This document shows, piece by piece, positions 1 through 64,000 of a stretch of DNA of 64,000 bases. The notes under the pieces are model-generated. The model worked only from the letters and a program-made list of their open reading frames with translations, was not told the DNA's origin and searched no databases. Each line of letters opens with the position of its first letter. Positions within the stretch are counted from its first letter, which is position 1. A program made the position numbers and the translations under genes. Source of the DNA: Anolis carolinensis (lineage: Eukaryota); contig NC_085842.1 in the NCBI RefSeq assembly GCF_035594765.1, positions 132,693,036-132,757,035 of the forward strand, written 5' to 3'.

Positions 1-610
1 ATAGAAAAAACATTTTGTCCATATTTTGATATATTGTGAAATATCTCTAGGCATCTGTAAACATCTTTCCGTTAGTGACATCATGAGAATTTAGGATGGG
101 CTGTGATGAAATAAACCGGAGGCCTAAATAGTCCCCACAGGACATGATTGAAACAGCATCCTCTTGGTCCTACTGCACAGCCTTCCAAGGGCAGCATGAA
201 CTGGGTTTAGACCACAGCATTCCAAAGCAGTGATGATTTGTCCTTCTTCCCTGCTGCCCTTAACTGTGGCTTTGGCTTCTGCTTCCGCCTGCAGTGACTG
301 CAGCAAAACTCAACTGTTGGCTGGGCTACTGTGCCACTTATCCACAGCCTCGATATGGCATGGCTCTGGGACTCTTGGGAGTGCGAAAACGGTAGCTGCT
401 AAATGAAGGCCACCAAAAGAACTATGTCCTTGCCTGCACTAAGAACTATGCTTTAAAAGGAAAAGGACTGCTGAGGCAGCTGCCATCAATTTGGAGCTCT
501 TTTATAAACTTTCTGAAGAATTTCACCCACTCCGGCCTCCAAAATTACTTTAGAAGCTCACAAATTCCTCACTCCCTATATTCCATTCTAAGATGAAAAT
601 GAAAAGTCAA

Positions 611-1001
611 AAATAGTCCTGTGGGCAGTAAAATCAGGCAATTCCAACTGGATGGCCTTCTACGAGGGTTTTCCTCCAGAGGCGAACCAAGAATGGACAA
701 CGTGGAAATCCCTGAACAGACTCAGAAGCAGAGTGGGGAGATCAAAAGACAACCTGGCAAGGTGGCACTACCTGGAAGAATCCTCTACCTTGTGCAACTG
801 TGGAGCAGAACAAACAACTCCACATCTGTATGCTTGCCCACGATGCCCTGCCTCATGCACAGAGGAAGAACTGTTTAAAGCTACAGACAATGCGGTTGCT
901 GTTGCCCATTTCTGGTCTAAAAATAATTTGGCTGCTTGTGATCTCTTTATTTAATCAGTTTTATACTTATTTATTTATGCAATGTTTTTGACACAAAATA
1001 A
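611..1001 (+). mobile_element. 5'-truncated Vingi/ingi-type LINE 3' end
   Basis: ORF 652-954 with W.SLNRLR..VGR...CNCGAEQT..H...CP C-terminal zinc motif; ends ...TGACACAAAATAAA; TSD AAAAGTCAA at 602-610 and 1002-1010. Confidence 0.75.
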
Positions 1002-2164
1002 AAAAGTCAACCCTCTGATTCTTATACATAAACTTAAATGTACATATTACCAGGTAATGTCCCAGAATGCACTATAATTTTCCCAGGGCTACAAAGAACA
1101 GAGCAGCAGTAACTGAAAATATTTGCAAACCTGACCTATTTTCTGCGCTTGGGAGACTAAAAATGGGAAGCATGGCAGAAACCACTTGCATGTGTTGAAG
1201 CTACTGGTCACTGTCATGTTGCAGAAATAAACAAAGCAACCCTATGGGATATTTTTCAAGAATATTCTGAATAGTGAAATACTTATCAGAAAAGCACAAA
1301 GGACCTCATTAGACTGGGCTTGGGAAGCATCATAGGATGCATCCCTGCCAGTCCCTAGATGGATGGGCACGCTGCCCATCCCACTATATCAATGGACTTC
1401 TGGTAAAGACCCTGCCCACAAGTGGAGTGGGAGCATTGTATGACACTTCCCTCCCAACATGGGAGCCTGCCCGTGTTGGCTTGCCACTCGGCCGATGCTT
1501 CCCATGTGTGATGAGGAGGTAGTACACAAGGCAACAGATTCACCTGGCTCATGTGATAAGGTTGTAATACTAGTTTGCTTACTTTGCAATGACAGTCAAC
1601 ATAATGAACCAGAACATGGCATCTGAACATTTCCATCACAAGAACATACATGTTTTCCATGTGATTTATTCTGCTTGGTTTATTTGCTTATTGCGCTGTC
1701 TCCTCCTGCTTTATTAGCTCTCTCCTGTTGCTCCAACATCACAAACAGATTTCAAAGTCTTCATCTCCCATTGATGTAACATCAATACAACTGAGATAAA
1801 AAGCAAAAATTCCAAGAACCAGCTGCTGATCAGACAGTGTCAGCTTTTCCAGGGAATATTAATTAGAGAATTAGAAGTAAAGTTTCATTATTCTTGCAAC
1901 CAAGTGGAAATACCAAGAGCTAAGCTTTAAATAAGCAGGATTCAATCAGACCCAGTTTCAGAGGTACTTCACAATGTGGAGTTTGGGTTTATTTACACTG
2001 TGGCATTAATACAGCTTGACATTACTATAACTGCCAAGGCTCAAAGCTATAGAATCATGGGAGTTGTGGTTTTACAAGGGCTTATGCTTTCTATGCCAAA
2101 TAGTTTTGGTGCCTCACCAAACGATGACTTCAAGGATTCCATAGCACTGAAAAAGTGGTGAAGT

Positions 2165-3913
2165 CGAAGGTGACCCTCCCCCCCCAATAAAAGATAGTTT
2201 ATAATCAGGGAACTTATAGTTTTGCCAAGGACACTAGGCTGGGTAATAAGAGTTAAATCTTGGACAATTTGCAAAAGGGACCAACGACAATCACAAGGAA
2301 CACTTCCCATGTTAACTCTGTGTATATTTGACCAAGGGTTATATTCTATATTTTACATTTCATATATTTACAGCAGAAGGTAACAAATTTATTACTGGAA
2401 ACCATGTCACAAAAATTATTTGACCGTTTCCATCTGAGCCACACCTGAGCTAAAGAATTAATGACTCTTCTGATTGTTTCCCATCTCAGTCAATCACTCA
2501 CAAACAAAAGGGACTCCCTTTGTCTAGAGTTGGGCTGAGAAACATTTACATATCTAGGTTAAAGGTTAGCAAAGAAAGGAAAAAAGCCAAGTAAACAATA
2601 TGTTTTATAATCTGGCCCTTACTTCTCAAATTTGAAATGTATCCTTTTGCCCATCCCATCTCATGTGTGTTTTCCCCTACTATCCTTTTCTATAATTTCA
2701 TATTTTTCCCCCACAAGAAGGCATGAGGGTGGTTGAAAACCACTCAAGACCCTCATGGGCCCCATTGTGTATATGTTTCCCCATATCTCCACAGGGGCAG
2801 GCTTCCACTCGTTCAGGAAAACCTCAACCTTTGTGGACCCTCATGTATATCTTTGTGCTGTTTATGAATTATATGTTGTATGTTATGTAAAATTATGAAG
2901 TAAGGTGAATTCCAGGTGAACTTTCAACCAGCCTATCAGTACCTGGGCATCCCAGATGACTCCAGGTCACAATCTCAATTTCAGTGGACCTTTCAACATC
3001 TCATATGGACAATAACTCAAGTTGGCCCCCACTTTGGGATCTTGGAGGGCCAGAGGCCAGGCCAACTCAAAGATGGGGGGAAAGACCCATGGACATGCTG
3101 AATGCCTTTCACAAAGGACATTCTTCCCTCTGCGAGGAGAGGAAAATGTTGCAGCCTTTTCCGAACAATGACATTTCCCTTCCCAATAAATTAGATCAGT
3201 TGATCCCATCAAAAACTCTCAGATTGTGAACTTTGGACAATAGTACTGGTGCTGTGTAGCCAGATGCTCTCAGGAGATTTGTATATTCAGCTTTCATATC
3301 CATAGCCAGGACAGAGCTGGAGGGCTAAAATCAATCGCCCTGATCCACTTGACAGATACGGCCCAAAAGGGGCCACTCACTAATCTTATCATCCATTCAA
3401 AACCCCATTATTGTACCTAACCACAGCCTCCTTCCTCACCATTGGCTGAGTGGCAGAAGCATGGCCCGAGCCCTGATTGGCTGCCACTCTTCCTGGCACT
3501 GTGACTCCCTGACCAATCACAGTGAAGCTGACTCTGGGGGGGGGGGGGGGCAGGAAGTTCAAAACTGGGAAAACTGTATATAAGCTGTATTCTGGTGTAT
3601 CTTGGTGTCAGCTCCTTCAGAAGATTACTGCAGCTGTCATCCTTTCCAGCTGGAATAGTAATAAAAACTTTGGTGGTCTTTGCTTCAACCTGGTGAGAAT
3701 TCCTTTGGGGAAAGAGAAACTTTTACTGGCTTCTGTAGCTCGCTAGGCACTTGCAGACCCTCAGGGCGACCCCTGGCAAGGGCAGCCATCTCTGGCTTTA
3801 CCACTTTCCCAAGGGACATATTTTCTGCCTTCCGGCGGTCCCTGCTTGCTGCAGGACCCCCAAATTCTTGCTCAGTAACAGTGCGATGGGAGAGGATTGC
3901 GGATGCCTAACCA
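2165..3913 (+). mobile_element. Long (~1.7 kb) solo-LTR-like element, copy 1 (boundaries approximate)
   Basis: 5' ~500 bp similar to 9615-9810 and 11390-11500; CCAAT boxes (~3476, 3513), TATATAA at 3577, AATAAA at 3660. Confidence 0.55.
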
Positions 3914-4184
3914 GGACATTTGGAGCTTATACCACAGTGCTTCTCATTGAAAGATGATGGTGGAAGTTCTCTTTAATTCAGAGGTATATGAGAGCATTCT
4001 CTCACAGAAATAATTTGGAACAATAAATTGGGGGCAAAAAGTTATCCCCCTAGAAGCCCTGTATGTGAGAAGCCTAGGGCATACTTTGCCCACCCCTGCA
4101 GTAGAGAAACAGGATGGGATTCAGTGGAGGTCAGTGAATGTGGTCACAGATAAGGAAAACAATCCCACAAGTCAAAATCCTGAG

Positions 4185-4450
4185 TACACATTTCAGTGGC
4201 CTTTGGTGTCCATTGCAGGTTGGTTCAAAGACCCATTGTAAACATCAAAATCAGTGGATGCTTAAGTCCCATTTTAAACAATGGCAAACCACTCAAGTGC
4301 TGGAGAGAGTCTGTGACTCTGTGAAATGGCAGGAGGCTAGAGCAAGTGTAGCACTTGGCAAGTGACAAAATTAAAATTTGCTTTCTGATTTTTTCCAAGT
4401 ATTTTTAAGCCATGGTTGTTTGAATTTGTGAATGCAGATCTTGTGCATAT
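4185..4450. mobile_element. Degraded Tigger-like DNA transposon
   Basis: Shares ...tgct(c/t)aagtcccatt...tttgctttctg...gaat(c/t)tgtg(g/a)at with 21665-21900. Confidence 0.5.
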
Positions 4451-4502
4451 TGTATTTCTGTTAAGTCAACCAGAAAGTGCAAAAGTCATTGTGATAGCTT
4501 TG

Positions 4503-4504
<2 letters not shown>

Positions 4505-4538
<34 letters not shown>

Positions 4539-4625
4539 CAGCATTTATATTCCGCCTTTCTCACCCCGAAGGGGACTCAGGGCAGATCACATTGCACACA
4601 TAAAGGCAAACATTCAATGCCATGA
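4505..4625 (-). mobile_element. L2-clade LINE/SINE 3' tail with (TAAA)n
   Basis: (TTTA)n followed by ...ccgcctttctcaccccgaaggggactcaggg; related tails at 6145-6240(-), 50120-50308(+), 61160-61230(+) and 63825-63880(+). Confidence 0.6.
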
Positions 4626-5155
4626 CATAGAACAGAGACAGAGACAAGACGCAGGCTGGCCTCGAACTAATGACCTCTTGGTCAGAGTTATTTGTTGATT
4701 TGTTGCAGCTGGCTTGCTTTCCAGCCTTTTGAAACCATTGTATTCTTCATCAAACAGTGATGTTTTAAAATAATCATTCAGGGAAAGAAAACTGGCACTG
4801 TTGAGATGTGTTTGCTTGAGGTATTATCACTTCCCTCTGCCCATAAAAACGACTGTGGAATAACCGAGAATACAAACAGTAAAAGAAAGCAATAGAGCAT
4901 CCTTTCTACCTTGCAGCCCCATGACAAAAGTACACAGGGAGCTAAGTCAAAGAGGGGGTGAATGTGATACCTTCTAAAACCTCCCCACACACAATCAACT
5001 CTGTGATTCAGTTTGATTTGTATAGAAAATCAGAGGTGAAGTATTTCAAAATCAAGACTGTCAGTTTTCCTATATGTTAAAGCTGTATATATAAAGAAGT
5101 AGGAGCTGGAAAAGATGCTTATCTCACTTTTTATTTGCTCTCTACTTTAGATGTA

Positions 5156-5499
5156 CAGTCAGCTCTCCTCAGCTGCCAATTTACCTTCTGCAGATTTCAT
5201 TATTCACTGATTTGATTAATATGGTCCCTCTAGAAATCTGAGTCCTCCAGTACAATTTCATGGTCAATTTCTACCTGAAGTTGATCACTGAGCTTTGCTG
5301 AAGGCCCTACAATATCTAGAGAATATTTCTATGGGAATCTCCCAATGAAAATTTAACAAAGGGTCACACAGAAGGACTTAGAGATTCCTAGAGCGGTGTC
5401 CTTTCAGGCAAAAGAATATAGCATTTTTATTCACCATTCATTCACTTTCACAGGGAGGTTCCTGTACCTATAACGCCAGCAAATGAGGAGGGCTGACTG
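5156..5499. mobile_element. Tigger-like (TcMar) MITE
   Basis: TIRs CAGTCAGCTCTCCTCA / CAGTCAGCCCTCCTCA with TA on both sides. Confidence 0.75.
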
Positions 5500-6621
5500 T
5501 AGTATAATGACACATTTGTCTCTATGTTTTTGTGATATTTCTAACTACAGTATTAATAAATAATATATTTTAAGGATGTTAATCATGTTTAGCTTTGAAG
5601 TCTTTCTGCTGCTCCATTATTACTCAGTACTACTTGTGCTTTTTAGAAAAACTGAAGAAGGGTGGCACATCTTATTGGGTATATGTGTGGGAACTGGGCA
5701 AGATGTGAAATATGCTGAAGCCATATCAAGGTGAATATCTCGAAGCGAAGGCCATGGTTGATTTAACAGAGTACTAAGTAGAGAGATTTGGGTTATAAGG
5801 AGACTTAACCAGTATATGCATGAACACCTGTTGTTGTGGCCTGTGGAATGGAAAGGGATGAAGAAGAAGAATCCACTCATTGAGATATAGTAACCTGCGT
5901 CCTTACTGTGTTTCCAGTAGCCTCCAAGATGAAAATGGAAACATAAATCCTGTTCAATGAAAAATATAGTTCATTGAGATCTTGTAGGTTCTTAAAAATA
6001 AATTTAATCTAGTGTAATGCTGACTCAGGTTGTGAAACAGAGAATCTGTTTGTATTACAGAATTCTAGATTGTTTTAACTGCTATGGCTCTTCATCCTAA
6101 CTTTATTTTTTATACTTTTATTTTTTTATGATAGAATGATAGGATTTTATTTATTTTTTACCCTATTTCTACCCAGCCTTTCTCTACCCCGAAGGGAACT
6201 CAAGGCGGCTTACAAATGGCAACCATTAGATGCCTTAAAATACATACAAACAGACTTAAAATCAATTAAATTTAAATTTAATGCATATTAAACATTTAAA
6301 ATATTACATTCAATATTAAAATCACATCATCTGAAAATCATAGTCCAAGGCCGTTCTGTCATCAATTATCCATAATTCCAATTAATTGCCCATAATTTTT
6401 GGTGAGGTGCTTAGAATTTTCTGCTAGAGAGCTCAAATGCTGTGGTTTTCAATATCTGGCCCCAACCAACATGTCAACTATTCAGTGATTTGGGAAGAAA
6501 AAGTCCAAAATCTTAGAAGTCCAGCAATTGGGAATCATTCACCTGAGTTACATACAATACTAGAGTAGTCTGGTAGGGATTTCTGAGACCCTCACCAAAC
6601 TACAAGTCCTAGGATCTCATA

Positions 6622-7893
6622 TGTCAAGGACAGAACGCCACCAGATAAGATTCAACACAGTTTATTAAAGATACAGAACCAAAAATGCTCGTAAAGAACA
6701 AAGAGCTAGGCAAACACTCGTCTTCAATATGAAAAGTCACTCAAAAACGGTTCAAAAGCTAAACCGGATTAAACAGGAGTTTAATCCGGGTTAAACCAAA
6801 AATGCTTACTTCAGCCTGGGACTTTAAACAAACAAAAGCTGGTAAACAAAGATTCAATTAGAACATAAATACTGGCAGCAGATTCCTCTCTGCTACTCAA
6901 CAGCTGTGGTTGAGCAACTAAGTTGTTACTCCTCCGTGCAGCGGGCGAACTCCGGGTCCAAACACATCAATCAGGGTTGCAGCGGTCAGCGGGGTCCCAA
7001 TCCGGTCCGAGGTCGAAGGCCAGGTGCAGGCGTCTTAGGTTCCACGAAATCCTCCGATAGCCAAAGAGAGGGTAGTCCAAGGTCGTAGTCAGCCAGTCAG
7101 TCAGTCAGTCAGTCAGTCAGCCAGTCCAGCGTCAATTCCGAGTAGGTAAATAATGTCCGTCAAGAAGACGACGGAGGTCCAAGCTAATAAGATTAAACAC
7201 AGGTTGCACAACAAAAGCCCACACAGTTCCTCCCGCCGTCTATGCCCAGTGTCCTTGGTAACTTACGTAGTCAGCAAACGAAACACACCCGTCTTCAGGA
7301 AATTCCCAACAAGAGCCCAAGCGTTCGTCCAGATTACCTTGCCCAACGCAATTAGCCCTGGATTCAAGACCCCATTTTATGCCAGTTACAACTCCTCATC
7401 GCTATCAGGTGTTACCCTAATTCCAGGTGCCTCATCATCATCATCCTCATCAGAGCTAAAACATCTTTGACTACGCCCCACAGCATCCCCAGCTGTGGAT
7501 CCCGTCCCATCCCTCCAACTCGTCCACGGGTCCGATCCTGCAACCCGCCAGTCGCTTCCCATGCTATCATTACCAGGAACACCCAAATCCTCCCTCACAC
7601 GAGTCCATTCCATGTCATCCTCCTCTGAGCTAACCACCTCTTCCTCCATTCTCTCAGTAAAACCCTCAAAGGAGTCTTCGTCAGTTGATTCTGCAAATAT
7701 GTCCCGCAGCCGTTTCCTCTCTCGCTCCTCAATAGAGTCTGACTCTCGAGGAGTCTTACGACCACGTCTCCCAGTATTGGAGCCATAAGGCTCAACCATA
7801 ACATCATAGGATATGGCCCTGGTAGTTGCAAGTGTACCTGTGCCGTCGCGCCTGGGGCTGTAAACTCTTAGTGAAAGAGGCATGGACGTGACA
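6622..7893 (-). mobile_element. Solo LTR (Gypsy-like) with an ORF in U3
   Basis: TGTCA...TGACA termini; on the minus strand: ORF, TATA-like CATAAAA (7375-7381), (ACTG)n tract at ~7094-7125, AATAAA at 6661-6666 about 40 nt before the end. Confidence 0.75.
7386..7883 (-). CDS. LTR-encoded 165-aa acidic, probably disordered protein with basic patches and a TND-interacting (LxxIF-acidic-FxGF) motif
   Basis: Longest ORF in the supplied track, uninterrupted; GRRGRKTP and RERKRLR basic patches; LRDIFAESTDEDSFEGF at 7659-7709. Confidence 0.5.
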   Translation of the reverse strand: MPLSLRVYSPRRDGTGTLATTRAISYDVMVEPYGSNTGRRGRKTPRESDSIEERERKRLRDIFAESTDEDSFEGFTERMEEEVVSSEEDDMEWTRVREDLGVPGNDSMGSDWRVAGSDPWTSWRDGTGSTAGDAVGRSQRCFSSDEDDDDEAPGIRVTPDSDEEL

Positions 7894-8530
7894 TCTTTCC
7901 CCAGGGGATTGCTTCTTGCCCTCCTTTAGGGAAACTGGAACTCCCAAGGACCAAAACACTGTAGATAATTCAAAAACTGGGTTTATTGTTCACAAAGGGG
8001 GTAAAAGAAAATATACATTACAGTCTTTGATTGTTTAAGTCCATGAAGCTTGTCCAGATCCCTCTTTCTCTGGCTGTGAATGCCGGAGCAAACTCAGCCT
8101 CAGTCCAATGACCTATATCTGAAGACAAGAGTCTTCCTCTGTTGCCAAAGGACTGATGTGAAGGCGCTTGAGACTCCTCAACGTTGTTCAGGTTGGCCCT
8201 GAACATGAAGTGCGAGTCCCAAGGGTAAGAACCTCAGAATTGGTGCTGAGAGGTAACTTTTGAAGGGCTTTCAGAGCCAAGCCTCTCTTTCACGTCCATC
8301 CGATAGAGTGGAATGAAAAGGAGGAAACACAGTCCTACTCCAGGAAGAGGTGGAGCCAAACAGTTTTGCTGAGTGAGCAATATAACAGGTACAAACAACA
8401 TTGATTGACAGATATAAATAACCAATCCAACTACGTTTACAGGGTAAGGGCAAAATCAGGCATGATACAACAATTCAAATCTTGAAACTTATAGTTCCAA
8501 CATATAGATGGCGCCACTCGCGCCGTCACA
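7894..8530 (-). mobile_element. Second solo LTR (Gypsy-like) abutting the first
   Basis: Minus strand starts TGTGACGGCGCGAGTGGCGCCATCT; ATTGG then TATTTATA at ~8410-8427; AATAAA at 7982-7987. Confidence 0.6.
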
Positions 8531-9614
8531 GTACCAATTTGCTGAAAGTGTATACTGCAGACACACCAACTCTGATAGCCAAACCGAACTAATATAGGGA
8601 GGAGATACTGTAATAAAATGTTTGGGAACCAGTGAGTGAAGCCTTAAAGGAATCAAAAACATTCAGGTCAGAATCCTGCTGTGCATGGCACCAGAGGCTG
8701 CACTTTCTCAACATTAAAATGGTGGCAAGGAAGGCAGACAAAATCCACAAGCTTCAAACGGATGGTTTCTCTGATGCTCCCTCCTTCACAGCTGTAGGGC
8801 CTCTAGCCTTTCCGCCCTTTTGCTGACACTGCCTATGCCAGGAGAAGAACGCCAGTGCAATGCACCAATTGGATTCTGCCTGTGGTTTGCATTATCACTT
8901 GCTTCTTATTTATTAAATGCGTGACTTGGGGGTCTCTGATTTGTAAAGTCACTATAAGTTCTGTCACTAACAGAATAATAATATTATTTGGCATGAACGG
9001 CAATGAATCCCTCCATAATTTTGTTGGTTACACATTGCTATGCACTTGGATAATTAAGTGATTAAAGATAATTAATCTTTTCCTCATTCCCATCCCCATT
9101 CACTCCCATTTGCTTCTCTCTTTTTCCTCACTCTTATTCTGCTTTTTATGCCACCTTCTTCTGCTTACTTGCTCCCTTCTAATGATATAATTAAGCTGAA
9201 GTGGGTGAATTGAACAGTAGACTTGTAAGATATCTGATTATTAAAAACTGAAGGTGTCACAGACTGAAGTTGGTCTTCCTGGCTTCTGCACGCAAAATGT
9301 GTGTCTTACCACTGATTTTTGCCAACTGCACTTCTCAACTGGAGAAGGTAGTGGAGAGGTAGAAAGGATGCATGATACCTTTGAGCAGAAAGATGTTCTG
9401 AATAAACTAAGATTTTCAAATTTCAGATTAAGAATTTTTGTCTTGATTAAGTAGACAATAGCTATCCACTTATTGCTATATAGCAATACTCCATTCACAA
9501 AGAAGCTCCTTCTTTCAGCCTTCCATTTTTCTTGTCTCACCATAGATCTATAAGTTACCAAACAAAAAAGGAAATAATCAAAAACAAGTTGAAGTATTTT
9601 TTTTCTAGTCTTAT

Positions 9615-12600
9615 TGAGGGTAACCCCTCCTGATAAAAGATTGTTTATAATTAGGAAACATATAGTTTTAACAAGGACACCAGGCTGGGATGATATAATA
9701 AGGATTAAATCTTAGCCAATTTGCAAAGGGACGAACAACAAGTACCCCTTCCCATGTTAAATCTGTGCACACTTAACCAGGTTTTTCTATTCTATATTTT
9801 ATAAATTTTTAGCTTACTTACTTACTTACTTACTTAGGTGATTCCTCCTAGCTCGAGGATGATGGTCCTCCAAGTGTAGTGTCTTAGCGGTGGATGCGTA
9901 GGTGGCTGTGGAGCCCTATTCTTGATCCTTGTGTTCTTCTGCAGTGGAGACATCAGTTTCCAGATGGAAGGCGGTCCCGGTCAGGGTAGGCTTGACGTGC
10001 CTTCCTCTTGGCACGTTTCTCCCTTAAGTCCTCCATTCGTGCCTCTTTGAATTCTGCAGCACTGCTGGTCACACGCGACCTCCAATTAGAGCACTCAAGG
10101 ACCAGGGTTTCCCAGTTCTCGGAGTCTATGCCACAGTTTTTAAGGTTGGCTTTGAGCCCATCTTTAAATCTCTTTTCCTGTCCACCAATATTACATTTTC
10201 TGTTCTTGAGTTGGGAGTATAGTAACTGCTTTGGGAGACGGTTGATCAGGCATTCGGACAATGTGGCCAGTCCAGCGGAGTTGATGGCGTAAGGGCATCA
10301 CTTCAGTGCTGGTGGTCTTTGCTTCTTCCAGCATGCTGACATTTGTCTGCCTGTCTTCCCAAGAAATTTGCAGGATTTTTTGGAAGAAACGTTGAAGGAA
10401 TCTTTCCAGGAGTTGAGTGTGACGTCTGTATGCAGTCCACGTTTTGCAGGTATATAACAGGGTTCGGAGGACAATAGTTTTATAAACAAGCACGTTAGTA
10501 TCCCTATGGATGTCCTGATCCTCAAACACTCTCTACTTCATTCAGAGAAATGCTGCACCCGCAGAGCTCAGACGGTGTTGTATTTCAGTGTCAATGTTGA
10601 CTTTTGTGGAGAGGTGGCTGCCAAGGTAGTGAAAATGGTCAACATTTTCTAATGTTACACCATTAAGTTGTTTTTCTGGCATGGCAGAGGGATTGGCTGG
10701 TACCTGCTAGAAGAACACTTTGGTTTTCTCGATGTTCAATGAGAGGCCGAGCTTCTCATATGCTTCTGCAAAGGTGTTTAGAGTGGCTTGTAGATCTTCT
10801 TCTGAATGTGCACAGACTACGTTGTCATCGGCATATTGGAGTTCTGTAACAGATATTGTGATCTTAGTTTTGGCTTTCAGTCTGCTGAGGTTAAATAGCT
10901 TGCCATCTGTCTGATATATGATTTCCACTCCGGTGGGAAGCTTCCCATCAACAAGGTGAAGTATCATAGCGATGAAGATTGAAAATAAGCTTGGGGCAAT
11001 AACACATCCTTGTTTGACACCTGATTACACCTTAAATAGGTCACTTTGGGAGCCATTGCTGTCCAAGATTGTTGCCATCATGTCATCATGGAGGAGCCAC
11101 AGGATGTTCATAAATTTGTCAGGGCACCCAGTTTTTTGGAGGATGGTCCAGAGAGCACTGGGATTCACTATGTCAAATGCCTTTGCAAGGTCAATGAATG
11201 GCATGTACAGAGGTTGATTTTGCTCCCTGCATTTTTCTTGGAGCTATCATGCAGTGAAGATCATGTCCACTAGGCAGGTATGCATCGGTAACATAGGTAC
11301 TAGGACCCATGGTACAAAAGGCATTTGACCTTTGCTCAATCTAAGCAAATGGCCTGCCTGAGCCAAAACTAACAACTCTACTCAGGGTCTTGTCTATCTA
11401 GGCTAAAGGTTAGCAAGGGGGAAAAGCCATGCAAACTATGTATTTTATAATATTACCCTTATTTCTCAAATACAAATTTATCCTTTCTGCCTGTTCATGC
11501 CTCTTTGTATCTTCTTTGACTCAGCCTGCTGTTCCCTTGATGCTAAACCATCATCCCTGGCTGCCTCCTGAGCCTTTCCTTCTTTTGTCTTTCTACTCTC
11601 CTCAATCGAACTATACATTCCATAGCCCTATCCTTCTCTCAAGTCTAGGGTCCCACACTATGCGTCTGTGCCCCATTTCCTCAGACCCCTTGTGTATGTT
11701 TCCCTTTCCTCAGGGGTCTCAACAGGCTCCAGGGAGCTCTCATGTATCCACTGAGTCTCTCTTAACCTTCTGCCCTTTTCTACCCCTTATTTCTTCCCCA
11801 TGAGAAAGCCAGGGGAGATAGGAGCCCATTGCAAGCCTCATGTGCCCAGTCTGTGTGTAACCCCCATAACCTGTGGGGTTCGGGTCTCCAATGCATGGTA
11901 CCCCCCCCCCCCCGGCAACCATAGGTTCCTTGTGTTTATATTATAATCTTGTCTATATTTTATATCCATATGAGTTATTGGAGAAGCCACCAGCTCAATC
12001 CTGTGGTGATCTTTTGCCTACATTTTCCTGCCCTGGAAGAACAAGTCAACAGTCTTTCTGAGCCTCATTTGTATTTAATCAATGACTCAATTACCTGCAT
12101 ATGACTCATAGACTGGGCTGAAAGGATGGTTACAGGTCCCTTCAAAGGGGCCACCAGCTCTTTTACTATTGTCATAACCATTCCCCAGAGGGTTAGTTGT
12201 GCCCCACTTCCAAAGACAATGCCATTCCCCTTTGTTGTTTCCCCTGTCATTGACTCATTTATGGACAATATTTTCCTGCTATGGAGAAACCAAGAAGAAC
12301 AACGGCAGAGGCGTTGGAAAGCAATCACCTACATATCTTTATTAATAAAGGTTTTTCAGGGCCTTGTAAAATCCTTTGTTATCCCAGTCTGAGATCATTA
12401 CAGCACCATTGTTTCCTAGACTGCCAGCTCCTCTTCTGTCATTGGGCAGAGGGAAATCTGCATCAAGAGCAAAGCGTGCTTTCCCATTGGCCGGCAAGGG
12501 CCAAGCTCCTGCCTTTACTGGGAACCTCCTTTGATGTCATTGGGGCTCAGCCAATCATGGTGGAGTCAGTGCAGCTGTGCAGGAGTGGGAATGTGTTCTG

Positions 12601-12779
12601 TATAAAAATGCCTGTTTTGTACTGTACTATATCTCAGCCTCCTTTGGCGAATTATCGCGAGCTGGCATCATTTTCAGCTGATTGAACAAAATACCTTGAT
12701 GGCTTCTCTTCACTTAGTGGTCTTATTTCTGGCTTCTTTGCTTGCCAAGCTCACAGATCCATACGCAGCCTGGATCTCA
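9615..12779 (+). mobile_element. Long solo-LTR-like element, copy 2 (~1.7 kb after removing the RTE insertion)
   Basis: TGAG...CTCA termini, flanks ttat/ctat; similar to 2165-2700; CCAAT at 12551, TATAAAA at 12601. Confidence 0.6.
9813..11270 (-). mobile_element. 5'-truncated RTE-clade LINE (frameshifted RT) inserted in the LTR-like element
   Basis: ORF fragments with ELQYADD RT motif, LRWTGH..RM and RLPKQLLY..L...KRFKDGLK; (TAAG)n 3' tail at 9813-9836. Confidence 0.9.
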
Positions 12780-15700
12780 CTATTTGTGGCCGCTCTAAAT
12801 TGCTCTTTTTCATTGGTACTTAGGTTTTTCTTAAATAACTAAAACCCAGGAACACATATATTTCCTAAACTGAGATATACTTGCCATCTAACCAAATTAT
12901 ACCCTTATTAACCGTTAGCAACTAATGTGTCTGATGCGTGAGGGAAGTTTACATATTAATGAGGAGGAAAGAAAAGAGAGATGCATTCTAGTGCCTACCT
13001 ACCTGAACAAAATCAGTAAGGGGAGAGATAATGAGATATACACAGATTGGCTTCCACAACCTGACAGTTCCCAAAGATTCTGGGCTCTCACCATTTCCAG
13101 GCAGAAATCCTGTTATCAGCTTTGTGGTTCATGAGGGAGGAAATGCCTAGGTTGAAGGAAGTGAATTTTAAAAGGCAAAAAAGAGACCTTTTTGAAAGGG
13201 TCAATAACAAAGTGTGGTCTCCTGAAATCAACGGTGACAGTCTCTATGCCACTCCCTCTAAATCTCAAGGCCTGGCCTAACATTAATGTTCCAAACAATG
13301 AATTAATTGAAAATAACCCAAACAGTAAAGCATTTTCATTACAGTATTGTGCCCATATACATGACAGTTACATTCCAAGACCTCTGTGAATACCTGTATA
13401 TTTTAACTATACTTGGGCCAGAGTCACACCATAGAATTGCACTAGGGAACCCAGAGAAGTGGGGAGGGGGGTATTTTTTGAGTGTGGATAAGTGAAACCA
13501 TGATTATCCAATCCATGGATAAGAGTGCTGTACTATATTCCTGTTTATTTGTTAATGTTAAATGTGAAAAATAGAGTCTTAATTTTTTATGTTTAGCATT
13601 ATCAAATTATTTTCTAAGCTCTGGCTTGTGCCACATGCCAGGCAGCGCTTGGACACTGTGTGGCCATGGGTTCCAGGAAGAGAAGGGGGAGGGGTCACCT
13701 GAGGCCCCATTGAACACAGAACACAATCAGCATGTGAGTCACCAAGTGGAAACTTTTCACATCACTGCACCTTGTCATGTCTGTGCACTGTGGCTGTCAA
13801 CAGAACTTTAATTTAATTGTGCAGACAAGCAAGGGGTGGAAAACAAGAGTTTCAGCAAATCAACGTAATTTGCAGGGAAATGGGTGACTTGCTGGCAGGA
13901 AATGTAATGAGGACAGAAGGAGCTTTAATGGTGTATAACTTTTGAGCTGCTTGGGTTGCAGATCTCTAGGGCCGTCCTCTCCACTGTACCACAGATCCAG
14001 AAGCTGACAGGGATGCTTGACAGCCAGACAAGTTGACACCTTCTGGCTTGCCACAAGGGGCATACCTGCTTAGCTGCCAACAGGATCAGTTGCTACCAAG
14101 CAGTGCCCACGGAACAGCCTTTCCTCTGATGGCTTGCCCTGCTGGAGCACCACCCAGCCCTCCTAGCAGCTTCAGCTTCCTAATAATGCAAACCACAACA
14201 ACTTGTTCTTCCTGGCCCCATGCACTTTGGAGCTCCATCGCTCACTCCCAGATGTAACCTTGTTTGGCGTCTCTAGCAGCAAAATGCCGAGTCTTCCTGC
14301 AGAAATGGACCCAGGGGGACCCACCCTTCCTTAAGCACTTGGGTTGTCTGCACTGACATATATCCCACTGGGCTCTATGCAACAGCCTGACTTTGGAGAG
14401 TCTGTGGATCTTGATCCAAGGTTAACCTTGCTGCTGCCATCACTGATGTATTTTACTCTGTTTGGCGGAGGAGGAGAAAGAACAGGAGGAAAACAAGCAC
14501 ACATGCTACACCACTGAGCTGAAACAAGGCACAAAGTCCCAGGAGACATCTCAGATGGATTCTTTTATTGCAGAGGGATAGATATAAGCTTGATTGTCCT
14601 TTTCCGAAGCTGGAAGAATATTTATCCTCCTGTGCTCCTCTTTCCTCTTTGCACAGCATGTGCCATTCCGCTTTTGTTCCTTTAAATGGAAGTTTTATTC
14701 CAATGCAGAGAGCGAGAGGAGGGGGGAGGGAGGCGAGGGAGGGGGAGACCTTCTTCTGTTTTAACCTACATTCCTCTTCCTTTCAAATCTGCAAAAGCAA
14801 TTAAAATTTAAGTGGAAACCTCTGCACTGCAGTAGGGACTGGTGGAGGGTAGACGGAGAAAGTCAGCTCTGTCACTCAGCTGTTTTGCTCCACAATTCTC
14901 TGGAATTAGAGGCAAGAACTCTCTCTCTTACTGACCCAGAGTGACAGACTAGCACTTTGAAAGTCCCCCCAAGAGTGGCTGAGATTACAATATAGCTGCA
15001 ATTTGGGGTTTGATGAGCCAGTTTTTGGTCCCAAAGGCTCCTGTGTTTTTTTCAGCTTCTACAGCAGGGTCCCACTCTTGTTTCTGACCCATGATAACCC
15101 TAAGGCAAAGCTATCATGAGGCTTTCTTGGCAAGTTCTGTTGGGACTACAGTTTTCAGAATTCCCCAGACAGTATGGCTAGTGGAGCTGTAATTCCTCCT
15201 CCCGGTACAAATAAGAAACTGCCTTATAAAAAAAACTCTGGATAATTTGTTTCGCCAACTACATTTGCTCAGGAAGAAAAATTTCACATTTCTGGACTCT
15301 CGGGTTGCTTTCCTGAACCATCCTAGTTAGTTTCCAGGAATCTAGGGCTCACAGTCTCATGTTTTTAAACCCATTAAAGGGGGAAATCCTGCCCTGAAAG
15401 AATAAAGGGCTTACATCTGCTGACTTGTCCAGCTTTAACTTTCTGACTGAAACAAAGCAGACTTGAAAACTTACTCACAATGGAAAGTGAGATAAGAGAA
15501 TGTAAATGCCAATTTGGAACAGTCCTCCTGTACTGGTGCACAGCCTGTTTGCTTTCAGTTCATGGTGAACCAGCAAAGGAGCCATTCCGATTGGAAGCAC
15601 AAGCTGTAATTTTCCTAACCTCCACAATCCCCATAAATTGTAAAAATAATGGTTTGGGATGAATGGCTCATGCATTGTTCTAACATGATGACACTTTGGA

Positions 15701-18114
15701 AGCTGAACAGAAATTGGGCTCCAGATGGGCTCTCCTCAAGCAACACAGAAATCAACTAGTATCAACTAGTAGTCACAAGTAGACCATAACTTCACATTGT
15801 AAAAGCTGCAGAGAAATGACTCTGGCTGTGGGACATTCTCTTCAACAATAAAATTCAAAACCTCTCCTGCTGCCAATTTTTATACAGCTGTAAGATTTTT
15901 AGCTGATCTTTGCTCAGTCTTATGCTACATTCACATTTGTATCTGAAGGAGGCCAGGCAACCTGACCTTACCTGCAGTTACCTCGATGCTAACGCCTATT
16001 GAACACCGCCAGAGCTCCAGAGGAAGAAATCAAAGCTGGTGTAAAGCCAGAAAGACAGTCAAAACTACAACTGCATCAAGAAGGCCCTTGCTGTGATGAA
16101 TCTCTATATTAAAATGTAGTCTAACCAAAGCCATCTAGTTGCAAGCTGAGAACCTTCTACCGAGAACCTCCAGAATAGATCAGTATAGATCCAAACCACT
16201 TTCCTAAATGCTCTTATTTCATACTTTCACAATGGTCAATTGATCCCAACTAGCTGACACTTTGGGCACAGAAGTCAAAGCCCAATAAAACCCAGTTGAA
16301 CCACACAGTAAGTAGCTTTCCACTTGCTTCCTTGGCCACTGACATCAGGAAGAGCACTGTTTCCAATATTGGTCCAAACAGTAACCTCAGCTTAAATGAG
16401 ATTCCCCTGCTTGCCTACTTTGGGACCAAAGATGCTGTGGAAGAGACTGACATTACCCTAGTGACATTCAGCTTCTGTGAAGCTAAATGAGCTGGGAAAA
16501 CGTGATCCTCAGCCAAGGATACAGTACATTGGGTCATCCAGTTCGACCAGCATGTGAGGAGACTATGTCTATCACATGCATTGAATTATCCTCTGTTTTA
16601 GGCCTTTTTGCTACTTGGGGCAAAGCAGGCAATAGCCTGGCAATCCCCAAGTCAAAACTCATGAAGCCCAAGGGCAGGCAGTACATTCTGGCACCTCAGG
16701 CAGAAAATTTCATAAAGGCCATTCTCCATGCTTGGCAGAAAAAGAAATATTGCAATAATAAGTTAAGCAACTAACAACATAGCGCCCTTTCACTATACCC
16801 AAGTTCAGTTGCCTCACAGGTTTCTTTCTTCTGGCTTAGAGAAGAGATGTATCAATGTTAATGGTATGATGGATCTGGTGGGTGAAGGGAGAAAGAAAAT
16901 GTGTGTGTATGAAAGAAAGAAGGGAAATGGGTGAGTGCTGCTTTCAGGCCCCTTTGTGCCAATCACAGTAGACTTTGACTTTTTCTTTTTAGGCCACCAT
17001 TCTCTCACAGACCTGAACACAGCATAGCCGATCCAGACAGAGACCAGACCCACCCCTGGTTTGCTAAGCTCCAGTGAAGTTGCTCTCTTGGGATGTCTTC
17101 AGGCCACACTATGGGATCCTAGTCGCAAAGGAACAAATGTGCTACAAATCTGGCTGCCAATGAAGTAAAATAGGCAAGGTCGGTGAAGCTGAAGCACAGC
17201 CTAATATAGGACACAGCTACCAACCATTTGTCTTTTTCTGTATCAGACTACAGAATGTATGCACAATAGGCTACTGAGATGAATTAGAGATAATAGCTGG
17301 ATCCAAACATCTTAAACGTTTATGTTTGGTTCCCATTTTATGTAACCTAATCCTTTAGAAGATATCTGGATTAGGATGGTCTTCTCTCCTTCTGAATTAC
17401 TTGGCATTACAAAATGTTTCTTAAATGTTGACCATAGAACTATTTAGGCTGGCTTGATTTATTCCTAACAGAGAACAGGAGGGAAGTGTAATAAAATCTC
17501 TGTCCTACATGTGCAAATGTACTGGAAAAAATAAGACCTTCTACATTGTAGTCTGCAAGCACCTAGGAATGAGCTTGGAGGATTAAGTTGCAAGGGTATC
17601 TCACAAGGACATTAAGTGTCACTGACCCTTTTCTCTCTATATCAAAGTGTTTCGCTGTTGTTTCCCCCACCACCACCACCACCACTACATCTCGATCCAA
17701 TTAAACCTGACAGCTTGTTTACAGGGTCAGTATGAGAGGGCATAGAAGACAACAGGACACAAACAGGGAGAATACAATAGTTAGCTAGGCTGGGAGGAAC
17801 TATATTTGGAAAGAAGATAAGCAAATGGCTCTTGGACTCCTGCAATAAATTTATAGACCTAGGAACCTCCCTGTACTGCCACCAATATGTTTAGAAATCA
17901 GGGACCCATTCTAACCAAAAATGTTTTGTTTTCCTGATCTCATATGAGTTGCAAGGAGAGCAATTCATACTAAATAGGATGGCAATTGTTCTAGCAAGCA
18001 CTAGTGCCTTGCTAGAATTGCTCTCAACCTAAACCCAACCGCCTATAAATTCCCTTCAATGTCTCTTGCTGGTCATTCACTTCCCATTGTCTCTTGCTCT
18101 CCATCCCTAACTCA

Positions 18115-18260
18115 GGCCCCCATCTACACTGGCATATAATGCAGTTTGAAACTGCATTATATGATCAGTATGAATTCGTATGATGCAGTTTAACTGCTTT
18201 GAACAGCATTTTATGAGTTTGCACTAACCATGTAACGTAGTTCAAACTGCATTGATGCCT
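18115..18260. mobile_element. PIF/Harbinger-like MITE fragment
   Basis: Begins TCA|GGCCCCCATCTACACTG, a terminus related to the elements at 48746 and 52871. Confidence 0.5.
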
Positions 18261-18319
18261 GTCACATACCTTGCAGATAATCTTACACTTCCTACCACCC
18301 CATTTATCCCCTTGAGAAG

Positions 18320-19790
18320 GTAACATCTACTGCAGAAAATTGACACAATTCTGTCCCTTCAAGAAGAGTAAAAAGAGGATACAAATAATTATTGCCCAGT
18401 GAGCCTGACATCAATACCAAGGAAGATTCTGGATCAGATCATTAAGGAGACAGTCTGCAATCACTTAAAAATAATGCTGTAGTCATCAAATGTCAACATG
18501 GGGTTATCAAAAACAAGTCATCCCGGACTAATCTTATCTCTTTTTTCAATAGAGTTATGAGCCTGGTAGATGCAGGGACTTTTGTGGATGTAGCATATCT
18601 TGATTTCAGTAAGGCAACAACAACAACAACAATTTATTGATTAGCCAATTAGCCTTATCAAGGACAGACAATACAAACACAACATACAACATACATCTGG
18701 TTCACTTAAAATAAAATATAGATATACAAGTATTTGCCAGCTTGGTGCCAATGTAGCTTAGCCATAGATGTGTGCATCAACTATCCTCATCTCCCCTACA
18801 CTGCACCCCAATCTGATCTATGTACTCCAATCTCCTTTTAGCAGCTTTAAACAAATACAGGGCCACTTTTGTTGTCAGAATGGGGTTATAACTGGCCAAT
18901 AAAAATGTAGTTTTGGCCGCTATGTCCCAGCTTGTTTTATTAAAAATAAAAGGCCATAAGTATTATTTCCTTCTTTTTTGTATAGGTTACAATTATGCAA
19001 AGTGTGGTTCAAATTTTCGATTTCAGGGGCACCACAGATACATAATCTTTCTTCATGTGGGATGTGGTTGAATCTGCCGTATCTCTCCATGGACTACCTT
19101 TGTTCGAATCTTGCCCTGGTGAAAGCGATTCTTAGGTGTCTTGGCATATCTGCTTTTAGGTACAATGCCCGCTGGAAATTATGTTTAAAGCATCAGAGAT
19201 CCTGTGTTTGATTTCAGTAAGGCCTTTGACAAAGTCCTCTATGATCGTCTTGCAAACAAACTAGTAAAATGTGAGCTAGACAATGCTAGTGTTAGGTGGA
19301 TTTGTAATTAGTTAAGCGACTGAACCCAAAGGGTTCAATGGTTCCTTTTCATCCTGGAAAGAAGTGACTAGTGGGGTACCACAGAGTTCAGTTCTGGGCC
19401 CAGTGCTGTTTAACATCTTTATTAATGACTTGGATGAAGGTTTAGAGGGCATGCTTGTCAAGTTTGCAGATGACACCAAATTGGGAGGGATAGCGAATAC
19501 TCCAGAAGATGGGATGAGAATTCAAAATGACCTTAAAATATTAGAGAGCTGGGCCAAAACTAACAAAATGAATTTCAACTAGGAGAAATGAAATATACTA
19601 CACTTAGGCAGAAAAATTAAATCCACAGATACAGGATGGGTGATGCCTAGCTCGACATCAGTCCATGTGAAAGAGATCTTGGAGTCTTAGTAGACAACAA
19701 GTTGAACATGAGCCAACAATGTGATGCAGCAACAAAAAACGACAGTGGGATTTTGGGCTGCATCAAAAGGAGTATAGTGTTGAGATCAGT
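18320..19790 (+). mobile_element. Degraded CR1 LINE RT fragment, interrupted at 18616-19207
   Basis: [33 protein letters not shown] and [10 protein letters not shown] motifs with stops and frameshifts. Confidence 0.9.
18616..19207 (-). mobile_element. RTE-X-like LINE 3' fragment inserted in CR1
   Basis: 16-bp TSD TTGATTTCAGTAAGGC (18600-15, 19208-23); minus-strand translation RIAFTRARF...GRFNHIPHEERLCICG..EIENLNHTLHNC; AATAAA plus (TTG)n tail. Confidence 0.75.
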
Positions 19791-21081
19791 GATGGTGATC
19801 CTTTTAGGCCCTCATCACATTGAAAAATTTCTAGGACACTTCAGCCTCCTTTCAAGCATGGAGAGACACAGCGCTCATCACATGACATTAAATTACTTCT
19901 TTCCAAGGAGCTTCTGTGTCAGAACCAGAGCTTGGGAAATTCCCAATAGTTATGTTACTTACAGACACTTACAGACTTGGGGGGGGGGGGATGTTAAGAA
20001 TTGAGGGTTTGATCTTCAGTGGTTTCTTGTGATATCTGAACTCCTGTGTAATTTCATTTCACTCTATTTAAACTGGGCCTTTGAATTAAAATGGAAATCA
20101 GTCTTTCTCATCATCATTCAAAGGAGCTATCAGTAATATTGCAACCTTGTTTTTTCACATTAAGACAGATCCCAGTAGCTTCTCTAGCTATCATTAATCC
20201 CTTTCCTGGCAAATGATGCTGGGAGATAATTTCAATAGACCAGGTTTTGGCCAGCACCGTTCCTTTTGAAAAAGACGGTGATCCCAGAGACAAAAGGAAG
20301 AATGGGGTTAGAAGGATAAAAGGTTAGGAAGTTATGATGGTATTGGAGGGGATATTTTTCTTGTCCATCCCACATTTTCCTCTGTTAAAAAAAAAACTTC
20401 TTTCAGCCTCCTCTTCCTCCTCCTCACCTCTCTTCCTCCTTCAGCCAAGAAAATACATTCATAAGATGAGGTGCAAAATTCCTCTCCCACTTCAAAGACA
20501 TTTCTCTTGGCTGCCTCTCCTTGATTCCTGGAACATCCCCTTGGAAACCTTTGGACACAACCAGCTGGCAAGCACATAATACAAAATACTCACTTCCCCT
20601 CTCCATGGCATAGGTCCAGATTGCTGCAGACACTCATTAAGGTCGGCAAGAGGTGGGATAGAGGAGGCAGCATTTCACAGCCTGTTTCACAGTGGAGCCT
20701 CTGAATACCAGGCGCAGAAGCAGAAAAGCAGGGAGTAGCTCAGGGAAATGTTTCCTACCAAGGTTTTTCCTCATCACTGGGGATGGTGTTTCAGCATCTG
20801 CTCAGACAAGGAATGGATGATGTAGGAAACAAACCCGCCTTTCTTATCTTTGTGAAGTAGAAATAACTGGCATGCTAACATAAGATAGTCAACCCCCCAC
20901 CCCCCACCCCCCTTATCATGAATGAGAGTTGTTCTTTTGCAGGCTGTCCTGCTGAGAGACATGATGGTTTTGCTTGCTGTGCAGTCTCGCTAGTCCAGGT
21001 TATGAGTCAGAACTCTCTGTTGAATTTGTATGTCTGGTTTAAAATATCACCAGCATTTGCGGGTGGAAGAGAAATGCTCCC

Positions 21082-21088
<7 letters not shown>

Positions 21089-21121
<33 letters not shown>
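21089..21121. repeat. (CA)n microsatellite
   Basis: Direct observation. Confidence 0.9.
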
Positions 21122-21123
<2 letters not shown>

Positions 21124-21448
21124 GCAAACCCTAAACCAAACATCAAACCCTAGGAGACATCTTTTAATTGCTCACAGCAAATAGTGATAGAAAGATGCAT
21201 TTCTTCAGAAAACTCATCTCATTTTTCACTTGTATAAATATCTTCATGTTGTAGTCAGGGAACAGCAAAATGAATATCAAGATAAATTCCAACTCCCACC
21301 CACCCAAGCATTCCCATTAGGATGATAACCCAAGGGAGATTGTCCATTCCAGAAGGCCACCAATTTGCCATCCCTGTTCTAGGCTATGCTATTCTGGTGA
21401 TAAAGCCAAACCAATCAAGCAAGCAAGCAGCAGGTTCAATGCATACCA

Positions 21449-21577
21449 CTGTATTTCTTCAATTCCAAGAAACACTTTTTCCTTTTTAAAACATCTTCAA
21501 AATATATATATATATATATTGGTGGTGGTTGTGGTGATACTGAAATTAGGGTGTGTCTTACAATTGATGAAATATGG
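21449..21577. mobile_element. Short cargo-free Tc2/Kanga-like MITE
   Basis: Degenerate TIRs CTGTATTTCTTCAATTCCAAGAAACAC / CCATATTTCATCAATTGTAAGACACAC, ending in TA. Confidence 0.55.
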
Positions 21578-21664
21578 TATTATACATCCCCTGAAATATG
21601 AAATATGAAACACCCAGCCACCAGAGGTCCACATGCGAAATGTAATGTTACAACATGTGGGAAT

Positions 21665-21900
21665 CCCCAGTATATTGGGGCCTTGATATCCATTGGAGTT
21701 TGATTCCAGGTTACCTCCTGCCTGTATATACCGAAAATGGTGGGTGCTCAAGTCCCATTATATACTGTGGCATAGTAAAATGGTTTCTCTTATATAAAAT
21801 GGCAAAATCAAGGTTTGCTTTCTGGATTCTTTTCAAATATTTTCAAGCTATATATGGGTGAATCTGTGGATACAGAATCTGTGGGTATGGAGGGTTGGTT
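21665..21900. mobile_element. Degraded Tigger-like DNA transposon
   Basis: Related to 4185-4450; ends ...gaatctgtgggtatggaggg. Confidence 0.5.
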
Positions 21901-24900
21901 TCATTATTGTGTCCCCCCCCCCCCCCCATTTTACTTCATTTTCTGTCCTGTTCTGGCACTGCCAGAAAGATGTGTCATTTCAGTGCAACATCACTGCCCC
22001 CAGACATAGGGACTGTTGGCTTCTCAGTTTCATACTGAATGTTCCTATCAAACACACAACAGAGTTCTTCTATTGCTTGTTGATAAACATTAGGTTTACA
22101 TTCTGTGTACTATATCTATACACATAATAAAAGTGAAAAATGTGTATGTGTGTATGTGGCAGAGATATCCATTTACACAGACAGCCTCCCGCCTCAACAG
22201 CTACAACCCACAGTGCTGAGGACCCACCGAAAGCACTCCCTCCACTGACATTGCAGGTTATAGTGAGCTCCACATCCCAGGGTTCCTTTCTCTCTCCATT
22301 GGTGTGGAATTTGCATGACTGCACCCACTGTCTCCCCCTTAACCCTTTCCTATTCCTTTTACACCCCAAAACAAACAATGCCTTTTTGAAATAACCCAGG
22401 CACCACCGGGTACCCAAGCTACTTTTGTAATATATTCTACACAGCACTGTTACTTTTTCAATGTTCACACCAATTTTTTTTAATAAAATGAGCCCATGTT
22501 CTGCTCCTTATTTTGCTATTCAATACCACATTAGTTATTAATGCAAAACCACCAGCACCACCCAGTTTTGTGGTTTCAAATGGAGTTTGACCACAAAACA
22601 AAGTTGCCAACGGGATGAAAAACATTTAATAAAATGGAAGAAATGGGGACAAAACATTTAATAAAATTGAAGAAACTAGGCTCCTAAAATACGCAATGTG
22701 GACAGATATATTTAATTACAAATAAATATGCAAATTGTCCTGGAGAATACAAACCTATTTCAAATCTAGTCAGACAAGTCAGCATGTGCTTGCTTGAAAC
22801 ATCAAGCAGAGTTCCCAAAAATGTAATGAGCACAAAATGGCACACACAACATGACACCCAAAATGGGCACCCATCAGGTTCTGTGAAATTCGACTTGAAC
22901 AAGGAACATGGTTGTGATGGTCTAGAAAAAGGACCTTTTAAACATGACACTTTTATTGTGTAATCATCGGCTAATTTAGAAAAGTTCCACTTTGGGGTTT
23001 AAACTCCCAGTCAGCATGGACAATTCTGAATCATGATTATACTCACAAAGTGATCTCATAGGATTATCCTAAAAGGCCATCCCTAAAGTTATTGTCTGTC
23101 TTCTGTATACACAAATATATACAAACAAAACTGCATGTGTGGATTACTCTATGCATAGCGTTGCCTCACAGGGTTCTGGGCAGTAAGGACACATGGCCCG
23201 GTATTGTTTTGGCTGACCGTGGCTCACAAAATCTGTAGGCTTTCACTTCTCTGATACATAAAATTGGGGGGTGAGGAGTCATGTGCAGCCTTACAGCTGC
23301 CACTGGACTACAGCTTCAGTGGGCCCTCCACTCTGGCTGTGCGGGCCAATGTGGATGCGAGTGATCATCCAACATCAGCAATTTAGGAGGGCTGCACATT
23401 GCCCAGCAGTGCTTACATGTTTTAACTGGAGATGTCAGGGATTGAATTTGGAGCTTTCTGCATGCAAGGTACATGCTTTTCCTCTCAGCTAAAGCCCTTT
23501 CCTTCACTATGTATTTGATCATGCATTCAACAGACACCTTGGGATTTGCTTGCAGTCAAGTCTTGGCTTAACAGTGTCACTCTTTGACCCTCTCTTCCTT
23601 CTGGGGTTGCACCAATTAGCTCAACGGGGTGACATACATAGCTAGTCTATGAGCAACTACCTGCCTAGGAATTCCAGAACAGCCAAGCCATTCAGTTATA
23701 AGCCAATAACTCAGCACAGAATTGGAACTAGATGCAGAGCAACTCGTTCATAGATCAGGATGAATCACATTGTACAGTGCGGGTCTAAGACTAAAGTAAC
23801 AGGGTCCTATGAACACATACTCAGGAGTAAGCCCTATTTGAATTAAGGAGGCTTGACTTCTGATTAAATGTGTGTAGATTGCTGCTGCTTTCCAGGGCTT
23901 CATCCAGTCACGTTTATAGCTAAGTAATCTAAATACAGATCTCTCTGATTCTCCTTCCGCTTTAGCTGTAACAACCTATAGAAGAATACTGAAAAGAAAT
24001 TTGTAACACCAATTCATTTTGATCTGCTATATTGATGAACCCCTTCTTTTAAAAGCCACTACTTACTTGTTAACATTTATATCTTGCCTTACCTTCAATG
24101 AACTCAAAGTACAGTGAAGTTTCCCTCTCCAAACACCGTGCGCTAGGCCTGGTTGGGAAAAAGAGACTATCTCAAGGTCACCCACTGAGTTTCATAGCCC
24201 TCTGGTAACCAAGATCAGGATTTCTCAAGATCCTTTATTTTACTTTAATCCTGCACCATTCACCGGCAGTAGAAGCAATTTGTTGGTGGCCTATCATTCT
24301 TGTGGTTCTCTGGTGCCAGAATCAACCCTGATGACAAAGTAGAAAGATCCACTTAATGTCATGCACTTGTATTTTGTAAATATTGTTTTGTTGACTGCAT
24401 ATTAGAATATGAGACTGTTGGGAGCAGAGAGAGAATAAAATGTTGGAGTGAATGAGGATTGGTGGTAATGTCTGAGATTTGCGTAAGGCTGGTGAATGAC
24501 AATTTAATGTTCGATTAGACAATACTAGGACTGTAGTGAGAGTGAGAGAACAGAGCTTGGGTTGGGGTATGAGATTAGTTTTAGTGGTGTTTGAGAGTGT
24601 ATGGTGTATCAAATATAACAAATAATCTGGTGTGTTATGTTTAACTTCTCCAAATAAAGAACTTCTTTTTTTTACACTGTGGGCCTCTCAAAATGCAATA
24701 TTTATGAGAAACTGGATTCAGACAAGGTGTTTTATGTTGTGGTGTCCATTCAGAATAGAAGTTGCATAAATCTTCATAGGTACCTATGAAGGGCGGGGTA
24801 GAAATATCAGAAATAAATACCTTGCCGGCATTTAGACTATCCCCACATTTGGTACCACAGGAGGACAAAAGGAATTCCTGACATTGCAGTTGAGGTATGT

Positions 24901-24934
24901 ATCAGGAAAAGCTTTCATTTTGGTAATTGCAGTG

Positions 24935-25440
24935 AGTATCACAAAAGTGAAAATAGTGAAAAGCAGAGACAACACACTGGCAACGAAGGTCCGCATAGTG
25001 AAATAATGGTATTCCCCACAGTAACCCATGGTTGCGAGAGCTGTACCATAAGGAAGGCTGAGTGAAGGAAGATAGATGCTTTTGAACTTTGTTGCTGGAG
25101 GAAAATCCTGAGTGTGCCTTGGACTGCAAGAAGATCCAACCAGTCCATCCTCCAGGAAATAATGCCCAGCTGCTCACTGGAGGGAAGGATATTAGGGGCA
25201 AAGATGAAGTATTTTGGCCACATGAAAAGACAGGAAAGCCTGGAGAAGACCATGATGCTGGGGAAAATGGAAAGAAAAAGGAAGAGAGGTCGACCAAAGG
25301 CGAGATGGATGGATGGTATCCTTGAAGTGACTGGCTTGACCTTGAAGGAACTGGGGGCGGCAACAGCCGACAGGAAGCTCTGGCGTGGACTGGTCCATGA
25401 GGTCAGGAAGAGTCAGAAGCGACTGCGTGAATGAAGAAGA
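24935..25440 (+). mobile_element. RTE-BovB LINE 3' fragment
   Basis: PWTARRSNQSILQEI...KYFGH...LEKTMMLGK.E...RGRPKARWMD...WRGLVHEV.KS.KRL; a short matching tail at ~28890-28940. Confidence 0.9.
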
Positions 25441-28400
25441 CCACAAAAGATCTTCATATTTGTTGGGTTAAAATGTAGAAAACCTACATTTGTCTACAGT
25501 GGTGGGACTGCCTGAGAGGTACTTTTGTACCTGGCAGCACTGGTGGGATTGGCTGATTGGAGAACCCAAGGGTTGATGGGAGAAACATTGGGAAAACTCC
25601 ACATCCCATACCTCACCCACATGCTGGTGCTTTTTAAAATGAAGTGCCCCTCCCCATTGCACCAGAACACAAGTATACACAGGCAGGAATGAGATTGGGT
25701 CTTTCTGGCTTTGGTTTGATCCCCTTGTTGCAAAGCAAAAATTAATGAAGGAACTGGGAAAGCATTGAGTGAAAGTGTTCCTATCAGGTCTGGAAGTACC
25801 GCTATCTAATTTACTCCTAGAAACAGCAGCAGGGCCAGAGGACCCCATAACAAAATCTATCTATCACTGTCACAACACAGCTAGAACTTCTGCTGCACAG
25901 AATTACACAATCCTTGTTCCGGGAGACCTTTCTGTCCTGCTCAAAATCTTCTCTGCTACTGCTTGGCTAGAAGCCCAGCATCTGCCAATAGTGACAGAGT
26001 TCAAATTACCTGAAAAGAGATTGGCAGAGGTCCAGCTGGAGATTCAATAGATGGCAATGCACATCTTTTGCAACCTTATCCCAAGTTTCTCCAACTAAGT
26101 TTGGTGGGTTTCAGTCAGAGAGCTAATTTACTATTCTGGCTAAAACTGAATTAACAATCAGATAGTTTCCTCCATCACAAACCCTGCTATAACTATAGGC
26201 ATTGTTATTCTATCCATATCCGATAAAATATGTACTCCTGAGGCACTTCCTAGGTCCTCCTGAATGACTCTAGGATACTAGGATATTTTTGGGCCAGGTC
26301 TCCATTTAAACAGGGTTCACTATTATCCATGGTTCTGCATGTCCATGGGAAGTCCAGGAATATATTTTCTCCAGAACATATCCTTCCATGCTCTATAAGT
26401 CTGGTGGTACTATCACAGTCCACCATATAGTAGAGATAGGTACAAATATAATAACAAAATTGGGAACCTTTCTAATAGTAATTGCCTCAGTTTAGGACTT
26501 ACGTCGCTCAACTTGGAGTTTATTGGTGTTATACATCTACTTCCTCCAAATATGGGATAATGAAGTGCACAGGTCGTCTTCCTAACTAGGCACCTTGTGC
26601 ACATTTAAAATTAGGAAGACAATATTCAAAAAGTAGGAAATCACCTCAGATGAACCTTCTGTTTACAACAATGAGTGTTTCCAGATGGATGGTTACTAGA
26701 AGTACAAATCAAAATAAAATGTAGGTTTTATTTCACCTTTTCTTCCTTTATAGTTTGTCTCTTCTTTATGTGTATGTGGGGGAAAAATTGACAGAAAGTA
26801 GTAAGAAAACCTGCAAGGGTTTCAAGTGGAAGATGTCACCTGGTCCCCATGTAAAATTCTGTTTATGAGGCAAGTCAGTTACACAATGAAAACCACAACT
26901 AGCAGCACCCAAGGGTTTTATTATGGATCGGTTTTGCATATCCCACAAGCACCCTAAAATAGCTTCTTTCACTTCAGAAAGTGACACATGCATACCTCCT
27001 TCCCAACCTTCCTTTCCTTTGGCACAAGCAGAATATTGATTCCTGGCAACTCCTGCATATCTGACGTGGGAAAATTAAAGGGAACAAGAGAGCTGTCACT
27101 TGGATGAAGGGCAAATTCAGCTCCACCATAGGTAAAGATGTTGAATAATTCAGTCTCTACAGCCCCGACATTGCCATGGGGAACAATCAGAACAGCAGCA
27201 TGCTCTACTCTGCTGAAGTGCAAAGCTTCTTGGTTTCACATGTCAGCCTTTGTGCTGGTTCCACATCTCTGATTCTAGTTAAAACTTCTCTAGCATAACC
27301 AGCGGCACCATTCAAAGGCCTCAGTTGGGGTAGCACTTTGGAGAATTGCTCATCCATAAGTGAAAATGACTTGTTTATTAAGAGTTAATTGTCATCTTAC
27401 ATGGAAAATGACATCAGCACTCCCTACTTTTTCCAGATTGTCCTGAGATGCTAATGATAAGAGGTGGCACAGTAGGTTATACCCTTGTGCTGGATGAACT
27501 GATGACTTCAAGGACTTTTTAAATCAAATACATTGAGCCCATTTTGAACCAACAGGGTTTAAGGAAAGGTATGGAAATGCAAAAATGGAGGAGCCCAAGT
27601 AGAAGTGAAGAGTAAAAGAAGAAGGAAAGGAATGAGCAAACCCAGTATTCCTTGCCTACTAAAACCTTATAAAATTTATTGTGTCTCTATAAGTTGATAG
27701 GCAACTTGAAGGTGTACACCCACATACATACACAAACATACACTCAAGCCTTGAAAAATTACTTTTTGGACTACATCTCCCATAATACCCAACATATTAG
27801 CTGATTAATTCTGGGAGATGAAGTATAAAAGTAACACTTCTATGTTTTGAAAAAGATGGACTTCACAAGAGAAAGAAAACCATAAATGATGCTATTGCAA
27901 ATTATCTTTTCCTGTCTCCACAGAAAGACAGTCACTGGGCTCCTCACTGGGGTTCTGTATCAGCTATGATTAATCTTTTAGTACTGCAGAGACAAAAAGT
28001 ATTCCCTAGCTCTATGCTTTAAAGTTGTGTGTTCTTTAAATTCTATAAACCAAACAGGTTCTACAAAATATGTTTTTAAATTATACTCACATTAAGCCAA
28101 TTTATTTACATCTATTTTGTCAGAATAATTATATTAATAAAATATTCTTATTGTGAATCTGGGTAGTTTCATAGAAGATTCTGAACAGATATAATACAAA
28201 AAAGAAGTACTGTCACATCAGGAAAATAATGCAGTAGGTACAGGTCTTTAAGGGTGCAATTACTGACCCAAAGTATGTGATAACTGCCCTTTCATTTTCA
28301 GTTTTCCCTTCCTAATTTATGGGAAGAAACTGCTCTTTAATTTAGAAATGGGGAAGAAAGTCAAGATTCTATTATACATTACCAGATATTGCCTTATACC

Positions 28401-30035
28401 GTTCAAGGGGAGGTGATATAGCCAAGGCATTTTCTGAATTATTAAGATATATTGGTGCCATCCATCTATTTCATTTGGAATGGAACTGTCTTGGATATCA
28501 TAACTTTGCACTATGGTTTCTCCAGAGTTGCACAAAATATTATTTCTCCTTATCTTTTAAAATTACAACACACATTAGTTAGGATAATAAGAACCCTAGA
28601 GTGGGGAGGCAATTCATGTAGCCCAGGATCTCCAAATACCTGCTGAAGTCCCCAGCAGGCAGAATGGAGGTGGTTGTCTCATGTTGTTTCTCCCTAGCAT
28701 TTGCTCCAGCAACACAGTCATGTTTAGACCTATAAAAATGTTACCAAAGAAAGCTACATTTCAGAATCAATATGACTCTTCCGTATTTAGTTCCTTTCAG
28801 ATGAATTGCTCTACACCTCACATGTCTTACATATGCCACTCGAATATACCAGCATAGCCAATGCAGAATATATACATATCTAGAGTTTACAACCATGAGG
28901 TCACGAAGAGTCAGAAACGACTGAACGAATAAAGAAGAAGAAGTTGTCAAACATGTCCTTCCATGGAAATATTATTGTTGGAAGCAGGACGGGCTTCCCC
29001 TTGTGAAACTGTCACAGGCAAGCTAAGTGGGAATTAAAGGACTTGGCTCATTTCCCTAAACAACCCTAAATCAAAATTTAAAGATCTTGGACATCCAGGA
29101 AAAAGGGAACCTGGCCCTTGAGTCAGGTGACTTAAGGTTGGGAGCTAAATGACGTAATTCCTGCAAAAAAGAGGAATAACCTTCTCTCCACTTCATCACA
29201 TTCATTAAATAATACTGAGCCACCTGCTTAAGAAATGGCAACCTATTGTGTTCATCACATGACATAAGCTTCAAGTGCAGGGAAGGGATATCTTGGTGTT
29301 TACAAAGGGTTGCAAAGGGTTATATTTTCAGATGCTTTCTGAGCTGGTTGGCAAGTGACTTTTTTGGAAATTATCCAGAGAGATGAGCAAAATGGCCAAT
29401 TCCGTCATGTGACAGTATTCATCGTTCTCAACTTTAAAATGATAGTTACGCAATTTGTGGGAGGAGCCAAAATACCCCTTTGAGAAAAAGCACCACCATT
29501 ACCTTTTGCTCACAGAGGGAAGATTGGCAGTATATAGTGTTCCTTTCTGGGGGCCTTCCTCCCGTGTGTTGTGTGTGCCATGTGTTACCTTTCTCCTCCT
29601 CTCCTTCCTTCCCTCTTTCCTTCTTACTTCCAACACGGGGAAGGAGAGAGAGAGAGAAGGATCATTGAGAAACAAGAGAAAAATGTGCTATAGCAGGATG
29701 TCCCTCCTGCAAAGACAAAGTTTTTGCAGTTTAATAAACTTTTCCTATGTGTTTATGATAGAACCAATTAGGAAATGACATTTATAACCCAGGAACAAAA
29801 ATCATAGTCCAGGAGAAGAGATATTTCTTTTCACAAAGAAAACAGGGGCGGGGCGGGGAAGAAACAACTCTCTACAATGTGATGGCAAATCAATTGAGAA
29901 TTCCTGAATAAATCAGATAGTTTGCTAGTGTGTGATGGAGGTAGGAAAATTATCCATTTAATTTCAAACCATATGCCTGAACTGTATGGTAAACCTACAC
30001 TTACAAACACTTGACATGTTCAATGGGATTAAGTA

Positions 30036-30113
30036 CAGGGTGTTTGAAAAAGAACTCCCTATTCACCATTTAAATTAAATGGTGAATAGGGAGTTCTTTT
30101 ATCAAACACCCTG
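30036..30113. mobile_element. 78-bp near-perfect hairpin mariner-type MITE
   Basis: Arms CAGGGTGTTTGA(T)AAAAGAACTCCCTATTCACCATTTA inverted with a single indel; TA on both sides. Confidence 0.85.
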
Positions 30114-30484
30114 TATTATGTCAAAGTTGTAGCAAGATCTGAGATGTCACAAGTTCCCATCAAATTATTTCAAACAATGATTTCACTGCTCTACATCTTG
30201 AAAGCTCGTGGAATCTAAAGAAATGGAAAGGACCTCAAGGTCCACTTGTCCAGCCCTGTCATATAGCAACACACAAGCACAGCACCCTGAAAGATGCCCA
30301 CCCATCCAATATTTACAGACTTCCAAAGAAGGAGTGGCTACCACCTTCCAAGGCAGTTAGTCCCCTTGAGTGAATTTGAAGTCCACTGACTATGCATCTC
30401 CTTGGATTGAAAGATGAGAAAATGCTATTATAACACAAAGGGACAAGTTGAAAGTGGCCAGAACTAAGCTAGTCTGAAGGCGAC

Positions 30485-30490
30485 TTTATT
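30485..30490 (-). terminator. Poly(A) signal AATAAA of SPATA20 (short 3'UTR)
   Basis: tttatt on the + strand about 95 nt beyond the stop codon. Confidence 0.65.
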
Positions 30491-30583
30491 GAGAGGGCCA
30501 AGTAGCTAAATGGTGCCTTATTAAATGTAGGGGTCTCTTTCCTCTTGATCACTGAAATGCAAGGGGCACAAAGCATGGCATCC

Positions 30584-30754
30584 TCAGGACAGCAACAAAC
30601 AGCGCAACTCTTGGCTCGAAGTGACAGGCAAGGAGCAGGCAAAGTTCTCACACAGATAAGCGGTAGCTTTCCCATTTTTCTTCTCTAGAGACGAGAGGAA
30701 GCCAAGCTGCTGGTATGGGAATCCTGTTGTGTTCCCGTCAGCAAAAATCAGCAC
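30584..30754 (-). CDS. SPATA20: SPATA20 terminal coding exon: [56 protein letters not shown]
   Basis: tttcag acceptor, 57 codons ending in TGA; ATAY.CEN.ACS.P.T C-terminal motif of SPATA20. Confidence 0.93.
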
Positions 30755-31059
30755 CTGAAACAGAGAGGAAAACTGTTATAGTAATGCAATATTATACAAA
30801 TATGCATGCACACATAACAATACAGCCATGGGTGAGATGTCATCTATGGAAAAATGGAGTTAATCAGACTGGTTGAATTTGTAATTCTTATTTTACACCA
30901 CAGTATATTATTTTGGATTATAGTTAAGACAAAATCCATTTTTACCCATCCCATGCAGCATAAATTAATTTTGTTAGTTAACCTGAGTTAAACCCTCAGG
31001 GGTTTCTCACATCAATCCTCTGGCACCTCTACAATAGATGGACTCTCTTGCTCACTGCT

Positions 31060-31604
31060 TGTGACACAGAGTATTTGATGTTCAACCAGTGAAATAATGA
31101 GACCACACCAAAACATTGGGTAAAACATGTCATCTTTATTGAGCTAGTTATTGTAACTGTGAACCAGAGATATCAAAAACCAAAAAGGGACAGAGAATAT
31201 ACTGATGTGGAAAAGGTGGCAGCACAGGTATCCTCTTAAACCTCCCCACCACCTAACTTGGGCAAAGACACCTGAGCTCCAAGAAAAACCCAAACTTGGT
31301 TCACTCCCCAGACCTCCCGCATTTGGAAGCCTTCTCTGAGGATCTCTCCTTCCCGGGTCCCAAGCCCCCAAAGTCAGGGGAGTAAGCCTCAGGGTCACTC
31401 CGAAGAAGAGTCTCTACCCTCCCCTCCCTAGTCCCAAGACTTAAACAAGTGATTCAAGAGGACTCCCTCCCACCCTGCATGGGTGTTCATCAATTTCCAT
31501 ATTAACAAAAACCTGCCAATGACCAAAAACTAATCACAGACCACACCCAAAACCAATCCTCAGTCCCCAGCTCACAGTGTGGGGTAGACAAAATAATCCT
31601 TCAT
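31060..31604 (-). mobile_element. Probable solo LTR
   Basis: + strand begins TGTGACAC; AATAAA on the minus strand at 31135-31140; other end is degenerate and abuts CR1. Confidence 0.4.
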
Positions 31605-31609
31605 AAATA

Positions 31610-32198
31610 GGGGTATAACATCAAGATCCAGGGAAGTCATGCTCCCCCTCTATTCTGCCTTGGTCAGACCACACCTGGAATACTGTGTCCAATTCTGGGC
31701 ACCACAATTGAAGGGAGATGTTGACAAGCTGGAAAGCGTCCAGAGGAGGGCAACTAAAATGATCAAGGGTCTGAAGAACAAGCCCTATGATGAGCGGCTT
31801 AAAGAACTAGGCATGTTTAGCCTGCAGAAGAGAAGGCTGGGAGGAGACATGATAGTCATGTATAAATACGTGAAGGGAAGTCATAGGGAGGAGGGAGCAA
31901 GCTTGTTTTCTGCTGCCCTGCAGACTAGGATGCGGAACAATGGCCTCAAACTACAGGAAAGGAGATTCCACCTGAACATCAGGAAGAACTTCCTCACTGT
32001 GAGGGCTGTTCGGCAGTGGAACTCTCTCCCCTGAATTGTGGTGGAGACTCCTTCTTTGGAGGCTTTTAAGCAGAGGCTGTATGGCCATTTGTCGGGGGTG
32101 CTTTGAATGCGATTTCCTGCTTCTTGGCAGAGGGTTGGACTGGATGGCCCATGAGGTCTCTTCCAACTCTACTCTTCTATGATTCTATGATTCTATGA
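31610..32198 (+). mobile_element. CR1 LINE 3' end
   Basis: [19 protein letters not shown]...VQRRATKMI...WNSLP; (ATTCTATG)n octamer tail. Confidence 0.95.
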
Positions 32199-35100
32199 AA
32201 ATATCCTCTGCAAGTTCAATTAGATATTTCCCTCTTTCATTTTTTGTTTTGAAATGACTTTCTGCATCAGTAGCATTACTCGCACACTTTCTGTTGGTTA
32301 GTTATCTTTTCAATAAAGGCTTTAAAGACTAGCTTCTTTTTTAAAAAAAATAGTGTACTCTCATAAGAAAAAATAAGAAAAAAACGATAATAATTAGTCA
32401 CTCTGTGGGGAATAGGAATTGGCTATGGGGCAACCCATGAATAACTCCACAAACAAAAAGCAATTACAGACAATAGTTATGAGAAGAAAGCTTCTAATCC
32501 AAGACTCAGTAGTCTTGAAAAGCCTCCACATGATTTTGAATACATATGTTGAACAGAATGACAATACATTTAAACAGAAAAAAAATGCTACAAATCATTC
32601 TGAAAATATTCAAAAAGGCAACACACACAAAAAAAAACCAGGATGCCATGCACTGGCCACAGCGGAAGGGTTACTCATACAAAATGAGTGAACAAAGGAC
32701 AGTAATTCCACACCAAACAGTCTGTGTAGAACTCAGAGTATTTGGGATGGAAGATATTGCTCCAGTGCAGTCATTTCAGCTAGATGATTTCCAGATCCTT
32801 CCCAGTCATAGAGTTCTGACAATGCCTGCAAAGACTTTTTGGAACAACCAGCAGCTTCTCCCACAATTCCTTTGTTCACTCAAAGGAACAAGCAGCATAA
32901 ACAAAACAACAGTCTTTAGCAGCTGGGGGAAAGGAGGGGGTTGAATTCAGGACATCCCACAGCACCACCTGTTTTTGGTACTGAGAGTCTTCATAGCTAT
33001 CAACTCAAATATGAGGTGAAGAACTTAGCTCAAGGCAATGAAGCCTGGGGAGATTGCTTTTTGCAAGTTGTTACCCGGAATATTAGACTCTGTAATATTC
33101 TAGTAGGAGCTCAACCATGTAAACAAACTCATGGTATTCCCCTGGATCAACATTCATTGATGGGGAGATTCTAGACAGAAGGAGAAGAGTCACATGTGAC
33201 TCATTCAAGCAGGTCTCTTTTCAGCCAACCTCTGGGCCACATGATCTGGAGCTGCGAAGTAGTTTGGGGAAAGGACGCCTTTGCTCCTGACCTTTCTATA
33301 CCCTTCCTCCCTTCAACCCCATCTGTGCCACAACTAAGCTGTGATCAACACAATGCTGTCACCAACCCCTCTGGTCCAGAAGACTTCAAAGATGACACTC
33401 TAATTGAACTCAAATGGCATTAATTACTTTTATATCATGACAGCTTCCTTCACACGTGTAGAATCCATAGCCTGAGTTTAAGTCTCATCTCAAATCCTAG
33501 CCAGCACTGCTGCTCTCCTACTGTTGGAGAGCTCAAGACTATGCGAGAAGCTGAACCATAAATGAAACTGCTGGTCTTCTGGATCTGCTGCCTGCAGAGA
33601 ATGAGCCTGACATAAACTAGTTTTATCGTGTACACCATATACCAGAACTGGAGAATTGTATTGGTCTTGAGTAAGACCAACTGGAGGATCAGGTGATGTT
33701 CGTCCCATTATCCACATCAAATTTAATGTCACCAAATGCTCTCTCAACAATTACCAGTATTTTACCTTCTTCCATGCAAATGCAGAAAGAATATCGCACA
33801 TACCCTCTTCCATTATGAATCCCTACGGCAGAAATCTGCAGGACACATGCATGAATCTGGCAGGACGCTTCCACACCCCACTACTACTACTTCAATAAAG
33901 GGTCAAGATTTCATCACTGTATTATTATTTCCATAATAGCAATGCTAAAATGCAATCTCAGAAGTCATGGCTTCAGAAAAGAATTTGTCAGCTTCCCCAT
34001 CTCAGGTTTAACTCCACCTGCTTGCTAGCTCTTTGTACTGTGTCAACCTTGGTGCTTTCAAAAGTACAGTCTCTATAAACATTCTCAGATTGCTCAGTGT
34101 TTGCCGCATTCTTCAAAGGCAGGACTCTTACATCTTAAATGCTTCTGCATTTGTCCCTCTTCCCCCCTCATCTTGTCCTTTTAGGGACATGTGAACTGTA
34201 ATTGAATTACACCTGGTTGCTTCTCTAAATACTTTTTCCCTGGTGTAAACTCTCTCCGTTTGACAGCTTCCCTACTGACAAGAGCCTTCTTTCATTATAT
34301 TCCCAAATTCATCTCACACCTGGAAAAAGCCCCATGTCTTCTCCTATGCAAACACACACACAGCCCACTTGCTCTTTCACTCCAGTGATGTTTCAAACGG
34401 GGGCCGTCTGGGTGTTTTCTAGGCCATCAAAGCTGCAGAGGCGCCTGCCGCAGTCATCAGGTCACCCCTGTTAGAAATCCTCTCTAATCATGCCTGAGAA
34501 ATGAACGTCTGCAGTGCTAATTAATTTTTACAATACAGAAATTATTATTAGCTCCCTTGGGTCCTGGGTGTTAATAGAAAGTGCACCAAGATGAAACTTG
34601 TCAAGAGCGAGGTTTAGTTACCTTTGTTCAAGGTGTAAAACACAACAGGCCAAGTGGATATCACAGAGGATGGGAGATACACTAAGCACTTCTGTCATTG
34701 CAAGACAAAGAACTTCTCTCTGTGTGTCAGGTGCACACATGCACACACGCACTGACCATCAGGCTACTTTATTGGGGAAGGAAAAAATAAGTGGAAATGG
34801 GAATTAGAAGTGTAGAAAACTACAATGATAGTTCTGCAGTGTGTGTTGGCATGCATGCAGACAAATACTCCCTTATAAATACCCACATGCAATCCATTAA
34901 AAAACAAAAATATACTCAGTCCTATTATTATATTAAGAAAGAGCATTCCCCCATAGCAGATGCCAAGAAAAAGGAAGGTGACCTGTCATTTCTGTGAAGC
35001 ATCATCAGGTTGGAATTGGAAGTATGATGAATTAGACACAAGCTCCCTCTAGCGAGGGGAGGATTATAAGGATTCTGGATACTTTCAGAAGATGTTTATA

Positions 35101-37669
35101 TGCTCTAGCAGCCTATAATCCTTCTGTTCTAGAAAGTCAGGTGATATTAGAAAGCCAATCTTGTACTGCAGACTGATAAAGAGCTCCGAGAACTATTACC
35201 ATCCCTCAGCTCTACCCAGTGGTCACCGAGAGAAACCATCACTCAAGACAGCAATGTTAAGCGCCCTGCCTACCTGCCTGTTACTTGTGCAAGGGACTTG
35301 CTCTCATACTTGTCAGCTGTCAACTGGCCAGTAAACAAGGGATCAATTTACAAAATGGCGTTCTTACAGATTATGGTGGGTGGTACAAGCAGCTTAAGAT
35401 AGGTACTAGCAACTTAAGACATTGCTTTCTCTGCTAGCACAAAGAATAAATGTGACTGGAAATATATTCTGTACTCTGTGTATTTACTGAATCTGCACAA
35501 ATAAATATAGATTTGGGTGAAACAATTATACTTGCCTCATCACCAGAAGCAACCTCAGTGTTAATCACAACTGTATCTACTTAATATCATTGGGAAAAGT
35601 TAATAATACAAATCCACTTCCCATTTGGTTATAGATAATAGCATATTACATGTATTTAAAGAAATGTTTGACACTCACCCTTCTTTTCCTAAGACAGCAA
35701 CAGCATTTGCCGCCTCAACCCACATTTTTGAAAAAGCTTTCATTCTAACCCAACATATCTACATATTTCCAAATAGTACCTATATTCTCAACCAGCATTT
35801 GGCCTATACACATTTTTTCTTCTAATTTTAAGAAAGGCAAAAAAAAATCATAGTCAGAATTACCCAGGCAGTGATATAACCTTAAAAGTTAACTTTAGGT
35901 CTCAAAGACTCCCTTGATAAACTCTACTGCCATGACCTGCCCTATCATGCATACTTTGCCTTTCCAGTAGTTTTCCTTCATACCTGCTGCCTGACACCTG
36001 ACCTGTCTGACAATGGCCAGAATCATCTCTTAATTTTCTTTGACAATTCCTTTTGATTCCCTCTCTAAAGGAGTCTCTTCTTGACACAACTGATCTGTTT
36101 CAATCAGAGCCACTCAAGCCTGGCCATACAGTCCTCCTGTGGGCCATCCATTTGGCTGGCACAATCTCCCTGGTGCATTCAACCCATCTTCAGGACAGCT
36201 ATGACCCCAACCCACCCATCTCTACCATATTTCCTTTATTACATTTTGGTCTGTCAGTCTCTCTCTGGTTCATTTTATCTTGAATTCTAGGAGTGATTAA
36301 TTACTAATTCATGTCCAACCTGAAATGCATTAATTCCTTTCTTGCAGTCTCCCTGAGGTCCTCTTGCTCAAACAGGATAAAGGAAAGCCAGGGCATTAGC
36401 ACTCCATGGACAAAGGAGATAATGAAATCCTCCATAATTACCCCTAGGCCATTAGCAGGGCAGAGAAAAATAAACCAGAAAGCAAACTCAAGGCAAAAGC
36501 AAAGTCCAGTCTCTTAAGATTCTGTGTCTGAATGGGGCATGATATAAAAACACAAGTCTGTGGTTTTGAAGGACAAGGAATGTCTAGATGAGAGCAACAC
36601 TGAGTCTTCTCGATTTCAGCACTCAACTTTTGAACTTACTGAAGGGATTGTGGGGAAATCACCACGTATGAAGAATATTTACATTTTGACCATTTCCAGC
36701 AGTTATTTTATTTCTTTGATGGAAGCCTCTTCTCCTTTTCATTCTTCTCTTCCCTCCCCATTCATAGCCTCATTTGTTATCACATTGACATCTAATCCAA
36801 GCAGCTGTGGTGATCCAGTTGCCTTTGTTCACAGGCATCCATAGGATCATCATGCCAAATGAAGCATTGTGGTATCAGAGAATTAGACCGCCAAAGCCAA
36901 CAGAATTAAACAGTATTGAGGGTAAATAAGGTTAAGGACTGTGTGGGAAGAAAAGAAAAGAGACGACACTGACAAGAGCAGGAAACAATAATATGAATTT
37001 GTTTTGCAAAGAATGCCAAATACCACCCAAACCAAGACATACATTTCAAAGAAAGGCAGTTTTGCATTAAAATTGGGCTGTATGCAAGTGGTCGGTATAA
37101 GAGAACCTGGGAATCAAGAATTAAGCTGATAAGTCAGAATGAAAGGACCAAGCCAGGAGTTGAGAGCTGGAGGAGGCACAGAAATACATCAGAACCACCA
37201 AGACAACTATCCTCAGAAAAGATTTCAGTCCAAATAGGAAGCGTTTTGTACTCCTTCCAGTCTACCAGAGATCAACAATCAACCTAGCTGGGTGAGGCCA
37301 CCTCAAAGCAAGATAATACTCTGCTGCTTAAGACAGTGCCAAGCCATAATTTTCAAATATGGAACAGTTCAATAAAGAGCCAAAAGATTCTCGGTTCTAG
37401 CCAAGGTGGTTCGTGGCCTTCTAGTTCTGCCTTTAACCAAAAAGTTTTCCAAATTTGCCATTCCTTCCCATCTGGTTTTGTAAGTCTTATTGTCCCCAAC
37501 ATTTGGACCAGAAAATGTAAGAAGCCCTGCACAAAGAAGAAAAACAGAAAAATTGACTCTCGTGCTCTCCTTCTGTTGTAGCTCCAAGAAGTGTTATCTG
37601 ATAAAGTTGGTGTAGCCAATATTACTTTGTCCATATTTCAGAGGTATCCAGAGCGGATAATTTGGGAGA

Positions 37670-37855
37670 CAAAATGGTGACCCTATCAAGGATTTTCTTG
37701 ACAAGATTTGTTTCAGCAGGTCGTTTCTTTTGCCTTCCTCTGATGCTACCAAAGTGTGGCTTGCCCAAAGTCACCCAGTGTACTGCCATGGCTAAAAGGG
37801 AACTCAAACCCTGTCATAGTCCAGAGTCATAGTCCACTACACCACCCTGGCTCTT
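37670..37855 (-). mobile_element. Degraded squamate SINE
   Basis: gacccta..agg.ttttcttg.caagatttg...tgtggcttgcccaaagtcacccagtg...gaactcaaaccc; similar copies at ~48630-48745 and ~50640-50775. Confidence 0.5.
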
Positions 37856-38099
37856 GAAAGAGTTGTGTCCCATGTAATTTTGCTTTCACTTGTTATTTCA
37901 GCCCAGGGAAGCCTTCTAAGTAGGCTCTCTAGTAACAGTTTACATGAATGAGTTCAATTTGCTTTCTCTTTCCAAACCCTAAAATAGGTATCTTTGTGAT
38001 TGCTAGTTCCTTTTCACCCCAAGCAGAATATTGCTGTTTTGGTTTTATGTGAGAGAATTCATTACTGGAATCACCCAGTTGATTACATACATCCTGGCA

Positions 38100-38450
38100 G
38101 CCCCCCTCAATGGATTGTCACCTTGACGTGGTGAGGGGGCTTGGTGTTCCAATGAACCTGCGGGCCCAACCACGGGAGTAACACACTCCCTGGAGTGGCC
38201 ACAGGAGAGGATCCAGACCAAGAACAATCTGAAGACCCAAAGACCTCAACAGCGGAGCAGGCAGAGGATAACATGGTACATGTTACAACGGCTGTGAAGG
38301 CGGAAGAAGGCTACAACAGACTGAGAAGCCACTCTCATTGTGTTAATCACACCACTGCTGGTACCTCAATCTATGAAGACTGTGTGTTGACCGGCCGTGC
38401 ACTGACCTCCACACATTAAAAAAAATCACACACAGGTGTCTTCCAAGAAA
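38100..38450 (+). mobile_element. Probable RTE-clade 5' UTR fragment
   Basis: caccttgacgtggtgagggggcttg...aatgaacc resembles RTE 5' leaders; no RT sequence follows. Confidence 0.4.
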
Positions 38451-50785: not shown

Positions 50786-52675
50786 TGTAAAGAAGTGTGT
50801 GATTTTATTTTGTTTATGGATAACATGTGTGAAGAAGTGTATAATTGTATTTTGTTTATAGATGATATGTGTATTTGATTTTGTTTATACAGCCAGGTTT
50901 GGCTAAGTTAAAGTGGTGAGTATTTGAATTGACATTATGTATGGGGGAAGGTAGCCATCTTAGAGTGCTAGAGCAGGTTACCATAGCAACAGGGGCGGAG
51001 CCAACCGCCGCCTGGAAAGGAAAAGGGAGAATATTTTAAAACCCAAGGACAGTCTGTGATTTTCTAGTCACAGGGAAGGATCTGATTCTTGTGTGGAGAA
51101 TCAGGCTGGCTTAAATAGGAAGATTTGAGTCAGATTTAGGTTGGACCAGACTAGGCAAGTTAGGTGATTTGTCTAGGGTCTTTTATAGAGCCTGTGGATT
51201 AGGGAGAATTAATCCCAGGGGATCCAGTAGGATCAGGGTTTAGTGTAACTTAAAGAAAGAAGTATTTTTGAAAGTTTAACCACCTTATAACCGTTTGTAA
51301 CCATTAAGCGAAGTGCCTTTACTAAGTTATCTGAAACCATCAAGCTCTGTACCTGCAATAAACTTGTTTTGATTTTATTCAAATCAAGCCTCTGTCATAC
51401 TCTTATATTAAGTTAAGTAACATCAACACCTGAAGTGGAACAAATAGAGAAAGCTTATAAGAACCAGTACCATCTGCCTGACGTCTCCATTGGTGGCAGC
51501 GAAGAAGATAATCAAACAAATCATTAATTAACATCATCTCTCACAAAACATCTTTATTAAGTGGTGGTATCTGTGTGTGTGTGTGTGGGATTAAAAAGGG
51601 TTCCATCTCTGACACACATTCCTGTCAGACACCTCACCTCTGTACATATTGGTGGCTAAGCTGAGGGGATTCTAAAAGGGATTCCATTCCTCTGTCACCC
51701 TCAGTTCTCTACATAAATTGGTGGCAGCGAGGGGATTTCAAAGAGGGATTCCATTCCCTGTCACCTCAGCTCCTTACATTAATTGGTGGCAGCGGTGGGA
51801 TTTCAAAGAGGGATTCCATTCCCTGTCACCTCAGCTCCTTACAACATGTTTATTTGATTTTTGTTTAAACAGTCAGGTTTAGTTAAGTTTAAAATGGTAA
51901 GTATTGGAGCTGATAATGCCAGAGGGTGACCAGCTCAGCATTATGAGACAGGTTGCCATGACAACGGGGGCGGAGCCAACCGCCGTTTGGAAAGGAAACC
52001 AGGGAAGTTTAAATCTCAGTCTGTGATTTTTAGTCACAGGGAACAGACTGGTTCCAAGTATAAGGAAACCAGGGAGGCAGACCTCTCATAGGCCAGACTA
52101 AGCAAGTTGGGTGACTTGTTTAGGGTCATTTGTAGAGGCTGTGGATTAAGGGAAATTAATCCCAGTGGATCTAAGAGATCAGTTCTAGTTTAGTTTGGAG
52201 AGAAGGAAATATTTTGAAAGTTAGAACACCTCATATCTATTTGTAACCGTTAATCTAAGTCCCTTTAAGAAGTTATAGAAACCACTAAGCTCTGTATACG
52301 AAATAAACTTGTTTTGATTTTTAATCCATCTAAGTCTCTGTCACACTCCTATTCTAAGTTAAGCAACATCACCATCTGAAGTAAATAAAGAAGGCTTAAA
52401 AAGAATAAGTATCCTCTGCCTGACACCTCCTCTATTGGTGGCAGCGAAGATAATTAAATACATAATAATATAATTAAAATCATCATCATCCAGACACCTT
52501 TATAATTGGTGGTAACTGTGTGGTGGGATAAAAAGATTCCATCCCTGCCTCAGTCCATTACAAATTGGTGGCAGCGGTGGGATCAAAAGGGATTCCTCCC
52601 TGTCACAGTTCATTACAAATTGGTGGCAGCGGTGGGATCAAAAAGATTCCTTCCCTGTCACCTCACACCTTTACA
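50786..52675 (+). mobile_element. Solo LTR A (Gypsy-like), split by nested LTR B
   Basis: TGTAAAG...CTTTACA termini; 5-bp TSD GAGTG (50781-85, 52676-80); AATAAA at ~52303. Confidence 0.88.
50828..51843 (+). mobile_element. Solo LTR B, related family, nested in LTR A
   Basis: TGTGAAG...CCTTACA termini; 5-bp TSD ACATG (50823-27, 51844-48); colinear similarity to LTR A; AATAAA at ~51357. Confidence 0.88.
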
Positions 52676-52870
52676 GAGTGACATATTTTAATATGGAGTG
52701 TTAATGGAAGAGCTTAATGTTTCCACCAGGATGCTTGGGAAAGAAAGCATGGGCATTTTGGAATGCTTCCCAGGTGGCACAACAAGAAGCCGAGGCAGAG
52801 GTCTCCACATTCTCTGACTCAAGGCAAGTAAATCACCAGCAGAACTTCAGCCCCACCGTGTAGACACTGA

Positions 52871-53020
52871 GGGTCCTTCCACACAGTCATATAATCCAGA
52901 ATATCAAGGTAGAAAATCTCACAATATCTGCTTTGAACTGGGTTATCTGAGTCCACATTGCCATATATCCCAGTTCAAAGCAGAAAATGTGGGATTTTAT
53001 TCAGCTGTGTGGAAGGGGCC
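52871..53020. mobile_element. PIF/Harbinger-like palindromic MITE
   Basis: GGGTCCTTCCACACAG...CTGTGTGGAAGGGGCC with TSD TGA. Confidence 0.8.
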
Positions 53021-54711
53021 TGACAGCTGTGAGGTAATTTGCCAGGGACAAAAATCTGGGAGAAGGCCAGCACTGCTTCAATATGTGTGTAGAAACATAG
53101 TTTTAACATGATCCCCACTCTGCACATGCTCACCTCCCACATGCACCTTTATCTCCTTATCTCTCTTATTTTTTCCCCTATCTTGATTTTTCAGTGACTT
53201 AAGCATAGTTCAGCCTGACTAGCAAGAGGCAGGTATGGAGCGGAGCAACTGTCAGAGTTAAGTAGCCTGGCAAATTGTCCTCTTTGTCTGATTGTCTTAA
53301 TCTCTATTCATACAGGCTTGATTTGTGTTTGCTGAAGAGCACAGCAGACTTGGGAAGGAGTAAGTAAAGGAGGAGGGTTTGTCACAGCTTCTGTTGTCAG
53401 AAGCTTGACACTAGTTTATTATATATGCAAAGCCAGACAGAGTCAGGTGAGCACCTGTCGGGCTGCTGCAGAGAGCCAAGAGGAACCGCAGCTGCTCCCT
53501 CCAGTGAATGGCTGCACATCTCGGGGATAGGGAAGCACCTGCACCCTTGGCCCTTTTTATGCATGCCCACGCTGGCAACTCAACCTGCATCCATCCAGTA
53601 CAAATCTATCCTTAATTGTAACATGCATTTACACCCTTCCACATAGATTCCACACAAGTATTTGCACTTAATGGCTTGTGTCACATACTAGCTAATTCTG
53701 TCTGATGGTTTATGAGTCTCAAAGTTGCTGCACCTGCAATTATAGCCTCAAGCAGAACTTACAAGGAGATATATTGCTTGTTTGCTGACTGTTTTATGGG
53801 TCTGAATGTACTGGCCTACTTTACAGGGCTCTTAAAAAGGGACATCAAGTTAATACACTTGTAGCACTTTGGATACTTAGAGGAGTTTTTCCACAGAAGG
53901 CAGGGAAATCACGATTACAGCAAGACAACGGTGTCTTAGTGGGCTTATCCTAGGATGGTGCGTCTTTCCTACTGTTCTGCCAGGGAGAGATCATTGGAAG
54001 GTGTTTCTTTTACAAAAGGAGTTAAATAAATGCTTTTCAGGTTGTTTCCTATGAGGAGAGCAGCAGGAAAGGAACAATGTCATGTGGTAAGTCCAAGGCA
54101 AAGACATTATTATCTTGCTGTAATTTTGATTTGCTTGCCTTGCATGATAAACTCCTCAGGCAGAAATACTATCTATTTCAAATTGGTTGTGTATTTATTA
54201 ATTTTAATAAGAGTATTTTTATTAGTAAGCGTAAATATGTGATTTTTACAGGCTCCCCAGTAACTCACAGGGGTAAGAAAATGAGGAAATACAAGTTCCT
54301 CAAATCAACATTAAAGTCACACACTTCCCTGCTCACTGACACAGCAATGCCACATCAGTCCAGCAGTGGGAGCCTGCTATTATCAGTAGAATAAAATCTG
54401 CTTCTTGTGCTTCAGGAAACACTCTGGGATCTTGAACCATTTCACAAAAAACTCACAGATCACTATCTCTCCGTTTCATATCCAGAACTACACAACTACA
54501 CAATTCCAACATAACATGAACTCTGAATTGTAAACACAAATTCTTTCTCAGAATGTGGAGATGAGATAAAAAAATGAGATAAAAAAAAGCCAAAGGAAAA
54601 AGAGAAAATGGGTCTTAGGAGGAAAACAGCAAGTTATACAGAGAACTGAAGTCCTGCTATTAGACATCTTGTCTGGTTGATTTCCGATTTCAGTATCCAC
54701 AAAATATTAAA

Positions 54712-54845
54712 TAGTGTTTCCCAAATTTTGTTTTTCCAGGTGTTTTGACTTCTGTTCCAGAATTCCTGATCAATGGCCAAGGCAGCTGAGGCTTCTGGGA
54801 GTTGGAGTCCAAAATACCTGGAGAACTGGAGTTTGGGAATCACTA
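54712..54845. mobile_element. hAT/Charlie-like MITE with TTCTGGGAGTTG core
   Basis: TAGTGTTTCCCAAA...TTTGGGAATCACTA inverted ends; TSD not clearly preserved. Confidence 0.55.
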
Positions 54846-55238
54846 CTTTAAAGCAAGGTCAGAGAAGTTTTTGGGCCATAGCTCTCACAATACTTTACTT
54901 CTGGTTGTGTTAGGTGAGATTGATAAGAGTTGTTGAGCAAAACTGTTCTTGGGCCAAATTAAAGGTTTTCTCCTCTTGAGAGATCTCCAGCACTCCCCAC
55001 TCTCCCCGCAAAGGACTATGGAAACACAACCAAACCTCCCAGGCTGGATGCTCTGTCCATTTAGGATAGACAGGTCTTCAGGCAGAGCAGAGTCTTCCCC
55101 ACCATCTATAGAAGATGCTATATAGACTGAACTTGGGACCTTCTGAAAGCTCAGCAGGTGCTTTACAAGAGAGCTGTGCTCCTTTTCTTCCCTCAAGACA
55201 TAGCCAGTTTCTCTTCCCCTTTTCTAGGCTGGGCTCAC

Positions 55239-55407
55239 CTCTTGTCTACTGAGTTCTCTTTTCCCTGGTAGCAGCTTCTCAGCAGTTTTCCATTGCTGGC
55301 ATTAAACATGTAGTTCCGCAAGAAGTCAGCTGTGTTCACAGCCCGGTCAACATACTCCTTCTTACCCAAGATGGCTCCACTCTGAGCAAAGCCAGAGATC
55401 ATCAACC
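55239..55407 (-). CDS. SPATA20: SPATA20 coding exon: (G)LMISGFAQSGAILGKKEYVDRAVNTADFLRNYMFNASNGKLLRSCYQGKENSVDK
   Basis: 169 nt, tag acceptor and gtgagc donor, phase 1/2; translated by hand, in frame with both neighbours. Confidence 0.93.
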
Positions 55408-56320
55408 CTAGGAGACAAGGAGAAAGCTAGAGTCCCCAACAGGGCTCAACTGGAGTTTACAGCTGCAAAATATTCTGTGAGAAGCTCCTAGTAATCAGCA
55501 AAACACAGGGCAGGGGCCACTTAGAGATCCTAACTATCTCATTGACCCAAGTTCCTTTCCTGTTGAGATAGCTGCTCACAGAGGAACTTTCCAAATTTAC
55601 TCATGGTTCAGTTGAATACAGGAGACAGGCTATGATTGTGAAGCAGTAGCATTTATCATATCTAGGTAAGGATAACTTACTGGTGTGTACAATTCAAACA
55701 TTTTACCTTTCACCAAAGATAAACAATCAACAATCAAAAGTCTTCATGATTTGCAATGCTATTTACTCCCACTGTGTTTTGAGAAGAAAGAATATCCATG
55801 AATTCTGGAACCCCATGCTGCAGGCAGTCTCAAAACCAGCATCCATGTCTACCACTTTTTCCATTATTAGGCATCTCCATTTCAGCATGAACAAGAATGT
55901 GCCCCCTGCCCCTTTATATATTGTGAAAATATGCGCAAGGGCTACATGGGTGAACAAAGAGACTTTCTAAAACTCCTGTGAAGAAAACAGGAGAAAGCTG
56001 CTGCTGCTCCCTGCTGGCGAGATGAAAGAAAGCATTTTGCTCTCATGCTGCCATCAGGGGAAAGAAAAATATACCAGGGACAGAGAAACAAGGAAAAATA
56101 ATTTTTCACCACATCAGACACTTTACCTCCAATATCAGAGAGGTAGATCTAATGGGATGTTATTAAGCTTACATAGAGTATATACCGTAACTTGGCAGAT
56201 CGCTGTATTACGGCAAAATGAACAGCCAAGACATTTTGCCATTTCCCCGTGCCCTCCCGATGTGCACAAACATTTGTGTCCCTGAGCTCAGTGCTGGAGA
56301 ACCCACAAGGGGAGGCTCAC

Positions 56321-56513
56321 CATTCCAGGAGGCCAGCATCTTGGTGTCCAGATGGGGCCGGGGCCGCTGGGCCCGTGCCTTATACAGCTGATCTCTGCTT
56401 TTGACAAGCATTGTCTTCAGCTGCTCCAGCCCCAGTCCAAAACGGGCAGCTGTAAGTTCCAGGGAATACTGCACAATCAGGACATTTTTGCCTTTCAGCT
56501 CATTGTGAGGGTC
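56321..56513 (-). CDS. SPATA20: SPATA20 coding exon: DPHNELKGKNVL...RPRPHLDTKMLASWN(G)
   Basis: 193 nt, cag acceptor and gtgagc donor, phase 0/1; RP.PHLD.KML..WNG motif. Confidence 0.95.
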
Positions 56514-57529
56514 CTGAAACCAAAAGCCAACAAAAAGAATAAGCACTTTCTAAGTCAGACTCATGCTGTCATCCTTCTAAGGCCTCAAATACACACACAC
56601 CCCATTACTGGGATTATTTTTAATTTCCTGATATTCAACCCAATACTAAGACAATCTCTATAATGGGGTGCTGTTCTGCTTCCCTGTTATACATATTTTA
56701 GAAGAAAGGAGGCCACTACACACAAAGACAGAGGGAATACAGGGAGAAATTAAGTGGCTTTAGTGCTGAAGGTGGGGATTAAAAGATTGATTCTATACCA
56801 GAGGTTGTTTCTGCACTAGACATTGATGTCACTCATGCTGCACAATATTGCCATGGTTGCATTGCAAGAAAATGATTCCTCGGGGCCCATAAAAAGTGAC
56901 TCTCTCTCTCTCTTCTGAAGACCAAATTATCTGAGAAGCTGTTTACAATTGCTTTGGGGGATACCCAGTAACTGATCTACTTCTGAAGTCAAGTCTCTGC
57001 TGATGAGCAGTCAGCATTGTTTGGAACAAGCCATCCCTCCCACCAACCAGAGATCAGCTCTGGCTAACACAAAGATCACTGCACCGGCCTGTCATGGTGG
57101 TGTACTCAAAGTCTTTCTTTCAAACGTCCTTCCCAGACTGGTGCACAACAAATGCACTCTTCTCAATGATTCATTGTGCAGGTTCAAGGCATATTCTCAG
57201 AAATAAATGCTCCTAACTGGTGGACATCATATCCTCCCATCAATCAAGCAAAAAAAAAAAATATTGCTGAAAAAATATGGTTCCTGCTCAGCTGACTAGT
57301 CGATGGTCAATACACCCTACACTTTCCACACCTGCCCTTTGGCCTTAAACATTTGCAACTTTCATTCTCATACAAGAACACTCAACTGCTCGTATAGAAG
57401 AAGTGGCCATCCAAAAACATTAGCAGAATGAGAATATGCTTCTGTGACATAGCTATCACCTGCAATCGGATGTCATTAGCACTTGCAGTATTTGCAAGAA
57501 GTACATACAATATTTTAAAGCCTCAATAC

Positions 57530-57740
57530 TTTGTAGGAACCAGAATTTGCATGCTAAGCTAAGCACAGTCAGGCCTGGTTAATACTTGGGTGGGAGATCA
57601 CCAAGGAATACACACTGCCAGAGGTTATATTTCAGAGATAGATAACAACAAATCACCTGTGAGTATTCCATGCCAGAAAAAGCTCTATGTAATTTATGGA
57701 GTGTCGTAAGTCAACAACTCAAGCATCCACACACATACAC
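57530..57740 (+). mobile_element. 5S rRNA-derived SINE (5S-Sauria-like)
   Basis: AAGCTAAGCA..GTCAGGCCTGGTTAATACTTGGGTGGGAGATCACC is a degenerate 5S internal control region, followed by a SINE body and a (CA)-rich tail. Confidence 0.7.
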
Positions 57741-58481
57741 ACCCACCTACATATGGAAACAGACGGGTCACATAGTTGGCATACAAGCCATATATCTCAC
57801 CATATGGGACAGAAAAAGATGTGGACAAAATAGTAGAATCAGGAGAAATGTTAAGGGCAAGACAATGAAAATGGGATAAGAGCAAGCAAAAGAATCAAAA
57901 TGTAGATTCTAGATATAACCAATGAGCTCCAGCCAGGACCTGTTGAGAAGCCTCTTCCTGCTTTCTTTTCTATCTGCTGTTGGGAGTTTGGGGCCAAAGA
58001 AGCTCTAGGCATACCCACATAGTACAGGATGAATTGAATGCAAGTACTGATAAATATATGTAATTATCTGTTATAATTACAAATGATTCTTTGTTTGAAA
58101 TGATGCTATTTTACCGTATTTCCAGTGTATGATATACCGTATTTTTCGCTTTATAAGACACACTTTCCCCCCCCCCCAAAATAGAGGGGAAAAGTCAGTG
58201 CGTCTTATAAACGCAATATGACCTCACGATGACGTCATGCAGTCGCCCAGGCAGACACGCCTCCAGGCGTTCCCACGAGCCCTGCGCTCAAGCCAGCTTT
58301 AAGGCCTGCCTCCCATTACATTTTCCCTCCGGAAATGTGAGGGGAAGCCTTGAAAAGCCCACTTCCACGCAGCCGGCGCTCCTCATACCCCCTCATGGAG
58401 ACATATTTGCATGTGAATGTCTGAATAAATGCCCGAAAGGTGTTCTTTCGAGGGCTGTCCCGTTCTCCCCCGGGTCCTCAC

Positions 58482-58569
58482 CATCCTGAGGGTCGTCTTC
58501 GGGGTCCTGCGAGGCGCCGGGAAGCGGGTTCAGGAGCCGCTCCAGCTCCTCCGCCAAGGGCGCCGCCAT
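58482..58569 (-). pseudogene. AATF: Captured copy of AATF first coding exon: MAAPLAEELERLLNPLPGASQDPEDDPQD + phase-1 GTGAGG donor
   Basis: Peptide resembles the AATF/Che-1 N-terminus (human [31 protein letters not shown], recalled) and ends at a phase-1 donor after the DPExDP motif; no further AATF exons seen in the window. Confidence 0.8.
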
Positions 58570-58765
58570 CTTCCCTGGCCTGGCTTCTCTTCCACCTCGA
58601 CGGCTGCGAGACTTCATTTCCCAGAAGCCCTCATCATTGCAGAGCGCAGCCGAGGCTTCTGGGAGTTGAAGTTCGCGTGCTCTGAGGTGAGCCAATGAGG
58701 AGAGAGAGCCGTTGTGAAACTGGGGAGGGGGGGAGAAGGGTAAGGCACAGTATAGGGGCAATCCT
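58560..58765 (-). promoter_or_regulatory. CpG-rich housekeeping-type promoter fragment upstream of the captured AATF exon
   Basis: YY1 motif AAGATGGCGGC over the ATG; two inverted ZNF143/SBS-like motifs (ACTTCATTTCCCAGAAGCC ~58611, TTCTGGGAGTTGAAGTTC ~58657); CCAAT at ~58692; CpG density far above the flanks. Confidence 0.65.
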
Positions 58766-59746
58766 AATGCTGCTGTTGACTGTTTGGTAATGTCTACATA
58801 CTACATGTTATTTTATTAAAATGTTCTAGGTCATCTTTTAGTTCAAATTATTTTTCCCCATTTTCCTCCTCTGAAAACTAGGTGCGTCTTATCATCTGGT
58901 GCGTCTTATAAAGCAAAAAATACGGTAACTGGAAACACCACAAAATGTTTTTAAATGGGTAAGATGTGTGAGAGGCAGAGAGGAAGAATTACTTGAAATG
59001 GGCAAGTAATGTTGCATTTTCCTTGGTGATTTTCAAGCTTCTGAGTCATGCCATATCTTCTGATTGTTGTTATCAGTGAGCAGAATGTGGCTAAGTAGAA
59101 AGCTGGAAAGAGACTTTGAATTCTAGGGATCAAACTAGACAATACATTTAACTTTTTTTGAATAAATTCTCACTGAAATGGTGAAAGTCATTTTTTTATC
59201 ACAGCATGTACTTTCCTCACCTATAGCTATTGTTTTTAGTGTGTTTTGGTTAGTGATTAGTTGTAGAAAGTAAATATGGAATGTATACATCTAATTGATG
59301 AGACAATATTCCTGAGGAAATCCCATTGTGGGATGTATACAACTCCATGTGTCTGTGTAGTAAGGGATGAGTAGAACTCTGTTTCTCTGGGAGAGAGTGT
59401 GGCTTGCCATGTGCTTCCCTAAAATCACATGTTCCTCAGCAACATGTAGCATTTATTCCCTTTGATGTTGGTGGCCAGGTGGTTTTTTTTAACTGACACA
59501 GAGTTCAAGAGGATCAAACTGTTCCACACCCCTCTGCCATCTAATTCAGAAGTCTCAATAGCACTTTCTCTGATTGGTCATCTTCCTCAACAACTGCTCA
59601 GCTTGCAAGCAGGTAGATTGCTTTTTCTCCCATAAGAACTGTTCTGACATGGATTAGGACAACCCAATTCCAAATCCCAAATTAGGAATTATTAGGCCCA
59701 TGTCCCACCCAGGCCACCCCTGGCTGCATCTTCCTGCCAACAGCAC

Positions 59747-59959
59747 CTTCATTGGGTTCACATTGCCATCTTCTTTAACCCCATAGTGGTGCATAAAGAC
59801 ATCTGCCACGCTCTTTCTCTCAGGGCTCCCTTCAATGAGGTCTGGCAGGAGGTGCCTGATTTCCTCGGCTGTCCACACACAGAATGCCCCTTCTTGCTTC
59901 TTCTCTGATTTGGCAGTGGGGTAGGAATCTGCATCTTCTGCACTGTAGAATCCCCCAGA
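59747..59959 (-). CDS. SPATA20: SPATA20 coding exon: SGGFYSAEDADS...EGAFCVWTAEEI...HYGVKEDGNVNPMK
   Basis: 213 nt, tag acceptor and gtgctg donor; conserved GGFYSAEDADS motif. Confidence 0.95.
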
Positions 59960-60923
59960 CTAGAAACAAAATCAGCACCATTAATGTACACCTTATCTGA
60001 AGTACATGCACCAGTCCATTCCTCCAACACAGAGACATCATTGACAAGGCAGCCAGGAAAATCTTGCTCCAAAACATTTAGGAAGTCTGGACATATGCAT
60101 GGTCATTCATGGTCATGGGATGTGGCTTGGCAATTTACATCCCAAAGTGTTTGCTTTGATTGAATGAGTTTGTCCCAGAGAACCAATGCTTAAGCTTCAG
60201 GAGCAATGCTTAAGCTTCAAGAGCCTTAGAGGTATCCAAGGAAAATTTGGAAATGTTGGCTCAGAACCATGATTATTAGAACATGCTGCAATCAAAGGAG
60301 CAATGAGGGAAACCTCCAGTAAAAGAAAGGAGTTCTGCATTTCATATGATTCAAATAAGCCTCCACACCACCTGAAAGAATCACAACCCATTTTGGAGGC
60401 AGTTAGCTTCTAATCCATTATTAATTTTTATGGCACATGTTAATGACATTCTGAAAGACGCTGAGAGATGATCTGATGTGGTAACTCAAATACAGTGGCA
60501 AATCGACATAATACTATGTATACTCAAGCACAGGTCTAGAAATTTTAGACAAAAATAAACTACAAAATCCTCCATCAATTTATTCATGGGTTAATTTAAA
60601 CACTTTATGTTTAATTGTTACAAAAATAGAAACCACCCCTTTCTCTAAGTAGAATGAAGAACTCTAAAACATCAGTGTATTTCACAGCTAACCCAAGTTG
60701 CTTTCTCTAGAACTGGCCTAAACAACTTGCAGCCTATATCAAGTAAAACATGCCTGAGAAGAATAAGCTCTGTATTTCTTTTAGGGAAGGATGCACTAGG
60801 ACTATATTATTTCCAGCCCATGATGCTGGAACCTAGGGCCAGAATTAAAAACTGAGATGGATGCTGGTGGCCACCAAACAGCTTCTAAAGGTCATAAGAG
60901 AAAACCCTGAGATGGTAGCTCAC

Positions 60924-60998
60924 CTTGTCACTCAGGTCCCGGGAAGCATACAGCAAAATATCAGCCACAATGTCTGCAAAGAATTCATCGCCAGAAAT
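60924..60998 (-). CDS. SPATA20: SPATA20 coding exon: ISGDEFFADIVADILLYASRDLSDK
   Basis: 75 nt, cag acceptor and gtgag donor, phase 0/0; resembles human LSGDEFYSDVAKGILQYVARSLSHR (recalled). Confidence 0.92.
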
Positions 60999-63411
60999 CT
61001 GTTTAAGAACATAAAGAAGATTTTATTCTTGAGAAAATGAGAAGTGGGCGTTGGTTAATAATTTTTGCAGCTTACAATGTGCTGTGCAAGGAGAATGATG
61101 CTTTAATTGTGGGAAATTATGCTGGTGCAAGGATAATTAATCCATAGTGAAGCCAGCAGGGGCTTGCCTTGAGTCCCTATACTGGGAGAAAGGCGGGATC
61201 AAAATCAAGTATATTAAAAAATAAATACATGTAAAAATTCAAAAGTATAGTACTGCTATTGGAATAGAAAAAAAGGTTTTAGTTTGCCATTACAAATCAA
61301 ATTCAAAATACAAGCTCAAAAGTCTTTCTGGAGAAGAAAAACCCAGTTGTGGGAGAAATCCACACCCAGGTTATTCGGACCCAGGGCATTTGAGCAGCTG
61401 TTGCCTACTGAATAAATGATAGGAACTGGGATCAAGGGATACATGCTCTCTTCTTGGTTTTCTTAGGACATATATGGTTCAATGGTTCCCCCACTCTATA
61501 AACTCAGAAATAAAATTGCCACAAAATAGATATAGCTCAGGACCTGGCAGGATGATAAATAATCAGTTCACCACTCCATGGATTTCCTGAGACACTTGTA
61601 CACACCCTGCCCATAGAGGCATTCCTTTCCGAGCACAACTGGGTATATCTCAAAGAAATTTTGCAACAGTCTGAGTTTGTGTTTTCTGGCTACAGAATCT
61701 GGAGGAATAACAGAATCCATACAGTGCTTTGGCTCAAATCTATTTTGAAAATACTGGTGATCTGAATGTGACACCCCTAGAGCTATGAGCAGAAGAGAGG
61801 ACATGAAACCAAGATCATCTCAGGGTATGGGGAGGCCAATAATCCAAATGCAAAGGCAGCAGGGAGGATGGTTTAGAGGCTTGCTTGGCTAATCTTCTTA
61901 ATTCTCATGGATTCCACAACAGCAAATCCTTTTCAAATTGCATCTGGAAAGCCTGGTAATGGGGAATTAAAATTAGAATGGAGTAGGAGAATGGTTTGTA
62001 AGAAAAGTTCTAATCTCTAGCTGCATTTGAATCAACAAAGACTTTTGCTGCACATCTAGAATACTGTATATGCAGCCGATTTGCCTCAAAAGAACCCTCC
62101 AAACAGCACAGAAATGTTGCTTTAGTTTCCATTGGGTGAAAAAATAACACAGAACCTATCTCTCTCTTTTCTGCCTCCTAGCTCCCACCCACCAACCCTC
62201 ACTCAACCTGTAGGTGCTTGAAGGCTTACCTTTTGAAAAAAAAGCTAGATGGAAGTTGGATATACCTACAGAATTGGGTGACTGTGTGTGAAAAGTAATA
62301 CAGGGAAAGTCAGGTCACGTAACCCACTTCTACCCAGTCACTTTCCCAGAAGGGACTGCTCTGGCTGAAGTCCCAAGAGAATTTGTATCACCATAGAGCA
62401 TGACTGCCATAGAGAAGGAGTGTAGATGTCTTTGTTCCAGAGAGCCAATACTTGTTTCACTCCCCTCTGAAATCCTGTATAAATACCAGCTGCTTTACAA
62501 TACACAAAGCAACAAGCCTCCATGTTGCTGTTTTCATTTCACTACTGAATTGCCAGTAAAAAAAGGGGTGAAATGTTGTACAGAATGCACTATTGCCCTC
62601 TATTACCAAAAACAGCCTAAGAGGAATAAAGCAAGCAACACAATCTTTTTCTTCCCTCTGCTTTATTCTCTATGCATGAATCACAGAGTTCAAGGAGCTA
62701 AGTATCTGTTTATAATAATGTCTCCTTACTTAATCTTCTTTCACCTAGTAATTTCCATCTTGTCAATGACAAGTGGGAAATTTGAGGTTAAAGTGGGTTC
62801 AAGTATTTTCCTTTTTAACGGGCAATTATATCTCAAGTCATGAATTGACCTGGATTCCGATTGAGGATCCAGACATTGGAAAATATACAGCAACAAGGAT
62901 AATTATTCTCTTGGACTACAACTTGCAGAATGTCAAAGCCTACTGAGGGATTTCTGTGAGGAACAGACAAAAAAAAAGTACTTAAAAATACAATACTTTT
63001 CCAGAGATTCATCAGTCTTTTCATGTTCTTTTTATGCTATCAAAGTGAATGTTTTACAGACACATCTATGAAAGTCCCTAACACTTATCACCCAATCCTT
63101 GCCTAAATGACCTGGGTCAGATAGTTCACAAGTAGATGAATGTATTTTGTTTCTTGGCTAACTGTAGCATTTCCCTTCTCCAGCATAGCTAACAATAGTC
63201 GTCTAAATGTCAAGAAAAAGGGGCAGTCATGTGGGATTCCACTACTTTGGAAATTTACCATTTCCTCCTTGTATCTTGGAAACATCCCAGCATAAGAACC
63301 TGTTTCCTGTCCCACTTTTGCTAGAAAAAAAGCATTGTTCATTCACCAGTCTTTCTGGCTGCAGAGTGAACTCTATGACATATTGCTTAGAGAGCTCTTG
63401 CTGGGTAATAC

Positions 63412-63516
63412 CTGAAATGCCTTGGCAAAAACTACTGCCAGTTGCCCTTGATCATATAGCATCTTCTCAAAGTGAGGGACATGCCAACGTTGGTCAGTGG
63501 AGTAGCGATGGAAGCC
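63412..63516 (-). CDS. SPATA20: SPATA20 coding exon (first in window): [35 protein letters not shown]
   Basis: 105 nt, flanked by tttag acceptor and gtatta donor; contains the [21 protein letters not shown] motif of SPATA20/YyaL-like proteins. The gene continues beyond the window end. Confidence 0.95.
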
Positions 63517-63889
63517 CTAAAGAAGAGGAAGAAGAGACAATAAAATGAAAAGTTTAATAATTTCTCCCCAATTTAGAACTGCGGTTAGATCTCCCACACC
63601 TAGTTTTTAACTGAAATGTTTGTTTGTCTAAACTAGGGTTATCTTGAGTTAATTCAAAAGTACAGACAGTCCAAGCCACTCAAACATAGAGGTTCCAAAA
63701 CAGGCCAGAGAGCCCAAAGGATGGGGAGACCATCATCATCATCAAAATTGTTTTTATTATGATGTTGCCGTATAATTGATGACTCTATGATGTTCAATGT
63801 ATTGATTGGGCCTGGTCCCCATGTGAGCCACTCCGAGTCCCCGTTGGGGGAGATGGAGGCGGCATGCAAAAATAAAGTTATTATTATTA

Positions 63890-64000
63890 TCATCATCATG
63901 GGCAATCATTCGTGGTTGAGTATGACTGTCTTCCGGAGGTAGAGTCTTAACTGTGGATACATAAATGACTGTGAAGACCTATTCTGGATGCATGTAGTCT
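63890..64000 (-). mobile_element. RTE LINE 3' end (runs off window)
   Basis: (CAT)n tail; similar to the 3' end of the RTE at 9837-9930. Confidence 0.6.

What the first reader, a model, noticed from the sequence alone, without database searches (positions are those of the whole stretch)
58137..58925. DNA transposon that captured the promoter, exon 1 and splice donor of AATF (Pack-TIR) inside a SPATA20 intron
Seen: a complete 789-bp element with 27-bp CCGTA-type TIRs and TA flanks. Its ~550-bp interior is GC/CpG-rich and encodes MAAPLAEELERLLNPLPGASQDPEDDPQD followed directly by a GTGAGG donor. Known (recalled): this resembles the AATF N-terminus and its phase-1 exon-1 boundary, and AATF is not a neighbour of SPATA20 in human. 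Inference: upstream promoter and intron sequence are both retained, so the capture was at DNA level (transduplication) rather than by retroposition. Such capture is well known for plant Pack-MULEs and seldom documented in amniotes. A mobile promoter-ATG-donor cassette could act as a portable gene trap if it amplified.
Basis: partly seen in the sequence, partly recalled or inferred. Interest (0 to 1): 0.9.

Follow-up and report, generated by a model that had tools for sequence, protein, structure and literature searches.

The report
Lizard transposon carrying a gene's start
A small cut-and-paste transposon in an intron of a lizard gene really does carry a DNA copy of the promoter region, first coding exon and splice donor of another host gene (very probably AATF), and exists at more than one locus; this kind of capture is known but rare in vertebrates, and this copy looks silenced and decaying.

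Summary
At 58137-58925 there is a 789-bp element with 27-bp (29 with TA) terminal inverted repeats and TA on both sides. It lies in a phase-0 intron of a minus-strand gene that reads as SPATA20.

The 544-587-bp core is 60% G+C with CpG o/e 0.68, against 0-0.18 in the flanks. On the minus strand it carries ATG, 29 codons and G|GTGAGG.

- **A real host exon.** Another species holds the same exon and donor without the repeats. An RNA-like contig of this species joins the exon, exactly at 58482, to codons reading ATAARVVDRF.
- **The name AATF.** It rests on my memory of the human protein; no tool could test it.
- **More than one copy.** Public contigs show a second locus with a different flank, structural variants, and core depth about 8 times single copy.
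- **State of this copy.** Five of its six private differences are CpG decay. Its donor is out of frame with the next host exon.

This is a new, multicopy member of the known Pack-TIR kind. The published survey found none in anole. This scan has noted sibling cases in this genome (MAGI3 exon 1; several Helitron captures).

The parts
58135..58136 (.). left TA (target-site duplication of a TA-inserting element)
   Evidence: read directly; TA also at the right end
58137..58163 (+). left terminal inverted repeat (CCGTATTTTTCGCTTTATAAGACACAC)
   Evidence: 93% complementary to the right repeat; none in shuffles
58137..58217 (.). left backbone arm of the non-autonomous element, with a subterminal inverted repeat at 58150-58164 / 58197-58211
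   Evidence: pair I3; contigs of other family members match up to 58217 and then diverge (loose end 'behind' 58217); summed depth in this bin is about 240 times single copy
58218..58804 (-). captured host DNA (cargo). The left edge is about 58218. The right edge lies between 58762 and 58805
   Evidence: loose ends at 58217, 58762 and 58805; composition (60% G+C, CpG o/e 0.68)
58218..58481 (-). intron-1-derived segment beyond the donor. It holds a TGACGTCA site at 58229-58236. Relative to most copies it lacks 16 nt after 58255
   Evidence: table 4: contigs of X1 and X20 carry a 16-nt insertion behind 58255
58476..58481 (-). splice donor GTGAGG (phase 1: the exon ends ...CAG GAT G)
   Evidence: The donor is conserved in L001. 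An X17 contig leaves the stretch exactly at 58482 (table 7)
58482..58569 (-). first coding exon: ATG + 29 codons + 1 base (MAAPLAEELERLLNPLPGASQDPEDDPQD)
   Evidence: 87% identical over 30 aa to P0001 of another species, E 4e-7
58570..58804 (-). 5' UTR and promoter-like upstream sequence. It holds an inverted CCAAT at 58693-58697 and two inverted ACTxCAxxTCCCAGAAGCC motifs at 58611-58629 and 58654-58676
   Evidence: (pair I2). Motif names come from general knowledge; activity was not tested
58805..58925 (.). right backbone arm, with GTGCGTCTTAT repeated at 58874-58886 and 58891-58905
   Evidence: loose ends 'before' 58805; summed depth about 350 times single copy
58899..58925 (-). right terminal inverted repeat
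58926..58927 (.). right TA
59747..59959 (-). host exon upstream of the insertion (SGGFYSAEDAD...NVNPMK), phases 0-0
56321..56513 (-). next host exon downstream (DPHNELKGKNVL...SWN-G). Its acceptor is phase 0 and it ends in phase 1
55239..55407 (-). second host exon downstream (G-LMISGFAQSG...), acceptor phase 1

Best explanation
This is a non-autonomous cut-and-paste DNA transposon that inserts at TA, of the IS630-Tc1-mariner/pogo type. Its family was not determined. Its interior has been replaced or filled by about 550-590 bp of host DNA. That DNA comprises about 235 bp of upstream and 5' UTR sequence, the first coding exon (29 codons), the splice donor and about 264 bp of intron 1 of a conserved housekeeping-type gene, very probably AATF.

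The capture happened at the DNA level, as in a Pack-TIR (transduplication), most likely by template switching or gap repair during replication or repair of a transposon copy. That step is inferred. The chimera was then mobilised in trans by a transposase encoded elsewhere. It now sits at two or more loci, and probably at about 5-7.

The copy in the window landed in a phase-0 intron of SPATA20, in the same orientation as the host gene. It is young: 1.4% from the majority sequence. It has already lost CpGs by methylation-type decay and 16 nt of the intron-derived part. Its phase-1 donor would put the next SPATA20 exon out of frame. It is therefore most likely an inert, silenced passenger rather than a working alternative promoter.
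For: **Shown**
- TIRs, TA flanks and a GC/CpG-rich core.
- ATG, 29 codons and a GT donor.
- The same exon, with the same start and the same G|GTGAGGA donor, lies on contig L001 of another species. It has no TIRs there, the flanks cannot be aligned, and many of the exon's differences are synonymous third-position changes.
- In run X17 a contig matches the exon down to 58482. It then continues for 255 or more letters whose first 30 read, on the minus strand...GAT G|CC ACC GCA GCC CGA GTT GTT GAC AGA TTT = ATAARVVDRF (table 7). A parental gene therefore uses this exon and this donor.
- Single-copy contigs of X1 run from both flanks across the TA into the TIRs, without a branch for an empty site (records 1 and 8, depths 11.2 and 10.5).
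- Another X1 contig (record 2, 804 nt) has 692 nt of unrelated flank, then the left arm starting at 58135, then cargo from 58272 with 50 nt missing. This is a second locus, and similarity begins at the TA.
- Junction contigs between backbone and cargo (58191-58301, 58685-58791) have depths of 44 and 42. The core contig 58272-58714 has depth 85.6, against 11 for single copy (table 8).
- Five of the six positions where the window differs from that majority contig are CpG>TpG or CpG>CpA in the window (P = 4e-4).
- Intron phases were read.

**Literature**
- Pack-TIRs are a described class. Multicopy ones capture GC-rich 5' regions (PMC8277862).
- Anole non-autonomous transposons often incorporate extraneous DNA, and the genome has 17 non-autonomous TA-TSD families (PMC3014272).

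**Recalled, not tested**
- Human AATF begins ...[34 protein letters not shown]. This matches both the exon and the exon-2 start.
Against: - The parental locus was not retrieved. The capture breakpoints, the contiguity of the cargo and the direction of copying are therefore inferred.
- phmmer/hmmsearch against PDB sequences, which I believe (not checked) include human AATF, gave no match at E <= 10.
- Copy number rests on k-mer depth of Logan contigs in a run only guessed to be DNA. The tool itself warns against reading depth as copy number.
- No contig spans the whole element. The window's own variant of the cargo was not seen in X1, so independent reads do not prove that the cargo lies between these TIRs at this locus.
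- TA flanks are uninformative as a duplication.
- X17 record 13 (7-nt indel next to the ATG, E7Q) could be either the parent gene or another expressed copy.
Confidence: 0.8

Rival explanations
1. The same structure, but the captured gene is not AATF. It is another gene with an acidic N-terminus.
For: No tool named the gene. The PDB searches were blank, the word-index protein search was blank and the paper search was blank. The only sequence hit is an unnamed 84-aa ORF.
Against: Two separate stretches agree with the human AATF N-terminus as I recall it: LE.LLNP.P...DPE.DP in exon 1, and 9 of 10 residues of [10 protein letters not shown] at the start of exon 2. The exon boundary falls at the same place.
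Confidence: 0.07
2. This copy is a working mobile promoter and first exon. It drives transcripts from inside the SPATA20 intron. These could be chimeric, if exon B is skipped and the donor joins the exon at 55407 (which is in frame), or antisense from a bidirectional CpG island.
For: - The cassette has the same orientation as the host gene, a good donor, and CCAAT and ACTxCA...CCCAGAA motifs.
- 33 CpGs are retained.
- The donor phase matches the acceptor at 55407.
- In X17 the unique right flank 58885-59299 is covered while the rest of the intron is not.
Against: - The nearest acceptor (56513) is phase 0, which gives G-P-S-Q-stop.
- No joint from 58482 to any host exon appears in four runs (table 5). 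This is a weak negative, because these are contigs and conserved exons may be filtered out.
- Five of six private changes are CpG decay, which implies germline methylation.
Confidence: 0.1
3. The chimera arose in place by transposition-independent gap filling of a pre-existing transposon. The other copies are segmental duplications, not transpositions.
For: Tan et al. found that most animal Pack-TIRs are single-copy gap-filling products. SPATA20 and AATF share a chromosome in human (recalled), so the parent could be linked.
Against: Record 2 of X1 shows an unrelated flank that stops matching exactly at the TA next to the TIR. There are several structural variants, and junction depths are about 4 times single copy.
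Confidence: 0.05
4. The direction is reversed: the host gene's first exon was born from this transposon family.
For: Part of the upstream region (58610-58672) resembles a high-copy repeat that is also present at 54747-54808.
Against: The exon is conserved, with the same donor, in a species where the flanks cannot be aligned and no TIRs are present. By recollection, it is also conserved in human.
Confidence: 0.02
5. It is an assembly artefact: a collapsed or chimeric join of a MITE and a CpG island.
For: No public contig spans the element, and the window's exact core variant is absent from X1.
Against: - Sixteen runs from several of the 8 holding studies hold half or more of the words, up to 79%.
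- Flank-to-TIR contigs exist on both sides.
- Backbone-to-cargo junction contigs exist in X1, X17 and X20.
- At 789 bp, the element is shorter than a single long read.
Confidence: 0.02

Closest known systems
Pack-TIRs of animals (Tan et al. 2021, Nat Commun 12:4280; PMC8277862). An example is Pack-hAT-N8_XT of Xenopus tropicalis, which carries 291 bp of the CAPSL 5' UTR on three chromosomes
   Same: A TIR transposon with host gene DNA between its ends. The cargo is a GC-rich 5' region. It is multicopy with distinct flanks, and the parent gene is elsewhere.
   Different: - The carrier is a TA-inserting Tc1/mariner-pogo type element, not hAT.
- The cargo is a whole promoter-ATG-donor unit plus intron sequence.
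- The host is a squamate. That survey found 0 Pack-TIRs in anoCar2 and only 4 multicopy cases in 100 genomes.
Pack-MULEs / Pack-CACTA of plants
   Same: Transduplication of gene fragments, including introns, between TIRs. There is a preference for GC-rich 5' ends, and the elements are amplified by trans-acting transposase.
   Different: The transposon superfamily and the kingdom differ. Plants have thousands of such elements, whereas here there are a handful of copies.
The pogo (Passer)-type element with MAGI3 exon 1, noted earlier by this scan in the same genome (s1-535983)
   Same: Same genome, a TA-type cut-and-paste carrier, a first coding exon as cargo, multicopy, and decaying.
   Different: The captured gene is different. 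I could not compare the TIRs, so whether it is the same transposon family is unknown.
Non-autonomous TcMar-N families of Anolis carolinensis (Novick et al. 2011; PMC3014272)
   Same: TA target duplication, short TIRs, no transposase, hundreds or more copies of the backbone, and known incorporation of extraneous DNA.
   Different: That paper reports TE-derived filler DNA, not a host promoter and first exon. I could not determine which TcMar-N family this backbone belongs to, because no repeat library is on hand.
Helitron gene captures
   Same: DNA-level capture of promoters and first exons in a vertebrate, with a potential for chimeric transcripts.
   Different: Helitrons use a rolling-circle mechanism and have no TIRs or TA duplication. 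This element has both.

Membership tests
Pack-TIR (transduplicating TIR transposon) | Terminal inverted repeats of a repeated TIR-transposon family at both ends | tested here: met
   29-nt repeats, 93% complementary. Hundreds-fold contig depth on both arms, and many contigs with other flanks.
Pack-TIR (transduplicating TIR transposon) | Target-site duplication flanking the element | tested here: met
   TA on both sides. This is weak evidence on its own, since every insertion of this type has TA.
Pack-TIR (transduplicating TIR transposon) | The internal sequence is a copy of host genic DNA whose parental locus is not associated with the transposon | tested here: inconclusive
   The exon is used by a spliced transcript that continues into a further coding exon (loose end at 58482). 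It is a TIR-less host exon in another species. The parental locus of this genome itself was not retrieved.
Pack-TIR (transduplicating TIR transposon) | Multicopy class: copies at different loci with distinct flanks | tested here: met
   X1 record 2 has 692 nt of unrelated flank, then the TIR from 58135, then cargo. Variants with a 16-nt insertion and a 50-nt deletion exist. Junction contig depth is about 4 times and core depth about 8 times single copy. The number of loci is an estimate.
IS630-Tc1-mariner / pogo non-autonomous element | TA target duplication and short TIRs | tested here: met
IS630-Tc1-mariner / pogo non-autonomous element | TIRs matching those of an autonomous element with a DD34-37E/D transposase | not testable with these tools
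   There is no transposase in the window and no repeat library. The Passer paper prints no TIR sequence in its main text.
AATF / Che-1 (source of the cargo) | N-terminal exon orthologous to AATF exon 1 and spliced to AATF exon 2 | not testable with these tools
   PDB searches were blank. The word-index search could not reach full-length proteins and was blank. The exhaustive search found only an unnamed ORF. The match to the human N-terminus and to [10 protein letters not shown] is recalled, not computed.
AATF / Che-1 (source of the cargo) | Pfam domains AATF-Che1 and TRAUB | not testable with these tools
   Those domains lie in later exons, which the cargo does not contain.
SPATA20 (host gene) | Exons encoding the thioredoxin-like plus six-hairpin protein | tested here: inconclusive
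   Minus-strand exons read like SPATA20 by recollection. Pfam and PDB were blank for single exons. The atlas feature search gave 'thioredoxin domain-containing protein (fragment)' and six-hairpin families at 0.88-0.91, which is a lead only.

The most novel reading that the evidence does not exclude
The anole genome holds a recently active TA-inserting transposon system that repeatedly picks up CpG-island promoters with their first exon and donor. The cases so far are AATF here, MAGI3, and a 'housekeeping-type promoter' noted elsewhere by this scan. The system spreads them as portable promoter-ATG-donor cassettes. Some of these are transcribed and splice into host genes, making a natural vertebrate gene-trap or exon-shuffling system with a mechanistic bias toward open, GC-rich 5' ends.
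Probability: 0.15. Interest if true: 0.7.

Novelty: new member of a known kind. Interest (0 to 1): 0.5.

Why it matters
Capture and spread of host gene pieces by cut-and-paste transposons drives exon shuffling in plants. It has barely been seen to be mobile in vertebrates: 4 multicopy cases in a survey of 100 animal genomes, and none in anole.

This case is young and multicopy, and it carries a complete promoter, start codon and splice donor. It gives a tractable system for three questions:
- How such captures arise, through breakpoints and microhomology at the parent locus.
- Whether the host silences them.
- Whether any copy creates chimeric transcripts.

There is also a practical consequence. 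Copies like this can mislead gene annotation with false first exons, and RNA-seq quantification of the parent gene.

Tried and rejected
- **PDB, single peptide.** phmmer of the 58-aa ORF against PDB sequences gave only a chance hit at E 1.8 and no AATF.
- **PDB, profile.** A two-sequence profile of the exon gave nothing. HMMER's filters drop matches above about E 2, so this does not argue against AATF.
- **Word-index protein search.** The 135-aa open frame gave 79 candidates and none scored. The search did not even return P0001, so the index seems not to cover these Logan ORFs.
- **Paper search.** Three short peptide strings (two recalled from human AATF, one read) gave 0 papers.
- **Pfam and PDB on SPATA20 exon pieces.** All blank.
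- **Rfam and tRNA scan of the element.** Only sub-threshold hairpin-type miRNA matches on the palindromic arms, and no tRNA. I rejected these as chance.
- **The search of earlier findings by sequence.** Blank.
- **Chimeric transcript with SPATA20.** No joint was seen, and the cassette is out of frame with the nearest exon. This is reported only as a weak negative.
- **Joined models.** I did not build or search a joined (spliced) model. The junction codons were read by eye.

Full report
**1. What is in the sequence**

The stretch 58137-58925 is bounded by inverted repeats at 58135-58163 and 58899-58927. They are 29 nt including the TA, 27 nt from CCGTA, and 93% complementary. The 25-nt terminal pattern occurs exactly twice in the 64-kb window, in opposite orientation. 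It did not occur in any of 100 dinucleotide shuffles. TA stands on both sides, at 58135-58136 and 58926-58927.

The arms are AT-rich and carry subterminal repeats of GTGCGTCTTAT. The interior 58218-58761 is 60% G+C with CpG o/e 0.68 and 33 CpGs. The surrounding intron has CpG o/e 0.18 and 0.00.

On the minus strand, an ATG at 58569 opens MAAPLAEELERLLNPLPGASQDPEDDPQD. The last exon base is G at 58482, and GTGAGG follows.

**2. Host context**

Minus-strand open frames at 59747-59959, 56321-56513, 55239-55407, 49732-50028 and 46622-46888 read like consecutive exons of SPATA20. This is by my recollection of the human protein.
- Pfam and PDB gave nothing for single exons.
- The atlas feature search gave 'thioredoxin domain-containing protein (fragment)' and six-hairpin families at 0.88-0.91. 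That is a lead, not a proof.

The element lies in the 3.2-kb intron between 59746 and 56514, in the same orientation as the gene. I did not test that, because run and organism names are coded.

**3. Is the core a host exon?**

An exhaustive phmmer search of 1.84 billion representatives with the 30-residue peptide gave one hit, P0001 (84 aa, 87% identical over residues 1-30, E 4e-7). Its contig L001 is 1750 nt, from a Logan assembly of another run.
- L001 has the same ATG and the same G|GTGAGGA donor at the same codon position.
- Many of the exon's differences are synonymous third-position changes.
- The upstream and downstream flanks cannot be aligned, and there are no TIRs.

So the exon is an old, constrained host exon, not a transposon invention.

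In this species, laying contigs of four runs on 55200-60100 showed a contig in X17 that matches the exon down to exactly 58482. It then runs on for 255 or more unlike letters. The first 30 of those letters, read on the minus strand in the exon's frame, give ...Q D | A T A A R V V D R F. A parental gene therefore splices this exon, at this donor, to a further coding exon.

As I recall it, human AATF starts ...[34 protein letters not shown].... Both the exon and the start of exon 2 agree with that. This is recollection. Nothing here could compute it: the PDB searches, the word-index search and the paper search were all blank. I put AATF at about 0.9.

**4. Capture at the DNA level**

The cargo keeps about 235 bp upstream of the ATG. 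This includes an inverted CCAAT at 58693-58697 and two inverted ACTxCAxxTCCCAGAAGCC motifs, which resemble ZNF143/'ACTAYRNNNCCCR' promoter sites (from knowledge, not tested). It also keeps 264 bp beyond the donor, so it is not a retrocopy.

Boundaries come from where contigs of other family members stop matching (table 7):
- 'Behind' 58217 on the left.
- 'Before' 58805 on the right, with a further branch at 58762.

The parent locus was not available, so contiguity and microhomology at the breakpoints remain untested.

**5. It is more than one copy (run X1, guessed DNA)**

- Single-copy contigs come in from both flanks, cross the TA and end inside the TIRs (record 1, 55200-58159, depth 11.2; record 8, 58899-60100, depth 10.5). 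There is no branch for an empty site.
- Record 2 (804 nt) has 692 nt of unrelated sequence, then the left arm starting at 58135, then cargo from 58272 with 50 nt missing. This is a second locus whose similarity starts at the TA, as transposition predicts.
- Junction contigs that link backbone to cargo have depths 44.4 (58191-58301, with a 16-nt insertion after 58255 that the window copy lacks) and 41.7 (58685-58791).
- The core contig 58272-58714 has depth 85.6, about 8 times single copy.

Taken together, I estimate about 5-7 Pack copies plus the parent. The tool warns that depth is no copy number, so only 'two or more loci, several structural variants' is firm.

The backbone alone is far more abundant, with summed depths 240-350 times single copy.

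Sixteen runs, from several of the 8 studies that hold the stretch, hold half or more of its words.

**6. State of this copy**

The window differs from the majority core contig at six positions in 443 (1.4%). Five of them are CpG>TpG or CpG>CpA in the window (58295, 58351, 58412, 58594, 58688). Given that 15% of the bases lie in CpGs, P = 4e-4. That is the signature of germline methylation, so this copy is probably silenced, although it is too young to have lost its island character.

The host intron is phase 0 and the cassette's donor is phase 1.
- Spliced to the next exon (56513), the reading would be G-P-S-Q-stop.
- Only skipping that exon and joining 55407 would be in frame. This qualifies the scan's other note, s1-590258.

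No joint from 58482 to a host exon was seen in any of the four runs. With contigs, and with possible filtering of conserved exons, that is a weak negative.

One loose thread remains. In X17 the unique right flank 58885-59299 is covered while the rest of the intron is not. This could be read-out from the cassette on the plus strand, or simply sparse pre-mRNA.

**7. Which contig is the parent?**

X17 record 13 (58482-58791) carries a 7-nt indel directly 5' of the ATG, which leaves GCC ATG G. It also carries 58551 C>G (E7Q), 58602 G>A, 58722 G>A and a 1-nt indel. It may be the parental AATF 5' end, about 1% from the Pack majority, which would make the capture very recent. It may instead be another expressed copy. 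I cannot tell which.

**8. Comparison with what is known**

Tan et al. 2021 (PMC8277862) defined animal Pack-TIRs.
- They found 370 in 100 genomes. Only four are multicopy: three in Xenopus tropicalis and one in alligator.
- Their table lists 0 for anoCar2, from only 77 TIR elements screened.

Novick et al. 2011 (PMC3014272) describe 17 non-autonomous TA-TSD families in anole and frequent incorporation of extraneous DNA, but not host first exons.

Passer/pogo elements have TA duplications and TIRs under 30 bp, and occur in Squamata. That is compatible with this element, but I could not compare TIR sequences.

This scan has already noted sibling captures in the same genome: MAGI3 exon 1 in a pogo-type element, several Helitron captures, and one 'housekeeping-type promoter' cassette.

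**9. Verdict**

The element is a new, multicopy member of a known kind, with three qualifications:
- The gene names are recalled, not computed.
- The phenomenon is documented in animals, although it is rare as a mobile family.
- This particular copy looks methylated, slightly deleted and out of frame with its host. It is a passenger rather than a working gene trap.

Noticed in passing
window 58112-58121: TACCGTATTT, the first 10 letters of TA plus the TIR, recurs 23 nt upstream of the element in the same orientation. It may be a remnant of an older copy or a footprint, or it may be chance (roughly 2e-4 for a 10-mer within 100 nt).
   Followed up: no
window 58610-58672 and 54747-54808 (also 27808-27824): A palindromic unit of about 63 nt, built on CTTCTGGGAGTTGnAGT (like a ZNF143/ACTAYRNNNCCCR promoter motif), is shared by the cargo's upstream region and another intron of the host gene. 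The two are 78% identical. Many high-depth contigs match it. So it is a repeat family of this genome that carries a promoter-type motif, and the parent gene's promoter may contain a copy.
   Followed up: partly
window 57556-57611: A short high-copy repeat in the intron. Summed contig depth is about 50 times single copy in X1, and dozens of contigs diverge at 57556 and at 57597-57611. It was not classified.
   Followed up: no
window 58885-59299: In the RNA-like run X17, only the element and about 370 nt of unique intron to its right are covered (record 16, depth 4.5). The remaining 3 kb or more of intron is not covered. This could be plus-strand read-out from the cassette, or sparse pre-mRNA.
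   Followed up: no
window 57254: A length polymorphism of an A-run. Contigs of X1 and X18 carry 11-12 extra letters (A10-11CC) behind 57254 (table 4).
   Followed up: no
window 58341-58452: An X17 contig skips 110 nt of the intron-derived part, without splice-site ends (table 5). This is a deletion variant, either of another copy or of the parental intron.
   Followed up: no
L001 1-1750: A contig of another species holds the orthologous first exon. The region upstream of the ATG contains a tandem 'tagtactctttag' repeat and a GC-rich promoter that cannot be aligned to the anole cargo. The species is not known.
   Followed up: partly
window 51480-52675: Tandem 55-nt units with TGGTGGCAGCGGTGGGATC-like ends (family D1) lie in the region that another note of the scan calls tRNA-Leu primer-binding-site arrays in solo LTRs. 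I did not examine them.
   Followed up: no
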